IMG/VR virus record: IMGVR_UViG_3300031450_000216
Coordinates: 1 to 54,500 of that record
Origin: a virus
Taxonomy: Duplodnaviria; Caudoviricetes
DNA length: 54,500 nt
Direction: 5' to 3' (one strand)
Shown here: positions 1-54,500 of the stretch, piece by piece
Numbering within the stretch: the first letter of the stretch is position 1
Layout of the letters: every line of letters starts with the position of its first letter
Translations under genes and position numbers: made by a program
Notes under the pieces: model-generated
What the model was told of the DNA's origin: nothing
What the model saw: only the letters and a program-made list of their open reading frames with translations
Databases searched by the model: none

Positions 1-1380
1 TCACGCCACCTGCTTCCACGGCGCGAAACCGCCGTCATTGCTCCACTCAGCTTCGTAGTAAGCGTTTTCCTGCGGGTTGAAATACCGCACCTTGCGATAG
101 GTGATGACGCCCTCGCCATCGGGCCAGGTGAAGCTATCCGCCTGCCCGGGCAGCATGTAGCCGTCCGGGTGTGCGGGCGTCACCGCCTGCGCGATCTTCT
201 GCGACTGATCCACGATCCCTCCCTTGACGAGCGCGGCAATCCGCCCCACCCATGCTGTCCACTCCGCCGCCGAGAAACCTGGACAATTGTGCCTGGTCAC
301 GTCGTTGATCTGGTAATGGCCGAGGATGTGATCCTGGTCGGGCGCGATCCCGAAACGCTGGCAGAGCCACGCCGTCAGTCGCACCGTCGCGGCGATCTGT
401 GCCGGGGTGAGGCTCCCGCCCTTGCCCGCGCTGGTCTGCCCGGCGTGCTCGATGCTGACCACGCGGAGGTTCGGATTGATCCCCGCCTTGACCCACCCGG
501 CGATCAGGGGATTCGTCATGTCCGGCTGCTGCACGTCGCCGTTTGCCCAGGCCGCGCCGTTCGCCCCCGACTCCGGGTTGACGAGTTCCACGGTCTCCCC
601 GCTTTCGAGGACCACATAGTTGGCGCTGGCGTTGCTGGCCGGGCTGGTCAGCCAGGACACCGCCGATGCCCCGCTCCCGGCGGTGATGTGCCAGACGATC
701 GCCTCCGGCTTGTAGGCTGCGCCGTTGTAGCCCCGATTCGGGCTCGGATGCGCGGTGACGGTCGGTTTCGTTACGGCCATGCTCCCTCCTTGCGCGGCGC
801 TCGCCGCTGGTGTCGTCACGATGCCCTGCCAATGCCGCTCGATGCCGTCGCCGTAGCTGTTCGGCATGGTCGCCTGCTGCTGCCACGGCACACCGTCGCG
901 GACCGCCCACCGCCCGCCGAGCGAGCGCCACGTCGTCGCGTGGCCCTTGGCCGTCGCCGTGGCGCGGACCGCCACGATCCGGTAGTCGCTGTCGCCGCGC
1001 GGGTCGCCGCACCAGGCGAGCAGGTGGACGAAGTGGGCGTCGATCCCGCGCGGCCAGTCGGGCCAGCCGCCGCCGCTCGCCCCGTCGTTCGTCGCGCCGA
1101 GGCCAGCGACGTTGTGCTGCGCCGCGCCTACCTGCCCGCCGAACGTCCACGCCGCCGTTTCCACCAGCGCCTCGGCGAACGCGGCGTCGGGCGCGATGCC
1201 GTAGTGCGCGCCGCGTTCCCAGTAAGCCGCGACGATTGCGGTGGCTTCGGGGAGGGTGAGTGGGGCGATCCCCTTCGCCCTGGCACCGCTCGCGTTCAGG
1301 CGGATCAGGTAGGCGAGCCCCTGTGCCTGTACCGATCGTGCGGTACTGTTGAGGATGGCCGTATCGACCAGTGCGCTCAT
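1..1380 (-). CDS. Endolysin: N-terminal glucosaminidase (GH73-like) plus Amidase_2 N-acetylmuramoyl-L-alanine amidase
   Basis: ETAAWTFGGQV..QHNVAGLGA glucosaminidase motif; IVWHITAG..SANYVV..SIEH..ILGHYQI..CPG amidase motifs; ATG at 1380 overlapping upstream stop. Confidence 0.88.
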   Translation of the reverse strand: MSALVDTAILNSTARSVQAQGLAYLIRLNASGARAKGIAPLTLPEATAIVAAYWERGAHYGIAPDAAFAEALVETAAWTFGGQVGAAQHNVAGLGATNDGASGGGWPDWPRGIDAHFVHLLAWCGDPRGDSDYRIVAVRATATAKGHATTWRSLGGRWAVRDGVPWQQQATMPNSYGDGIERHWQGIVTTPAASAAQGGSMAVTKPTVTAHPSPNRGYNGAAYKPEAIVWHITAGSGASAVSWLTSPASNASANYVVLESGETVELVNPESGANGAAWANGDVQQPDMTNPLIAGWVKAGINPNLRVVSIEHAGQTSAGKGGSLTPAQIAATVRLTAWLCQRFGIAPDQDHILGHYQINDVTRHNCPGFSAAEWTAWVGRIAALVKGGIVDQSQKIAQAVTPAHPDGYMLPGQADSFTWPDGEGVITYRKVRYFNPQENAYYEAEWSNDGGFAPWKQVA

Positions 1381-1613
1381 AGCGCCTCTGCTCCTTTCCC
1401 GCCACGCAACAATTTGCTGCGCTCCCACACCAAGCGTCCGTAGATCGCGTTGCACTCGTGGAGGCTGTTGCGCCCCGCGAGCGTCGTCATGCTCGGCAGC
1501 GCGCGGCAGTTGGCGACGATCGCCTCCGCGCACTGGCGCACGTTTTCCGCGACCTCGGCGGGCGTCGGGTCTGCCGGATAGCCGCTGACATCACCCCAAT
1601 CCACATGGGCCAT
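1377..1613 (-). CDS. Hypothetical protein (78 aa), lysis cassette
   Basis: Tight packing/overlap with neighbours. Confidence 0.55.
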   Translation of the reverse strand: MAHVDWGDVSGYPADPTPAEVAENVRQCAEAIVANCRALPSMTTLAGRNSLHECNAIYGRLVWERSKLLRGGKGAEAL

Positions 1614-1615
1614 CG

Positions 1616-2311
1616 CTACACCGCCCCCGTCTTGGTCGGCACAGCGGGTGGCACAGCGATCGGCACGGCTTGCACTGGCGCACACACGTCACCGCCCGCG
1701 TCGATCAGGCGCTGCAAATCTTCACCGGCCAGCCAGCACTTCCCGCGCTGGCCCCATGATGACCCCCAACTGTTAGCCAGTCGGAACAGCCCCCGTGTCC
1801 GGTTGTAGCCGACGATCAGCAGCTCGTGACCCCCCGTGACGTTCCCTGTGCGGCGGATTACCCCATGTACGTCCGGGGTGAACATCCCCTCGTACCAGTC
1901 CACGCCGATTAGGCACGTTCCCTGCGTGAGCACGTAGGTCGCGGCTTCGTCGGCGTTGGCCGTCCAGTGGTAGGCCGAGACGTAGCCGAGCGCTTGCAGG
2001 AACTTCATCGCCCCGCGATCGTCCGTGCCGTCGTAGGCTTCCCCCGGCGTGCCGTCGTTGACCTGCGCGCCGTGATAGATGTCCTGCGCGGTCGGCCCGC
2101 CCTTGTCCGGCACGGGCCAGGAGGTCAGCCACTGCCGCGAGGAGAACCCCACGCACATCGGCGTCCGCCCCTGGTCAAGAATCGGTCCGATCCGCCACAT
2201 CTTGCTCGTGGGCAGGGCTGGCGCGGGCGCGAGCAGGGCGCGGAGCGGATAGTTGGCGTCTTTCTCATCGGTAGTGGCGATGCGCCCGAGGCCATGTGTC
2301 TGGATGCTCAT
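1616..2311 (-). CDS. Papain-like (C1A) cysteine peptidase
   Basis: LDQGRTPMCVGFS (Gln/Cys), GGHELLIVGY (His), ANSWGSSWG (Asn). Confidence 0.9.
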   Translation of the reverse strand: MSIQTHGLGRIATTDEKDANYPLRALLAPAPALPTSKMWRIGPILDQGRTPMCVGFSSRQWLTSWPVPDKGGPTAQDIYHGAQVNDGTPGEAYDGTDDRGAMKFLQALGYVSAYHWTANADEAATYVLTQGTCLIGVDWYEGMFTPDVHGVIRRTGNVTGGHELLIVGYNRTRGLFRLANSWGSSWGQRGKCWLAGEDLQRLIDAGGDVCAPVQAVPIAVPPAVPTKTGAV

Positions 2312-2721
2312 GCTGTTGCTCCTGTTGGTGTCGGCACCGGCTTCGGCCCTGTCCCGTTCCACGCCACAGCCATGCCCGCCGCGATCAGCGCCGCGCCGAG
2401 TTCCTGCCCATCGATCGTGCGCCAGACCAGCGCGTCCCATCTGCCGCCAAATTTATCCGGACCAATCGGCGTCGCGGCCTTCTGGCTGGCGATGACGAGC
2501 GGCCAGTCGCCCGGACCAGCCGCCGCGACCCAGGCAAGCGCGGCCTGTTGCGCGACCTTCCCTTCCGGTGTGGCGAGTTCGGGCGCGTTGATCCCGAGCA
2601 CGCGCACCGTCACGCGCACCGATACCTCGAAGCCGAGATCGCACAGTACGGTCAGTGTGTCGCCATCATGTAACGAGGCGAGTCGCGCTCGGTAGACGTA
2701 ATTATGCGTTGGGATGCTCAA
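2308..2721 (-). CDS. Thermonuclease (SNase-like)
   Basis: HDGDTL..DLGF..VRVLGINAPE..DKFGGRW motifs intact; TTG start. Confidence 0.85.
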   Translation of the reverse strand: MSIPTHNYVYRARLASLHDGDTLTVLCDLGFEVSVRVTVRVLGINAPELATPEGKVAQQAALAWVAAAGPGDWPLVIASQKAATPIGPDKFGGRWDALVWRTIDGQELGAALIAAGMAVAWNGTGPKPVPTPTGATA

Positions 2722-2737
2722 ATCGCCCCCCTCTCTA

Positions 2738-2746
2738 TGGTATAAT
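2738..2746 (+). promoter_or_regulatory. Extended -10 promoter (TGGTATAAT) for HNH gene
   Basis: Consensus TGnTATAAT ~80 nt upstream of HNH ATG. Confidence 0.7.
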
Positions 2747-2825
2747 TGGAGTACGATAAAGCCTCAGCGCGGTCTGATACACCGCCCGAGGCATGGCACT
2801 CACCGACCTGCAAGGAGGTCAGATC

Positions 2826-3359
2826 ATGCACTCGAACAATACCATACCGCGCCGCAATCGCCCTCGCCCAGCGCCCGAACGGTTCTGGGAGAAAGTCAAC
2901 AAGACCGCCTCGTGTTGGTTGTGGATAGCAGGGCGTTCGGTGGGATACGGATGCTTTTACCCGCGCCCAGGCTGTCCTACCTATGCCCATCGCTATGCGT
3001 ACGAACTCCTGGTGGGACCAATCTCGGTGGGTCTCATGGTTCGCCATCGTTGCAATAACCCGCTGTGCGTTCGCCCGGACCATCTGGCACTCGGCACGCA
3101 TCGAGATAATATGGAGGATATGCGTCTTAGCGGGCGCTCTTTGTGCGGCGACCGTAACCCTGGCCGTTTGCATCCCGAGCGGATGGCTCGCGGCGAGCGT
3201 GCGTGGAACACGAAACTCACCGAGGTTGATGTGCGTGCGATTCGGGACGCCCACCGGATGTACAGCATCGGATACCCCGAATTGGGTCGGCAGTATGGCG
3301 TCAGCGCGAGCGTTATCGGTAAGATCGTCCGTCGTGAACGGTGGAATCACGTAACGTAA
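2826..3359 (+). CDS. HNH homing endonuclease with C-terminal HTH, inverted relative to late operon
   Basis: RFWEKV..CWLW..AHRYAY..HRCNNPLCVRPDHL..GTHRDN..KLTEVDVRAIR; SD AAGGAGGT at 2812-2819. Confidence 0.9.
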   Translation: MHSNNTIPRRNRPRPAPERFWEKVNKTASCWLWIAGRSVGYGCFYPRPGCPTYAHRYAYELLVGPISVGLMVRHRCNNPLCVRPDHLALGTHRDNMEDMRLSGRSLCGDRNPGRLHPERMARGERAWNTKLTEVDVRAIRDAHRMYSIGYPELGRQYGVSASVIGKIVRRERWNHVT

Positions 3360-3462
3360 GTGTTGCGGTATGGTTGTCGTCATGCTTCCCTCCCTCCATC
3401 CTCATCGCTCAATGTGCCGCGAAAGCCCTTGCCCTGTAGCGCGGTTATCTGCGAGCGGATCG

Positions 3463-4212
3463 TCATGGCCGGTTCCGCTCGCGTTCGGCGCGGCGGTCGT
3501 CCCTGGTGTCCTGGCGGTCCTGCTCGCGCTCGCTGCGTGCGTCCGCGCGATCTTCGGCACTGTGATCGCCGGCGTCGCGAGTGCTACGTTCGCGTTCGAG
3601 TCTCTCCACCAGTTCGCGAAGCCTGTCGGTGTTCTCCATTGCCGCTGCTGCTGCCGTAGCCGCGACTTTGTTGGTCGCAGCGATATCCTCCTGTACGCTC
3701 ATAATCATCTCGTTCAAACTGTTCGCGGCGTACTGTGCCCCGTCGCGCGCTTCGGTTGTCACTTCGGTAATGTGGACCAGTTCGCCCATCGTCTCGGCGT
3801 GCCGCATGGCGATCGTATCGCTCTCGCTGCTCTCCATGTAGTCGAGGAGACGCGTGCGGCGCACCCGTGTGAAGAGCGCCACCAGGGTCAGGATGATCTC
3901 GATCAGGAGGATGCCGACGGTGACGATGACGAGGGGGGCGGTGACGATGGCGTGCGGACTGGATGGCGGGACAAGCAGCGAGACGATGCCGATCGCGACC
4001 GCGATCACTTGCGGCAGCGTCAGCCCCACCTGGATGCCGATGGCCGTCATGACCGCGATTTTCTTCGCCCCGTTCTGCCCCAGCCGGTTGAGGGCGCGGG
4101 CGTCGAGCCACACGTCGCGCAGGAGCCAGAGATTGATCGCCAGGGCCACCACCCCGATCAGCGTCCACAGCACTTCGGGCGGGCTGGCCGTCTCGCGCAA
4201 GTCAATGTACAC
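3463..4212 (-). CDS. Membrane protein (3 TM plus coiled-coil tail), lysis-associated
   Basis: Three hydrophobic segments then charged helical tail; position in lysis cassette. Confidence 0.65.
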   Translation of the reverse strand: MYIDLRETASPPEVLWTLIGVVALAINLWLLRDVWLDARALNRLGQNGAKKIAVMTAIGIQVGLTLPQVIAVAIGIVSLLVPPSSPHAIVTAPLVIVTVGILLIEIILTLVALFTRVRRTRLLDYMESSESDTIAMRHAETMGELVHITEVTTEARDGAQYAANSLNEMIMSVQEDIAATNKVAATAAAAAMENTDRLRELVERLERERSTRDAGDHSAEDRADARSEREQDRQDTRDDRRAERERNRP

Positions 4213-4381
4213 GGTCGTATTCCTCCCGCGCCTTGCGGCGCTGCTGTGCCATGATGGTCACGTCCAGTGCGGCCAGTCGCCGCTGCAAGTCGCGCTCGCG
4301 CTCGTCGTCGATCGCGAGGTGGTTTGACGGGTCACGGGCGATCCCCATGCGGTCGAAGAGCCAGACGAACCAATGCATCAT
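4202..4381 (-). CDS. Small hypothetical protein
   Basis: ATGA overlap with holin-like gene; 59 aa. Confidence 0.55.
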   Translation of the reverse strand: MMHWFVWLFDRMGIARDPSNHLAIDDERERDLQRRLAALDVTIMAQQRRKAREEYDRVH

Positions 4382-4596
4382 GGCGTACCGTCCTTCGCGG
4401 TATTCCGTTCGAGGAGTCCCACGGCCTTGAACGCGAAATCTTCGTAGCGGGCGAGTTTGGCTTCGAGTGAACGGAAAATGTACCCGGGCACCCACCACCC
4501 TTTCAGCACGCCCAGGAGCGCGCAGAGGAGGAAGGTGATCAGCCCCGCCGTCGAACCAGAAACTATGGTATTGAACGCGCTATCCGGCATCGTCAA
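4378..4596 (-). CDS. Putative holin / small membrane protein
   Basis: Single TM (AGLITFLLCALLGVLKGWWVPG) plus charged C-terminus, first gene of lysis cassette. Confidence 0.55.
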   Translation of the reverse strand: MTMPDSAFNTIVSGSTAGLITFLLCALLGVLKGWWVPGYIFRSLEAKLARYEDFAFKAVGLLERNTAKDGTP

Positions 4597-4694
4597 CCAT
4601 CCTCACTACCGCCAGCCAGCAGCGTTGCACGTCGTCGCTGCTGCCGTCCGCGATCTGGTAGCGCATCGTCAGCCCCTCCTGCCCGCCGTCCACG

Positions 4695-5027
4695 CTACTG
4701 CGCGACCACGGCGCGACCGGCCCCGTCCATCGCCGCGACCGCCTGGCGCACCAGCGCCACCGCCGCCGCCCGATCCGTCGCCCCGCCCTGTTTCAGCCGC
4801 AGATAGACGCGCACGAACAACTCCTGCATCGCGTCGGGGTCGCACCCGCCCGCGACCGGGTACACGCTGACCGCGCCGCACCCGGCCTGCGGGCACGGCA
4901 CCGTCAGCGCGATGCCGTCCCTGAACGTGGCCGCCAGTTGCGCCCAGGTCAGCGCCCCGCCATGCCCGCCCTCGTCGTGCCACACGACCAGCCCGGTCGC
5001 GGTGTAGCCCGTCACGCGGATCGCCAT
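4695..5027 (-). CDS. Hypothetical protein downstream of tail fibre (CPxxxC motif)
   Basis: SD GGAGGT before ATG 5027. Confidence 0.55.
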   Translation of the reverse strand: MAIRVTGYTATGLVVWHDEGGHGGALTWAQLAATFRDGIALTVPCPQAGCGAVSVYPVAGGCDPDAMQELFVRVYLRLKQGGATDRAAAVALVRQAVAAMDGAGRAVVAQ

Positions 5028-5080
5028 CGCCCTACCTCCCCACCCGCCCATCATGTATAGGCCTTTTCTAGAGACATATG

Positions 5081-6007
5081 TTAGGCAGGATTCCACTCTG
5101 CCGTGATCGCCTGCGAGGAGGCGGTGATGTAGCAATCGACCTGGCCCGCCGCCACGCTGGTCGCGTAGACGGTCACACCGCGCGTCTCGGCACCGGGCCG
5201 TGATACGGCCGTCGGTTGGCCGCAGTTGTTCGTCGCCCAGGTGCCGACCTTGGTCACGGTCGGTGCCCCGCCCTTCGTCGTCGCGAACGACACCCAGCCG
5301 CCGATCGTCTGCCCGGCGGCGGTGGCGACCCCGGTCATGTGCGCGCCCAGCACCTCGTAATACCGCTGGCAGCGCGCCAGATCGACTTGCGGGTCGAGCG
5401 GCACATAGGCGGGCGCGAACGTCCCGTAGGCCAGCACGGCGTTGTCGAGATAGCTGATGTCCGTCGCCAGATACTCCACGCCCACCGTGACCGCCGAGGC
5501 ATTGGCGCTGATCGTCGCCGTGACCGTGTGCGTCTCGAACGCCCCGGTCGTCGTCGTGCTGACGCCGTTGGTGTAGCTGCCGCTGTCGCTGATGTACGGG
5601 CGCACGCTGTTCGCCAAACCCTTGCGAATGCGGATGGAGAACGTGACGGTCTTCCCCTGCAAGGCGCGGAAGTTCTCGATTCGCTGGTCGAGGCGCGTGG
5701 ACGCGGCGTGCGTGTAGGTCGCCGTGAGCGACGTGCTCGATCCGACATCCACCGTCGTGGTGATGTGGTTGAAGATGGCCGACGATGATGTCCCGAGTTG
5801 GAGTTGCCAGCGGTCGCTCATGTACGCGAGGTTGAACGAATTGACGCTCGCCCCCCGCTGGTACACCTCGAAGCCCGGATTGACGAGGAGGTTCTGCGGC
5901 CCCACCAGCGCGATCAGGGTGTTGATGTTATCGCGCAGGTAGGTATTCATATACGCCGAAGTCCCAAGGTCCCCCGGCTGGATCGTCGGTACGGCAAGCA
6001 GCGGCAT
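5081..6007 (-). CDS. Tail fibre / receptor-binding protein with carbohydrate-binding-like jelly roll
   Basis: NLLVNPGFEVYQRG..DRW..LARCQRYYE motif typical of phage tail-fibre proteins; position. Confidence 0.75.
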   Translation of the reverse strand: MPLLAVPTIQPGDLGTSAYMNTYLRDNINTLIALVGPQNLLVNPGFEVYQRGASVNSFNLAYMSDRWQLQLGTSSSAIFNHITTTVDVGSSTSLTATYTHAASTRLDQRIENFRALQGKTVTFSIRIRKGLANSVRPYISDSGSYTNGVSTTTTGAFETHTVTATISANASAVTVGVEYLATDISYLDNAVLAYGTFAPAYVPLDPQVDLARCQRYYEVLGAHMTGVATAAGQTIGGWVSFATTKGGAPTVTKVGTWATNNCGQPTAVSRPGAETRGVTVYATSVAAGQVDCYITASSQAITAEWNPA

Positions 6008-6019
6008 CGGTCACTCCTT

Positions 6020-7237
6020 TCAGAAAGTCCAGGCGTTGCCGCCGTCCCAGGTGCTGGTGTCCCAGACGAACGGCTGCGCGGTGGTGAGGCGGCGCGAGAG
6101 GGTCCAGCGCGTCTCGTGCGTCATGCTGTCGGTCGCGATGGCGTGCGCGATCGCCTCGATGTGGTAGTCGCCCGCCAGTCCGGTCAGGGCGTTCGTCGCG
6201 GTCACGCGGTCGCCGAGGTCGCGCGCCAGCAGCGCCGCGCGCACGGTCGGCTCCTGTGCGGTCAGCGTCAGCCGCCGCGCGGTCGGCACGGCGTCCTTGC
6301 GCTGGCTCACCAGCCACTGCGCCAGCGCCAGCGCGTCCGCGTCGCTCGCCAGGTACGGCGTCGTCAGCGCTTCGAAATCCCGCCACGCGCGGTACTGCCC
6401 GAACGACGCCGCGTCCCCGTAGGTCTGCGCGGTGCCGCCCGTGCGCGTCACCGTGGCGCGATTGCGGATCGTCGCGAGATCGACGCCCGGCGCGACCGCG
6501 CGCATCGTCCCCGCGATCGTGGACTGGCTCGCCAGACGTGCCCCCCGGTTGCGCGCGGCGCGATCCTCGTAGACCGCCGTGCCATCCGGTCCGATGAAGA
6601 ATGTGCCCCGCTCCGCCGCGAGCAACCCGGCGATCAGGTCGAGCGCCCCCGTGGTGCCGTCCGCCGCGAAGTTCGGGATCGCGTCCCCCGTGGCGAGGCG
6701 GCGCGGCTGCGGCTGCGTCCACCCCGCCGCGTCGAGGATCAGGCCGATCGCCGCGCCGGTCGTCGTCGGCCCGGTGTTGGCGATCACGGGCCGCACCCCT
6801 TCCAGGATCACGAAGAGGTCCGCCGCCTCGATCGTCGCCTGCTGCGTGCCGTAGTCGGGATCCGAGACGATCCGCGTGATGTAGCCCGCGAAGAGCGCGA
6901 ACGTCCCCGCCGCCCCGGTGGCGGTCACGCGCAAGGGGCGCAAGGGCAGCAACTTGCCGTACAAGGGGGATGCCGGGTTGTCGGGCGCGTACTTGCCGGT
7001 GTGGTCGTGGAGGCGCACGGTGCAGGTGCCGCGCCGCATGGTGGCGAGCGTGTCGTCGCGCCCGCGCTCGATGGTGAGCGCTTGCGGGTCGCCGCCGAGG
7101 CTGCTGTAGGCGTAGTTCCCGGTGTCCCCGGCCCACACGTCGCCGCCGTCCCAGGTCGAGCGGTCCCACGCCCACACGCCCGTCTGCGCGCTATCCCAGG
7201 CCACCCCGACTTCATAAACCAAACCAGGTACCGGCAT
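6020..7237 (-). CDS. Minor tail protein (baseplate hub-like)
   Basis: Immediately downstream of TMP; IERGRD..GTCTVRL..GKYAPDN..LFAGYI motifs of siphophage minor tail proteins. Confidence 0.8.
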   Translation of the reverse strand: MPVPGLVYEVGVAWDSAQTGVWAWDRSTWDGGDVWAGDTGNYAYSSLGGDPQALTIERGRDDTLATMRRGTCTVRLHDHTGKYAPDNPASPLYGKLLPLRPLRVTATGAAGTFALFAGYITRIVSDPDYGTQQATIEAADLFVILEGVRPVIANTGPTTTGAAIGLILDAAGWTQPQPRRLATGDAIPNFAADGTTGALDLIAGLLAAERGTFFIGPDGTAVYEDRAARNRGARLASQSTIAGTMRAVAPGVDLATIRNRATVTRTGGTAQTYGDAASFGQYRAWRDFEALTTPYLASDADALALAQWLVSQRKDAVPTARRLTLTAQEPTVRAALLARDLGDRVTATNALTGLAGDYHIEAIAHAIATDSMTHETRWTLSRRLTTAQPFVWDTSTWDGGNAWTF

Positions 7238-7238
7238 G

Positions 7239-10200
7239 TCAGTACCCCCCGACCTGGGCGAGGCGCGGCTTCAGCAGGCGCGCGAGGGCGTCCGCCGTGG
7301 CCGGGTCGTCCGAGAGGATGGTGTTGCCCGTTATCGTCACGTAGACATTGGTCGTGCCCCCGCCGCCCCCGCCCCCGCCATTCGCCGCCGCGAGGGGGAC
7401 CGGGGAACCGAGGGCCGGTCCCGCGCCGAACCCGCCGAGTCCCGCGCCCGCGTTGGTGAAGCCCGCGAACGCCTGCCCCAGCGTGGCGGCGAAGATGTCG
7501 GCGTCGGAGCGGAGTTGCTGCGCCTGCGTGACCAGGGTCGCGCTGCGCGTCAGCACCCCGCCCATCAGGTCCACCAGCGGCTGTAACCAGGCGGTCGTCA
7601 CCGGCCCGTCCAGTTTGCCGAGCGCGGTGAAGAGATCGAGCCCGCTTTTCAGCGCCGCGAAGACCCCGCTCGCCGCCGTGCCGAACGCGGTCGCGGCGGC
7701 GAGCGTGTCCCCTCCGACCAGCCCCGCCGCCGCCGCGACCTGGCCCACCGCGTAGCGGATGGTGTTGACCAGATCGTCGATCGCGGCGGGTACGGGCAGC
7801 ACCAGGGTCGCCATGTCCTTGAATGCGGTGACCCCGGCCCCGACCGCGCCCAGCGCCTTGCCCGCCGCGTCGGCGAACGCCGCCGTCGCCTTCGTGCCGT
7901 CCGCGTCGAGGATCGTCGCCATCTCACCGAAGCGTGCGACGGTGTAGCGCACCGTGGCGAGGAAGGCGTCTATCGTCGCCTGCGTGGGGCCGACGAACGT
8001 GGCGAGGGAGGCGAAGCCCGTCACGCCCGCGCCGAGGATGCCCACGGCCTTCGAGGCGGCGTCCGCGAAGTCCCCCGAGAGTTTCAGCCCGTCGCTCGTG
8101 AACTGTGTACTCGCCGCCCCGATGCCGCGCACCAGGGTCGTTACCGTGGCGACGAACGCCCCGATCGCCGCGTCGCCCACCCCCTTGTAGGTCGCCAGCT
8201 TCGTGAAACCGTCCACGCCGTTGCTCAGTATCCCGACGCCCTTAGAAGCGGCGTCCGCGAACTGCCCCGCCAGAGTCAGCCCCTCGGTGGTGAACTGCGC
8301 CGCTGCCTGCCCGATGGCCGCGACGAGGGTCCGCACCGTCTCCACGAACGGGGCGATCAGCGTATCGGCGATGCCCTTGTAGGTGGCGAGTTTGGTGAAG
8401 CCGTCCACGCCGTTGCCGAGGATGCCGACGACCTTGCCGGCCGCGTCGGCGAACTGCCCGGCGCTCGTGGCCGCGTTGCTGCCCACCATCTCGGCGATCG
8501 CCGCGAAATCGGCCACGACGATGCGGATCGTCTTGCCGAAGTCGTAGATCGTCGCGGGGAGGGGCGCGACATAGGTCGCGAGTTTGGTGAAGGCATCCAC
8601 GCCCTTGCCGACCGTCTCGGCGACCTTGCCCGCCCCTTCCGCGAAACCCGCCGCACGGGCGAGCATGTCGGCGGTCACCGTATCCGCGATGGTCGCGAAG
8701 TCCTGCACGATCAGATAGAGCGCCTTGCCGAAGGCGTAGATCGCGGCGTTGGCCGGGAGCGCGACCGTCGCGAGCTTCCCGAGCGCGTCCGCGCCCTTGC
8801 CGACCGCTTCGGCGACCGTGCCGGCCCCGCCCGCGAAGTCGGTCGCGCGCGTCAGCATCTCCGCGCCGACCTGCTCCGCGATCACGGCGAAATCGTTCAC
8901 CGCCGCCCGGATCAGACGATCGAGGGCGTAGACCGCCGTGGTCGCGGGCAGTGCCACCGTCGCCAGCTTGCCGAGCGCATCCACGCCGCTGCCGACGAGC
9001 GCGACGACCTTGCTGGCCCCCTCGGCGTACTTGCTGGCCGCGTCGAGCGCGGTCGTGGTCAGGCTCGCCGCCGCCCCTGACAGCGCCGTGACGAGCTGTC
9101 CGGTGAAGGCGACAAACGCACCCACCTGGCCGCCCGAAGGGAGCGCCGAGAGGCTGAGGCCACCGAGCGCCTTCATCGCGCCGAGCGTGGCCGTCACCGC
9201 GTCCGCGATCCCCTTCGCCACGTCGGCGGCCTTCTTCGCCGCGTCCTGCGCGGTGGCATCCATGCCGGACACCAGTCCCGCCACGACATGACCGCCGATA
9301 GTCGCCATCACCTGCGACGGCGACTTGATCTGCAACGTCTCGCGGACGCCCTGCGCCAGGCTGTCGCCGAGGTTCGCGCCCGCCCGCGTCATATCCTTGC
9401 CGAGGCTGTTGCCCGGTAGCGCGGCGTTGGCAAGCGCGGCGTTCCCCGCCGCGATCGAGGTCGCCGCGTTCAGCATGGCCTCTTTGTACATGCGCGCTTC
9501 GGTCTCGAACTGCGCGGCATTGCCATGCGCCTCGATCATCATGGCGAGCGCCACGTCGAGGTCGCCGTTGAACTCGACCATGATCTTCGTCATCGCCCCC
9601 TTGAACGGCGCTTCGGTGAGGCTCTTGAAGGTGCCGATCGCGGTCTGCAACGATTTGGCGGTCCCCTCGACCGCCCTGCCGAAATCCTGGGCCTTGGCGA
9701 GCGCGTCGTGCCCCATCGCGTCGGCCATGTCGCGGAAACGCCCGACGATGTAGGAGACCGCCGCGACCAGTTCATCGATCGCGCCCGCCGAGGGGATCAC
9801 CATGTCCTTGAACGATTTGAAGGCGTCGAGGCCGGTCTTGATCGTGTCAACCGCCAGTTTGGCGCTGGTGCCGAACGCGCCCGCCGCCGCGACTCCCTCG
9901 GTGCCGATCCGCTGCGCGGCTTCCGCGAAACGGGCGACGATCTGCCCGACCGCCACGGCGAAGGCGTCGATCGCGGCGGGGGCGGGCGCGACGAACGCCG
10001 CCAGGGCGGTCAGCCCGTCCACCCCGACCTTGATCACGGCGAGCACCTTGCCCGCCCCGTCGCTCCACGTCGCCGCCGCCGCGACCGCCTTGGCGTCCAT
10101 CGCCGTCGCCGTGTCGGCGATGCTCTGGACCAGGAACTCGGTGGCGAATTTGAACGCCCCGATCGCCGTCTGACTTGGTGCGACGAACGTGGCGAGCGCC

Positions 10201-13200
10201 GCGAAACCATCCACGCCCGCTTTGAGGATGCCGAGCGCCTTGCCCGCCCCGGTCGCCCAGACGCCCGCATTGGCCGCGAACGTGCCATCCATCACCGCCG
10301 CACTATCGCCCAGGCTCTGCACGAGGAATTCCGTGGCGAATTTGAACGCCCCGATATTGGCCTGCGAGGGCGCGACGAAATCGATCAGCGCCCGCAAGCC
10401 GTCCGCGCCCGCCTTGACGATGGCGAGGCTCTTCCCGGCCCCCCCCGCCCAGACCCCGGCATTCGCCACGAAATCGGCGTCCATGACCGCCGCGCTGTCG
10501 CCGAGGCTGGTGACGAGGCTTTCCGTGGCGGACTTGAACGCCGCGATATTGGCCTGGGCCGGGGCGACGAACGTCACCAGCCCCGCGAGCGCGTCGAGTC
10601 CGGTCTTGACCACGCCGAGCAGCTTGCCGCTCGTGTCGGCCCAGCGCGCGGCGACCTTGGCCGACTCCTCGCTGTACATGGTCGTCGCGGCGGTCAGGTC
10701 CGCGAGCAGCGGCGTCAGCGCGGCCATGAAGCCGCCCCGTTGCGCGTCCGTGGGGGCCATCGTGGCGGGTTTGAACGCCGCCAGTCCGGTGATCGCCTCC
10801 ATGCCGCTCTTGATCGTGGTGGCGAGCGAGCCCATGATCTCGGCGGTGCGCTTCGCCCCCGCCGCCACCGTGTCGCTGATGCCCCCGCCGAGTCGGTTCA
10901 CCTCGGCGAGCGCGCCGGTCACGCCCTCGGCGAAGTTGCTGAACACCCACTGCCAATTCGGGAGGGTCTTAAAAGGCCCCTCCTTTGCCGGGGACGACGG
11001 CATATTGGCGCGCAGCGTGGCGATATTGGCCAGAGCGCCGGAAACGTCCACGTGCGCTGTGACCGTGAACGACTTCGGGACCAGCGCGATGGCGGTGGAG
11101 ACGCCCGCGATCTGCCCCGCCGACTGCGCGGTATTGACCGTCGATGACGTGGTGGTGGTGGCACTGGGCACCGCGAGCGCGGCGGCGGTGACGGCACCGA
11201 TCGACACCGCCGACCCCAACGCCCCCGGTGCGGTCACGCTTGTGGTGGCTGACTGAGGGACCGCGAGCGCGGCGGCGGCATGTGCGCCGATCTCCTGCGC
11301 CGAACCGAGCGCGCCCGGCGCGCTGACGGTGGTGGTCGCGGTTGGCGGCACCGTCGTGGCCGCCGTGGCGACTGCCGCGATGTCCGTGCCCGCCGTCGCC
11401 GCACCCGGCGCGCTCACGTTGGTCGTGACCGCCGTGGGTATCGCGGTCAGCGATGCAGCGGCCTCCGTCGCCGCACTTTTCGTCTGTTCGAGCGCTTGCA
11501 TCTGCAAGACGCCCGCCTGTGCGGTGGCGACGGTCTGGGTGGCATTCTCGCCCTGAACCGCGTTCAGATAGCCGATCAGCGGCGCGAGTTCGGCGTAACG
11601 CGCCGCCTGTTCGGCGGTGACATTCGACCCATTCTGCGTGGCGACGTTGAGCTTGTCCCATTCGCCTTGCAGGATGCTGAGATAGCCCGCCGTGTGGCTG
11701 TGCTCCTGATTGAGCCCCTGCAACGCGGTATCGTAGTTGTCCAGCATCGCTTGCGCAGTGGCGACGCTGGATGCGAACGCGCCCGCCGCGAGCCCGGTCC
11801 CGCCGAACGCGGCGGTCGTACCGGCGAGACTGCCGATGGCGCTATCCCCGGCGATCGCCACCGCACCGAGACTGACCGCGGCGGCATTGAGTCCCGCACC
11901 CATCGCCGTGCTGTTGGTGGCGATATCACCCATCGCGACCGCCGCGCCCGCCAGCCCCGCACCCACGCCGATGCTATTGGCCTGCACCGCGCCGAGATTG
12001 GCGGCGGCGCTCGCCAGTCCGCCGCCCATCGCCGTGCTGTTCGTGGCGACATCGCCCATCGCGGTCGCGGCGGTCCCGAGGCCCGCGCCCACCGGCGGGA
12101 GGGTCGCGGCGAGACTGTTGGCGGCGGAAGAGAGGCCCACGAGGGTGTTGTTGAAACCCGCGCCCTGATTGCCCGCGTTGCCGAGTTCATACCCCGACGC
12201 TTGCATCGCGGACGAGAAGGCGGGCATGACGCCCGTGGTCCCCGTGACCCCCGTGGAGAGGCGCAGCAGCCCGCCGAGTTGGGCGTCGTAGGCGTCGCCG
12301 CTTGCGCGCAAGGACGCCACGTAGGTGTCCCACTCCTGGTTCGCCGTCTGCGTGCCGCGCGTCCACTCGTCCTGCACGGCGACGAAGGACTTGAACGGGC
12401 CGATCACGTCGAGGTAGGCGCTGCCGCTGTTGGCGAGCGCCACCTGCTTCAGCGCCTCCTGCTCGGTGGCGTAGCGAGTCGAGGAGGCTACATCCTGGTT
12501 TGCCTTGCCGTACTCGCCCACGGCTTTCATGCCGAGGTAGGCGAGGGCGGCGGTCCCGGCGATCACCACGCCCGCGTCGAGCGCCGCCACGCCGACCACC
12601 TTCAGCGCGGTCGAGGTGCCGCCCGCGCTCCCCGCCAGGAGCTTGTTCGCCGCCGTCAGGCTCGTCTTCGCCGCCTCCTTCGCGGCGAAGGATTTGATCA
12701 CATCCTCGACCACGCTCTTGACCGTGCCGAGTTCGTCGCGGAACTTGACCGCCGACGCCGCCACCAGCCCGAAGGAGATGACCTGCTCTTTGCCCGCCTG
12801 ATCGAGGCCGTTGAACCACGTCACCGCCTCGCGCAGCGGCGGGCCGAGGACGTTCGCCACATCCTGACCGAGCGTGACCACCGCGCGACCCACATCGAGC
12901 GCGGCGGTCGCCCACTGTTTGGCGGAGTCCTGAAATGCGGGGTCCTTCACCTTGGCGAAGAATGCGGTCAGCGCCGTGCTGGCCGAGGTGGCGAACGAGT
13001 CGAACGCCGCCTGCGCCCGTGGGGAATCCATCACACCCTGGATGAATTTGGCCATCTCGTCGGTCGCGGTACGGATGATCGGCGTCAGCTTGCCGCCGAA
13101 CTGGATCGCGCCCGTTTCGAGGACCGCGCCGAGCTGGCTCAGGCTGCCTTTGAGGTTGTCGTTGATCGTCGCCCCGGTGATCGCCGCGTTGCCCGCGTCA

Positions 13201-14180
13201 TTGACTTTGGCGGTCCAGTCGCGGATCGCCGACCCACCACCCTCAAATAACCCGATCCCAACCCTGATAGCGTCATTGCCAAATATCGTTTTGAGCGCCA
13301 TATCTCTTTGCGCGTCGGACAAGCCGGACAGCCGATCTTTGAGCACGTCCGCGATGTCCGCCATCGGGAGCATGTGCCCCTCGGAGTCGCGCACGTTGAT
13401 GCCGAGATCGGCCATCGTCTTGGCGGCCACGTCGGTCGGCGCTTGCAGGGCGAGTAGTGCGGTTTTGAGGGACGTACCGGCGTCGGACCCTTCCATCCCG
13501 CGCTGGGCGAAAAAGGCGAGCGTGCCGGTCAGCGTCTCGATGTCGAGGCCCGCGTTCTTGGCGACTGCGGCGCTCTGATTGAACGCCTGGCCGAGTTGTC
13601 CCACGTCCGTCGCGCTCTTGTTGGCACCGGCGCTCAGGAGGTCGGCGACGTGCGCCACATCCGTCCCCGCGAGGCCGAAGATATTCATGGACTTGGTGGC
13701 GAGGCCCGCCGCGTCGGCCACGCTGATGCTGCCCGCCGAGGCGAGTAAGAGCGCGCCCTTGGTCGCGCCGCCGAGTTGATCGGAGACGGAGACGCCGCCC
13801 TTGGCTAATTCCTCCATCGCGGTCGCGGCGTCTTTCGCGCCGATCCCGGCGAGATCGGTATCCGCGCCCAACTGGATCGCCGCCGCGCCGAGTGCGGCCA
13901 TTTCCGATGAACTGGCGTTCGCCGCCGCCTTGACGCGGGACATCCCCGCCTCGAAATCGCTGGCCTTGGCGATCGCCGCACCGAGTCCCGCCACGACCGC
14001 GCCGCCCGCCACCACGCCGAATGCGGCGAACTGCGTGGCGACGCTCCCCACCGCCCCGCCGAGCTTCCCGGCATTGGACGCGAACGAGGACACACCGCTG
14101 TCGGCCTGCTTCAATCCAGAAGCGACCTTATCAGCGCCGTCCAACGATATTTTTACGCGGAGATCGGCAACGTCGGGCAT
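7239..14180 (-). CDS. Tape measure protein (TP901 family), ~2313 aa
   Basis: Very long Ala/Gly-rich ORF; DFEAGMSRVKA..EELAKGG..GSDAGTSLK..DNLKG N-terminal domain; C-terminal helical repeats. Confidence 0.95.
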   Translation of the reverse strand: MPDVADLRVKISLDGADKVASGLKQADSGVSSFASNAGKLGGAVGSVATQFAAFGVVAGGAVVAGLGAAIAKASDFEAGMSRVKAAANASSSEMAALGAAAIQLGADTDLAGIGAKDAATAMEELAKGGVSVSDQLGGATKGALLLASAGSISVADAAGLATKSMNIFGLAGTDVAHVADLLSAGANKSATDVGQLGQAFNQSAAVAKNAGLDIETLTGTLAFFAQRGMEGSDAGTSLKTALLALQAPTDVAAKTMADLGINVRDSEGHMLPMADIADVLKDRLSGLSDAQRDMALKTIFGNDAIRVGIGLFEGGGSAIRDWTAKVNDAGNAAITGATINDNLKGSLSQLGAVLETGAIQFGGKLTPIIRTATDEMAKFIQGVMDSPRAQAAFDSFATSASTALTAFFAKVKDPAFQDSAKQWATAALDVGRAVVTLGQDVANVLGPPLREAVTWFNGLDQAGKEQVISFGLVAASAVKFRDELGTVKSVVEDVIKSFAAKEAAKTSLTAANKLLAGSAGGTSTALKVVGVAALDAGVVIAGTAALAYLGMKAVGEYGKANQDVASSTRYATEQEALKQVALANSGSAYLDVIGPFKSFVAVQDEWTRGTQTANQEWDTYVASLRASGDAYDAQLGGLLRLSTGVTGTTGVMPAFSSAMQASGYELGNAGNQGAGFNNTLVGLSSAANSLAATLPPVGAGLGTAATAMGDVATNSTAMGGGLASAAANLGAVQANSIGVGAGLAGAAVAMGDIATNSTAMGAGLNAAAVSLGAVAIAGDSAIGSLAGTTAAFGGTGLAAGAFASSVATAQAMLDNYDTALQGLNQEHSHTAGYLSILQGEWDKLNVATQNGSNVTAEQAARYAELAPLIGYLNAVQGENATQTVATAQAGVLQMQALEQTKSAATEAAASLTAIPTAVTTNVSAPGAATAGTDIAAVATAATTVPPTATTTVSAPGALGSAQEIGAHAAAALAVPQSATTSVTAPGALGSAVSIGAVTAAALAVPSATTTTSSTVNTAQSAGQIAGVSTAIALVPKSFTVTAHVDVSGALANIATLRANMPSSPAKEGPFKTLPNWQWVFSNFAEGVTGALAEVNRLGGGISDTVAAGAKRTAEIMGSLATTIKSGMEAITGLAAFKPATMAPTDAQRGGFMAALTPLLADLTAATTMYSEESAKVAARWADTSGKLLGVVKTGLDALAGLVTFVAPAQANIAAFKSATESLVTSLGDSAAVMDADFVANAGVWAGGAGKSLAIVKAGADGLRALIDFVAPSQANIGAFKFATEFLVQSLGDSAAVMDGTFAANAGVWATGAGKALGILKAGVDGFAALATFVAPSQTAIGAFKFATEFLVQSIADTATAMDAKAVAAAATWSDGAGKVLAVIKVGVDGLTALAAFVAPAPAAIDAFAVAVGQIVARFAEAAQRIGTEGVAAAGAFGTSAKLAVDTIKTGLDAFKSFKDMVIPSAGAIDELVAAVSYIVGRFRDMADAMGHDALAKAQDFGRAVEGTAKSLQTAIGTFKSLTEAPFKGAMTKIMVEFNGDLDVALAMMIEAHGNAAQFETEARMYKEAMLNAATSIAAGNAALANAALPGNSLGKDMTRAGANLGDSLAQGVRETLQIKSPSQVMATIGGHVVAGLVSGMDATAQDAAKKAADVAKGIADAVTATLGAMKALGGLSLSALPSGGQVGAFVAFTGQLVTALSGAAASLTTTALDAASKYAEGASKVVALVGSGVDALGKLATVALPATTAVYALDRLIRAAVNDFAVIAEQVGAEMLTRATDFAGGAGTVAEAVGKGADALGKLATVALPANAAIYAFGKALYLIVQDFATIADTVTADMLARAAGFAEGAGKVAETVGKGVDAFTKLATYVAPLPATIYDFGKTIRIVVADFAAIAEMVGSNAATSAGQFADAAGKVVGILGNGVDGFTKLATYKGIADTLIAPFVETVRTLVAAIGQAAAQFTTEGLTLAGQFADAASKGVGILSNGVDGFTKLATYKGVGDAAIGAFVATVTTLVRGIGAASTQFTSDGLKLSGDFADAASKAVGILGAGVTGFASLATFVGPTQATIDAFLATVRYTVARFGEMATILDADGTKATAAFADAAGKALGAVGAGVTAFKDMATLVLPVPAAIDDLVNTIRYAVGQVAAAAGLVGGDTLAAATAFGTAASGVFAALKSGLDLFTALGKLDGPVTTAWLQPLVDLMGGVLTRSATLVTQAQQLRSDADIFAATLGQAFAGFTNAGAGLGGFGAGPALGSPVPLAAANGGGGGGGGTTNVYVTITGNTILSDDPATADALARLLKPRLAQVGGY

Positions 14181-14183
14181 CGC

Positions 14184-14293
14184 GCATCCACAAAAAAGAG
14201 ACACCGAACCACCCCCCGAAGGGGATGCCCGGCATCTCTGTGGATGCGCTCAAAGCACGTAGCTATGGTAGAGTACGCCACGGTTGTCGTCAA
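14184..14293 (-). promoter_or_regulatory. TMP promoter (TTGACG-N17-TACCAT) and hairpin/U-tract leader
   Basis: -35 at 14293-14288, -10 at 14270-14265; leader stem GCATCCACA..TGTGGATGC with T7 run just before ATG. Confidence 0.55.
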
Positions 14294-14313
14294 GTGGCAG
14301 AAGGAGGGGTGAA

Positions 14314-15474
14314 GTGGCGCGAAGTAATCGGCGGCGATGGTTACTCTTTGGTTGTGGCGGAGTGGTCGCGCTCTTGATCACTTGTACCACGATCCTCGCA
14401 GTGATCGGTGCTCGCAGCGGCGGAAAAGCCACTCCGACAACTGGCGGCACTACGATCGCAGGAATAGCAGCAACTGTAGTGGTATCAACCGCAACGAGTA
14501 CCGCCACGATTCAATCGACGAGCACATCGACCATCACAGCCGCTATCGCGCTACCTAACACGCCGACAACAGCACCGCCACCGGCGACAAGCACGTCGGT
14601 GCCGCCAACCTCGACAGCGAGCGCAACGATACCGCCCCCTACCAAGACAGCGATCCCCGCGACCGCGACAGCTACCACACCCCCAGCACCAACCATTGTC
14701 ATGAGTCAGCTTGTCTCTGTGATTGATGGAGCGACCATCACCGTACGACTTCCCGACAATACTAACGCCTCCGTATTGCTGATCGGCGTCGATGCCCCTG
14801 TAGCTACTGAATGTTACGGTGCGGAGTCCGCCGCTCGAACCACTGCACTCTTACAAGGCCGGACGGTAGAACTAGAAGCGGACACCCTCGATAAAGACCA
14901 AGGCGGGCGATTATTGCGCTATGTGTGGGTCTGGGGTGAGGATGGCGTCCGCCGACAAGTCAACCTTGAAATGGCCAAGGGTGGATTGGCCGCCGTGTAT
15001 AGTTCTGCCCCTAACGTGCGCTATCAGGCGGACATGACGGCGGCACAAAAGTCCGCGCAGTCGCAGAAACTCGGGCTATGGGCCGCGTGCGGAAAGGCAC
15101 ATGCGCCAATTCCGCCGACTCCGACTCCCCTAGGGCGCTGCTCCAACGCCGACGCGCAACGTCTCCTCAACGCTATTCAGCCGAAAGCGCAGGAATGGGA
15201 CGACGCGAACCAACTTGCGAGCAGCACGCCGCGCGTCGCGCTCGCCTCGCAAATCCAAAATCTCCAGCGTATACGCAGGGAGACCGCCGCGCTATCCGTG
15301 CCGACATGTGGTGGGTTCGCGAAAACGTTGCTGGTGTCGTACATGGACGCCGCACTCAACGGGTATATCGATTTCCTGGCACAGGGGTCGCAGTCCAGCA
15401 CCTACTTCGCGCAAGCCAAGACCCTGCTTGAAGCATTCAACGTTGAGATCAAGAAGGTTACAGTCGGCCCATAG
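14314..15474 (+). CDS. Membrane-anchored SNase-fold protein with Thr/Pro linker and helical C-terminal domain (moron); catalytic residues substituted
   Basis: N-terminal TM, T/P-rich linker, VIDGATI/LLIGVDAPV/GRLLRYVW/AQKSAQSQKLGLW; SD AAGGAGG before GTG 14314. Confidence 0.85.
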   Translation: MARSNRRRWLLFGCGGVVALLITCTTILAVIGARSGGKATPTTGGTTIAGIAATVVVSTATSTATIQSTSTSTITAAIALPNTPTTAPPPATSTSVPPTSTASATIPPPTKTAIPATATATTPPAPTIVMSQLVSVIDGATITVRLPDNTNASVLLIGVDAPVATECYGAESAARTTALLQGRTVELEADTLDKDQGGRLLRYVWVWGEDGVRRQVNLEMAKGGLAAVYSSAPNVRYQADMTAAQKSAQSQKLGLWAACGKAHAPIPPTPTPLGRCSNADAQRLLNAIQPKAQEWDDANQLASSTPRVALASQIQNLQRIRRETAALSVPTCGGFAKTLLVSYMDAALNGYIDFLAQGSQSSTYFAQAKTLLEAFNVEIKKVTVGP

Positions 15475-15481
15475 TTAGAAA

Positions 15482-15529
15482 AGCGAAGACGCCCCCGGCA
15501 CCGCTCTGGTGCCGGGGGCGCTGCTTCGT
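15482..15529. terminator. GC-rich hairpin terminator after moron gene
   Basis: CGCCCCCGGCACC..GGTGCCGGGGGCG inverted repeat. Confidence 0.7.
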
Positions 15530-15679
15530 TGTGGGAGATGGCGCGCTAGGCACCAACAACTCCCCGCCTTAGCGACAGGGCGGGGAGTATAGCAGTTAGC
15601 AGCGGGGGCGCTCCATCGATCGGGTATACTGCGTGGGCTCTCCCCCGACGGTCCTGGGCCACTGCTGGATCGCTCGCGC

Positions 15680-16024
15680 ATGAGGTACACTGTGAGTGAG
15701 ATGCAGCCGCCCGAGGGGCGCGGACCCGAGGCGGAACCGCCCCTGCGCGTCGAACTGGCCGACATGGCCCGTGCGCGTATCCGCTTCGTCGCCTCGGTCG
15801 CGCTCGACGTGGCGATGCTGGCGGTGATCGTCCCGATCCTGGCCGCGTTCGAGTGGTTCCGGGCGCACTTCCAACTCCACGGTCTGAACGAGTGGTTTGT
15901 GGTGGCGACGGAAGTGCTGACGACGGGCGGGACGTTCGCTACGATCGCGTTCTATGTCTCCCTCGATGTCCGCGTCGCCTATCGACGGTTCAAATCCGTC
16001 GGGCAAGGAGATCGCCGTGATTGA
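15680..16024 (+). CDS. Small 2-TM membrane protein (moron)
   Basis: Two hydrophobic segments; exact start uncertain (15680 or 15701). Confidence 0.6.
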   Translation: MRYTVSEMQPPEGRGPEAEPPLRVELADMARARIRFVASVALDVAMLAVIVPILAAFEWFRAHFQLHGLNEWFVVATEVLTTGGTFATIAFYVSLDVRVAYRRFKSVGQGDRRD

Positions 16025-16361
16025 CCGGCAAGCACACAATCGAGCGCACGACCCGCAATTGTTGCCCCTCGAACACGCGCCGCGCATGGCGTTCGTCATC
16101 TACGCCGCGCGGATCGCCTTCCTCCTGAGCGTCCTATTCCTGATCGTGTGGGGGATGGTCATCGTGTACTTGGGGGTTTCCGCTATCAGCGAGGGGCGAT
16201 GGTGGAGCGCGGCGGCGGCGGCACTCGGCGCCCTGCTCGCCTATCTCGCCGGTCGCCTGACCGGAGGCCCGCTCAACCCGCCGCGCCTCTGGACGCGCCT
16301 GGTGAACGCCGCCTGGGATCGTCCGAACTCGCCCGCCGCGCCGCACCGTCGCACCGGTTGA
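16017..16361 (+). CDS. Small 2-TM membrane protein (moron)
   Basis: SD AAGGAG then GTG overlapping previous gene end; two TM segments. Confidence 0.6.
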   Translation: MIDRQAHNRAHDPQLLPLEHAPRMAFVIYAARIAFLLSVLFLIVWGMVIVYLGVSAISEGRWWSAAAAALGALLAYLAGRLTGGPLNPPRLWTRLVNAAWDRPNSPAAPHRRTG

Positions 16362-16383
16362 TTCGTCTCGATGCCGCGCATAG

Positions 16384-16422
16384 CAGAATGCCCCCGCCTC
16401 ACGGAGAGGCGGGGGCATTCTG
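16384..16422. terminator. Perfect hairpin, probable bidirectional terminator
   Basis: CAGAATGCCCCCGCCTC-acgga-GAGGCGGGGGCATTCTG. Confidence 0.75.
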
Positions 16423-16435
16423 TTGTGTAGGAGAC

Positions 16436-16690
16436 GGGGCAGCCTACGCCGCGCGCTGCACCGCCCGCTCCCGCCACGACGCGACCCGCGTCAATACCGT
16501 CTCCCTCGACACCGCGACCGGCGCGATCTTCTGCGACTGCAAGGGCGCGGATTGCGGGCGGTCCTGTTGGCACGAAGATCATATCCTCGCGGCGTGGGAG
16601 GCGACCCCGGCGATGCTGGCGGTGCGCTGGCTGTCGGCCCGCCAACTCTACCGGGCCGGGCGAAAGGCGCGGCGGTCGGCGCGGCCACCT
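16436..16690 (+). pseudogene. Remnant of SWIM zinc-finger gene
   Basis: FCDCKGADCGRSCWH (CxC..CxH) without a plausible start. Confidence 0.45.
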
Positions 16691-16813
16691 CGCACATGCA
16701 CGACAACGAAGCCTTCACCCCCAAGGCGATCATCGACACCTGGATGCCCGTCGATGATCGCCACGTCCACTGAGCGCACACCACGGCGGCACACAACGAA
16801 GGGGGCGGGCTAA

Positions 16814-16993
16814 TTAGCCCGCCCCCGCTGCGTCCTCCTCGACCGGCGCGATGACCACCGCGCACCACTTGCCATCGGCCTTGCGGTGCGCCACCTTGAC
16901 GACCGGATGGCAGCCATCGGGGTGGGCCAACGGCTTGCGCTCGGCTTCGGGCGGTATCGGTTGCCCACAGCGCGGGCAGATCATGGTCCGCAT
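16814..16993 (-). CDS. Small zinc-ribbon protein
   Basis: CPRC..H..C; SD GGAGG before ATG. Confidence 0.55.
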   Translation of the reverse strand: MRTMICPRCGQPIPPEAERKPLAHPDGCHPVVKVAHRKADGKWCAVVIAPVEEDAAGAG

Positions 16994-17004
16994 TGTGGCA
17001 CCTC

Positions 17005-17522
17005 CTACCGCTGCCGATGCAGCTTGTCCCGATCCTGCTGCGCCAATGACTCGGCATTTTCCAGCGCGACCGCCTGCGCGGCCCACCAGCGTCCATCATC
17101 CCGCTCGATGAGCGCCCAGACCGGCACACCGAGATACTTGGCGGCGCGGACCCACGGGTACGTCTCGGGGACCGCGCCCATCGCCCCCTGCGTCGCTAAA
17201 TAGCGCCGGAGGTCACGTTCGGCAGCGTAGGGTTTCGCAGGTCGTTGAGGACCGCGTAGAAGAGCGCCAGTTGCAGATCGGTCGGCAACTGTTCCAGCGT
17301 GTCCAGGTCGATCGGGGCAGGCTTGCCGCCGCTGGTAATGTTCCAGTCGAGCGCCACGCGCAGCACGAGCGCCTTCATGGTGTCCTGCGTCCAGTCCTCG
17401 CCGCCCTTGACTTCCTTCTCGATGCGCTCCGAGTAGGGGCGATACGCGATCTCGATCTTGGTGCCGTGCCAGTCGAACTCGACCGGCACGCGCATACTGA
17501 TAATCTGCGCCAGGTCCGCCAT
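17005..17522 (-). CDS. Tail assembly chaperone long form (gpGT) via -1 frameshift
   Basis: Slippery A-AAC-CCT at 17235-17229 joins gpG frame to KPYAAERDLRRYL..RAAKYLGVPVW frame. Confidence 0.75.
17196..17522 (-). CDS. Tail assembly chaperone (gpG)
   Basis: Directly after tail tube gene; VALDWNIT motif. Confidence 0.8.
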   Translation of the reverse strand: MADLAQIISMRVPVEFDWHGTKIEIAYRPYSERIEKEVKGGEDWTQDTMKALVLRVALDWNITSGGKPAPIDLDTLEQLPTDLQLALFYAVLNDLRNPTLPNVTSGAI

Positions 17523-17588
17523 GTCCGTCCCTCTCCGTCTCCGCTATCCGCTGCGGCGGGCAGCGCCGTGCCGCCCGCCGCGCGTCGC

Positions 17589-18572
17589 TTACAGTGTCGC
17601 CAATGAGTTGATCAGCGTCGTTTGCAGCGCCTTGCCCCAGCCGCCGTCGTGGACGATGGTGAAGGGGATGTCGACTGCGTACGTTCCCCCCGCGTCGTCG
17701 AATTTGTTCCAGGCGTCGAACTTGATCGCGAGATCGAACTTGGCCGAGTAGGTCGCCGGGCCCGCGCCGATGGCCTGCGTGGAGAGCACCTCGATCCGCA
17801 GGAAGCGCGTCGCGCCCGCCCGCAGGACCGCGAGCAGACCCATCCCCGCCGCGTCGGCCTCGACCATCAGGTGTCCCTTGGCCTTCGGCTCGGTCTCGAC
17901 GCGCGCGGCGTAGCCAGTCACGGCGCTGTTGAGCGTCCACAGCGGCCCGTACTTGTCGCTGAGGCTGAACCCGACCTTCAAGGCGCGCAGGAACTTGGTG
18001 GTGCCCAGCGCGGCGCTGGTGGGGTCGAGGTAGACGTTGACCTGCGCGGGGAGCATCGGCACCAGCGGGATCGCGGACGGCGCGGCGGTGAGGGTCGCGC
18101 CGTCCGTGAAGCCGGTGCCAACCATCTTGCCCTTGAGGTCGATCGCGTCGCGCGTGAACTCCATGTCGAGCGTCGAGACGACGCCGCCCGTGAAGCGGTG
18201 GGCGCGCACCACCGACCCCTGCTCCACGGTGAACGACACGGCGGCGTCCTGGGCGGTGCTGTTGGGCGTGAAGACGTGCTGCTGCCCGGTTACGCCGCTC
18301 ACGGTGTCCACGGACGCCCCGAGCAAGCTGGAGAGCGGGTACTGGATCTCGTCGAACACCGCCTGACCGGACAGGTCGGCCTCGACCCACTCCTTGCCGG
18401 GGATGATCAGCGTGCGGTATTTGTTGCCCATCGGGCGGAAGTCGGCGGTCTGGGCGTTGAGGTGCGGCGCGATCGACAACGCCTGCAAGAGTTTGTTGCA
18501 TGGAACCGCCGTGGATTCCACCGACTCGACGCCGATCTGCACGACCTGGGAAATTGTGCTGCGCTCTGGCAT
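17589..18572 (-). CDS. Major tail (tube) protein
   Basis: VQIGVES..SFTVEQG motifs, size and position. Confidence 0.85.
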   Translation of the reverse strand: MPERSTISQVVQIGVESVESTAVPCNKLLQALSIAPHLNAQTADFRPMGNKYRTLIIPGKEWVEADLSGQAVFDEIQYPLSSLLGASVDTVSGVTGQQHVFTPNSTAQDAAVSFTVEQGSVVRAHRFTGGVVSTLDMEFTRDAIDLKGKMVGTGFTDGATLTAAPSAIPLVPMLPAQVNVYLDPTSAALGTTKFLRALKVGFSLSDKYGPLWTLNSAVTGYAARVETEPKAKGHLMVEADAAGMGLLAVLRAGATRFLRIEVLSTQAIGAGPATYSAKFDLAIKFDAWNKFDDAGGTYAVDIPFTIVHDGGWGKALQTTLINSLATL

Positions 18573-18658
18573 GACTCGATGCTCCTTTGCTTACAAAGGG
18601 CACCCGCCACACGAGGGAGCAAGCTCCGGGCACTGGCCACACTGATTTGTGGGTGTCG

Positions 18659-18862
18659 TCAGCAGGTGATCGTGACCCGCTGATTGCAGTAGCGACACGT
18701 CATCACGAGCGTGCCCGCCAGGTCTTCTGCGAGCTTCTTGCGGCACTTCGGGTTCGGGCAGCGCACGCCATCCCGGCCAGCCGTCCCGACAACACGAAGC
18801 CCCGCCCGCTCCCCGGTATCCGGGGCACGCGGCAGGGCAGGGTTGGCAGACTGGTCGCGCAT
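18659..18862 (-). CDS. Com-family zinc-ribbon protein (Mu Com-like)
   Basis: VRCPNPKCRKKLAE..G.LVMTCRYC; SD AAGGAG. Confidence 0.65.
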   Translation of the reverse strand: MRDQSANPALPRAPDTGERAGLRVVGTAGRDGVRCPNPKCRKKLAEDLAGTLVMTCRYCNQRVTITC

Positions 18863-18954
18863 GGCGCACGCTCCTTCGCTTGTGGTCATCCCGGCCCCCG
18901 TCAGCCCCTTCGTGTCGCACTGACACAACCGGGCGGGTTGCCCCTCAACGATCC

Positions 18955-19374
18955 TCAGACTTGACTCGCTAGAAATCTGTACTCGCCGCCCAACTGTTGG
19001 AATACCACCCCGTTCTCATTCGTCGGGAGGTCGAATGGGCGCTCGCGCACACATTCCCAGATGACACCATTGGTCACCGTGCCAGCAGCGGAGTGGAGCA
19101 ACTGATCGATACGATTGGCGATCGGCTCGACCGGGCCGGTGCTGCTGCCCTTGCAGACCGCCTTGATGATGAAGAGCGGCGCGGCCCAGATGCGGGCCGT
19201 CCCGACGCCCAGGAGGTCGTTCCCGGCGCTGAGCATCTGGAAGGCGACGAACGGGTACTGCGCCGCCGCCGGGGCGACCCCGTGATAGGCGCGATTCCCG
19301 ATCAGCCCCGCGAGGGTCGGATCGGTGGTGAGCGTGGTGTAGATGAAGGCCCGCACCCGCGCCGTCTCACTCAT
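18955..19374 (-). CDS. Tail terminator / completion protein (DUF3168-like)
   Basis: IYTTLTTDPTLAGLIGNRAY..AP..YPFV. Confidence 0.8.
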   Translation of the reverse strand: MSETARVRAFIYTTLTTDPTLAGLIGNRAYHGVAPAAAQYPFVAFQMLSAGNDLLGVGTARIWAAPLFIIKAVCKGSSTGPVEPIANRIDQLLHSAAGTVTNGVIWECVRERPFDLPTNENGVVFQQLGGEYRFLASQV

Positions 19375-19712
19375 CAGATTTTGCTCACCAGCGCGGCGAC
19401 CGCCGCCTCGAAGCCGGGTCGCGCGGCGTCGGCTGCGGGGTGCATGAACGGATGGGCGGGCATCTTGTGCGTGCCGTATTCCTGATAGATGCCGTACTCA
19501 GCACCCACCGACACCTCGCCGCTTGCGTCGCCGGTTATGTGCCCCTGGATGCTGTTCCTCATGGCCCCGGTGTCCACCGCCGCGCGTGATTTCGCGCCCG
19601 ATTCCACGTCGCTAACGGTCTTGCCGATGACCGCGCGCACCGCACCGGGCAACTGCGCCGCGATGGACGGTAGTCGATTGCTAAGGATGGAGACGCTGAT
19701 CATGCCTGCCAT
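19374..19712 (-). CDS. HK97 gp10-family tail component
   Basis: AVDTGAMRNSI..YGIYQEYGTHKMPAHPFMHPA. Confidence 0.9.
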   Translation of the reverse strand: MAGMISVSILSNRLPSIAAQLPGAVRAVIGKTVSDVESGAKSRAAVDTGAMRNSIQGHITGDASGEVSVGAEYGIYQEYGTHKMPAHPFMHPAADAARPGFEAAVAALVSKI

Positions 19713-19718
19713 CGCTGT

Positions 19719-19913
19719 CTACCCCTTGTCTGTGTCGGCGCCTTTCGGCTTGCCTGCGGCCTTCTCGGCGTGCTTGGCGGGCGGTTCGAAGGGGCTACCA
19801 TCCTCGTGACGGAGTACCTTGAAGCCCTGCTCCTCGTAGGTCTTGCGGAAATCCGCCGCGCTCACCGCGAACGTCCTGCCGTCCTTGTGCTCGATCACCA
19901 GTAACGAGGCCAT
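19719..19913 (-). CDS. Small hypothetical virion protein
   Basis: SD AGGAGG; 64 aa; shares module with 31588-31926. Confidence 0.65.
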   Translation of the reverse strand: MASLLVIEHKDGRTFAVSAADFRKTYEEQGFKVLRHEDGSPFEPPAKHAEKAAGKPKGADTDKG

Positions 19914-19924
19914 CGCCAATCCTC

Positions 19925-20296
19925 CTAGAATATTTCGCGGCATACGGCGCGCGTGTCGATCGCCAGGAAACCGTCGCGATCGATGCCCACCACCTCGAAC
20001 GTGCGCGCACCGTTGATCACGAGGCGATCGCTGGCGGTGACGATGCTCGCGGCGGATAGCGTGACGTAATAGTTGGTGTCCGACACCAGCCTGCCACCCT
20101 CGGCCGCCTCGCGCGGCAGGCGCGGGATCGCCGTCAGGTCGCAGCCCCCGGACTCCACTGTCGCCTCGGTCGTGGTCGTGCCGCCCGCGCCGTCGCTCAC
20201 GGCGGTCGCCCGGACCACCGCGTAGGTGTCGTGGTAGAGCAGTCTCGCTTCGAGCGCGCGGAACGCCGCGATCTCGGCGCTCGACATGATGCCCAT
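19925..20296 (-). CDS. Head closure / head-tail adaptor (SPP1 gp16-like)
   Basis: SDGAGG..DRLVINGARTFEV motifs, position. Confidence 0.75.
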   Translation of the reverse strand: MGIMSSAEIAAFRALEARLLYHDTYAVVRATAVSDGAGGTTTTEATVESGGCDLTAIPRLPREAAEGGRLVSDTNYYVTLSAASIVTASDRLVINGARTFEVVGIDRDGFLAIDTRAVCREIF

Positions 20297-20883
20297 CAGT
20301 GCAGCCTCCCCGACCCGCGACCGGCCAATCTGACCGAACCGAACCCGCCGCCCGGACCGCCGAACGCCGCCGCCTGCTCCATGCACATCTTGTATTGCTG
20401 GTCGCGCGCGAACGTCTTGCCGGTGCCGAGTCCGACCGCGTACTGATCGACCACCTTGCCCGCTTTCCAGCGCCAGCCCTCCGCCGCCGCGCGGTTGAGC
20501 GCGAAGGTCGGCGTCCACAGGTAGCGCCCACTCTCGCGCCATGTCACCGAGCCGTTGACCACCTCACCGCCCACGGCGATCGGCCAGGTCGGCTCGGTCG
20601 TGCCGCTCGTTCCCGCCACGCGCACGGTGTAGAGATGCCCGTTGGAGATGGTCGGGACGCGCGCCATCGGGGCCGGGTAGATCAGGTCATCGACGTGGCG
20701 CGTGTACACCGCCGCCGCCGGGTAGACGGTCAGCGGTGCCCACACGTCGTAGGGCTCGTAGCCGTTGAGGTCGGTCGTGCGGGCCAGCAGCATCAAGTCA
20801 TCGATCTCCGCGCTCGTGAGCGTCGGCGCGGCATCCCAACGCACCATCCGTTCGAGCCTCGCCCGCGCGACCGCGATGTCCAC
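20296..20883 (-). CDS. Head-tail connector with inserted CBM-like module
   Basis: LTSAEIDDL..AAAEGWRWKAG connector frame; insert W.P.TVY..NGHLY..AGTSGTTEPTWP..GSVTW. Confidence 0.7.
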   Translation of the reverse strand: MDIAVARARLERMVRWDAAPTLTSAEIDDLMLLARTTDLNGYEPYDVWAPLTVYPAAAVYTRHVDDLIYPAPMARVPTISNGHLYTVRVAGTSGTTEPTWPIAVGGEVVNGSVTWRESGRYLWTPTFALNRAAAEGWRWKAGKVVDQYAVGLGTGKTFARDQQYKMCMEQAAAFGGPGGGFGSVRLAGRGSGRLH

Positions 20884-20896
20884 CGTGCCCCCGTGC

Positions 20897-21298
20897 CTAG
20901 CTGCGTGTGAAGACGATGGACACTAGGCCACCCGGATCGGCGACGCCCGCCCCGTTGTGGGTGGACAGCCACTCGATGATGTCGCCCTCGGCCACGGCGA
21001 CGTTCGCCGGGGTGCCCGAGAGGGCGAGCGCCCGCTCGTCGAACGCCACGAGGTTGACGCCCGCCGCCAGTGCCAGCGAGGCGGCGACGGTGGTGCCGCT
21101 CCCGGCCTGACCCTTGTTCTGCACGCTGAGCGTGCGAGTATCCGTCACCGCCCCGGTCACGGCGACCGGGGCGGTATAGGTGACACCGGCGATCGTCCCG
21201 GCGAACGGGGCACGCCCGATCACCACCACGCCATCCACCGCCTGAGCGACAGTCGGGGCCTCCTGGGTCAGGGTCTGCGTCAGCGGGGCCGCGCTCAT
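20897..21298 (-). CDS. Putative capsid decoration protein
   Basis: Beta-rich 133 aa after MCP. Confidence 0.55.
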   Translation of the reverse strand: MSAAPLTQTLTQEAPTVAQAVDGVVVIGRAPFAGTIAGVTYTAPVAVTGAVTDTRTLSVQNKGQAGSGTTVAASLALAAGVNLVAFDERALALSGTPANVAVAEGDIIEWLSTHNGAGVADPGGLVSIVFTRS

Positions 21299-21345
21299 GG
21301 TCGATCTCGCCCTTTCTGGTGCCGGTCATGCCGTCGGGTACGGCG

Positions 21346-21606
21346 TCAGTCGCGCTTGATACCGCTGAACCGGGTGCTCCCGGACTCGACGGCGGCTGCC
21401 GGGTCGGTTTCGGGTGTCGGCTCCCCACTAACTACACCCTGGACGGTATACGCAGAATTGGGCGTGGGATCAGTTTTGTCGCCCCGATAGCCCTGATCCT
21501 GCTCGTGATCGACCTGAGCCTGCACGGCGGCGTCTGCCGCATCGGACTGCTTGGTCTGCTTCGCCACAGACTCGACCTTGGGCTGTTCGTCCTGATTCTC
21601 GGCCAT
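21346..21606 (-). CDS. Small acidic protein after MCP
   Basis: SD GGAGG; position. Confidence 0.65.
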   Translation of the reverse strand: MAENQDEQPKVESVAKQTKQSDAADAAVQAQVDHEQDQGYRGDKTDPTPNSAYTVQGVVSGEPTPETDPAAAVESGSTRFSGIKRD

Positions 21607-21650
21607 AGGTGTAACCTCCGCGTTCCGTTAACCCACCAGAGGTGGGGTAC

Positions 21651-22601
21651 TCAATAGCGTAAAACTGCCGCTGGAAATCGGTTGGCTTCGATCTGCTGGT
21701 CGTACGAGATCACGTTCGAGACCTGCCAGCCGGCGCGGAAGACGACCCGCATGGCGACCATATCTTGCTGCGCCAGGTTATAGACAATGGCCCCGGTGTT
21801 ATCCTGGATGACCGCCTGATCGAGCAGCTTGTAGGTGATGTCCTGGCGCACGCCGACGATGAACTGCTCGCGCTCCATCGCCATCAACCGGACATTCGTG
21901 CCCGCCACGCCGCCAGTCGGGAACAGCCCGCGCATCGGATAGGCGATCGGGGAGCCATCGACCATGTTCAGGTCGGGCGCGAGGCGGTTCTCGTCCAGGC
22001 GCTCGCCCTGCGTGCTACGCGCGGCGCGGAATCGACCCTTTGCGCTCATCGCGGCCACGTAGCCGGTCGGTTCGTAGCCATCGGACTCCAAGAGCGCGAT
22101 GGCGGCGTCCAGGTCGCCGAAGAATGCGCCCGCCGCCGCGAGGCTGGCCTCGGTGAAGCTGTTCCCCGCCGCCGCCGCCGCCGCGTTGATGCCGACCGGG
22201 TAGGATGCCGGGGCGTTGGTGCCGAAGAAGACCGCCGCGTCGAACGTGCGCCCGATCGCCTCCGCAAGGAGCGGCTGGATCTCGCCCCACACGTCGAATG
22301 CGGTGTCGTTGATGACCGCCTCCGGGATCGGGACGATCGCCGCGATCTCCTCGATATTGAGGTAGCGATTGGTCCAGTTCACTTCCGTGGTCTGCTTGAG
22401 CCCCGTGTCGCCCGTGACGAAGTAGGCGGTCGGGAGGGCGGACACGATCGGGATGCGGACCTGGGCGCGCGAGACGGGGATGCGACGAAACATGGTCAGC
22501 GCGGCGGATTGCTGCACGACGCGACTGATCACCCCGGCCGCCACTTCCTCGGGGATCAGTGCCTGCTCGTCGGTACGGGAGATCACATTGTTGAAAGCCA
22601 T
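21651..22601 (-). CDS. Major capsid protein (HK97 fold)
   Basis: LIPEEVA..EEIAAIVPIPE..AIGRTFDAAVFFG..NLAQQDMVAMR. Confidence 0.93.
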   Translation of the reverse strand: MAFNNVISRTDEQALIPEEVAAGVISRVVQQSAALTMFRRIPVSRAQVRIPIVSALPTAYFVTGDTGLKQTTEVNWTNRYLNIEEIAAIVPIPEAVINDTAFDVWGEIQPLLAEAIGRTFDAAVFFGTNAPASYPVGINAAAAAAGNSFTEASLAAAGAFFGDLDAAIALLESDGYEPTGYVAAMSAKGRFRAARSTQGERLDENRLAPDLNMVDGSPIAYPMRGLFPTGGVAGTNVRLMAMEREQFIVGVRQDITYKLLDQAVIQDNTGAIVYNLAQQDMVAMRVVFRAGWQVSNVISYDQQIEANRFPAAVLRY

Positions 22602-22657
22602 CGTGGATTACCCTCTTTCGGTGGGGCGCGACGAGCCACGACGGATCGCGCGCCGGA

Positions 22658-23263
22658 TCAGATTTGCCCGCGCCCGGCCATCGCCCGGATGCGGTCGTTC
22701 ATGGATGCCGCGATCGTCTCCCGTCCGCCCTCGCCCGCGTCGGCGCTCCCGGTGCGGCGGCTCTTGGCGACGAAGAGATCGGGCTCGGCCTTCTGGAGCT
22801 TGACGAGCAGCGCCTTGACGTTGCGGGGCTGGTCGCCGTCCCAGTCGTCGTCGCCCAGGTCCAGCAGGCGAATCAGGCGGGCGGGCGAGACGCGCGGCGC
22901 ATGGGCGAAATCGGCGGCATTCACCGTCTCCTCGATCGCGTCGCGCAGTGAATAGGACCGCTCGCGCTGCTGCGCCTGGGTCAACTGGCCCTCGATCTCC
23001 GCGATCCGCGCGTCACGCCGCTCGATCTCGGAGCGTTCGGCGTCCTGGCGCTCCTTCTCGGTGCGCTCGCGCTCGGACTTGAACGTGCGGAGCGGTTTGA
23101 CCTCTTTTTCCAGATCGCGCGCGCGCTGGCGCTCCTTGTCGAGCGCCGCTTTGAGCTTGGTCACATCGTTGCCGTCGTCGCCTCCCGCGTCGGCGGTACG
23201 CTGCGACTGGTCGCCCTGCTGCTGCTCGTCGCCCTGTTCGTCCTGCTGCTGGTCAGGCATCAC
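22658..23263 (-). CDS. Capsid scaffolding protein
   Basis: Acidic N-terminus, coiled coil (ALDKER), P.LF and MNDRIR C-terminus, upstream of MCP. Confidence 0.85.
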   Translation of the reverse strand: MMPDQQQDEQGDEQQQGDQSQRTADAGGDDGNDVTKLKAALDKERQRARDLEKEVKPLRTFKSERERTEKERQDAERSEIERRDARIAEIEGQLTQAQQRERSYSLRDAIEETVNAADFAHAPRVSPARLIRLLDLGDDDWDGDQPRNVKALLVKLQKAEPDLFVAKSRRTGSADAGEGGRETIAASMNDRIRAMAGRGQI

Positions 23264-23304
23264 GCCCCCCTTGCGACGGCATCGCGCCGTGTCATCCCGC
23301 GTCG

Positions 23305-23436
23305 GGCAACAGAAAAAGCGCCCCGCTGTCGCGCGGCACGCTCGGTGCTGCGGACAATCGGGGCGCTACGTCGCTGCGACGCGGTGCCTATTTCGATACT
23401 GCTGTTAGTTTAGGGCTAAACCTTCCGCTATGTCAA
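23305..23436 (-). promoter_or_regulatory. Head-operon promoter (TTGACA-N18-TAAACT) with hairpin plus U-tract leader
   Basis: -35 at 23436-23431, -10 at 23412-23407; AGCGCCCCG..CGGGGCGCTTTTT stem. Confidence 0.6.
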
Positions 23437-23464
23437 GCGGCGTCCATCTGCGCGATCTGTGGCG

Positions 23465-23519
23465 GCGTGGTCGGGCACCGGGGCTATGGGTAACACATAC
23501 TGCCTGGCCCGTGCCACGC
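23465..23519 (-). ncRNA. TIGR-like dual-spacer unit 5 (overlaps stop codon of TasA-like gene)
   Basis: gcgtggcacggg-CCA-GGCAGTATG-TGTTACCCA-TAGCCCCGG-TG-cccgaccacgc. Confidence 0.8.
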
Positions 23520-24410
23520 TCGCCACAGATCGCGCAACAGACGCTTCGCTAAGTGTCGCCGCGCGCGGTTGTCTACATGGACGTTCGGCGCGTCGGGCAG
23601 CTTCTCCCGCTGACGCTCCTTCTCCGCCAGATAGTAGGTGCGGTACTCGCCGTCGCGGTTATTCATCATCAGGAATGTGGCGATCACGTACATCGTGGAT
23701 CGCCGCGACGGGCTGTAGCCGTGCAACGCGGCTTCCTCGGGATCGGTGCGCTTGCCTTGGCGCTCGCCGTTGATCAGCGCCAGCCCCATGCGCTTCCAGA
23801 CTTTCGCCGGGTTGGCATAGTTGCTCAGGTCGCCGCACTCGCCGACGATCTGGGCGAGGCCGAGCGGGCCGATGCCGCGCACGCCCTCGACCCACGGCCA
23901 AACGGGTAACTCGCGCGCGAGGAGTTCCATACGCTTCTCTAACGGCTTGCGACTGGCTTCCAGCAACTTGCGCGCGTCCAGGAGCGGCGCGGTGTGGAGC
24001 GCGGCAACGGACTCGGCGTGGAGGAATTGTGCGAGGTCGGGGGCGATATCCTCAGCTTGGGTGACAACGATCAACTGATCGCCCCCGGCCTCGCTATCAT
24101 CTGCGGGATCGGCATCATGTCTCTGGTCATCAACCGCATAGTGGCTTCCCCCGCTCGATGCCTTCTTGCGTAACCGGGCGCGCTCCTCGGCTTTCAGCCC
24201 GGTATGGCGGCGATACACCGCCTCGATCTGGTTGTTCAGGCGCAACTCGGCGCGCAGCAGGTCTTGCCGCTGGCGGTGCGTCTCCTGAATCTCGGCGAGC
24301 AGGATGGCGGGGACGGCACGCTCCTGATGGTTGTCAGAGACCCTCTGGCCGTCCCCGCCCGATTGCGACATGTCGAGTATGGATACCACCGGCTCTGTGG
24401 TCGCAATCAT
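23484..24410 (-). CDS. TasA-like Nop/IS110 C-terminal-domain protein, no nuclease domain
   Basis: Coiled coil then WVEGVRGIGPLGLAQIVGECGDLSNYANPAKVWKRMGL..YRTYY..K..HVDNRARRHLAKRLLRDLW; no DEDD RuvC; TIGR-like units embedded. Confidence 0.82.
   Translation of the reverse strand: MIATTEPVVSILDMSQSGGDGQRVSDNHQERAVPAILLAEIQETHRQRQDLLRAELRLNNQIEAVYRRHTGLKAEERARLRKKASSGGSHYAVDDQRHDADPADDSEAGGDQLIVVTQAEDIAPDLAQFLHAESVAALHTAPLLDARKLLEASRKPLEKRMELLARELPVWPWVEGVRGIGPLGLAQIVGECGDLSNYANPAKVWKRMGLALINGERQGKRTDPEEAALHGYSPSRRSTMYVIATFLMMNNRDGEYRTYYLAEKERQREKLPDAPNVHVDNRARRHLAKRLLRDLWRAWHGPGSMCYP
24031..24094 (-). ncRNA. TIGR-like dual-spacer unit 4
   Basis: 16-bp stem-TCA-GTTGATCGT-TGTCACCCA-AGCTGAGGA-TA-stem (compensatory edge change). 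Confidence 0.78.
24103..24154 (-). ncRNA. TIGR-like dual-spacer unit 3
   Basis: gcgggggaag-CCA-CTATGCGGT-TGATGACCA-GAGACATGA-TG-ccgatcccgc. Confidence 0.8.
24306..24359 (-). ncRNA. TIGR-like dual-spacer unit 2
   Basis: ggcggggacgg-CCA-GAGGGTCTC-TGACAACCA-TCAGGAGCG-TG-ccgtccccgcc. Confidence 0.85.
24361..24408 (-). ncRNA. TIGR-like dual-spacer unit 1 (begins within the start codon)
   Basis: gattgcga-CCA-CAGAGCCGG-TGGTATCCA-TACTCGACA-TG-tcgcaatc. Confidence 0.85.
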
Positions 24411-24413
24411 CTG

Positions 24414-24983
24414 CTATTCCTCATCCGCCTGTCGGCGCAGTCGCTCCAACACGGCGTGCGGAATCGTTTTCTCGACGCACGACCCGTCGTGCATCGCTTC
24501 GTGGATCAACTCGAACCAGCGTGCCTCGTGACGGTTGGTCGTCTCCATGCGGCGGTAGTAATTCGCCGCGCCCAGGATGTCGGCGGGCGTGGCGTCGCCG
24601 AGGCGCTTGCCGCCCGGTAACGGATAATTATGTAACGTCCGCTCCACCATCGCCACGATCCCGAGGGTGCCATAGTCGGCCTTCTTTGCCTTGGGCGGTG
24701 CCGGGTGTGCCTGTTCGGGACGGAGCGGGAGCGGCGCGGGCGGCTCATGCGCGGCGCGGCGAAACGCCTGTCGCTGTTTCTGCGCCGCGCTGCGGATGGC
24801 AGACCAGAGCCCATCATCGATCATCGGCTCGATCAGTCGCTCGTATGTCGGGCGATCATCCAGCACCATCGCGCGCAAGACCAGGATCGCCTTGTCCCAA
24901 TCGCCGCCCACATCATCCAGGGCGATCCCGGCCAGCTTCGTCAGACCGTAACTCGATTCTTCCGGTTGTGATTGTGCCACCAT
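24414..24983 (-). CDS. Uncharacterised partner protein co-transcribed with TasA-like gene
   Basis: SD AAGGAGG; 3 nt gap to next ATG; helical C-terminal domain YPLPGGKRLGDAT..ARWF. Confidence 0.8.
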   Translation of the reverse strand: MVAQSQPEESSYGLTKLAGIALDDVGGDWDKAILVLRAMVLDDRPTYERLIEPMIDDGLWSAIRSAAQKQRQAFRRAAHEPPAPLPLRPEQAHPAPPKAKKADYGTLGIVAMVERTLHNYPLPGGKRLGDATPADILGAANYYRRMETTNRHEARWFELIHEAMHDGSCVEKTIPHAVLERLRRQADEE

Positions 24984-25015
24984 GCGCTTCCTCCTTGGCT
25001 ATGTATCCTGCAATA

Positions 25016-25076
25016 ATTCTAACGCACCGTTAGACTAAGTGCAACCCCTGTCGCTACAATACTAACGATGCGTTAG
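25016..25076. promoter_or_regulatory. Divergent promoters with two CTAACG-N3-CGTTAG operators
   Basis: Palindromes at 25019-25033 and 25062-25076; - strand TTGCAC-N17-TAGAAT; + strand TAGACT-N18-TACAAT. Confidence 0.8.
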
Positions 25077-25086
25077 ACTCCCCGAC

Positions 25087-25296
25087 ATGGATGAGGATCG
25101 ACTGATGGGCAGCAGGGAAGTCGCGGCGGAATTGGGGGTGCAGCAGTCGCGCGTGCGCCAGTTGGTATTGTCCGGCGCGCTCACCGGGCGCAAGATGGGC
25201 CGGGACTGGTTTTTCCTGCCGAGCGAGATCGCGCGCTATAAGCGGGAGCGCCCACCGCGCGGTCGCCCGCGCAAGCGTACTACGCCGAAATCTTAG
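25087..25296 (+). CDS. Excisionase-like (HTH_17) DNA-binding protein with C-terminal AT-hook-like RGRP
   Basis: LMGSREVAAELGVQQSRVRQLVLSGALTGRKMGRDWF..RGRPRK. Confidence 0.85.
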   Translation: MDEDRLMGSREVAAELGVQQSRVRQLVLSGALTGRKMGRDWFFLPSEIARYKRERPPRGRPRKRTTPKS

Positions 25297-25320
25297 GCCG
25301 AGCGCGCATCGTACTCGTGC

Positions 25321-25584
25321 TCAGTGTTGCTCGATCAACGATGCGAGGAGTTTCCGCCCTTCCCTGGCGACGATCTGGTGAACGCGCGCCTGTGTGATGC
25401 CCCCGCCGTAAGTCCGAGCGGTGTCGGCATAGGTCAACCCGTCAACAACGACGGCGCGCAGGATACGCCAATTGCGCTCATTCGCCATGTTCGCCGGGCG
25501 GGAAGCGGGGAAGATCGGGCGTAGCGCCTGCACAAGGGGAGCGAGACGTGCCCCGCGCCAGATCGTCGGGTCGCTCGTATCCAT
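25321..25584 (-). CDS. Sigma70 region-4-like HTH protein
   Basis: ERNWRILR..DGLTYADTAR..ITQARVHQIV. Confidence 0.65.
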   Translation of the reverse strand: MDTSDPTIWRGARLAPLVQALRPIFPASRPANMANERNWRILRAVVVDGLTYADTARTYGGGITQARVHQIVAREGRKLLASLIEQH

Positions 25585-25612
25585 CGCACATCCCCGTGCC
25601 GCGCACACAGCA

Positions 25613-25819
25613 TCAAGACGCCACCTTATAGCCCTCTTGCTCCTCATTATGCCACACCCGCACGCTCCCCTTGCCCCGCCTCCTGGGCGGCGTCGGCTCG
25701 TACCCGAGCAGACGATTGAGCGCGGCCAACTCCTGCAAGCGCGCCTGGCGCACCTGTTCCCAAAACGGGCGGGCGGGGTCGTCTGTGGCGAGGACGTGCG
25801 GCGTCGACTCGGGAATCAC
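25613..25819 (-). CDS. Small hypothetical protein
   Basis: GTGA overlap with upstream gene. Confidence 0.5.
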   Translation of the reverse strand: MIPESTPHVLATDDPARPFWEQVRQARLQELAALNRLLGYEPTPPRRRGKGSVRVWHNEEQEGYKVAS

Positions 25820-26055
25820 GCCTGCCCCCTCTCCGCCGCATCCGCCGCCGCGATCAGCGCCCGATCCACCAAGGCGCGGCCCTCTGCGATCAATTCATGG
25901 GTGTCTTCGTGATCGTCCGTGAGGCGAATCAGCGCGACCGTCTCCCATATCGCGTGATCAGGCTGCGCCCGCACAGCGGCAAGCGCGGCGTCTTCGGTCT
26001 GATAGACTCCTATGCGGTTGGCGCTCTCGCACTCCCACAATTCATACACCGCCAC
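25816..26055 (-). CDS. Small hypothetical protein
   Basis: SD GGAGG, GTG start after MuF. Confidence 0.55.
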   Translation of the reverse strand: MAVYELWECESANRIGVYQTEDAALAAVRAQPDHAIWETVALIRLTDDHEDTHELIAEGRALVDRALIAAADAAERGQA

Positions 26056-26067
26056 GCTATCCTCCGC

Positions 26068-27117
26068 CTAATCCGCCGCCACGGCCTCGATGCCGCGTAG
26101 CACGTCCCGTAGTGGCCTTTGCACGGTGAATGGACCCCACTGGTTGCGCCCTTCCTCCACGAAGTCGCTCAGGGCGATCTCGCCGCGTTGGAATGGTTCC
26201 CACGCGCCCACGGGGATCATTTGCCGCTGCGTCGCCTCCGGTTGCCGGTCGAACCAGTCCGGCCCCGTCTCCGGTTGCGGCACATCGGGGATACCGGGAT
26301 AGCCGAGTTCCGCCCAACTGCGAACTACGGGCGTCAGGGCGCACCTACACGAGGCGTGGCGGCCAAAGTCCTGACCGAGCGGGTAGATTTTGCCATCCAG
26401 CGCGAGACAGGCCAGACATGTTCTCGGTCCGTGCGCCGCGATGCGTTTATACGCCGTGATCACATCGTTCTGTCGGTATGCGGCCAACGTGCTATCGCGA
26501 TAGGCATCCAACATGGACGATCGCGCCAGTCGCAACGCCCGATTGCGCCCCAATCCCTCGACCGCCGCTTCCAGCGCCTTCGCCGCGATCCTGGGCGACT
26601 GCCCACGCACCAGCGCCGTCGTCAGCGCCTCCGACGTCGCCGCCCTGGCGTCCGGGCCGAATGTTGACAAGAGCGTCCCCAACGGCTGCCCGTCCCCAAG
26701 CGCCCCCACAAGCTGCTGCAACGCCTCGACCGGCACCCGGTCCCACGCCACGACCACGCCGGGCGGTGGGGGACCGAGCGCCGCGCGGGCCAGCGCTTCC
26801 GCGTGACTCGCCGCCGCCGCGATCGCCGCCGCCTGCTGCTGCCGGACCAGCGGGCCCGCTTGCACCGCCAGCCCGTTGATCTGCGCCTCCACTTGATCGA
26901 GCAATGCCCGGTAACGTCGCTCTTTCGCGAGCCACGCCGCATCGATCGTCTCGCCGCGTGCCTGCGCCTGCTCGATGGCGTCCGTGAGCGCGCGGAGATC
27001 GCGGCTGATCGCGTCCCACGCCTGCCCGTAGGCGGTGACGAGACGCGCGGCGGCGTCCGCCTCCAGGCGGGCACGTTCGGCGCGTTGCTGCGCGGTCAGG
27101 ACGGCGAGGGTCGTCAT
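26068..27117 (-). CDS. Head morphogenesis / minor capsid protein (MuF, SPP1 gp7-like)
   Basis: RALRLARSS..RTCLACLALDG..HASCRCALTP. Confidence 0.9.
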   Translation of the reverse strand: MTTLAVLTAQQRAERARLEADAAARLVTAYGQAWDAISRDLRALTDAIEQAQARGETIDAAWLAKERRYRALLDQVEAQINGLAVQAGPLVRQQQAAAIAAAASHAEALARAALGPPPPGVVVAWDRVPVEALQQLVGALGDGQPLGTLLSTFGPDARAATSEALTTALVRGQSPRIAAKALEAAVEGLGRNRALRLARSSMLDAYRDSTLAAYRQNDVITAYKRIAAHGPRTCLACLALDGKIYPLGQDFGRHASCRCALTPVVRSWAELGYPGIPDVPQPETGPDWFDRQPEATQRQMIPVGAWEPFQRGEIALSDFVEEGRNQWGPFTVQRPLRDVLRGIEAVAAD

Positions 27118-27120
27118 CGG

Positions 27121-27330
27121 CTACCAGTCCTCACGCAACGGCACACCGACGAACAATGTGTAGTCCAGTTCGCTACTGCCACTCCACCAGCGCCACGGCA
27201 ACATGCACTCGTTGAGGCGCAACCAAACGAACTTATGGAGGGGGTCTTGGCAATACCAGCGTTCCCAATGTCCACCACGCATACGCCGCCACCATTGCCA
27301 GCGTCCCAACTGCTGATCGATTGAGTTCAT
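27121..27330 (-). CDS. Trp-rich hypothetical protein
   Basis: ATGA coupling with upstream ORF. Confidence 0.45.
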   Translation of the reverse strand: MNSIDQQLGRWQWWRRMRGGHWERWYCQDPLHKFVWLRLNECMLPWRWWSGSSELDYTLFVGVPLREDW

Positions 27331-27515
27331 CGCCCCTCCCTCCCCTTCCGTGCCTTGCTTTCCCGCCAGTTACGCCGCGCCTCGTCCTGCTGCTCAGGCG
27401 GCAACGTCGCGATCACCTGCTCGGCGTACCGATCGGTGATGATGATACGCTGCATGGCCTTGCCGTCTTCCATGTACATGCCCGCGTCGATCAAGCCCTC
27501 TGGTAATGCTGCCAT
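27327..27515 (-). CDS. Hypothetical protein
   Basis: SD GGAGGAGG. Confidence 0.5.
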   Translation of the reverse strand: MAALPEGLIDAGMYMEDGKAMQRIIITDRYAEQVIATLPPEQQDEARRNWRESKARKGREGR

Positions 27516-27529
27516 CGCCCCTCCTCCAC

Positions 27530-27778
27530 TCACTGATGCCCTGCCGCGCATACGCGCCGCGCGGCGATGGTTAGCGCCACCACGGCGGCGGTACGATTCT
27601 GTACCCCGAGGATGCGATACGCCGCCGTCAACTCATCCCGTACGGTCTGGTGCGCCAATCCGAACCGCGCCGCGATGAGTTTGTTCGGGTCGCCAGCCGC
27701 CACGCGGCACAGGAGCGCGATGTGCCGCGTGCGGAGGAGTGTGACGCGATGACTGGCGGCGGTCAGCGGCCCCATCAC
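27530..27778 (-). CDS. LuxR-type HTH protein
   Basis: VAAGDPNKLIAARFGLAHQTVRDELTAAYRILGVQNRTAAV. Confidence 0.8.
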   Translation of the reverse strand: MMGPLTAASHRVTLLRTRHIALLCRVAAGDPNKLIAARFGLAHQTVRDELTAAYRILGVQNRTAAVVALTIAARRVCAAGHQ

Positions 27779-27780
27779 TG

Positions 27781-27864
27781 CTACCCCCCCGCGTAGTCGC
27801 GCGTGGCGAGATACGTGCCGGTAGCGGTGCCGCTGTCCTGCTTGCCCATCAGCGTGCCGCTCAT
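27781..27864 (-). CDS. Possible 27-aa micro-ORF
   Basis: ATGA overlap with GH5 stop and ends 2 nt before LuxR start. Confidence 0.35.
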   Translation of the reverse strand: MSGTLMGKQDSGTATGTYLATRDYAGG

Positions 27865-29393
27865 TGGAGCGCCGCCGCGAGTCGTTGCATGCTCGGCACG
27901 AACGGATCGCCGCCGTAGATATTCTGCGGCTCGGTTTCGTCGGGCGTCCATGACCACACCAGGACGCCCGCGCCGCCCGCGCCGAGGAATGCGGCGATCT
28001 TCCGCTCGAGCTTCGTCGCCCGCGAGTCCCGCGTCTCCGTCTCGTGCCCGATCACGGACAGGATCGTCATCCCCGTCTCGCCCACGAAGGCCGGCTTGGC
28101 GAGCGCGCGGCCCACCCAGAGGGTCGCGGCCACGCTGTCCGCTGCCAGCACAGTCGGCGCGTCGCTGTCCACCCAGATGCGTGCCGAGATTGCCGCCCCG
28201 GCTACGATGGCCGCGTCCGGGCCGGTGCGGAGGAAGCCGTCCGCCGACCCCGCCCCCTGCGGCCCGAGCGTCACGCGCAGGCAGCGGTCCCCCTTCGCCC
28301 CGACCGGCGACGCTTGCACCGTCGCCGCCGTGACTCGATCCCCGAATTGCAGCCCGGTCGGCGTGGTGCCGATCGCGACGGCCTCGTAGGTGTCCACACG
28401 GGTGCCGACGCGGAACTCGTCGATGTAGACATCCCCGACGAACAGGTCGGCGGCCGCCCGCCCGCCCCCGGCGAGGACGATCCCGGACTGCTGGTACGGG
28501 GCGACGCCCGCCGCCACGACCCCGCTGAGCGTCTGCCAACGCCGCGCCAGCGCCTGGCCGTAGTTGTAGCCAACGAAGGCATAGCCGTTGTCCTGGGTGA
28601 ACAGTTGCACGTCCAGCGGGGCGACCTCGCGCAGCGGCGTCCCTTCCAGGGCGTTATTGTTCTCGCCGTTGTTGCTGTCGTAGCGGTGGCTCGTCAGCAG
28701 GTCCACCGAGGACAGCGCGTGGATCGCGCGGTACGTCGCCACGCCCACGCCCGCATCGCCCAGCCCGGCCACGCCGGGCGCGACCAGATGGTTCGCGTCG
28801 AGCGACTTGATGTAGGCGCAGATGTCGGTCATGAACGGCAGCAGGACCGTCCCCGACGACGACTGCGGCTCGTTGATACACTCCCAGGCCATGATCCCGG
28901 TGCGCGTGGCGTAGCGCCCGACGACGTTGGCGACGTGCGTGCGGTAGTTGATCGGGTAGCCGTCGTCCGGCGTCCCGGCGTAGGTGGTCGCGTACCAGGT
29001 CGGCGTTCTGGCGGTGTCCCCGAAGCAGTAGCCGAAATGATCCTCCAGGGTGCAGATCAGTTTCAGGCCGTATTCCTCCGCCGCCGCCACAACGCGGTCG
29101 AGTCCGGTCCAGTCGGCCACGGTGCCATTGCCGTAGACGTAGCCGCGATAGAACGACACCCGCGCAACGGTCGCCCCGGCCTCTCTGAGGCGGCGGAAGC
29201 GCCCGCGCAGGTCGGCGGTGTCCACGATCGAAGGACCGCACTGGCGCTCGCCGCCGACCGGGCCGGACCCCGCCGCATTGGCGACATTCGCGCCCACGAA
29301 GCGCCACGGCTTGCCTTTGAGGATCAATTGCCGCCCGTAAGCGCGGACGAAATTGGACGGCGGGCGCGGGTCGGTGTTCGGTGTGTAGGCCAT
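27861..29393 (-). CDS. GH5 glycoside hydrolase (beta-mannanase-like) with inserted CBM-like domain
   Basis: GRQLILKGKPWRFVGAN..IMAWECINEP (acid/base)..HRY..KPAFVGETG (nucleophile)..GVLVWSW. Confidence 0.88.
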   Translation of the reverse strand: MAYTPNTDPRPPSNFVRAYGRQLILKGKPWRFVGANVANAAGSGPVGGERQCGPSIVDTADLRGRFRRLREAGATVARVSFYRGYVYGNGTVADWTGLDRVVAAAEEYGLKLICTLEDHFGYCFGDTARTPTWYATTYAGTPDDGYPINYRTHVANVVGRYATRTGIMAWECINEPQSSSGTVLLPFMTDICAYIKSLDANHLVAPGVAGLGDAGVGVATYRAIHALSSVDLLTSHRYDSNNGENNNALEGTPLREVAPLDVQLFTQDNGYAFVGYNYGQALARRWQTLSGVVAAGVAPYQQSGIVLAGGGRAAADLFVGDVYIDEFRVGTRVDTYEAVAIGTTPTGLQFGDRVTAATVQASPVGAKGDRCLRVTLGPQGAGSADGFLRTGPDAAIVAGAAISARIWVDSDAPTVLAADSVAATLWVGRALAKPAFVGETGMTILSVIGHETETRDSRATKLERKIAAFLGAGGAGVLVWSWTPDETEPQNIYGGDPFVPSMQRLAAALQ

Positions 29394-29406
29394 CGTCGCT
29401 CCTCGC

Positions 29407-31584
29407 CTAGAAGACGTAATAGTTGCTGCCATCGCTGATGAAGGTGTAGGCGCTATTGACGCCAGGAAAGACGAAAGTGCCAATGCCATCGATCGTACCG
29501 CTTGCCGTCGCGACAGTGAGCGCATTGTTTCCCGCCTTCTGCTTGATCTGGAAGGGGATGCCCGTCGCGCCGCTCGGTGCGGGGAGCGTCAGGGTGAACG
29601 CGCCGCTCGTCGTGTCGGCCAGGATCGCCCGGTCTGCCGCGACGAGGGTGTAGGCGCTCGTCTTGGTCGCGACCGGCACGGCGCTGCCGGTCGCGACCCC
29701 GGTGCCCCCGGTGCTCCCGCTGGTCGGCAGCGCCGGGTTCGCGGCGTACCCGGCGTTCTGCGCGGCGGTCAGCGAGAGCGCATACGTCCCGCTCGTACCG
29801 TAGATGCCGGAGTTGTCCGGGTCGAAGTAGTGGTGCGCGCTGTAGTAGAAGTGTCCCGGACCGAGCGGGTCGGCGATCCACTTCGCCGGGTGTTGCGTCG
29901 TCCAACGCGCCGCGCCCGCATAGGCGTTGCCCTCGATGTAGAGGTCTTTGGTGCTGCCCGCGCCGCGCAGTCCGGTCACGACCGACTGCGAGAGCGCCTC
30001 CCATACCTGATTGCCGTTCAGCCCCCCCGCCGTGGCCCCCTGGCCGAGATCGTCGATCCAGAGCCGGAACGCCTGTCCCGCAGCGATATCGTTGGCCTGC
30101 ACGCGGACGCGGAAGAGGGTGATCCCGGACGCCGGGATCGGCGCGGCGAACTGCTGGCGCGTCTCGTACCACAGACCTTTCTGGATCGTGTCAAACCCGG
30201 ACGACACGACCCACCCTGCCCCGGCGTTGTAGGCCAGTTGCGCCTGCCATGTGCCGGGGATCACCGTTTCCATGTACAGGAATGCGTTCAGCGTGTCACC
30301 GCTAGCCGACCCTCGCGCCGTGAATTCGATCTCGAAGTAGTCGAAGCCGCCGTTGAGCGGGGGACTCAATCGCTCGACCTTCAGGCTCTTCGTCCCGCCG
30401 TGCGCGCGCGTAGCGTCGTTGCTCCGCACCCAATCCGTCGCTTGGCTCGCACCTTGGAGCGTGCCATCCTCAAAGTCATAGCGCACGGTCGGCGCGAACG
30501 TGCCCGTCTCGGCGACGAGGTTGTTCGGCTCGTTCTGGATGTCGTAGCCGACGACGATCGCATTGCCCCCGAACACGGCATCGAGGCGCGTCCAGAGGTC
30601 GGTGAGGTGCGCGGCGTTGAGACTGCCGCCCGTGCGCTGCATCAGGTAGGTCGTGCCCGCGACCGGCGTGTAGCGACAGTAGTTGTGGCAGTCGAGGATG
30701 ACCCTCATCCCCGCCGTGCCCGCGTCGGCGACGAACTGCTGCATCCGGCCCAGCTCGCCAGCGCTCAGCGCGGCGTTGAGCGTCGGCTGGATGCGTTCCC
30801 ACGAGAACGGGACGCGCACGGTCTTGATCCCGCGTGCCGCGACGAATTGCAGGTCGGTCAGGCGCGGCCAGACGTAATCGCCGCCGACGGAGGCGGTGCC
30901 GGGGATGCCGGGCGCGGCGGCGGTCGGACTGCCGAACTCCGGCCCGGCGATGTTGACGCCACGCCGATACGGCGTCGCCTCGGGGTGATGCGTGACCGGG
31001 GGGAAATTGGGGCGCTCCTGGTTGATCCCATTCGGCCCGCTGGCGTTGTCGAGGACGGCGAGCGGGTAGCCGCCGTAGGGCCACGCCGCCCACCAGGACA
31101 CATCCAGCTTGGCGGCGTCGGCGGCGACGTACCACGTCTCGGCGAGGGCGTTCCATGAAGCCACGGCCTCATCGTTGCGCGTCCCGGCCTCCCCGATGTG
31201 CCCGCCCTTCGGCTCGGTCTTGCCGCTCGGCGCGGGCACGGCCAGCCAGTCGGTGAAGTTTTTGAGCCCGGCCAGGGTCCGCACCGCGAGCGCGTCGTTC
31301 GCCATCGCGTAGGTGACGCCCGCACCGCCCCCGCTGCCCCCGGCACCGGGCGGCACGGCGAACGTGCCGTCGCCCCGGTAGAACGTCGTGGCGTCCTTGG
31401 TGCCGGTGCCGATCCGCGCGACCGGGATCGTGCCGCTGGCGATGTCCGTACCGTTGTGCTGATGGGTCGTCGCCGCCTTCCCGGCGAGTTCGCCTGGGAG
31501 CGTGCTTGACAGGTACGTGTCCACGGCCTGGGCGTCGCTCAGGATGGTCGATGCGGCGGTGGGATTCCGAGGGGAGAATGGCAT
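29407..31584 (-). CDS. Virion fibre protein with circularly permuted GH5 endoglucanase and CBM-like insert
   Basis: Fibre repeat HQHNGTDIASG; HIGEAG/SWWAA precede GVNIAGPEFG..RVPFSWERIQ..LDCHNY..NEP..HHYFD; C-terminal fibre domain. Confidence 0.85.
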   Translation of the reverse strand: MPFSPRNPTAASTILSDAQAVDTYLSSTLPGELAGKAATTHQHNGTDIASGTIPVARIGTGTKDATTFYRGDGTFAVPPGAGGSGGGAGVTYAMANDALAVRTLAGLKNFTDWLAVPAPSGKTEPKGGHIGEAGTRNDEAVASWNALAETWYVAADAAKLDVSWWAAWPYGGYPLAVLDNASGPNGINQERPNFPPVTHHPEATPYRRGVNIAGPEFGSPTAAAPGIPGTASVGGDYVWPRLTDLQFVAARGIKTVRVPFSWERIQPTLNAALSAGELGRMQQFVADAGTAGMRVILDCHNYCRYTPVAGTTYLMQRTGGSLNAAHLTDLWTRLDAVFGGNAIVVGYDIQNEPNNLVAETGTFAPTVRYDFEDGTLQGASQATDWVRSNDATRAHGGTKSLKVERLSPPLNGGFDYFEIEFTARGSASGDTLNAFLYMETVIPGTWQAQLAYNAGAGWVVSSGFDTIQKGLWYETRQQFAAPIPASGITLFRVRVQANDIAAGQAFRLWIDDLGQGATAGGLNGNQVWEALSQSVVTGLRGAGSTKDLYIEGNAYAGAARWTTQHPAKWIADPLGPGHFYYSAHHYFDPDNSGIYGTSGTYALSLTAAQNAGYAANPALPTSGSTGGTGVATGSAVPVATKTSAYTLVAADRAILADTTSGAFTLTLPAPSGATGIPFQIKQKAGNNALTVATASGTIDGIGTFVFPGVNSAYTFISDGSNYYVF

Positions 31585-31587
31585 CGG

Positions 31588-31926
31588 TTAGCCTCCGTAT
31601 GTCCGCGTGCCGTACGTGAGCGCTCCGTAGGTGAGGAGCGTCACACCGGGGGGGATGATCGCGTTCGGGATCTCCAACCCCACGAGCGTGAAACCGAGCG
31701 GGGCGTAGTAGTTGGTGTGGTTGTCCATCGTGACCGCGAGGCGCCGCCCGTCCGCGTGCGCGATGAGGTAGAACGGCCCGGTATCCCACGCGCCGTTATC
31801 GTCCGGCAGACTCACATAGGGCGGCATAATGGCGACGTAGCCCTGCGCCTGGTAGGTGGCGAGGCTCACGTCGGGGATCGTCTGCACGTCGCCGTAGGGC
31901 CCGCGCACGGTCTGAATTACGGTCAT
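31588..31926 (-). CDS. Small virion-module protein with two short repeated modules
   Basis: Coupled to neighbours; internal modules resemble 19719-19913 and 35820-36194. Confidence 0.6.
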   Translation of the reverse strand: MTVIQTVRGPYGDVQTIPDVSLATYQAQGYVAIMPPYVSLPDDNGAWDTGPFYLIAHADGRRLAVTMDNHTNYYAPLGFTLVGLEIPNAIIPPGVTLLTYGALTYGTRTYGG

Positions 31927-31930
31927 CTCG

Positions 31931-32260
31931 TCACTCCACGCAGACGATCACGCGGGTCATCGTCCGCACTTGCCCGCCCGTGGCGAAGCTCACGGCGAGA
32001 TGGTAGACCGTTCCCGGCACCAGCCCCCGGACGCGCTGGTTGATCAGATTGCCCGCGCCCAATGTCGGCGCGTCTGCGAGCGCCACGGTTACATCGGCGG
32101 CGTTGTCCACGATCCGCCGCAGGACCGAGGCGGGCGCGCTCGGCGCGCCGCCGCCGATCAGCAGCGCGGTCGCGTCCAGCGGCAGGATCACGTCCTCGGT
32201 GGCGGTCGTCGTGTAGCTTGCCGGCTCGGTATCGGTCGGCAGTTGCGTCCAGAAACTCAT
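31931..32260 (-). CDS. Small beta-sandwich protein (BppU-like adaptor?)
   Basis: ATGA overlap; SD GGAGG; beta-rich. Confidence 0.55.
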   Translation of the reverse strand: MSFWTQLPTDTEPASYTTTATEDVILPLDATALLIGGGAPSAPASVLRRIVDNAADVTVALADAPTLGAGNLINQRVRGLVPGTVYHLAVSFATGGQVRTMTRVIVCVE

Positions 32261-34740
32261 GGCTTCCTCCCGGTGGCCGCCAGCGGGCGGGGTGTGGCGA
32301 CGGCGGCGGTGGGACGGGACAGGGCGCGCGCCGCGAGTGGACGGGCCGTGGCGACCGCGCCGAGCGGACGGGACCGCGCATAGGCGACCGGGGCGAACGT
32401 GCCGTCGAAGTTGGCCGCGTGCGCGGTGCCGACCAGCGCGGTCGCGTGCCCGACCGACCAGCCGAGCGCGCGGGACAACGCCAGTACCTCGACGGTCGCC
32501 GCCGCGTGCCCCCGCGTAACCGCGACCTGCCGCGCCAGGGCCACGCCGCGCAACACGGTCAGGGAGGGCGCGACCGTCGCCCCGAGCGGACGGGCGGAGG
32601 CGACACGCCGCGCCGTCATGGCGGTAGGGGTGCCAGCCCAGGTCGCGGGCCGCGCCACGCTCCGCGCACGGCCCAGTGTGGCGCTCGCCGTGACCATCTG
32701 CGTCGTGATCCGCGTGACGGTCGTGGCGCGGGCGACGGTGCCGGTGTGCCCGATCGCGCTCGCCAACGGGCGACCGAGGATCAGCGCGCGAGCCGTGGTG
32801 ACACTCTGCGCGATCGTCGCCGCCACCGTCCGCAGGAGCGCCGCGCCGCCGGTCTTCGTGCCTGCGATCGTGGCCGTGTGCCGCGCCGTGACGCTGCCAG
32901 ATCGGAACGCACCGAGGCGACGGGAGAGGGCGACAACCGGGATCAGCGTGGCGCCGATGGCGCGTGTACGGGACGCTAACCGCACGAAGGCGGCATCGTG
33001 GGGGATCGTGCCACTCAGTATCCGCACGACCGTCTGTGCGCGGGCTGTCGCCATCGTGTGCACCGCCGTCACCGCCGCCGTCCGGGTGACAACCGCCGCG
33101 CGGGTCGCGCTGGCCGTGTGCGTCACGGTCGCGGCCATGGCGCGGGCGGTGCCGCCGATCGTGCGCGTCACCGCGACTCCCGACGCGCCGGACCAGGCCA
33201 GCCCACGCCCCGCGCCGATCCCGCGCGTCGGGGTGGACGTGTGCCCGACCGTCGCCGCGAGGCCGCGCGTCGTCGGGGCGACACGGGCCGTCGTCGCCAC
33301 CTGCACCGCCGTCCAGGTCACGGCGCGCGGATGGGCCGCCAAGCGCGCGACGCTCACCGCGTGGCCGACCGTCGCGGTGAGCGTCCGCCCGAACGTCACC
33401 GCCCTGCCGATCGCGCCGGTGTGCGCCGCCGTCGCGGTCGCCGCGCGGGTCGCCGCGTACAGCCGTGCCAGGGCGACGATCGGTGTGCCGGTCCAAATCG
33501 CCGCCCGAAACGCCCCGCGCGCGATGGCAGTGGTCGCGCCGTGCCCGTCCGTGGCACTCGCCGTCCGCGCGAACGCGACCCGTCGTGCCGCGCTTGCGGT
33601 GTGCGCCGCCGTCGTATTCTGCGTACGCGCGAACGCACCGGAGCGTGCCACGGTCGCGGCGTGCGCCGCCGTGCCACTCACGGCCCGCGATGTGCCGAGC
33701 ACCCGCGCCGGGATGGCCGTGTGGGCCGCCGTGATCCCCGCCGCGCGCGTGGTCGCGGTTGCCCGTACCGTGGTCGCGGTCGCGGTGGCGCTCGCAGTCG
33801 TCGCACGCAGGTAGGTCGCGGTACGCGCCCCGATCCCGGTATGCGCCACGGAACTCTCGACAGTGCGTGTCAGCGCCGCGCCGCCCGACCCGACGCCCGT
33901 GTAGAGCGTGCTGACCTCGGCGGCGGAGAGCGCGCGGTTCCAGAGCGCCACCTCGTCGTCCGCCCCGTTGAACGTATTCGCCCCGCCACTCATCGCGCCA
34001 AGGGTGAACGGATCGGTGGTGGTGGCGACGGTACTCGCACTGACCAGCACCTTCGTCGCCGCTTGCGCCCCATCGAGGTACGCGACGAGCGTACCACCAG
34101 ACGGGTTCGCGACGAAAACGAGATGATGCCATACCCCGACCGTGACACCGTTGATGGCGAAAGTGTTCTCTGATGCATCGCTGGGACGGAAGCGGAGTTC
34201 GAGGTTGTTCGTGCCCGCCAGTTGCAGGATGTAGAAGTCGCAGGTCGTGTCGTTGCGAAAGCCCGCGATATGGCCGTAGCCATACGGCGAATTGGCGCTC
34301 GTCAGTTTGGCCCAGACGGCCATCGTGAACGCCCCGCCCACGATCGCCGCCGAGGTGTTCGCTGCGACGATGCGGCTGTCGTTGCCGGTGAACTCGACCG
34401 CCGTCCCCATCGTCGGATAGGCCGGGGTCGCACCGAGCGTGTAACCCGTTCCCGTCAGTATTCCCGGATAGCTGCCAGCCGCGCTGTCGGCGAACGTGGT
34501 CCCGGAGGTCTCATCGAGTTGCCAGTAGGCGACCAACCCCGCGATCGACTGGACGATCGAGGCGTAAGACGCGGGCGGGACGGGAGTCGGCTTGACGAGC
34601 GCCGATGGTGCCGGGGTCGGCGGGACCATGCCGTGCGGCGTGTCGAACATCTGCGGCTTGGGATTTCCCGCGCCGCCGACGAGTGTCGGCCCGCCAAGGA
34701 GCGCCCCCGCACCACCAGCCGCCCCGCCGACCAGCGGCAC
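32257..34740 (-). CDS. LamG/concanavalin-A domain protein with long Ala/Thr/Arg repeat stalk
   Basis: LVAYWQLDETSG..FTMAVWAK..WHHLV..DEVALWNRALSAAEV followed by ~21-aa repeats. Confidence 0.85.
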   Translation of the reverse strand: MPLVGGAAGGAGALLGGPTLVGGAGNPKPQMFDTPHGMVPPTPAPSALVKPTPVPPASYASIVQSIAGLVAYWQLDETSGTTFADSAAGSYPGILTGTGYTLGATPAYPTMGTAVEFTGNDSRIVAANTSAAIVGGAFTMAVWAKLTSANSPYGYGHIAGFRNDTTCDFYILQLAGTNNLELRFRPSDASENTFAINGVTVGVWHHLVFVANPSGGTLVAYLDGAQAATKVLVSASTVATTTDPFTLGAMSGGANTFNGADDEVALWNRALSAAEVSTLYTGVGSGGAALTRTVESSVAHTGIGARTATYLRATTASATATATTVRATATTRAAGITAAHTAIPARVLGTSRAVSGTAAHAATVARSGAFARTQNTTAAHTASAARRVAFARTASATDGHGATTAIARGAFRAAIWTGTPIVALARLYAATRAATATAAHTGAIGRAVTFGRTLTATVGHAVSVARLAAHPRAVTWTAVQVATTARVAPTTRGLAATVGHTSTPTRGIGAGRGLAWSGASGVAVTRTIGGTARAMAATVTHTASATRAAVVTRTAAVTAVHTMATARAQTVVRILSGTIPHDAAFVRLASRTRAIGATLIPVVALSRRLGAFRSGSVTARHTATIAGTKTGGAALLRTVAATIAQSVTTARALILGRPLASAIGHTGTVARATTVTRITTQMVTASATLGRARSVARPATWAGTPTAMTARRVASARPLGATVAPSLTVLRGVALARQVAVTRGHAAATVEVLALSRALGWSVGHATALVGTAHAANFDGTFAPVAYARSRPLGAVATARPLAARALSRPTAAVATPRPLAATGRKP

Positions 34741-34741
34741 G

Positions 34742-35200
34742 TCAGTCCTCCCAAATAAGATACAACTGGAAGGTCATCGGCGCGAGGGCGACGAGGTTGG
34801 CGATGACGATCTCCGCGATCGCGGAACCCTGGCCCACCACCAGCGGGCGGTCGGCGGGCCAGGACCAGATCACGCCCGCACCCACCGCGCTTGGCAGGCT
34901 CACGCGCCGGAGGTAGCTCGCGCCCAGGACGGGCGCGGTAGTCCACGCAGGGACCAGGAGCGTCCCCGAGGCGGGTGCGCCGGGGATGACGTTCTGTCCC
35001 AGCACCGTGGCTGCCGGGGTGCCGCTCACGGTCGTCGCGCGCACGATGCCGAGTTGGGTGGCGGCGGCGGTCCCGGTCGTGGTAATCCCCATCTCCAGGA
35101 TCGCGGCGCGCTCGGTGGCGGGCACGCGGATCGCCACGAGCGGCGCATTGGCGGTAGCGGTAACCAGCGTCGTGACGACGCTGGCCTCGAACCTGGCCAA
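34742..35200 (-). CDS. Hypothetical virion-module protein
   Basis: Beta-rich, tightly packed. Confidence 0.6.
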   Translation of the reverse strand: MARFEASVVTTLVTATANAPLVAIRVPATERAAILEMGITTTGTAAATQLGIVRATTVSGTPAATVLGQNVIPGAPASGTLLVPAWTTAPVLGASYLRRVSLPSAVGAGVIWSWPADRPLVVGQGSAIAEIVIANLVALAPMTFQLYLIWED

Positions 35201-35216
35201 ATTTCTATCCCCCTCC

Positions 35217-35816
35217 CTAGTTAGAAATCGTGATCTGACAGGTCAAGGTGTCGTTTGCTGCCAGGACTGCCGAGGAAGCGAAATTATCCTCGACATAGAG
35301 CCCAGAACCCGCCACGGTCAGGGAATCGAACAGTCCCGCCCCCAATGCCGTGGCCGCGCCGGTCGCGGTGAAGAGCCTGGTGATCAACTGCGAGAACGTG
35401 CCGCCGAGCGTGGATGGCAGGGTGTAGGTGCTGACGGTGCCAGCGGCACGGGCGAGGCCGAGCGTGGAAAACTCATTCGTCGTGACGCCCTGCGTCGCGC
35501 TCCCCAGACTCAGGTCGGTCTTGGTCTTGGTCAGGGTTGCCGAGGCGACGGCCACCGCCGTGAAGACGCCATTGGCGGTCGTACCGGTCGTACCGAATAC
35601 CCGGTTCGCCTGAATAGCGCCCCCGGCATCTAAACGCTCGTTGTGGGTCACGCTGGCCCAGATGAGTTCCCCGTCGCGGTGCTGCTTGGCGACGAAGATA
35701 CCGACCTCGCCGTCGGTCGCGCGCCGCGTGACCCGACCTGGCCGCGAGACGGCGCGGGCGAGCGCCGGGAGATAGAGATTGCCGAGTTCGGGGTCGCGCA
35801 TGAATGCTGCCTGCAT
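35217..35816 (-). CDS. Virion structural protein (fibre base-like)
   Basis: GAGLFDS..GSGLY..VLAANDTLTCQITIS, similar in style to phage fibre-attachment domains. Confidence 0.6.
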   Translation of the reverse strand: MQAAFMRDPELGNLYLPALARAVSRPGRVTRRATDGEVGIFVAKQHRDGELIWASVTHNERLDAGGAIQANRVFGTTGTTANGVFTAVAVASATLTKTKTDLSLGSATQGVTTNEFSTLGLARAAGTVSTYTLPSTLGGTFSQLITRLFTATGAATALGAGLFDSLTVAGSGLYVEDNFASSAVLAANDTLTCQITISN

Positions 35817-35819
35817 AGC

Positions 35820-36194
35820 CTAGTCCTCCCCTTGCTTGACCGGGGCCGCGTGCAGGCCGTCCAGCACGGCGGCGATCCCGGCATTCAGTTCGCGCAGCCC
35901 CACGATCGCGGTGGCATACGCCGCCGTCTCAGCGGTGTCGAGCGCGCCGTCGCTGTCGATCGCGGATGCCGCGTCTTTCAGCGCCTCGTGGGCCGCCTTC
36001 CAGAGCGCGGGAAGGTCTTTCAGCGCCGCCTTCGCGTCGCGCGCCTGACGCCGGAAACCGCGCGCCAGCCAGACGCCCACGTCGCCTGCGGGGATCGTCA
36101 GCGCGCGCCCCTCGTCGTCGTACAGCGTGGTCGTGGCGGGCGCATTGACCGCCGCCGCCGCCCCGGTGCCATGATCGATCATCTGCTCTTCCAT
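35820..36194 (-). CDS. Hypothetical protein
   Basis: SD GGAGG; follows portal. Confidence 0.6.
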   Translation of the reverse strand: MEEQMIDHGTGAAAAVNAPATTTLYDDEGRALTIPAGDVGVWLARGFRRQARDAKAALKDLPALWKAAHEALKDAASAIDSDGALDTAETAAYATAIVGLRELNAGIAAVLDGLHAAPVKQGED

Positions 36195-36246
36195 GCGGTA
36201 GCCCTCCCTTTATCCGACACCCCGCCCGTGCGGAGTATTGTCGCTG

Positions 36247-37704
36247 TCATAGTTGCCCGGCGTTGAACGCCTGGGCCGTGGCCGCCGTGGTCGCCTGCCG
36301 ATCGGCCTGCCGTTGCTGCTTTAGTCGCCCGATCTCCTCGGCGCTATAGCCCAACTCGGCCCACGCCTGTTCCTCTGAGACGCCGATGTCCCGCACTTTG
36401 ATCGCGAGCGCATTGACGTGATCGAGTTCGGCGCGGCTCTCGGCGGAGTGCCAGAGCGCTTCGAGTTGCGCGCCATCGGCGATCCCGGCCACGCGCAACG
36501 CGAACGTGATGGCGTCCTCCCACACGTCGCCGAAGTCCACCTGTGTATCCCCCACCCGCGCAACCAGCGGCCCCTCGGCCGTCTTCAGCGATTCGCCGCT
36601 CGGGAATGTGCCGCTCATCATCAGGTAGTGCAGCGGCACCCCCTTGACCTGGGCGACGCAGCGGAAGAAGAATTCGATCGTGCTGGTGTAGACCCCCAGG
36701 TCGGTCCCCGCGAACTCGCCGACTTTGGCATCCGCGTTCGCCACCGTGACCCAACGATCGATCCCCACCGCGATCGCCTTCTCGTCATCCTCGTCGAGCG
36801 ACACGCCGAGCGCGTACTTCTGGCGGAACGCCCCGAACTCGGACGCGATCACCAGGTCGGCGAGCGTCTTGTTGAGCGCGTCTTGCAGCGGGATCACGTC
36901 CCGCAGTTCCGCGCGCCCGCACTGGCCGAGGCCCGCGTCGAACGCGAAGTGGAAGACCGGCACCTGACCATACGGATTCTCCACCAGCGGGTCGGGCGCG
37001 TAGGGGGTCCAGGCGGTCGGGCGATCCGGGACGCCGTTAGGCGCATCCTCGCGCGTGACGTACTTCTCGATGCGGTCGGGATAGTAGAGGGTCAGCCGGT
37101 ACCGCTTGCCGACCGCCCAGAGGCGCGCGGCGCGCATGATCACGTCGGGGCGCTCGGCGTCGTAGGCGACCACCATCTCGTCCGCGCGATAGGGGTAGCA
37201 ACGCACCCGCCCGCCCGTATCCGGGTAGATCGCGTCGGGCCACACCAGCAGGTAGGCGTCGCCGAGCGCGACGGCCTCGCTGTGGATCTGATTCGAGATG
37301 CGGTCGAAACGCCCGTCCTGCCAGAAGTTCCAGGCCGCCACTGCGTCGGCGCTCGCCGCGCCGTCCGTGCCCGCGTGCCCGGTGAAGCCCACGACGGCGA
37401 GGCGGTCAGTCAGCGCATGGACCACGCGCGGGCAGACGTTGCAACGCAACCCGGCGAGGAGCGCGGTGAATGCCTCGCGATAGCCGCGCGTGGCGAACGT
37501 CAGGCGGTGGTGCCCCTCCAGGTAGGCGCGATACAGCGCGTACTCCTCGCGCCGCGCGGCGAACGCGGACACCGCCCAGGCGATGTCGCGTGCCGTGTCG
37601 GGCGCGAGGCCGCCGGTGGACAGCACGGCGGGCGCGTAGGGCGTGCCCACAACCAGCGCGGCGTCCTGCGCGGCGCGGGGTAGCATCGACGATGGTGCGC
37701 TCAA
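36247..37704 (-). CDS. Portal protein (SPP1 gp6-like)
   Basis: YLEGHH..NVCPRVV..DRL..NPYGQVPVFHF..IPLQDALNK..SGESLK. Confidence 0.93.
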   Translation of the reverse strand: MSAPSSMLPRAAQDAALVVGTPYAPAVLSTGGLAPDTARDIAWAVSAFAARREEYALYRAYLEGHHRLTFATRGYREAFTALLAGLRCNVCPRVVHALTDRLAVVGFTGHAGTDGAASADAVAAWNFWQDGRFDRISNQIHSEAVALGDAYLLVWPDAIYPDTGGRVRCYPYRADEMVVAYDAERPDVIMRAARLWAVGKRYRLTLYYPDRIEKYVTREDAPNGVPDRPTAWTPYAPDPLVENPYGQVPVFHFAFDAGLGQCGRAELRDVIPLQDALNKTLADLVIASEFGAFRQKYALGVSLDEDDEKAIAVGIDRWVTVANADAKVGEFAGTDLGVYTSTIEFFFRCVAQVKGVPLHYLMMSGTFPSGESLKTAEGPLVARVGDTQVDFGDVWEDAITFALRVAGIADGAQLEALWHSAESRAELDHVNALAIKVRDIGVSEEQAWAELGYSAEEIGRLKQQRQADRQATTAATAQAFNAGQL

Positions 37705-39252
37705 CTAGAAGCCTCCTTTCGGGAGCATGCGACGGCCTCCGGGGCGCAAGACGCGCGAGGGTTCGGGGATGGGCGGCGGAACGAACGCCATCACCAGTGC
37801 GTCGCCCTTGTCCGGCGAACGCCCCAGCCGCGCCTTGATGTCGTCCTTGCTCTCGATCTGGATACCGCGCGATCGGATCATCCACTTGGGGGAGCACAAG
37901 TCGGCGAGCAATTCGGGATCGTCGGGTAACGCCAGCTCGTCGCCATTCATCGGGTCGAGCGCCTCACGCAGCGACCAGTAGGCGTAAGCGCGTAGATTGA
38001 TGAACGACAGCTTCCCGGTACGGTCCATCGCGGGAGCGGCGCTGGCGAAGTTGATCGCGCGCACACTCGCCCCTTGCTGGCGGCACATGTCGTACACCGA
38101 CGCGCCGATGCCGATCACGTCGATATTGGCGATCCCGCCTTCCAGCAACGCCGCGATCGTCAGTTGCGCCACCGCCTGACCATCCGGTGTCGCTTTCCCC
38201 GGATGCGTCTCGATCGGCGCGCACCAGTTGTTGTAGCGTCGGGCAAGGCACGTCTTGTCATCCCCACCGCGCGCCGGATCGACGCCTACCGCCGTCAGTG
38301 GCACAGGGATCGTGTTGCCCTGTGCGTCGCGGGTCTGCGGGCGTGACCGCTCGCGCCACCGTTGCTGCGCGGCCAGCACCCAGGCGGTCGGGATCGTCTG
38401 GTAGGGATCGTCCTCCAACCCCACCGAGAAGTCGCCGCGCAGCAATTGGGAGCGCAGCGGTTCGGGGAGCCCTTGGAGCGTCGTGGCATACCCGGTCGCC
38501 ATCAGCAGCGGGTTATCGCTGAGTTGCGCCGGGATAAAGGTGCGCGAGGTGGGTGTGATCGTCTCGCCCTGCCAGAAGAATGGCGTGCCGTCCTCGCGCT
38601 CCTCCTCATTGCCATCGATCATCGCGAACCAACGCAGTTCGCCGGTTCGCGCAGGATTGGGATGTTGCCGGTCGAGCCACGGTGCCCAATGGCGGATCAC
38701 CCACTCGCCTTCATGGCTCGTGGGCGGATTGCCCGCCGCGACCGTGCGGGTACGCTGCCCGGCCCGCACGGTGCGCTTCCAGCCGTTCAGGAAGCGGTAC
38801 TGATATTCGGTGAACTCGGGTAGTTCATCGAAACACTTGAGATCATGGGCGCGGCCTTTATATTTGCGAACGTCGGTGATGAGTTGCACCGCGCCGAACT
38901 CGATCGTCCGCCCGTCGGCGAGGCGCAGGATGTGCGCGTTGCCGTTGTAGCGTCCTTGATCGTCCGCGACGTCGCGCGCCCTGGTGATGATGTCCTGTAG
39001 CTGCGTGAACTCGCGCCGGAAGATGATCGCCTTATGATGCCGGGTCATGCTCAGGCCGATCAGCAGATCGGACTTCCCACCACCGGCAGCGCCGCCGTAG
39101 TAGAGTTCGTCGGCGAGACAGTCGAGCGCGATGGTTTGCGGACCCGCTTGCGGCGACCACTCAACCACAGGCGCAGCGGGCACGATCAGCAGTTCGGGCG
39201 TGGTCGCGTACTCCGCCTCCAGCTCCGCCTCGATCACCGCCAGCGCCGACAT
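37705..39252 (-). CDS. terL: Terminase large subunit
   Basis: YGGAAGGGKS Walker A, FDELPEF Walker B, NPP, GVDPARGGDD, SPDKGDA. Confidence 0.96.
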   Translation of the reverse strand: MSALAVIEAELEAEYATTPELLIVPAAPVVEWSPQAGPQTIALDCLADELYYGGAAGGGKSDLLIGLSMTRHHKAIIFRREFTQLQDIITRARDVADDQGRYNGNAHILRLADGRTIEFGAVQLITDVRKYKGRAHDLKCFDELPEFTEYQYRFLNGWKRTVRAGQRTRTVAAGNPPTSHEGEWVIRHWAPWLDRQHPNPARTGELRWFAMIDGNEEEREDGTPFFWQGETITPTSRTFIPAQLSDNPLLMATGYATTLQGLPEPLRSQLLRGDFSVGLEDDPYQTIPTAWVLAAQQRWRERSRPQTRDAQGNTIPVPLTAVGVDPARGGDDKTCLARRYNNWCAPIETHPGKATPDGQAVAQLTIAALLEGGIANIDVIGIGASVYDMCRQQGASVRAINFASAAPAMDRTGKLSFINLRAYAYWSLREALDPMNGDELALPDDPELLADLCSPKWMIRSRGIQIESKDDIKARLGRSPDKGDALVMAFVPPPIPEPSRVLRPGGRRMLPKGGF

Positions 39253-39816
39253 TTAGCCCGCCCTCTCGCGCAACCGCTCGCGGATGTCAATCACCGCACG
39301 GTCCTTCGGGATGCCCGTGCGCTTCGCCAGCCGTTCGGCGGCCTCCTCAATCTCGCGGTCCTTCACAGTGATGTCCGTGATCGTCTTCCGCTCACCGAGT
39401 TCCTTGGCGATGTCGTCCAGCAGCCCGCGTAACTGCGCCATCGCGGGCTGATCGAACACCTCGTAACTGATGTGCTCGCCATTCGCCGCAATCTTCACTT
39501 CCTCGCGCACATAACCATTCTTGCGGAGACGGGTCGCCACATCGGTCGCCATCGCGTCGAGCAAAATCACCCGCGCACGCTTGTCGGCGAACCCGGCGGT
39601 GAGCGCCGCCTCCTTGAATCCCTCGATGTGCTCGGCCACACGCGCCTTGAAATCGTCGCGCAATTTCCACAGGTCGAGCGTCTGCCGCTTCACGCCACAA
39701 TCCGTGGCGATCTGCTGGTTGGTGAGGCCATCTTCGGCGACAAGCCGCGCGGCCTTCTCCTGACGCCCGGTCAGGGTGCTGGCTGCCAAATTCTGCCTAG
39801 TCACCTCATCGCCCAT
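39253..39816 (-). CDS. terS: Terminase small subunit (N-terminal HTH)
   Basis: LTGRQEKAARLVAEDGLTNQQIA..RQTLDLWK; adjacent to terL. Confidence 0.8.
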   Translation of the reverse strand: MGDEVTRQNLAASTLTGRQEKAARLVAEDGLTNQQIATDCGVKRQTLDLWKLRDDFKARVAEHIEGFKEAALTAGFADKRARVILLDAMATDVATRLRKNGYVREEVKIAANGEHISYEVFDQPAMAQLRGLLDDIAKELGERKTITDITVKDREIEEAAERLAKRTGIPKDRAVIDIRERLRERAG

Positions 39817-39820
39817 GCCC

Positions 39821-40060
39821 CTACACCCGCTCCGTGATCACGCCCCGCCAGTCGGGGGCCTCGCGCTGCACCTCGACCATCAGGTCATACGTCGCCAGAT
39901 CGAAGTAGAACGCCGTGACCGTGCTCATGCGCGAGCGGCACCAACATGCGAGATGCACGAGCAGGCGGTCGCGGGTGGAGATGCGGCGAGGTTGCGGTGC
40001 CGTGTGGTCGCCGCACCCGGCGCGCTCGGCCATGTCGCGGACGGTGTAGGGGCGCTGCAT
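39821..40060 (-). CDS. Hypothetical protein
   Basis: First ORF after putative late promoter. Confidence 0.45.
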   Translation of the reverse strand: MQRPYTVRDMAERAGCGDHTAPQPRRISTRDRLLVHLACWCRSRMSTVTAFYFDLATYDLMVEVQREAPDWRGVITERV

Positions 40061-40076
40061 GATTCCCCCAAACGCC

Positions 40077-40161
40077 GGGGTGGCCGTCACCGCCCCCGTC
40101 GCCGAGGGAGATGACGGCCACCGCCGCCGCAAGTAACTCGATTATGTCTCACAGCATACCA
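40077..40161 (-). promoter_or_regulatory. Putative late promoter (TGGTATGCT) and leader hairpin
   Basis: Extended -10 at 40161-40153; GGTGGCCGTCA..TGACGGCCACC stem. Confidence 0.5.
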
Positions 40162-40185
40162 CGAGCACAGGCTAGTCGTATAGCC

Positions 40186-40398
40186 CTACCCCACGTCCTG
40201 TTGCGGCACGCGCCACCACGAGCGCTCGGTGTAGCAACGATTACAGGTGTAGCGCGTCTCGTCGCCCTCCTCCACGATGCGCTCTAACGCGCGCGGGAAG
40301 ACGGTGAGTTGGGCGTAGCCCTGGTCGCGGAGGAGGAGCAGACCCAAAACCTCGCCACAATGCTCGCAACGCCAATCGCGACGTCTGTCGCCCATCAT
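40186..40398 (-). CDS. Zinc-ribbon protein
   Basis: WRCEHCGEVLG..YTCNRC. Confidence 0.65.
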   Translation of the reverse strand: MMGDRRRDWRCEHCGEVLGLLLLRDQGYAQLTVFPRALERIVEEGDETRYTCNRCYTERSWWRVPQQDVG

Positions 40399-40781
40399 GT
40401 CCCCTCAGCGTCCGGCGTGGGCCGTGCGAGGGCCAGCAGCGCATCACGAGCGTCATTTTTCAGGCTTGCAAGTTCCCCGATACGACGCATGAACTCGTCA
40501 ATCTGTCCGGGTTGTATCGCTCCATCACGCCGATACGCATCTAAAGCGTCAGCGGCCGCGCCATACCGCGCCACGGCGTCCAGGAGCGGGCGGGCGGTGA
40601 CGAGTTCCTCGTGCTCTGCGTGAAACGCCGCCAAATCCCGGTCGTGCGCGTCGTCTTGCTCCCGCTGCCAGAGCGCGTATTGTTCGCGGCGCAGATCGTC
40701 TACCCACACGGCGTTCCCCAACTCGACCGCCGCCTGCATCTCGCCACGGATTTGCCCGAGCCGCTCCTGTACCGTCGTCAT
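40395..40781 (-). CDS. Hypothetical coiled-coil protein
   Basis: ATGA coupling. Confidence 0.6.
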   Translation of the reverse strand: MTTVQERLGQIRGEMQAAVELGNAVWVDDLRREQYALWQREQDDAHDRDLAAFHAEHEELVTARPLLDAVARYGAAADALDAYRRDGAIQPGQIDEFMRRIGELASLKNDARDALLALARPTPDAEGT

Positions 40782-40796
40782 CGCCTCACATCTTCC

Positions 40797-41171
40797 CTAT
40801 TCCTGGCGCGGAAACGGCCTATCCGACGACAAGACTTCAATGACTTCCGACAGATCTTTCGGGCGCCAGACGAAGAACTCGATCCCCGCGCAACACCACA
40901 GATTGTTCGCCACGTCCTGCTGCTCAGCGGTCAGCTTCCCTGCGTCCGTCTTCAGCTCGGCGAGGAGGTAGCGCCCGACATGCCGACTGGGATACTGCGT
41001 GACCTTCAGCATCCGCAGGTCAGGCTCGCCAGGCGGGCTATGGCGGCTGTTCCATGTCCAATGAACCATCCAGCCGTGCAGGCGCGCGATCTGAATAACC
41101 TGCGCCTGCCATTGCCGCTCAGTGATCTTCGGCTGGCCGGACGTCCTGCGCCGCCTGGGCATGCCGGTCAT
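40797..41171 (-). CDS. VRR-NUC-family nuclease (possible resolvase)
   Basis: TERQWQAQVI..GEPDL..AELKTDAGKLTAEQ. Confidence 0.85.
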   Translation of the reverse strand: MTGMPRRRRTSGQPKITERQWQAQVIQIARLHGWMVHWTWNSRHSPPGEPDLRMLKVTQYPSRHVGRYLLAELKTDAGKLTAEQQDVANNLWCCAGIEFFVWRPKDLSEVIEVLSSDRPFPRQE

Positions 41172-41392
41172 GTGCCCCCCCGTGGTGTGTCCTGGGTCAA
41201 TCGCCGTGCCCGCCGCGCCTGCCGCCGCAACGCCACCGGGCGGCGCGCGCGCCGGTTGACGCCGAGCGCGCGCCGCCCGGCCAACGCCTCGCGCCGGAAG
41301 TCGCGGGCCAACGCGGCGATCTCGATCTGCGTCGCCTGGTGCGCGGCGGCGGTGCGGACCCGCAGCCGGTAATCCTGGATGTGCCTGCTCAC
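41168..41392 (-). CDS. Hypothetical protein
   Basis: Coupled overlaps on both sides. Confidence 0.5.
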   Translation of the reverse strand: MSRHIQDYRLRVRTAAAHQATQIEIAALARDFRREALAGRRALGVNRRARRPVALRRQARRARRLTQDTPRGGT

Positions 41393-41748
41393 GCCCCACC
41401 CCGCCCCTTCCCGAGCGCCAACGCGCCCTGCGCTGACTCCGACTTACTGAGCGCTTGCAATACCTCCCGCAGGAGGATCATGGCGTCTTCCAGCCCATAG
41501 CTCGTGGGGTCGGTCGCCCACGCGTGGTGGACACGCAGGGCCGCGTCGCGCAGGGCGGTCAGCGGGTCGCCGAGCGGGCCACGGTCGGGCGCGGGGTACG
41601 CCCAGATCAGGTGTTCGGGCGTGAGCAACGGGACGATCTCGCCGTGGCAAGCGCGACAGATGAACACCACCGGCTCGCGTAGCGTCACCCGACACTGACA
41701 CCCACGGCATTGCGCCTCATAGGTCTGCTCCTGCTCGCTTACCATCAT
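41389..41748 (-). CDS. Hypothetical Zn-finger protein
   Basis: CRGC..CRAC; coupled overlaps. Confidence 0.5.
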   Translation of the reverse strand: MMVSEQEQTYEAQCRGCQCRVTLREPVVFICRACHGEIVPLLTPEHLIWAYPAPDRGPLGDPLTALRDAALRVHHAWATDPTSYGLEDAMILLREVLQALSKSESAQGALALGKGRGGA

Positions 41749-42059
41749 CGCTGCCCCGCCTCCCCGGCTACCCCGCCCGGAGCTGGCGACGCGGTAAGGG
41801 CGTCGTACAGCGCCAACGGACAATGTTCCCCATGCGGGCAGTCGGCACAGCACGCCGGGATCGGGCCGATCTCGCGGTCGCAGGGCGTACACCAGACCGT
41901 CTTGGAGCCGTCATAGCCCACAAGTGCGGGGCCGATCAGCTTGAACGCCGCCACCATCGCCGCCTCGCGCGTCTCGGCGGCATCGAGCGCGGCCTCCTGT
42001 TTCAGCACAAGCAGCATGAAGTCGCTTCGATCCATGCCTACCAAGTCTGTGATCCGCAT
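41745..42059 (-). CDS. Hypothetical Cys-rich protein
   Basis: Coupled overlaps. Confidence 0.5.
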   Translation of the reverse strand: MRITDLVGMDRSDFMLLVLKQEAALDAAETREAAMVAAFKLIGPALVGYDGSKTVWCTPCDREIGPIPACCADCPHGEHCPLALYDALTASPAPGGVAGEAGQR

Positions 42060-42394
42060 CAGCGTCCCTCCTCCCCGGCCAGCCCGCCCGGCGCTGGCAG
42101 CGCGGCGCGCAGTCCGTGGCGGTGGATGAGGTACATACGGATGTGGTCATCGGTCCAACCGTCCACGATCGGCACGTTGATCGGGCGGCGCACCTCGCAA
42201 TACAGCGCCTCGACCAGCGCCGCCTCGCGCGCCTCGGCGGCGTCCAACGCGGCGCGCCAGTCGCACAAGTCGCCATAGTCCACATGGACGCGCAATTGCT
42301 CGGCGCGGGGATAGCGCGCCTCGTGGTGACGCAGGTATGCCGCTAGCTCATCCCGCGTCGTCCCGAGCGCCGTGTCCTGTGCCCCCGTGTCCAT
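42059..42394 (-). CDS. Hypothetical protein
   Basis: Coupled; shares segments with 41745-42059. Confidence 0.5.
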   Translation of the reverse strand: MDTGAQDTALGTTRDELAAYLRHHEARYPRAEQLRVHVDYGDLCDWRAALDAAEAREAALVEALYCEVRRPINVPIVDGWTDDHIRMYLIHRHGLRAALPAPGGLAGEEGR

Positions 42395-42643
42395 CTAGCG
42401 CACCTCGATCCGCGCGTGTCCGCAATGCTTCCGCGCATACTCCTCGGTCGGGAAGCTGGTCGCCACGCACAGCAGCTGATCGGACGCGGAATAGACTTCG
42501 ATCTGCCACCAGCGTTCCGGCACGTAGACCCAGTCCGGGCGCTTGTCCGCGTGCGCGATCCGCGCGTAGCACGCCTGGTCGAGCAGGCTTGCGGGCACAT
42601 CGTAGAGCGCGCCATAGGTCGGTCCCTCGGTATCAGCCATCAC
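42395..42643 (-). CDS. Hypothetical protein
   Basis: Tight packing. Confidence 0.5.
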   Translation of the reverse strand: MMADTEGPTYGALYDVPASLLDQACYARIAHADKRPDWVYVPERWWQIEVYSASDQLLCVATSFPTEEYARKHCGHARIEVR

Positions 42644-42818
42644 CGCCCCCCTCTAACTCGTGCTGCCGCCGGACGCGGGCGCGCACGGCGATCACAGGCA
42701 TACCCCTCGCGCGGTCTACCCTGATAATCATTCGTCCCGGTCCCCGCAAGCAGGACGACCCGACAAACCCAGGTCAACGCCCCACAGCGAGCACAGGTGC
42801 CCCAAGAATATGCACGCA

Positions 42819-43022
42819 TCACCACCCCCGCCCCTTCCCGAGCGCCAACGCGCCCTGCACCGCCCACCGTTGCTCCGCCTCCCATGTCCGCAGCAGGTCG
42901 TCCACGGCCTGCTCAAACGCCACATACCACGCGGGTGGCACCGTGCGGCCCTGTGCCTCGCGCTGCCTGATTGCCAGATCACCGGCCTCCACGCGCGCCT
43001 CGGCCTGTTGAATGGTCGTCAT
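42819..43022 (-). CDS. Hypothetical protein
   Basis: SD GGAGGG; shares segments with neighbours. Confidence 0.5.
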   Translation of the reverse strand: MTTIQQAEARVEAGDLAIRQREAQGRTVPPAWYVAFEQAVDDLLRTWEAEQRWAVQGALALGKGRGW

Positions 43023-43036
43023 GGTGCCACCCTCCC

Positions 43037-43294
43037 TCATGCCGCGCCGGTATACTCATGGACGCGATCCAACCACCGCTCATACGTCGATACCGGTTCT
43101 GCGAGATCGGCGATTATTTGATCGAACGCGATCGTAAACACCGCCTCGCCTGCCCCATGTCGCACGCGCCACCGGTGCCGATCGTGATCGTGCCACTCCT
43201 CACACACCGCCCCACAGGCACAACGAAATGCGCTTTCCCAGCGCCAGCCCTCACCGGCCTCCACGCGCGCCTCGGCCTCCCGGATCGTCGCCAT
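43037..43294 (-). CDS. Hypothetical protein
   Basis: Tight packing. Confidence 0.5.
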   Translation of the reverse strand: MATIREAEARVEAGEGWRWESAFRCACGAVCEEWHDHDRHRWRVRHGAGEAVFTIAFDQIIADLAEPVSTYERWLDRVHEYTGAA

Positions 43295-43668
43295 CACCAA
43301 GCCTCGCTATCATCGGCATCATCGGCATCATCGTGAGCCGCTTCGTGCTTTCGACGCCGCTCATCACAGCGCTCGACACAGGCCTTGTCATCGACACAGA
43401 TACCGGCCTCGCCATCGAAGTAAGTCCAAGCGGTCACCTCGCAGTTGGCACAGCGGGACCACGCGACCGTTTCCAGCGCCTTGTGGACATCCGTCTCGGT
43501 GATCCCCAGCAGGAATAGGAACCGGGTCAGGGTCATCGTCTCCGGGGCGATCCCCACAGACGTGTCGTACCAGCCGGAGAGCGTGATGTGGCGATAGTTC
43601 GGGTCATAGCCCACATCGACGCCCCCCCACGCTTCCCCGGTCAACAACTGACGCTTCTTCGTCGCCAT
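43294..43668 (-). CDS. Hypothetical protein with Cys cluster
   Basis: SD GGAGG. Confidence 0.5.
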   Translation of the reverse strand: MATKKRQLLTGEAWGGVDVGYDPNYRHITLSGWYDTSVGIAPETMTLTRFLFLLGITETDVHKALETVAWSRCANCEVTAWTYFDGEAGICVDDKACVERCDERRRKHEAAHDDADDADDSEAW

Positions 43669-43888
43669 CGCAGTCCTCCTCGTGCAGCAGTTCGTCGCGC
43701 GCCTGATCCAGGAAGCCGCGTGACTCTCCCAGGGCGATCAGGGCGTTGCCCAGCGCGTACCGGGCGAAGCGCGACTCGTTCCCCTCCGCCGCGCTATACA
43801 CCGCATCCAACTGCGCCTGGATCGCCGCCAGCTTCGCGCAGTAGCCCACGAGCGTTGATTGATCCAGCCCGTCCGTCACGATCGCCAT
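43604..43888 (-). CDS. Hypothetical protein
   Basis: SD GAGGGGG. Confidence 0.45.
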   Translation of the reverse strand: MAIVTDGLDQSTLVGYCAKLAAIQAQLDAVYSAAEGNESRFARYALGNALIALGESRGFLDQARDELLHEEDCDGDEEASVVDRGSVGGRRCGL

Positions 43889-44147
43889 GCTACGCCCCCT
43901 CATCCTGCCCCGCCCGGCACCGCGCGCACCGCGCTATCACGCCACCGCAGCTACCAGTCCATATGAATCACGCGACCCGGCGACCATGCTAGCTGCGCCT
44001 CGAACTCCCGACGCCGCCGATCGGCGCGAGCATGGGCGCGGACCCATACGCGGAACACTCGCCGCCAGCGCCGCTGATCAGCGGTCCGCCCCATGAGCAG
44101 GTACAACCGCATCGACAGTTGGTCGGCCTCGGCGCAACGCGTGAGCA

Positions 44148-44636
44148 TCAGTCCCCCTCCTCCTGCCCCAACGCCGACCGGCAGCGCGCGCACAACTGCG
44201 GCGCACCCTTACTCATGTATTGCTCTCGGTAACAGTGGGCGCACTCGTGGCGACCGGCGACCGAGACGATCGCCACATCGGGTCGCGCCGCATTCCCCGG
44301 ACGTTCCGGCGTCTTGCCCCGCTTGTGCAGGGCGATCAGGTCATCCAGGACCGGCATGATCGCCGGGAAGTAGGGTGACAATGGCCCCCACGCGCGCACC
44401 GCCCGGAAACGTTCGTAGGGCGTGTGGGCGCGGGCGAAGTCGCGCAGGCTGATCGCCCCGGCCAGGTAGCGGTCAAGTTCTGCCGCGACGGATTCGGCCA
44501 GCGCCATCAGTTCGGGGTCGCGCTGGCTCTTCTCGGCGATGGCGACGAACACATCCTTGGGCGATTTCCAGAGTGCGGCGATCGGCGCGTTGTCGATCGG
44601 CGGGATCGGCGGAATCGGGTTAGCGGTCATAGCCAT
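44148..44636 (-). CDS. Hypothetical protein with C-terminal Zn finger
   Basis: CAHC..CARC. Confidence 0.55.
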   Translation of the reverse strand: MAMTANPIPPIPPIDNAPIAALWKSPKDVFVAIAEKSQRDPELMALAESVAAELDRYLAGAISLRDFARAHTPYERFRAVRAWGPLSPYFPAIMPVLDDLIALHKRGKTPERPGNAARPDVAIVSVAGRHECAHCYREQYMSKGAPQLCARCRSALGQEEGD

Positions 44637-45186
44637 CGCCCTCCGCAAGGAGCGGGATACGCTTCGGCTGCGCCGGTTCCAGGGCGATCAACTGATCCTC
44701 GGTGCGCCGATTCGCGCTCAATTCGTCGTAGACCGCCTGGAACTCCTTCGCCTTGAAGTCCATGTCGCGCGGCGTCATCTCGATCAGGTGCTTGAATCCG
44801 CCCAGCCGCCGCGCGATCTGCGCGTCGAGCGCGGTCAGTCCGACGCGCGTCATCTCCGCCTCGGGCGAACGGGCCAGGAGGTCAAGATTGAGGCGCAGCG
44901 TCACCGTGCGCCGGAACTCGCCCCACGCATCGAGCGCCGATGTGGTATCGCCCAATCCCTGCCGAACCTGCTGCGCCCGCTCGATGATGTGCCTGGCCTT
45001 CGGGAACCAGTCGAGTTCGCGGCGGCAGCGCTCGCAGGACAGGACGAAAGTAATGTCGTCCAGGTGCTTCACGTCCTCATAGAGCTGCGCCAGCCGATCA
45101 TCGGCGGGGAGCTGCTGTTGCGGAGAGGCATCGAGCGCCAGGGAGAGGCGGGCCGTTTCGCGGCGGAAAATGTCAGGTGCCAACAT
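44620..45186 (-). CDS. Putative helicase loader/inhibitor (initiator-associated)
   Basis: Directly after initiator; LY..VKHLDD..WFPKARHI..ALDAWG..LGG. Confidence 0.65.
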   Translation of the reverse strand: MLAPDIFRRETARLSLALDASPQQQLPADDRLAQLYEDVKHLDDITFVLSCERCRRELDWFPKARHIIERAQQVRQGLGDTTSALDAWGEFRRTVTLRLNLDLLARSPEAEMTRVGLTALDAQIARRLGGFKHLIEMTPRDMDFKAKEFQAVYDELSANRRTEDQLIALEPAQPKRIPLLAEGDGYDR

Positions 45187-45188
45187 GG

Positions 45189-46130
45189 CTACTCCCCTCC
45201 AAGCTTCAGGTTGCTGTACTTGTTCACGATGCGTGCGGTATGGGCCGAGACGGTGGCACCGTTCTCCAGCATGACGGGATCGTCGTTATCCCCGTGTCTT
45301 GGCTGCCCCCTGCCCAGGCGCACCGGCTCGATGTCGTCACCCCATACCCGCTGATTCAGGTATTTTGCGGGGTAATCGACGTAGCCCTCGGACCACTTAC
45401 GGCCTAACTTGCGTGCAGCCACGTCGGCGATAAGCACCTCGGTGCGCTCGGCATCGGGATCGATTCTTTTCCAGGCCCGCTCGGCATCGGGCCGATGCTG
45501 CTTGACGGGATACTCGGCATACCAGCGGTCGAAGCGTTCTTGCTGCGCCCTATTGAGCGTGGTCGGCTTGGGAACCGCCCGCACCTTCCCGCCGCCGCTA
45601 GGCGGTGATGCGGTGTCCGGTTGCCGCGCGGGGGGGTCGGGGGGCGTCTCGGTGGGATCGGGATCGGGTAGGGGTACGGGATGGGTACGGGATGGGTACG
45701 GGGCGGTGTTATGTGACGTGTTAGTAACGGCGTTACGTTTCGCGTTAGTAGCGGGCGGCGTAACGTCATCCTTGAATTGGCCTGTCTCGCCCCGGTTTCT
45801 CTCCCGCCATTCCTGCTGTCTCTTGGCGTTGTTGGCTCTGTCGGCCTTTACCTGCTCGCCGCTCGGGTTGTAGATCAGGTAGTCGTGGATGCGGTACCCC
45901 TCGGGGATTACTTCCCAGAGTCCGGCGTCAACGAGTTCGGCCACGCACTCCCGCTCGGCATCCACCATCGCAGCGACCATACGGACAGCCCCAGCCTTGA
46001 TCACCCCGTCGGTAAGCTGGCTGCCGCAGTAGGTAAGCGCGGCGAGATAAACAAGCTTGGCGTCCTTACCGAGTTCGACCACTTTCGGATTGGCGAAGAA
46101 CTGATCGTCCAGTCGAATCCACGGCATCAC
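45189..46130 (-). CDS. Phage replication initiator protein
   Basis: WIRLDDQFFANPKV..LVDAGLW..IHDYLIYNPS; low-complexity linker; FDRWYAEYP..YPAKYLNQRVW. Confidence 0.85.
   Translation of the reverse strand: MMPWIRLDDQFFANPKVVELGKDAKLVYLAALTYCGSQLTDGVIKAGAVRMVAAMVDAERECVAELVDAGLWEVIPEGYRIHDYLIYNPSGEQVKADRANNAKRQQEWRERNRGETGQFKDDVTPPATNAKRNAVTNTSHNTAPYPSRTHPVPLPDPDPTETPPDPPARQPDTASPPSGGGKVRAVPKPTTLNRAQQERFDRWYAEYPVKQHRPDAERAWKRIDPDAERTEVLIADVAARKLGRKWSEGYVDYPAKYLNQRVWGDDIEPVRLGRGQPRHGDNDDPVMLENGATVSAHTARIVNKYSNLKLGGE
45653..45768. repeat. Iteron-like repeats inside initiator gene (candidate origin)
   Basis: GGGTACGGG x3 at 11-nt period and GTAACG/CGTTAC palindromic motifs. Confidence 0.5.
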
Positions 46131-46633
46131 CCCAACCTCCTGCCATGCGTCTCGCTATGGCAGTCGACGCAGAGCGTGATACCGTTCTGTACCTCAAAGC
46201 GATGCTCGGGGTAGAGGGCGAACGCCTTGATGTGGTGTGCTTGCAGTGGGCGATCAGTCGTCCCACATTCCCGACACCGATAGCCATCTCGGTCGAGAAC
46301 TGCCTTGCGCCATGCCTTGTACTCGGGGGTATGCCTGAGTTCCTGATCCGATGGTTCCGAACCGAAGCCCCAGCGGATAACATCAGTCATCCAGAAGTTG
46401 CCTCGTATCTCATCCCATAGTCCGAGATCAACGAGGCGCGTAACGCTAGCCGGGGCGTCGTCGATTTCCGCCTCCGCTGACAGGCGCGGAATTACACGCG
46501 CCGGGATATATCCGTCCTTGCTTGCCTGCGCGCAGTAGCACAAGCCCACGAGGTAGAGATCGCGCGCGTCGCGCCCAGCAGCCATCACCTTGGGGTGGCG
46601 GAAGAATTGATCGTCCACCTTGACCCAACTCAT
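46127..46633 (-). CDS. Initiator-like N-terminal domain fused to HNH endonuclease
   Basis: WVKVDDQFFRHPKV.. plus WRKAVLDRDGYRCREC..HHI..NGITLCVDCH. Confidence 0.85.
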   Translation of the reverse strand: MSWVKVDDQFFRHPKVMAAGRDARDLYLVGLCYCAQASKDGYIPARVIPRLSAEAEIDDAPASVTRLVDLGLWDEIRGNFWMTDVIRWGFGSEPSDQELRHTPEYKAWRKAVLDRDGYRCRECGTTDRPLQAHHIKAFALYPEHRFEVQNGITLCVDCHSETHGRRLG

Positions 46634-46635
46634 AG

Positions 46636-47055
46636 CTACCCTCTGAGCGCGGCGACGAGGAAGGCGTCGAAGCCGTCCATGTCCACCGTATCGAGCACGC
46701 GGTCGCCTTTGCGCTCCCCCATCCATTTCAGCGCGCCCTCCGACCAGCCAGGACCGTCGAGCACGACCAGACACAGGCGATGCGTCCGCCCGATCGCCAT
46801 CGTGAGATAGGGCAGCTTCTGATCGGCGGAACCGCTGTTGTGCTGGAACCGCGCGATGATCGGCAGTGCGCCGTACCCCGGCACCTCGCACAGCAGATCG
46901 GCCTTGAACGGTTGTCGGTATGGCGTTTCGCCGATGGGGACGTTCGTTTCGTACGCGATGCCGCGCTCGGCACAGATCGCGCCCAGCCGTACGATCAACG
47001 CTTGATGACTGTCGTCCGCTTGCGGGCCGGGACCGGGCATCTTCTTCGTGCTCAT
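46636..47055 (-). CDS. PD-(D/E)XK-fold nuclease-like protein
   Basis: ADLL..IIARFQHNSGSADQKLPY..VVLDGPGW. Confidence 0.7.
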   Translation of the reverse strand: MSTKKMPGPGPQADDSHQALIVRLGAICAERGIAYETNVPIGETPYRQPFKADLLCEVPGYGALPIIARFQHNSGSADQKLPYLTMAIGRTHRLCLVVLDGPGWSEGALKWMGERKGDRVLDTVDMDGFDAFLVAALRG

Positions 47056-48077
47056 GCCGCCTCCGTGGGGTAGCGCGTCCACACATCGCCGAGGTGCGCG
47101 ACAGTGCGCGCATACCGCTCGGTTTCGTCGCCGATATAGATGAGGGCGGAAGGGAATGGCGCGGCGTCGGCCTCGCCATCGGGACCGATGAAGCGCACCC
47201 GGCCACCGATGAAGCAGATCGGGAAATCGCGCAATCGGCGGAACCATTCGGTATCGGTGCGCGCCGGGACTAGGAGGATCGCGGCCTCGATCTCGCGCCG
47301 CTCGTAGGCGTGCACGGCACGCGCGACCCACCCGCCAATCTCTCTGCCATAGGGGGGGTTCACATAGACCCGGCCATGCCAGGGCGCGATCAGTCCGTTA
47401 TCGTCCTGGGTCCAGTGCTGTGCGGCGGGAACGTTCGGCGTGCTCTTGCTGTTGGAGCAGGGGTCCAGATCGATGGCATCGAAGAAGTCCACCACCGTCT
47501 CGATTATCGCGGGCGGCGTATACCATTCGGGCGTGTCGGAGGTGAAGTGCACAGCATGGCGAGCCGGTAGGGCCTCGGGGGCATCCCAAGGATCCGCAAC
47601 GGGATCGGCGAACAGATGCTGATCCTGTTCGATGTCGGCGCGGAAATCGCGAACTGAATAGGTGGGGTTCTCCGCCTTACGATCCTCGGCATGGGCGATC
47701 CATAGTGGCGGGTCGGTCGTCTGTCCGGCCTCGATATAAAAACTCTTCGCCAGTGGCAGATCACCGTCAATACGTGTTGACGGCTCGACGGATTCCCACG
47801 CATCTGCGAGCTTCCGTGCCCACTCACGGCTGATGGAAAATCCACGCGCCACCGAGGTTAGTGCGTCGTCGTTTTGCCGCTGCTTGCGCGCCCGTGCCTC
47901 CCAGAGACAATGGGCCTGCACCAACCACGCCCGCTTGCCGAGTTCGTCGGCGCGCTGGTACGTGGCGATCAACTGATCGTCGTCCATCCGGGGGATCAGA
48001 TCGTGGAGGGTAGTAAACGTCGCTTCCGTAAGCGTGACCGCGTGGAGCGCTTCACCGGCTGTCGGGGAAATCGTCAT
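47052..48077 (-). CDS. Phage DNA N6-adenine methyltransferase (Dam-like) with N-terminal extension
   Basis: EWYTPP..DLDPC..WHGRVYVNPPYG..LLVPARTDTEWF. Confidence 0.9.
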   Translation of the reverse strand: MTISPTAGEALHAVTLTEATFTTLHDLIPRMDDDQLIATYQRADELGKRAWLVQAHCLWEARARKQRQNDDALTSVARGFSISREWARKLADAWESVEPSTRIDGDLPLAKSFYIEAGQTTDPPLWIAHAEDRKAENPTYSVRDFRADIEQDQHLFADPVADPWDAPEALPARHAVHFTSDTPEWYTPPAIIETVVDFFDAIDLDPCSNSKSTPNVPAAQHWTQDDNGLIAPWHGRVYVNPPYGREIGGWVARAVHAYERREIEAAILLVPARTDTEWFRRLRDFPICFIGGRVRFIGPDGEADAAPFPSALIYIGDETERYARTVAHLGDVWTRYPTEAA

Positions 48078-48301
48078 AGCGCCGTGCCTTCCGCGCACGG
48101 AAAAGCCCCCAGGGTGGGTCGCTGCAAGCTGCTTAGGAATGCAGAACCACCCTGGGGGCTAATCCAGAATAGCACACCTTCTCCCGTTTGGGAGGAAGTG
48201 CGGAAGTATTCGTTTGTGGGTGTTGAGAACTGGCAGCTTGCGCGACCACGTTCTGCATTCCTAAGCCTAGCAAGCATAGCCGATTTGCCCTTCCCTGTCA
48301 A
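48078..48301 (-). promoter_or_regulatory. Promoter TTGACA-N17-TATGCT plus ~190-nt structured attenuator-like leader
   Basis: -35 at 48301-48296, -10 at 48278-48273; 17-bp inverted repeat 48131-48147/48250-48266; terminator-like stem ending GGGGCTTTT. Confidence 0.7.
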
Positions 48302-48324
48302 GGAAAACCCGCGAACGAACGCGC

Positions 48325-48630
48325 CTAGTCCGCCGCCTCTTCACCCCGCCCTAGCAACCGGCGCTTGAACGAGCGGCCCACCTTGCAGATCGGCGTACGT
48401 CGCGCCGCGATCGTGAGGCGTGCCCCGGTCCGGGGGTTGACGCCGTTGTGCTCCGCGCGCTCGCTCCACTCGAAACTCCCGAGGCCGGTCCAGATCACCA
48501 CCTCATCCTTGGCGAGGGCGTCGGCGAGCACCTCCACCGTGCCATGCAGCACGCGCGCGGCAACCGCTTGACTCACGCCGCACTCCCGCGCCACCCGCTT
48601 GATGAGTGCTGTCCTGTGCAGATCGCTCAT
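48325..48630 (-). CDS. HU/IHF-family DNA-binding protein
   Basis: LIKRVA..GLGSF..R..GVNPRTG. Confidence 0.9.
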   Translation of the reverse strand: MSDLHRTALIKRVARECGVSQAVAARVLHGTVEVLADALAKDEVVIWTGLGSFEWSERAEHNGVNPRTGARLTIAARRTPICKVGRSFKRRLLGRGEEAAD

Positions 48631-48710
48631 GACGTTCTCCTCCTTTATCGTGTCGTTCGTTCGCCCTCACGCCGCCCCCGCAGCGCCCCGCAGCGCCCCG
48701 CAGCGCCGGG

Positions 48711-48947
48711 TCAGGCGGCGTCCCGCCCCGCGTCGTCCGTCCCGGCGCGCAGCTCGTCCGCGATGCGGCGGTGCTGGTCCCGGCGAGAGCGGCAGTCCGC
48801 GAAGTCGCGGCAGCGCCAGTGCCCGCGCTCGGTACGCTCGGCGTGCTCGACCGGCACGATCCCGGAGCACCGCACGCAACAAATCGCGTGCAGGACGAGG
48901 CGGACGGTGAGGGTGGCGGCGGGGGTGGCGGCGGGGGTGGTGCTCAT
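48711..48947 (-). CDS. Hypothetical Cys-containing protein
   Basis: SD AGGAGGT. Confidence 0.5.
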   Translation of the reverse strand: MSTTPAATPAATLTVRLVLHAICCVRCSGIVPVEHAERTERGHWRCRDFADCRSRRDQHRRIADELRAGTDDAGRDAA

Positions 48948-48957
48948 GCGACACCTC

Positions 48958-49146
48958 CTATGCCATGTGGACGATGAGGTCGCTCGGTCGCAGACCCTCG
49001 GGGAGCAGCACAAAGAAGTCGCCGTTGCGGTGGACGACATAGACGGTGCGAAGCAAACGCTCGGCGGTCTCATGTGCGAGGTCGATCGCTTGCCGTCGTG
49101 TCAGGTCAACCCCACCGATCAGGCCCACGATTTGCTGTGTGTTCAT
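48958..49146 (-). CDS. Hypothetical protein
   Basis: SD GAGGAG. Confidence 0.5.
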   Translation of the reverse strand: MNTQQIVGLIGGVDLTRRQAIDLAHETAERLLRTVYVVHRNGDFFVLLPEGLRPSDLIVHMA

Positions 49147-49199
49147 GCGGTGCTCCTCTCGGCGCGGCGCGGGCTGTCCGCGCCGCGCGCTGGTGGCGG

Positions 49200-49478
49200 T
49201 CAGTCAGACGTGGGGCCGCGCCCGTGGAGGTTATGGTCCTGCCCGTAGCGTTTGAGGGCGTCCATCGCGGCGAGATCGGGCACCACGGTCGTGTCATACC
49301 GCCCCGTGGTGGCATGGGCGATCCCGACGATCATGGACCAGTAGACGAGGCGTGCAGGCAGCCATTGCGCGAGGCGCAAGAGCATGTTGTCGCGGCGCTT
49401 GCGGACCTCATAACGGATCAGCGCGCCCCGGATGGTGGCGTTGTCAGGGTTCGTTATCTCGCGGATTAGCCAATACAT
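49200..49478 (-). CDS. Hypothetical protein
   Basis: SD GGAGG. Confidence 0.5.
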   Translation of the reverse strand: MYWLIREITNPDNATIRGALIRYEVRKRRDNMLLRLAQWLPARLVYWSMIVGIAHATTGRYDTTVVPDLAAMDALKRYGQDHNLHGRGPTSD

Positions 49479-49510
49479 CGTGTCCTCCAATGCCGCGCGC
49501 TGGCGGTCCT

Positions 49511-49720
49511 CTAGGCGGCGGTCGCCTCATCCAGTCCCCATGTGGCGCGCACGGCGAGGAGTGCCGCGTGCCAGGGGGCATAGCCGCGCTGTTCGATCGT
49601 GACGAACTGGTTGGACTCCTCTTGGTTGAGGCAGCATGGCCGGTCGGGGAACGTGCGGGCGAACTGGGCGGCGAGCGGGCGGGGGTCGGCGGCGGCGGGG
49701 GTCGTTTGCGCGGTGTTCAT
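49511..49720 (-). CDS. Hypothetical protein
   Basis: SD GGAGG overlapping SSAP end. Confidence 0.5.
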   Translation of the reverse strand: MNTAQTTPAAADPRPLAAQFARTFPDRPCCLNQEESNQFVTIEQRGYAPWHAALLAVRATWGLDEATAA

Positions 49721-49721
49721 A

Positions 49722-50345
49722 CTATTCCTCCACTTTCTGATAGTGCTTCGCCTTGATCGCGGCGAGCGCGCGTTTGATCGCGGTCCACTGGTCGGGCGTG
49801 GCGTCGGCTTGTAACGTTTTGAGCAGGGCGATGACAGCGGGGTACTGGTCGCCCGCTTGGGCCAGGTCATACGCCTGGGCGATCACGCGCTCCTGTGCGT
49901 CGGTGAGCGGGTCCGGTGCGTCCTGTGACGTCTGACGCGGCGTAGCGGGGATTTCCTGCCCTTCCTGGCGGTTCACCTTCTCGGTCGCCGCCTCAATCTC
50001 GGCGGCTTTTTCAAGGCTGCTCGTGTACCCCGCCGCGACGAGCGCGCGACCACGGGCGGCGGTTTCGAGCTTCTCGTACTGGTCCTCTTGTCCGCTGAAC
50101 TTCTGGGCGGCGTGGCCGGTGCCGAGCACCCATTCGGTGCCGTCCGGCATCCAGCGCGAGACGATGGCGCGGAAGGCGATCCAGTCCTGTGCCGGTGCCT
50201 CCACCGTGGCCGTGGTGATGCACGTCTCGCCGGGATAGTCCGCGCAGAAGGCGTCGATCCGGTCCCCTACCGTCCGATAGTCCGCGAGTCGGGCCGGGAG
50301 GGGTTGCTTGCCGGGTGCGGGGCGGCGTTGTTGGTAGCCGCTCAT
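49722..50345 (-). CDS. Single-strand annealing protein (Rad52/Sak-like)
   Basis: YRTVGDRIDAF..YP..FRAIV..GTGHA..EKLETAARGRAL..AGY. Confidence 0.7.
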   Translation of the reverse strand: MSGYQQRRPAPGKQPLPARLADYRTVGDRIDAFCADYPGETCITTATVEAPAQDWIAFRAIVSRWMPDGTEWVLGTGHAAQKFSGQEDQYEKLETAARGRALVAAGYTSSLEKAAEIEAATEKVNRQEGQEIPATPRQTSQDAPDPLTDAQERVIAQAYDLAQAGDQYPAVIALLKTLQADATPDQWTAIKRALAAIKAKHYQKVEE

Positions 50346-50638
50346 CAGTGACCTCCGTGCGCGATCATGGTCGCCAGCAGCGCGCCGGCCACGACCAGCA
50401 GCGCGAGCGGCAGCGTCCAGTCCTCATGGCGGCGCGGGCCTGTCAGACTGGCCCATATCGTCCAGGCCAGCAGCAGGGGCCACGTCGCCACCGCGACCGC
50501 CTCGGCGCGCACGGCGGCCCAGAAAAGATGGGCCGCGAGGTGATCGTCGTAGTCGTAGGAACGCTGCCAACCCCCCACCGGGAAGGTTTTTCGGCACACC
50601 GGGCACTCATACCGAGGCCCACTCTGTTCAGGCCACAT
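50345..50638 (-). CDS. Small membrane protein with C2H2-like finger
   Basis: CPVC..H..H then two hydrophobic segments. Confidence 0.45.
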   Translation of the reverse strand: MWPEQSGPRYECPVCRKTFPVGGWQRSYDYDDHLAAHLFWAAVRAEAVAVATWPLLLAWTIWASLTGPRRHEDWTLPLALLVVAGALLATMIAHGGH

Positions 50639-51194
50639 GCGCCCATCTCCTCCGCTGAACGATGTCATAAACGCTGTATGGAGAGATGCCATAGATCGCG
50701 GCGATCTCTTTGTATTGCTGCCCTTCGGCGCGCATTGCGCGAATCGCACGAATGTCGGACTCCTTCAGGGTTGTTTGTTTGTTGCGTTCGCCGTAGATGT
50801 GGCGATCCAACGCGCTCTTGTGCTGCGCGTTTTGCAGCCCCGTCACGACATCCAGATTGCTCATGTGGTTGTTGATGCGATCGGCATCGATGTGGTTGAC
50901 CTCTAAGCCCTTCGGGATACGCTCACCCGTGAATGCCTCAATCACCAGTCGATGCACTAACCGAGTGCGGCATGTACTCCCGTCACACAGGTGCACGGTG
51001 TGGTAGCCATAGGTGCTAATAGTGAGGCGCAGCACGCGCGGCGTGCGGGCACGTCCGCGTCGAAAGACGCAGCGCACACGTCCGAAATCGCTGACTTCGT
51101 AACGCTGTTCGTATCCCAGCACGGGACGCCATTGCTCGGACGCTTCATAGGTCGGGCGCGCGGAGAAGGCGGGGCGGGTGTATCGTGTGGTCAT
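50628..51194 (-). CDS. NUMOD4-HNH homing endonuclease
   Basis: EQWRPVLGYEQRYEVSDFGRVR..VHRLV..F..VNHIDADRINNHMSNL. Confidence 0.92.
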   Translation of the reverse strand: MTTRYTRPAFSARPTYEASEQWRPVLGYEQRYEVSDFGRVRCVFRRGRARTPRVLRLTISTYGYHTVHLCDGSTCRTRLVHRLVIEAFTGERIPKGLEVNHIDADRINNHMSNLDVVTGLQNAQHKSALDRHIYGERNKQTTLKESDIRAIRAMRAEGQQYKEIAAIYGISPYSVYDIVQRRRWAHVA

Positions 51195-51538
51195 CGGGCC
51201 TGCTCCTGCGCGGCAGGGCGTGGTCGGGATACCTGTGCCAACAGCCACCGGATCGCATCGGGGGCGCTCGCCAGCAGGCGCGCATTCGCCTCACTGGTGG
51301 GGCCATTCCCGGTGAAGGCAACTATCTTTTCCTTGCCGCTCCCCGTCTCGGTGGCGATCACTCCCCAGACCGTGTGGTTGTCTGGGGCAAACGCCGCCGC
51401 CTCGGTGAGAATGCGTTGTGCGTCCCTCAACGAGTCGCCTGTGTACCTCGCCCATTCCCACCGCTCCGGCGTCGCCGCGTCGAGTAACGCCTCGATGGTG
51501 GCGATGGACTCGTCAAACGTCGGCTCTTTGATCGTCAT
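51191..51538 (-). CDS. Hypothetical protein (ATP.PW..ANARLLASAP phage motif)
   Basis: SD GAGGGGAG; coupled. Confidence 0.6.
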   Translation of the reverse strand: MTIKEPTFDESIATIEALLDAATPERWEWARYTGDSLRDAQRILTEAAAFAPDNHTVWGVIATETGSGKEKIVAFTGNGPTSEANARLLASAPDAIRWLLAQVSRPRPAAQEQAR

Positions 51539-51651
51539 CGTGCTCCCCTCGGTGTGTGCGCCGCCCGGCCAGTGCCGACCGGGCGGGCCGTGGTGGTGTC
51601 AGTCATCGTCCGAGATTTCGATCGCCCGCCGGGCTTTGATGATGCGCACGT

Positions 51652-51885
51652 TCACGCCTCCTCGTCATAGATGATCAGGAGCGTGATCCGCCCCACACTC
51701 TCATCGGCGGCGGCCTCGCGCAGTTCCGTGATCGCGTCGTGCAAGAGGTCCTGGTCGTGCCGTCCCGCCGCATCCTTGGCGAGGCTTATCAGGTAGAAGC
51801 GGTTGCCCGGCGGCAGGGTGCCGACAAAGTCCCGTACCCGCTCGCGCGTGGTTTGCTGCGCCGGTCCCGTGTCCGTCTCGCTCAT
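51652..51885 (-). CDS. Hypothetical protein
   Basis: GTG start with SD GAGG. Confidence 0.45.
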   Translation of the reverse strand: MSETDTGPAQQTTRERVRDFVGTLPPGNRFYLISLAKDAAGRHDQDLLHDAITELREAAADESVGRITLLIIYDEEA

Positions 51886-51995
51886 CGGTCACCGTCCTCG
51901 TCGCTGCGCGAACTTTGCCGAGCGCTTCGGGTCGTTGCGATGCGACCCGAAGCGCTTGCGCAGGGGGCGCTTGACGAGGTTGAACCAGTCAGGCG

Positions 51996-52613
51996 TCATC
52001 GCACCCCTCCCTTCATCTTGTGGCGACAAAAACGACAGATCGGGGTGTCCTCAGTTGGTAAGTCCGTTGAGGTATACGGCCAGACCCCACCGGGGATCAG
52101 CGCGGGCGTGCGCCCGCACAGTGCTGGCTCGATGGCGTCATTCGGGCAGTCGTAAGGGATGAGATGCCACGGGCTACGGCGCTCGCTGACGTACAGGTAG
52201 GTCACGATGCCACCGCCTCCCGTGCTGCCTGTCCCTCGTCCGGTTGCCCCGTGTGCCATGTCGCGGCCAGCCACGCCACGGTGACACAGCCCAGTCGCGC
52301 CGGGTCGACCCGGCGCGACCTGCTGCGCCAACGTCTCCGCGCTGAACCCCGCCTGGACCGTCAGCGTGTCCGCGAGGTCCGCGACGGTCGCGGCCAGCGG
52401 TCGCCCGGTGCGTGCGGCGATGGCGGTCAGCCCGGCCAGCAGGGCGCGCAGCTCGCGGTGATGCCGGTGCGGCAGGCCACGGCGCTGCGCCGCGCACGTC
52501 TCCGCGCACCACACCGCGCCGCTGACCACGTTGATCGTCAGAGCGTGGACCACGCCGGGACGGGAATGGGAAGCGCGGTGGGCGGTCAGGCGGTCGCCGT
52601 TGAGGGTGATCAT
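51996..52613 (-). CDS. Hypothetical protein, degenerate SWIM-like N-terminus and C-terminal Zn finger (possible fusion)
   Basis: ATGA overlap with MTase; internal GGAGG-GTG start near 52205. Confidence 0.5.
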   Translation of the reverse strand: MITLNGDRLTAHRASHSRPGVVHALTINVVSGAVWCAETCAAQRRGLPHRHHRELRALLAGLTAIAARTGRPLAATVADLADTLTVQAGFSAETLAQQVAPGRPGATGLCHRGVAGRDMAHGATGRGTGSTGGGGIVTYLYVSERRSPWHLIPYDCPNDAIEPALCGRTPALIPGGVWPYTSTDLPTEDTPICRFCRHKMKGGVR

Positions 52614-53344
52614 GATCGCACCGCCATGATCCGCCGCCCGATCCACTCGCCTACTTGGGGGACGACGGCGTTGCCGAGGGCACGTCGTCGCAGTTCGTCC
52701 AGCCGATAGGAAACCCCATCAGCCACTCGGAGAATTCCGGGCTGATTCGCTGTCCAATCATCTCGGGATGGCGGTAGCGGATCACGCAGCACTGGTTCAG
52801 CGACCAACCCACGCCGTTGTGATCGCGCCGACAAACCTTCGGGCGCTTGGCGTCCGTCGCCGTGGGCGTAGGCCAGGATGAAGGCGCGATCACGGATATG
52901 CGGGGCACCAAAGCTTGCAGCTGGTAAACACTGCCACTCCGCGTCATACCCGCTCGCGGCCAGGTCGCCGAGAACAACGGGAAGACCTGCGCTAATGAGC
53001 GCTGCCACATTCTCCACGAGGACGTAGCGGGGTCGTACCACGCGAACGAGCCGGATGTACTCGACCCAGAGGCCGGATCGTTCCCCACCGATCCCGGCGC
53101 GTTTCCCGGCATTGCTGATGTCCTGGCAGGGGAATCCGCCGCAGATAATGTCAACCCGCTCCAACTCATGCCCGATCACCTCGCGAATGTCGCCGTACTT
53201 CGGCACGTCGGGCCAATGCTTCGCCAGCACCGCCCGACAGTAATCATCGACTTCGATCTGCCAGCGACAGGTCATACCCGCGCGCTCCAACCCCAGATCA
53301 AGGCCGCCGATCCCGGCGAAGAGCGAGCCGAAGGTCAGCGCCAT
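52610..53344 (-). CDS. DNA cytosine-5 methyltransferase, alpha polypeptide
   Basis: LFAGIGG (I), GGFPCQ (IV), ENV (VI), HIRDR (VIII), LGNAV (X); no TRD or motif IX. Confidence 0.93.
   Translation of the reverse strand: MALTFGSLFAGIGGLDLGLERAGMTCRWQIEVDDYCRAVLAKHWPDVPKYGDIREVIGHELERVDIICGGFPCQDISNAGKRAGIGGERSGLWVEYIRLVRVVRPRYVLVENVAALISAGLPVVLGDLAASGYDAEWQCLPAASFGAPHIRDRAFILAYAHGDGRQAPEGLSARSQRRGLVAEPVLRDPLPPSRDDWTANQPGILRVADGVSYRLDELRRRALGNAVVPQVGEWIGRRIMAVRS
52651..53169 (-). CDS. C5-methyltransferase beta polypeptide nested in alternative frame (TRD plus motif IX)
   Basis: WPTPTATD..ISPEFSEWLMGFPIGWT; SD GAGGTG before ATG. Confidence 0.8.
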   Translation of the reverse strand: MSWSGLTLSAADSPARTSAMPGNAPGSVGNDPASGSSTSGSFAWYDPATSSWRMWQRSLAQVFPLFSATWPRAGMTRSGSVYQLQALVPRISVIAPSSWPTPTATDAKRPKVCRRDHNGVGWSLNQCCVIRYRHPEMIGQRISPEFSEWLMGFPIGWTNCDDVPSATPSSPK

Positions 53345-53544
53345 CACGCAACCTCCTGATCCCACGGCGCTGGTGCCAGCGGCTTCGCGGCCCGGATGAC
53401 CTGAAAACCGATGCTGTACGCCGCCGCGTAGCGGTCCAGCGTCTCGCGCGTGACGACGGGGCCGACGCGCACGGACGATGCAGCGGGCGGCGGGGATTGT
53501 TCGGGCGGGGTGGGCGGTGTCTGGAAGACGCGGAGGGGTTTCAT
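53344..53544 (-). CDS. Hypothetical protein
   Basis: Coupled overlaps. Confidence 0.45.
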   Translation of the reverse strand: MKPLRVFQTPPTPPEQSPPPAASSVRVGPVVTRETLDRYAAAYSIGFQVIRAAKPLAPAPWDQEVA

Positions 53545-53906
53545 CGTCCAACCCCCTCCACGTTGGAATCGAGCAAGGTGGTCAGGCTGCCGGGGGTGGC
53601 GAGGTCGCCGCAATCGTTGGCGCTGATGATGGCGTCTGCCGCCCACCACGGCGCATGGCCGTACATGTCATAGTCCACCACGTCGTCGGCGCACGGGAAG
53701 TGCGGGGCATCGTCTGGGAACTGGTAGATCGAACGGGCGATGATGCCGAGGGCGCAGTACCCGTCGCGGCACATGTACTGGCCCTCGGTGTCGTTCGGCG
53801 CGGGCAAGTCGTACACCCGCGACTCCGCATCGCTGAGCGCCGCAGCGCCCACGATCGGCTCCAGGAGCGCGCGGAGGGTGCGGGGCTGGTCAGGTGTCTC
53901 GTTCAT
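53541..53906 (-). CDS. Hypothetical protein
   Basis: SD GAGGAG. Confidence 0.55.
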   Translation of the reverse strand: MNETPDQPRTLRALLEPIVGAAALSDAESRVYDLPAPNDTEGQYMCRDGYCALGIIARSIYQFPDDAPHFPCADDVVDYDMYGHAPWWAADAIISANDCGDLATPGSLTTLLDSNVEGVGR

Positions 53907-53951
53907 CGTGTATGCTTCTCCTCGGTAGATTCGTTGGCACGGATTAGGAAA

Positions 53952-54185
53952 TCAGGCGGCGTCCGGTGACACGGATGCCGCTTTTTTGCGTTTCTGCTCC
54001 AGGTAATAGGTCAGGTCGCTGATCGCGCCGAGCGTGCGATTGACACGCGCTTGCAGTTCGAGCATCTTGATTTCCTCCGCGATCTGCGCGCGGCGGACGG
54101 CCATGATCTCCTGGTTCAGCGCGGACAGGTCGAGCGTGGCGTCGCTGATCGGGCTGCGGTCGATCCGGGCGAACTCTCTGTGCAT
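53952..54185 (-). CDS. Hypothetical coiled-coil protein
   Basis: SD GAGGGAG. Confidence 0.5.
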   Translation of the reverse strand: MHREFARIDRSPISDATLDLSALNQEIMAVRRAQIAEEIKMLELQARVNRTLGAISDLTYYLEQKRKKAASVSPDAA

Positions 54186-54287
54186 GACTCCCTCTCTAAA
54201 CTCATTGCGCCACACCGGACGCTGGCGGGTTACGCTGCTCGTAGTCGCGGGCCACATGGCGGCGTGACGGGCGACTCAGGGGGACTG

Positions 54288-54500
54288 CTATGCGGCTGTG
54301 CGCTTCTCTTCTCGTGGCACCTCCTGGCTGGCTGTGGGGCCGGGCGACGGCGGGTGGCCTGTGGAGATGTCCGCCGCGTCGAGCCCGAGCAGGGCCGCGA
54401 TGTGCGGCGGGATCGCGCGGCCCGGATACGACTCCGGGTCGCTGAATAGCTCGACCACCTGGCGGGCGAGGCGCGCGGCCTCGGGGGGGTACTCGCCCAT
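54288..54500 (-). CDS. Hypothetical protein (start at window edge)
   Basis: ORF only. Confidence 0.4.
   Translation of the reverse strand: MGEYPPEAARLARQVVELFSDPESYPGRAIPPHIAALLGLDAADISTGHPPSPGPTASQEVPREEKRTAA

Follow-up and report, generated by a model that had tools for sequence, protein, structure and literature searches.

Can one stretch of phage DNA be at once the coding sequence of a protein and the set of guide RNAs that this protein would use? The question is raised by a 308-aa ORF of a tailed virus (Caudoviricetes; IMG/VR record IMGVR_UViG_3300031450_000216). The window analyzed here is the whole viral record, 54.5 kb long and 67% G+C. The ORF, referred to below as tasA, encodes a relative of the Tas proteins of TIGR systems, and five hairpin units lie in it or at its end on the same strand. 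We consider it very probable that the locus is a tailed-phage stem-loop TIGR-TasA system carrying its whole guide set within its own gene. Stem-loop TIGR arrays with TasA were reported by Faure et al. 2025 (PMC12045711, in the portion available). Moreover, the accessible text of a preprint of September 2026 (Xu et al. 2026, bioRxiv 10.64898/2026.09.09.750476) describes arrays that can be embedded in tas genes, at places where the encoded protein is disordered. Because guides inside tas coding sequences are described there, the phage locus belongs to a known kind: intragenic stem-loop tigRNAs are already known, and the present one is a further case.

The minus strand of the window is a tailed-phage late operon. 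It contains genes for the large terminase and the portal, a Mu-F-like head protein (26068-27117), a scaffold-like gene, the major capsid gene (21651-22601), a tape-measure gene and an endolysin gene. Two genes on this strand separate the Mu-F gene from the scaffold gene, namely a 189-aa ORF (24414-24983), called the partner gene here, and tasA (23484-24410). The partner gene stops 3 nt ahead of the tasA start, and a Shine-Dalgarno-like GAGGA (24418-24422, minus strand), as read from the sequence, lies 7 nt ahead of the tasA ATG at 24410. A strong hairpin followed by a T run is found at 23313-23367 on the same strand (fold of 23296-23400: -59.2 kcal/mol, z -4.96). Directly after the last of the five units, and ahead of this stable hairpin, there is a promoter-like TTGACA-18-TAAACT (region 23305-23436, minus strand). 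In L099, the closest DNA relative of the locus, positions 1846-1955 read by eye as TTGACG-18-TATAGT followed by hairpins and a T run, without sequence similarity to the window. The hairpin is likely the terminator that ends the partner-tasA operon, although together with the promoter-like site it might also belong to a small RNA or a leader. Just upstream of the partner-tasA cassette, a gene for a small HTH_17 protein (25087-25296, plus strand, with a promoter-like site at 25031-25060) and a gene for a sigma-70 region-4-like protein (25321-25647, minus strand) break up the late structural operon. Elsewhere in the window, the ORF at 46127-47206 (minus strand) joins a segment resembling a replication initiator to an HNH endonuclease segment at its C-terminus. 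Rfam gave no match within the window.

The tasA product is, judging from its domain content and modelled fold, a Tas protein without a nuclease, in which a coiled-coil hairpin precedes a C-terminal domain of the Nop/IS110 type. PF02371 (IS110 C-terminal/Nop) was the sole domain found in the Pfam scan, at aa 177-260 (E = 1.5e-4, above the curated cut-off). The scan detected no RuvC or HNH domain in the ORF, and the N-terminal DEDD/RuvC-like catalytic domain PF01548 is absent both from the scan and from the AF2 model. This lack of a nuclease domain places the protein in the TasA type. In a comparison with PDB sequences, a profile built from 31 relatives matched TIGR-TasR (9MTY) at E = 2e-22 and TasH at E = 2.5e-6. 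The AF2 model (pLDDT 82.9) consists of a helical hairpin (residues 35-86 and 124-166, pLDDT > 90) followed by a helical C-terminal domain (171-300). Its low-pLDDT segments are 1-33, 87-123 and 301-308, the first of which is also predicted to be disordered. Foldseek ranked TasR (9mty, E = 1.1e-6) and TasH (9w04) first, followed by ISCro4 and IS621 (E about 3e-3) and then by Prp31/Nop5 (E of at least 0.6). The RNA-binding C-terminal domain is thus homologous to that of the solved Tas proteins, and the coiled-coil hairpin ahead of it is a predicted dimerization scaffold. The original prediction had called the ORF TasA-like on account of an IS110 C-terminal/Nop domain without RuvC or HNH, and had proposed a structural comparison with TasA, Nop5 and IS110. 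Both the domain content and the order of the fold neighbours agree with that assignment. In GenBank phages we found only one weak TasA relative, in Rhizobium phage RHph_X2_25, where it is annotated as hypothetical.

The five units have the form stem-CCA-N9-TG-N4-CCA-N9-TG-stem and all lie on the minus strand. Unit 1 (24361-24408; spacers CAGAGCCGG and TACTCGACA) occupies aa 1-17 and has an exact core. Its stem starts with the G of the best-placed ATG, the start codon, and closes with 8-9 bp (fold z -3.55). Unit 2 (24306-24359; spacers GAGGGTCTC and TCAGGAGCG), also with an exact core, covers aa 18-35 and has a closing stem of 11-12 bp (z -4.52). Unit 3 (24103-24154; spacers CTATGCGGT and GAGACATGA) lies at the tip of the coiled coil (aa 86-103). 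It has an exact core and is the weakest of the five, with 6 bp beyond a 3x3 internal loop and a fold z of -0.80, which alone is not significant. Unit 4 (24031-24094; spacers GTTGATCGT and AGCTGAGGA) is at the same tip (aa 106-127); its outer boxes are TCA..TA and its stem has 16 bp with one mismatch (z -5.05). Unit 5 (23465-23519; spacers GGCAGTATG and TAGCCCCGG), with an exact core and an interrupted closing stem (z -1.63), spans aa 298-308 and the stop codon and reaches 19 nt into the 3' UTR, the tasA stop TAG being the first three bases of its spacer B. The low-pLDDT segments of the protein coincide with the units: units 1 and 2 with aa 1-35, units 3 and 4 with aa 86-127, and unit 5 with aa 298 onward.

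Positions of the units and the difference between all ten spacers, as proposed in the original prediction, were re-read from the sequence and hold throughout. The proposed layout of edge and loop repeats does not hold, the layout being of the stem-loop type instead. For the latter, the available text of Xu et al. gives a rule in which box C (CCA, CGA, CTA or CAA), a 9-nt spacer and box D (TG or CG) occur twice, with half-sites at most 15 nt apart, a stem of at least 5 bp and an edit distance of at most 1. In our re-implementation this rule accepts unit 1 (stem 9) and unit 2 (stem 12). Unit 4, with variant boxes and a 16-bp stem, fits the relaxed phases of the published scan. Units 3 and 5 fail the strict stem rule as re-implemented and yet are recovered by the covariance model described below. 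The locus therefore combines what marks a stem-loop TIGR array (boxes, 9-nt spacers and a closing stem) with several units on the tas strand, within or next to tas, whose spacers differ (5 units, 10 spacers). [quoted passage not shown] That text also states that CUU is frequently present at the stem base and marks the processing site. By eye, no CTT was seen at or within the stems of the five units. Since the preprint says "frequently", CUU is not strictly defining.

Chance does not account for the cores. The window contains 6 matches to the exact core CCA-N9-TG-N4-CCA-N9-TG, whereas 100 dinucleotide shuffles gave 0.08 on average (largest 1). Five of the six are on the minus strand, in the tasA ORF or at its end, and four of these are the cores of units 1, 2, 3 and 5; that of unit 4 is a match with 2 mismatches (TCA..TA). 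Four exact cores lie inside the ORF, a count reached by none of 20,000 synonymous-codon shuffles (largest 3, once), while the largest count in 20,000 codon-order shuffles was 1. A pattern frequency no higher than in codon-shuffled controls would have spoken against the original prediction, and the observed count exceeds all the synonymous shuffles. A scan pooling all published box combinations was dropped, as it gave many 5-bp chance matches in this GC-rich genome, and was replaced by a scan of one box pair at a time.

A covariance model (R1), for which 118 units from other loci and none from the window were used, was run over the whole window on both strands with filters off. Its top five matches in the 54.5-kb genome are exactly the five proposed units: unit 2 (48.4 bits, E = 2.3e-7), unit 4 (39.3 bits, E = 1.4e-5), unit 5 (30.1 bits, E = 9e-4), unit 1 (22.5 bits, E = 0.028) and unit 3 (20.9 bits, E = 0.058), the last two being weak on their own. 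The matches that follow score at most 18.8 bits and are on the opposite strand or are plain hairpins, so that R1 finds no further unit on either strand of the genome. The two remaining exact cores, at 23667-23698 (minus strand) and at 17988-18019, were rejected as units because neither has a closing stem or an R1 match; R1 gives the former 9.9 bits and does not list the latter. The core at 23667-23698 lies inside the conserved core of the Nop domain (aa 238-248). It is probably due to chance, although an exact match is a priori unlikely.

The relation of the units to the reading frame is informative. The first base of box C is at codon position 2 in unit 1, position 3 in units 2-4 and position 1 in unit 5. 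Units in all three codon phases indicate a feature of the nucleotide sequence and not a peptide repeat. Units 3 and 4 are flanked on either side by a conserved helix read in the same frame. From codon 13 to the conserved helix the sequence contains no ATG, GTG or TTG, so that unit 2 would be translated from any canonical start. On the evidence of the frame, units 2, 3 and 4 must be translated. A spacer of 9 nt corresponds to three codons, and its replacement therefore never shifts the frame. L099 does not have the stop found in spacer B of unit 5 and reads on. Among relatives (loci L001-L178), only 5 of 181 ORF-embedded units begin at codon position 1. The rarity of this phase fits the consensus A after the TG of spacer A, which would then read as a TGA stop. 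The reading frame thus constrains the ways in which guides can be embedded.

The units were compared with those of L099. The L099 protein is 77% identical and the two loci align along the whole gene. Spacers are identical at only 30 of 90 positions (33%) and loops at 8 of 20. By contrast, the boxes are identical at 45 of 50 positions, the ten-base stems at 85 of 100 (85%), and the remaining coding sequence at 561 of 685 (82%), including 160 of 229 third codon positions. The stems show compensatory changes, T-A to G-C in unit 1 and C-G to T-A in unit 2, and in unit 3 the stem and boxes were kept and the spacers replaced. Spacers thus evolve more quickly than near-neutral sites, with the RNA framework preserved. 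In L099 some boxes of units 1 and 5 are degenerate (CCT, CCC), which implies that individual units can decay. In contigs of a relative from run X4, at a low depth of 2.4-3, differences cluster in the cores of units 5 and 3, which is a weak hint.

Similar units are widespread among relatives. In the current dataset there are 424 intact relatives at E <= 1e-3, all of them unnamed and most on viral contigs. From viral, genome and metagenome collections 178 loci were taken, of which 149 (639,896 nt) were kept after removal of duplicates. The exact core is present 334 times on their tas strands and absent from the opposite strands. A closing stem of at least 5 pairs accompanies 293 of the 334 cores, as compared with 346 of 5000 random positions. 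By the published stem-loop rule, as re-implemented, 117 of the 149 loci carry at least one strict unit, 386 units in total, and 751 of the 772 spacers are distinct. Homologues lacking the units or having invariant spacers would have counted against the original prediction; most of the loci carry units, and nearly all spacers differ. Many units overlap the ORF, with 36 in the conserved protein span (29 loci), 103 in an N-terminal extension of the ORF, 38 in the C-terminal tail and 4 spanning the stop codon. The others are upstream beyond an in-frame stop (132), spanning such an upstream stop (8), upstream ahead of the first start codon (6) or downstream (59). In 28 of the 84 loci with at least 2 units, all units overlap the maximal tas ORF. 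A gap between half-sites other than 4 nt was seen in 42 of the 386 units, and gaps of 7-12 nt occur in L020, L027, L053, L078 and others. This minority suggests a sub-clade with a longer inter-spacer loop.

The closest known systems are the stem-loop TasA proteins, represented in the accessible literature by PlTasA from a Peromyscus leucopus gut contig, Bifidobacterium longum TasA and Minisyncoccota TasA. A cryo-EM structure of PlTasA with a stem-loop tigRNA was described by Guan et al. 2026 (bioRxiv 10.64898/2026.08.11.744272, in the text available). Compared by their descriptions there, these systems and the phage locus share a nuclease-less coiled-coil and Nop protein; hairpins with two 9-nt spacers in CCA/TG boxes and a different stem for each unit; and in-frame units in disordered segments, together with a short C-terminus without the Y/H processing loop. 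The phage locus differs in that all five detectable units are confined to the ORF and its end, with no other in the genome, in that the stem bases have no CUU, and in the presence of a conserved upstream partner gene. The dual-repeat systems TasR and TasH (TaTasR, 9MTY; SpTasH, 9W04) have the homologous Nop domain and coiled coil, and likewise two 9-nt spacers with box C/D motifs. However, they carry RuvC or HNH nucleases, which the phage TasA does not, and use fixed 36-nt guides with edge and loop repeats in long arrays outside the gene, whereas the phage guides are closed by stems.

More distant parallels exist. The IS110 bridge-RNA recombinases (IS621, 8WT6; ISCro4) share PF02371 and a bispecific structured RNA with the phage system, but the latter has neither a DEDD/RuvC catalytic domain nor transposon ends, and its fold scores to these enzymes are weaker. 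With Nop5 and Nop56/58, the core of archaeal and eukaryotic box C/D snoRNPs, it has in common a coiled coil and a Nop domain, as well as a guide RNA in which two spacers are framed by C and D boxes. Here the likeness in fold is only remote (E of at least 0.6), there is no fibrillarin or L7Ae partner, and the targets of the phage system would be DNA and not rRNA.

How might such a locus work? We infer, by analogy with the related systems, that the mRNA doubles as precursor of the guides and that TasA is a DNA-binding protein. TasA, a coiled-coil and Nop-domain protein without nuclease, is predicted to dimerize. The same strand encodes the five hairpins, the large loop of each holding two 9-nt spacers framed by CCA and UG. 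The units would be excised from a transcript that includes tasA, and a TasA dimer would bind each of them to form an RNP. Spacer A may then pair with one DNA strand and spacer B with an adjacent stretch of the other strand, giving an 18-bp address with no PAM. Binding could block transcription or another DNA transaction at the target. The units occupy segments of the protein in which any sequence is tolerated (the N-terminal tail, the tip of the coiled coil and the C-terminal tail). The available text of Xu et al. is consistent with this scheme: TasA is described as an RNA-guided transcriptional repressor, and small-RNA-seq of B. longum TasA gave processed intragenic guides. Whether guides are co-transcribed with tas or made from internal promoters is left open in that text. 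The public runs that contain the phage sequence are DNA runs, and the assemblies in which the phage occurs are rock metagenomes.

The original prediction had proposed to search the spacer pairs against host, plasmid and phage databases. Here targets were sought in the phage's own genome and, for unit 2, in viral contigs, and nothing above chance came of it. All spacer pairs were compared with the own genome in both strand arrangements with gaps of 0-2, and none matched with up to 2 mismatches. When up to 4 mismatches were allowed, the 10 patterns together gave 18 matches, while 200 shuffled controls averaged about 2.1 for each pattern. Two exact scans with unit 2 over viral contigs gave 1 and 0 matches, which is the chance level. 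The cut rule and the "8-nt 3' overhangs" stated in the available portion of PMC12045711 jointly fit neither strand arrangement as worked out here.

The absence of matches in these searches is also compatible with a different view of the units, in which they are decaying relics or mainly cis-acting mRNA elements by which TasA controls its own message, the guides, if any, being elsewhere. The stems of units 3 and 5 are interrupted, the boxes of units 1 and 5 have degenerated in L099, and the unit 1 stem sits at the start codon after the Shine-Dalgarno-like site, where binding or folding could gate translation. Nevertheless, the boxes and stems are kept, with compensatory changes, and the spacers are randomized faster than third codon positions, as one would expect of working guides. 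Furthermore, no other unit was found in the 54.5-kb genome, and the intragenic units of a related TasA gave processed RNAs in a purified RNP, as the accessible text of Xu et al. reports. We therefore consider this view distinctly unlikely.

The ORF might instead be the remnant of an IS110-family transposase, with hairpins that resemble transposon ends or bridge RNA and have no guide role. Its Pfam and PHROG names do say "transposase", and IS621 and ISCro4 are among its fold neighbours, but the DEDD/RuvC domain is missing and TasR and TasH outscore the IS110 recombinases in both sequence and fold searches. It would also be hard to explain why intact relatives, 424 in number and mostly on viral contigs, carry the same units, and why the gene is part of a conserved two-gene cassette and is not flanked by transposon ends. 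A transposase remnant is thus very improbable. Still less weight, practically none, is given to the possibility that codon usage in a GC-rich gene, or a peptide motif that recurs in the protein, produced the pattern as a side effect. The protein alignment does show G-D-G-Q and A-V-P repeatedly at the positions of the units. However, the units are in three different codon phases, synonymous shuffling did not once in 20,000 trials reach the observed number of cores, the cores are never on the opposite strand, and many units of the relatives are outside ORFs altogether (132 upstream and 59 downstream of 386). The reading as a stem-loop TIGR-TasA system with intragenic guides remains strongly preferred.

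The partner gene adds a further element to this system. A homologue lies directly upstream of tas on the same strand in 49 of the 118 related loci with more than 800 nt of upstream sequence, and no other neighbouring gene recurs among them. The 189-aa protein is predicted to be helical. It has no match in Pfam, PDB sequences or PDB folds, and its profile search returned 10 unnamed proteins. In the Atlas it is similar to viral hypothetical proteins only, with scores below 0.8. We found no mention of such a gene in the available portions of the stem-loop TIGR-TasA literature. Theoretically, the partner gene and tasA may form a cassette that regulates itself. TasA would bind the units in its own mRNA, guide maturation would destroy the message and unit 1 would gate translation, so that protein and guide levels would be coupled. 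The partner would act as a hitherto undescribed accessory factor, either in the processing of guides or in the in-frame renewal of spacers. Taken jointly, own-mRNA binding, a gate at unit 1 and an accessory partner make up a tentative proposal, which is rather unlikely to be right as a whole.

In a sense, the phage tasA locus is a clean natural example of one DNA stretch that is both a protein-coding sequence and a guide-RNA set. It is suited to experiments on three questions that the TIGR papers, in the text available, leave open: how guides are released from the transcript that encodes their effector, how spacers are renewed without known adaptation machinery, and what the targets of phage TasA systems are. 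The conserved partner gene is a candidate for a missing factor. The comparison with L099 bears on the renewal of spacers, as these outpace third codon positions while the frame is kept.

What the first reader, a model, noticed from the sequence alone, without database searches (positions are those of the whole stretch)
24031..24410. Guide units sit only at protein-tolerant positions, implying dual coding and built-in autoregulation
Seen: units 1-2 encode the first ~35 residues before the first helix (LLAEIQETHRQRQDLL). Units 3-4 encode the G/D-rich insert between the two coiled-coil helices. Unit 5 straddles the stop codon. The frame stays open through all of them. Inference: spacer turnover must avoid stop codons and frameshifts, and excising the guides would destroy the mRNA. 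Unit 1 begins within the ATG, so protein binding could also block translation, giving a negative feedback loop that fixes the protein:guide ratio.
Basis: partly seen in the sequence, partly recalled or inferred. Interest (0 to 1): 0.8.

Follow-up and report, generated by a model that had tools for sequence, protein, structure and literature searches.

The report
Guide RNAs embedded inside tasA gene
A prophage gene for a small RNA-guided DNA-binding protein (TasA of the TIGR-Tas family) carries all five of its own guide-RNA hairpins inside its coding sequence, an arrangement that a 2026 preprint has already described for this family.

Summary
The ORF 23484-24410 (minus strand, 308 aa) holds five hairpin units. 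Each has a variable stem and a 30-nt loop that reads box C (CA), 9 variable nt, a conserved 9-nt core starting TG and ending CCA, 9 variable nt, then T. Units 1-2 encode residues 1-35, and unit 1's stem starts at the G of the ATG. Units 3-4 encode residues 86-127, between the two long helices. Unit 5 (23466-23518, outside the given coordinates) straddles the TAG stop.

This is a stem-loop TIGR array, and the protein is a nuclease-less Tas protein (TasA). Its profile hits solved TasR 9MTY at E 3.6e-20, and Foldseek ranks TasR and TasH first. In 149 distinct homologous loci I found 656 such units on the tas strand and 7 on the opposite strand. In-frame units fall at the same three sites. Spacer-coded residues are 6-9% identical across homologues, against 68% for the core, and the AF2 model has low confidence exactly there.

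Dual coding is supported. Autoregulation is untested, and a start codon inside a stem is not general in the family. Xu et al. (bioRxiv, Sept 2026) already report intragenic stem-loop tigRNAs in disordered Tas regions and a possible link between maturation and translation. This is a new member of a known kind.

The parts
23484..24410 (-). tasA: 308-aa nuclease-less Tas protein. Disordered N-terminus 1-34, coiled-coil helices 35-85 and 124-166 with a disordered insert at 86-123, Nop-type domain to about residue 300.
   Evidence: ORF. Pfam Transposase_20 at residues 177-260 (E 1.5e-4), no nuclease domain. Profile against PDB sequences: TasR 9mty_A E 3.6e-20, TasH E 5e-4. Foldseek top hits are TasR and TasH, then IS110 recombinases, Prp31 and Nop5. 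AF2 model.
24360..24409 (-). tigRNA unit 1. Arms 24408-24400 and 24369-24361 (9 bp), loop 24399-24370, spacer A 24397-24389, loop repeat 24388-24380, spacer B 24379-24371. Encodes residues 1-17; the 5' arm starts at the G of the ATG.
   Evidence: (34.1 bits, E 1.6e-5)
24306..24359 (-). tigRNA unit 2. 12-bp perfect stem, loop 24347-24318, spacer A 24345-24337, spacer B 24327-24319. Encodes residues 18-35.
   Evidence: I17; 44 bits, E 1.1e-7
24102..24155 (-). tigRNA unit 3. Loop 24143-24114 carries the full box motifs, but the stem is degenerate, so it may be weakened or decaying. Encodes residues 86-103.
   Evidence: exact motif match; loop-only match, 12.9 bits, E 0.85
24031..24094 (-). tigRNA unit 4. 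17-nt arms (94% complementary), loop 24077-24048. The closing pair is U-A instead of C-G. Encodes residues 106-127.
   Evidence: I6; 37.2 bits, E 3.4e-6
23466..23518 (-). tigRNA unit 5. Bulged stem (5 bp, internal loop, 5 bp), loop 23506-23477. The TAG stop at 23486-23484 opens spacer B. Encodes residues 298-308 and runs past the stop.
   Evidence: (27 bits, E 6.3e-4)
24418..24422 (-). Shine-Dalgarno-like GAGGA, 7 nt before the tasA ATG, lying inside the 3' end of the upstream gene.
   Evidence: read
24414..24983 (-). Upstream partner gene, 189 aa, helical, no known family. Its TAG stop ends 3 nt before the tasA ATG. Found upstream of tasA on the same strand in 32 of 33 matching loci.
   Evidence: no family or fold match

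Best explanation
The locus is a stem-loop-type TIGR-Tas system carried by a prophage. The 308-aa protein is TasA: a coiled-coil dimerisation domain plus a Nop-type RNA-binding domain, with no nuclease. The five hairpins are its tigRNA units. Each has a unit-specific stem that replaces the edge repeat. Its 30-nt loop reads box C, spacer A (9 nt), a 9-nt loop repeat that begins with box D (UG) and ends with box C (CCA), spacer B (9 nt), then box D.

Shown here: the whole array lies inside the tasA reading frame, and no other unit exists in the 54.5-kb window. The units occupy three sites: the N-terminal tail, the insert between the two coiled-coil helices, and the C-terminal tail across the stop codon. 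At least units 2, 3 and 4 must be translated.

Inferred from the published family: a TasA dimer binds one processed unit. The two spacers pair with opposite strands of an 18-bp DNA site, and the complex acts as an RNA-guided repressor.

Inferred, untested: the tasA mRNA, probably co-transcribed with the upstream gene, is also the only guide precursor. Cutting the units out would destroy the message. Unit 1 holds the start codon, so folding, TasA binding or cleavage there should lower translation. Guide and protein output would thereby be coupled.
For: Protein:
- Profile of 41 homologues against PDB sequences: TasR 9mty_A E 3.6e-20, TasH E 5e-4.
- Foldseek ranks 1-10 are TasR or TasH chains, followed by ISCro4 and IS621 recombinases, then Prp31 and Nop5.
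- AF2 mean pLDDT is 83.

RNA unit, within the window: see the observation check.

RNA unit, across the family:
- In 149 distinct homologous loci, hairpins with a perfect stem of at least 8 bp and a 30-nt loop numbered 226 in gene regions, against 2-9 at most other loop lengths and 7-48 at loops 31-44.
- 308 of 375 such hairpins carry the loop motif, which was not used to select them. All are on the tas strand and none on the other strand; 304 of the 308 lie within -1500 to +1400 of the gene.
- Loop profile from 342 units: C1 94%, A2 72%, T12 65%, G13 94%, C18 and C19 96%, A20 70%, T30 73%. Positions 3-11 and 21-29 are unbiased.
- This matches the published box D 'UG', box C 'CCA', 9-nt spacers, palindromic variable stems and 9-nt loop (PMC12045711 sections 4, 8, 9; bioRxiv 10.64898/2026.09.09.750476 section 7).
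- Stems of 334 units defined by motif (and by at least 4 of 9 stem pairs) are Watson-Crick at 2522 of 3006 cells. By my rounding of the per-pair fractions, G-U outnumbers A-C by about 57 to 27 in the inner five pairs, as expected for RNA read from the tas strand.

Dual coding:
- Codon argument.
- 656 units in 101 of 149 loci, against 7 on the opposite strand. 355 lie inside the open tas frame.
- In-frame units map to residues below 40, 70-135 and 300 or above, with 2 strays among 354.
- Units within 200 nt upstream of helix 1 are open in the tas frame in 141 of 158 cases, against 110 and 94 for the other frames. Median open length upstream of helix 1 is 270 nt, against 72 and 43.5.
- Spacer-coded residues are 6-9% identical, arm-coded 50%, core 68%.
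- Low-depth contigs of a relative from another study differ from the window mostly inside the loops of units 3 and 5, with paired +1/-1 indels.

Published function: TasA acts as an RNA-guided repressor and BlTasA has intragenic tigRNAs.
Against: - There is no expression or processing data for this locus. No RNA run holds it.
- No target was found for any of the five spacer pairs in the window: hits at 3 or 4 mismatches are at the shuffled level. Family spacers show no excess of matches within their own loci.
- Unit 3 has a degenerate stem and scores only on its loop, so some units may be decaying.
- The alignment behind model R1 and the pair counts was chosen for perfect stems. That covariation is circular and is not used as evidence.
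- Pfam's Nop family does not hit the protein; Transposase_20 is the only Pfam hit.
- A start codon inside a 5' arm is not general: 7 of 57 loci, and not enriched over the other frames. About a quarter of the near homologues lack N-terminal units altogether. Any feedback through unit 1 therefore cannot be essential to the family.
- Xu et al. state that sequence alone cannot tell co-transcription from internal promoters.
Confidence: 0.85

Rival explanations
1. The intragenic units are fossils. An old array was overrun by the tasA frame, or inserted into it, and survives only as tolerated disordered peptide. Working guides, if any, come from elsewhere in the 38% of the provirus that the record lacks.
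For: Unit 3's stem is degenerate. No targets were found. The record is estimated 62% complete. Many homologous loci do have extragenic arrays: 223 units upstream and 59 downstream of the open frame.
Against: Box motifs and stems are kept while the spacers between them are randomised, across homologues down to about 45% identity. That pattern indicates purifying selection on RNA features, not decay. Four of the five units score E 6e-4 or better against a model built from other loci. 14 of 64 loci with full flanks also have units only inside the open frame. BlTasA intragenic units were recovered by small-RNA sequencing.
Confidence: 0.08
2. The recurring peptide (G-G-D-G, about 10 residues with D-T in the middle, A-V-P) is a protein repeat under selection for a protein function. 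On this view the nucleotide palindromes are a by-product.
For: The peptide motif recurs in the N-terminus and in the insert of many homologues. Xu et al. place the intragenic units of BlTasA in the wedge loop, a part of the protein that contacts the tigRNA.
Against: The same nucleotide unit occurs outside any tas frame (282 of 656 units). Inside the frame it occurs in at least two codon phases at each site class, and in the window units 1 and 5 are read in phases different from units 2-4. Stems differ from unit to unit yet stay complementary. Spacer-coded residues are at near-random identity, and the regions are predicted disordered.
Confidence: 0.04
3. The protein is the remnant of an IS110-type recombinase and the hairpins are DNA-level recombination or bridge-RNA-like elements.
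For: The only Pfam hit is Transposase_20. PHROG hits are annotated transposase. IS621 and ISCro4 appear in the fold search.
Against: There is no DEDD/RuvC domain, with only 34 disordered residues before the coiled coil. TasR and TasH score far better than IS110 by sequence and by fold. The units are strand-specific, with 0 of 308 on the other strand, and show a G-U excess over A-C. Their anatomy is two 9-nt spacers between box C and box D, not the two internal loops of a bridge RNA. The window holds only one copy of the gene.
Confidence: 0.02

Closest known systems
Stem-loop TIGR-TasA systems with intragenic tigRNAs, e.g. Bifidobacterium longum BlTasA (Xu et al., bioRxiv 10.64898/2026.09.09.750476; sections 5, 7, 11, 12, 13 read)
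   Same: Nuclease-less Tas protein. Stem-loop units with variable palindromic stems, a 9-nt loop between two spacers, and conservation limited to bases next to boxes C and D. [quoted passage not shown]
   Different: Here all five units found in the 54.5-kb window are intragenic, whereas BlTasA also has upstream units. Unit 1 includes the start codon and unit 5 includes the stop codon, details the preprint text does not mention. Box C here is CCA, as in dual-repeat systems, whereas the preprint reports CUU for the PateTasR box C and as a processing motif at stem bases. I could not check whether this locus is already in their catalogue of 20,096 loci, because supplements are closed and TIGRSafari is not public.
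Peromyscus leucopus gut TasA stem-loop array (Faure et al. 2025, PMC12045711 section 9; PlTasA cryo-EM, bioRxiv 10.64898/2026.08.11.744272 section 5)
   Same: TasA with a stem-loop array. [quoted passage not shown] The N-terminal loop is unresolved or disordered, and there is a coiled-coil plus Nop core.
   Different: That array of 13 units is described as three subarrays separated by a ~450-nt intergenic region, not as part of the reading frame.
Dual-repeat TIGR-TasR/TasH (TaTasR PDB 9MTY; SpTasH 9W03 and others)
   Same: Best sequence and fold matches of the protein. Same box D UG and box C CCA, and same 9-nt spacers. The loop repeat here looks like a true loop repeat.
   Different: Those have conserved edge repeats, 36-nt tigRNAs, N-terminal RuvC or HNH nucleases and a Y/H processing loop. 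Here the stems are unit-specific and there is no nuclease.
IS110/IS1111 bridge-RNA recombinases
   Same: Related RNA-binding domain; hit by Pfam Transposase_20 and by fold search.
   Different: No RuvC domain and no bridge-RNA anatomy.

Membership tests
TIGR-Tas, stem-loop type, TasA subtype | Tas protein: coiled-coil dimerisation domain plus Nop-type RNA-binding domain related to solved Tas proteins | tested here: met
   Profile against PDB sequences: 9mty_A (TasR) E 3.6e-20, TasH E 5e-4. Foldseek ranks 1-10 are TasR or TasH. Two long helices followed by a helical domain in the AF2 model.
TIGR-Tas, stem-loop type, TasA subtype | No nuclease domain N-terminal to the coiled coil (this distinguishes TasA from TasR and TasH) | tested here: met
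   Only 34 residues, predicted disordered, precede helix 1. No HNH or RuvC hit in Pfam.
TIGR-Tas, stem-loop type, TasA subtype | [quoted passage not shown] | tested here: met
   The loop profile of 342 units shows two unbiased 9-nt stretches around a 9-nt core that begins TG and ends CCA, with CA at the 5' and T(G) at the 3' junction. All five window units fit it.
TIGR-Tas, stem-loop type, TasA subtype | [quoted passage not shown] | tested here: met
   Loop-length spectrum: 226 hairpins at 30 nt against 2-9 at most other lengths. 84% Watson-Crick cells in units defined by motif plus at least 4 of 9 stem pairs. Stems differ between units of one locus.
TIGR-Tas, stem-loop type, TasA subtype | Units in tandem, on the tas strand, next to or inside tas | tested here: met
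   308 of 308 motif-bearing hairpins are on the tas strand, and 304 of them lie within -1500 to +1400 of the gene. With the looser unit definition, 656 units against 7 on the other strand.
TIGR-Tas, stem-loop type, TasA subtype | Units are expressed, processed and bound by the Tas protein | not testable with these tools
   No listed sequencing run that holds the stretch is RNA. Needs small-RNA sequencing or pull-down.
TIGR-Tas, stem-loop type, TasA subtype | Tandem-spacer recognition of an 18-bp DNA target | tested here: inconclusive
   No match better than the shuffled level in the window. No own-locus excess across the family. One exact 18/18 cross-locus match.
IS110-family bridge-RNA recombinase | N-terminal DEDD RuvC-like catalytic domain | tested here: not met
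   No such Pfam hit. Only 34 disordered residues precede the coiled coil. The PHROG transposase profiles align only from their position 78 or 129 onward.
CRISPR array | Identical direct repeats separated by spacers | tested here: not met
   No direct-repeat family or tandem repeat in 23000-25500. Stems are unit-specific inverted repeats.

The most novel reading that the evidence does not exclude
In this clade the tasA message is the sole guide precursor. Every guide is cut from the coding sequence, and the first unit holds the start codon while the last holds the stop codon. Each transcript would then either be translated or be diced into five guides. TasA binding to unit 1 would set the ratio, giving an RNA-guided effector with built-in stoichiometric feedback, possibly shared with the translationally coupled upstream partner gene of unknown fold. 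Spacer change would have to pass a coding filter (no stops, no frameshifts). That filter fits the paired +1/-1 indels seen in a relative.
Probability: 0.3. Interest if true: 0.55.

Novelty: new member of a known kind. Interest (0 to 1): 0.33.

Why it matters
The locus is a compact natural example of one stretch of nucleic acid serving both as guide RNA and as coding sequence for the guide's own effector. How intragenic tigRNAs are made (processing of the mRNA or internal promoters), and whether this couples guide and protein levels, is stated as open in the 2026 preprint.

This locus is a clean test case. All five units are intragenic, the start and stop codons lie inside units, the gene is small (927 nt), and there is a conserved partner gene. 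The family statistics gathered here add independent support to the published description: three permitted sites, frame openness near helix 1, and spacer-coded residues at random-level identity. They add no new principle.

Tried and rejected
- My first reading (note 1) that 'unit 5 straddles the stop' was wrong was itself wrong. I had looked for a stop near 24031. The unit is at 23466-23518.
- Rfam at gathering thresholds: no match in the window.
- Tandem Repeats Finder: nothing relevant.
- Phage GenBank collection by protein: one weak hit, 31.6% identity over 39% of the query.
- First viral scan with the single protein: none.
- Target search for the five spacer pairs in both possible tandem arrangements: 2 hits at 3 mismatches and 6 at 4, against shuffled means of 0.75 (3 or fewer) and 7.6 (4 or fewer). 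Three of the hits are the units themselves. No target in the window.
- Own-locus targets across 656 units: 7 hits at 2 mismatches against 3 for shuffled spacers. No signal.
- A sixth candidate unit inside the Nop domain (loop 23697-23668; I12). It has an exact box motif and a 9-bp outer stem, but the register is broken by a 2x6 internal loop. R1 does not list it at E up to 10, and no homologue has a unit at that site. Treated as chance or relic.
- Covariation counts on alignment A2: discarded as evidence, because the rows were picked for perfect stems.
- A looser first unit definition gave 751 units against 240 on the control strand and was dropped.
- No RNA holder was listed for the stretch. 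The four DNA runs were laid as contigs only. Two of them may be the source of this DNA.
- Partner protein: no Pfam hit (best E 0.017, below cut-off), no PHROG hit (0 of 38 members), no PDB sequence hit (best E 0.55). Foldseek pdb best E 3.4 and VIA wide best Z 4.9. ParB-likeness, as published for some TasA partners, could not be shown. This absence is inconclusive.
Supplements of the papers are closed and were not requested. They may list this locus or the partner gene.
Full report
**What is there**

The window is a 54.5-kb provirus record, 67% G+C and estimated 62% complete. On the minus strand an ORF of 308 codons runs from the ATG at 24410 to the TAG at 23486-23484. It lies between a Mu-F-like head-morphogenesis gene (26068-27117) and a probable scaffold gene (22658-23263, function inferred only from its position beside the capsid gene; no family hit) plus a major-capsid gene (21651-22601). 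Its only Pfam hit is Transposase_20, the C-terminal domain of IS110 recombinases (residues 177-260, E 1.5e-4). No nuclease domain is detected.

**The repeated unit**

A scan of the whole window found six hairpins with perfect stems of at least 8 bp and a loop of exactly 30 nt. Three of them, the only ones with stems of 9 bp or more, lie in 24031-24410 (also I6 and I17).

I fetched 168 loci that encode homologues: 80 metagenomic, 77 viral and 11 genomic. Of these, 149 are distinct.
- In their gene regions, 30-nt-loop hairpins numbered 226, against 2-9 at most other loop lengths and 7-48 at loops 31-44.
- They cluster just upstream of and inside the 5' part of the gene, and again at its 3' end.
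- The loops share a profile that was not used to pick them: C-A, nine unbiased positions, T-G, four semi-conserved positions, C-C-A, nine unbiased positions, T. The stem bases next to the loop are G-[G/A]-C and G-[T/C]-C.
- 308 of 375 hairpins carry this motif, all on the strand of the gene.
- In 334 units defined by the motif (plus at least 4 of 9 stem pairs), 84% of stem cells are Watson-Crick. By my rounding of the per-pair fractions, G-U outnumbers A-C by about 57 to 27 in the inner five pairs. This fits RNA transcribed from the gene's strand.

**Identification**

The anatomy is that of a stem-loop TIGR array.
- Faure et al. (PMC12045711; sections 4, 6, 8, 9, 24 and 44 read) define box D as UG and box C as CCA. 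They describe 9-nt spacers A and B that pair with opposite DNA strands.
- They also describe a second array type in which variable palindromic stems replace the edge repeats.
- Xu et al. (bioRxiv 10.64898/2026.09.09.750476; sections 5, 7, 11, 12 and 13 read) add that the loop between spacers is mostly 9 nt. Stem conservation is limited to bases next to the boxes.

The protein fits the family.
- A profile of 41 homologues hits the solved TasR (9mty_A) at E 3.6e-20 and TasH at 5e-4.
- The depositors of 9MTY named that chain 'Transposase IS116/IS110/IS902 C-terminal domain-containing protein'. This explains the Pfam label.
- The AF2 model (mean pLDDT 83) is matched best by TasR and TasH chains, then by ISCro4 and IS621, then by Prp31 and Nop5.
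- With only 34 residues before the coiled coil, the protein is a TasA.

**The window's units**

Model R1 was built from 140 units of other loci. It finds units 2, 4, 1 and 5 in the window at 44, 37, 34 and 27 bits. It finds unit 3 only by its loop (12.9 bits), because that stem is degenerate. The other rows shown as alignments lack the loop motif.

The residues covered are 1-17, 18-35, 86-103, 106-127 and 298 to the stop. The 5' arm of unit 1 begins at the G of the ATG. The TAG stop opens spacer B of unit 5.

However, unit 5 lies outside the coordinates given, and the ORF is three times longer than those coordinates suggest.

**Is it really dual coding?**

For the internal units the answer is yes by necessity. 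Helix 1 (residues 35-85, with invariant R48, D50 and A64) and the rest of the protein are in one frame across units 3-4, in the window and in all 41 aligned homologues.

For the N-terminal units, the only in-frame ATG, GTG or TTG codons before codon 56 are codons 1, 8 and 14, and all three are inside unit 1. Conserved residues 37-54 can therefore be made only by reading through unit 2. Codon 1 has a GAGGA 7 nt upstream, and the upstream gene stops 3 nt before it.

Across the family:
- I counted 656 units in 101 of 149 loci, with 7 on the control strand.
- 355 units lie within the open tas frame.
- These map to three sites only: before residue 40, residues 70-135, and after residue 300, with two strays among 354.
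- Units within 200 nt of helix 1 are open in the tas frame in 141 of 158 cases, against 110 and 94 in the other frames. Units further upstream show no frame preference. The family therefore mixes translated proximal units with ordinary non-coding arrays.

The AF2 model has block-mean pLDDT 44-57 over residues 1-30 and 91-120 and below 50 at 304-308, and 89-98 over most of the rest. Residues coded by spacers are 6-9% identical to the window protein across 40 homologues. Arm-coded residues are 50% identical and the core 68%.

Low-depth contigs of a relative from a different study differ from the window mostly inside the loops of units 3 and 5. Their single-base insertions and deletions come in compensating pairs (one contig each at depth 2-3, so treat with caution).

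**How it probably works**

By analogy with the published systems, a TasA dimer binds one processed unit. The two 9-nt spacers pair with opposite strands of an 18-bp site, and binding represses transcription.

I found no target in the window and no excess of own-locus targets in the family.

It remains untested.

Against its generality:
- Only 7 of 57 loci with proximal units have an in-frame ATG in a 5' arm, no more than in the other frames.
- Roughly a quarter of the 41 nearest homologues lack N-terminal units.

In its favour for this clade, 26 of those 41 begin M-x(0-2)-[A/V]-T, as expected if the first arm starts at the start codon.

**Novelty**

[quoted passage not shown] They show BlTasA with two tigRNA-coding regions in its wedge loop.

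A full-text search for 'tigRNA' together with 'intragenic' returns only that preprint. The preprint does not contain the words feedback or autoregul, and it mentions start and stop codons only in a figure legend.

The finding is therefore a correct, independent rediscovery. The locus is a new member of a known kind. The residual new points are:
- The array is wholly intragenic in the window. 14 of 64 fully flanked family loci also have units only within the open frame.
- The start and stop codons lie inside units.
- A partner gene is conserved upstream.

**Side observations**

- The 189-aa upstream gene recurs in 33 loci at E of 1e-3 or better, upstream of tasA on the same strand in 32 of them. 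Arrays often lie in the gap between the two genes. It has no family or fold match.
- One unit of locus L094 matches 18 of 18 bases, in tandem-spacer arrangement, inside a gene of unknown function that directly precedes the endolysin gene of another phage contig, L133. About 0.04 exact matches are expected by chance (my estimate).

**Limits**

- The look-up of encoding contigs and paper supplements were closed.
- No RNA data exist for this DNA.

Noticed in passing
window 24414-24983 (-): A 189-aa helical protein of no known family lies directly upstream of tasA; its stop is 3 nt before the tasA ATG. It recurs in 33 homologous loci (E of 1e-3 or better), upstream of tasA on the same strand in 32 of them. 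It is not detectably ParB-like, unlike the published TasA partner (tasParB). Its AF2 model has pLDDT 85 and pTM 0.42, with two helical halves.
   Followed up: partly
L094:5840-5890 and L133:8525-8542: Spacers A and B of one unit at the 3' end of tasA in L094 match 18 of 18 bases (A followed by the reverse complement of B) in another phage contig. The match lies inside a phrog_2524 gene of unknown function that directly precedes and overlaps the endolysin gene (phrog_465). By my estimate about 0.04 exact matches are expected by chance. Across all loci there were ten matches with 1 mismatch or fewer (about 8 independent), against 0 in one shuffle. This is a possible hint of targeting between phages.
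   Followed up: partly
window 23650-23711 (-): Inside the conserved Nop-domain coding region there is an exact box C/box D motif match (CCA, 9 nt, TG, 4 nt, CCA, 9 nt, TG) flanked by a 9-bp outer inverted repeat. The stem register is broken, the covariance model does not report it, and no homologue has a unit at that site. Probably chance or a relic.
   Followed up: yes
window 23400-24500, runs X3 and X4: Contigs of a relative from a different study (rock metagenome by its record) differ from the window mainly inside the loops of units 3 and 5, with compensating single-base indels. The flanking coding sequence is much less changed. Depth is 2-3, with one contig each.
   Followed up: partly
window 25087-25296 (+), 25321-25647 (-), 25816-26055 (-): Between the Mu-F-like head gene and the partner/tasA pair sit an HTH_17 (excisionase/MerR-like) gene on the opposite strand, a small protein with a weak sigma-70 region 4 hit, and a 79-aa ORF. 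None of these genes, nor the head genes, is shared with the other tasA loci (0 of 149). The partner-tasA pair therefore looks like a mobile two-gene cassette dropped into a head module.
   Followed up: partly
window 23407-23436 (-): A promoter-like site (TTGACA, 18 nt, TAAACT; 10 of 12) lies just downstream of unit 5 and upstream of the probable scaffold gene (function inferred only from its position beside the capsid gene). This is a consensus match only.
   Followed up: no
window 48104-48160: A perfect 14-bp inverted repeat with a 29-nt loop that lacks the tigRNA loop motif. Not examined further.
   Followed up: no
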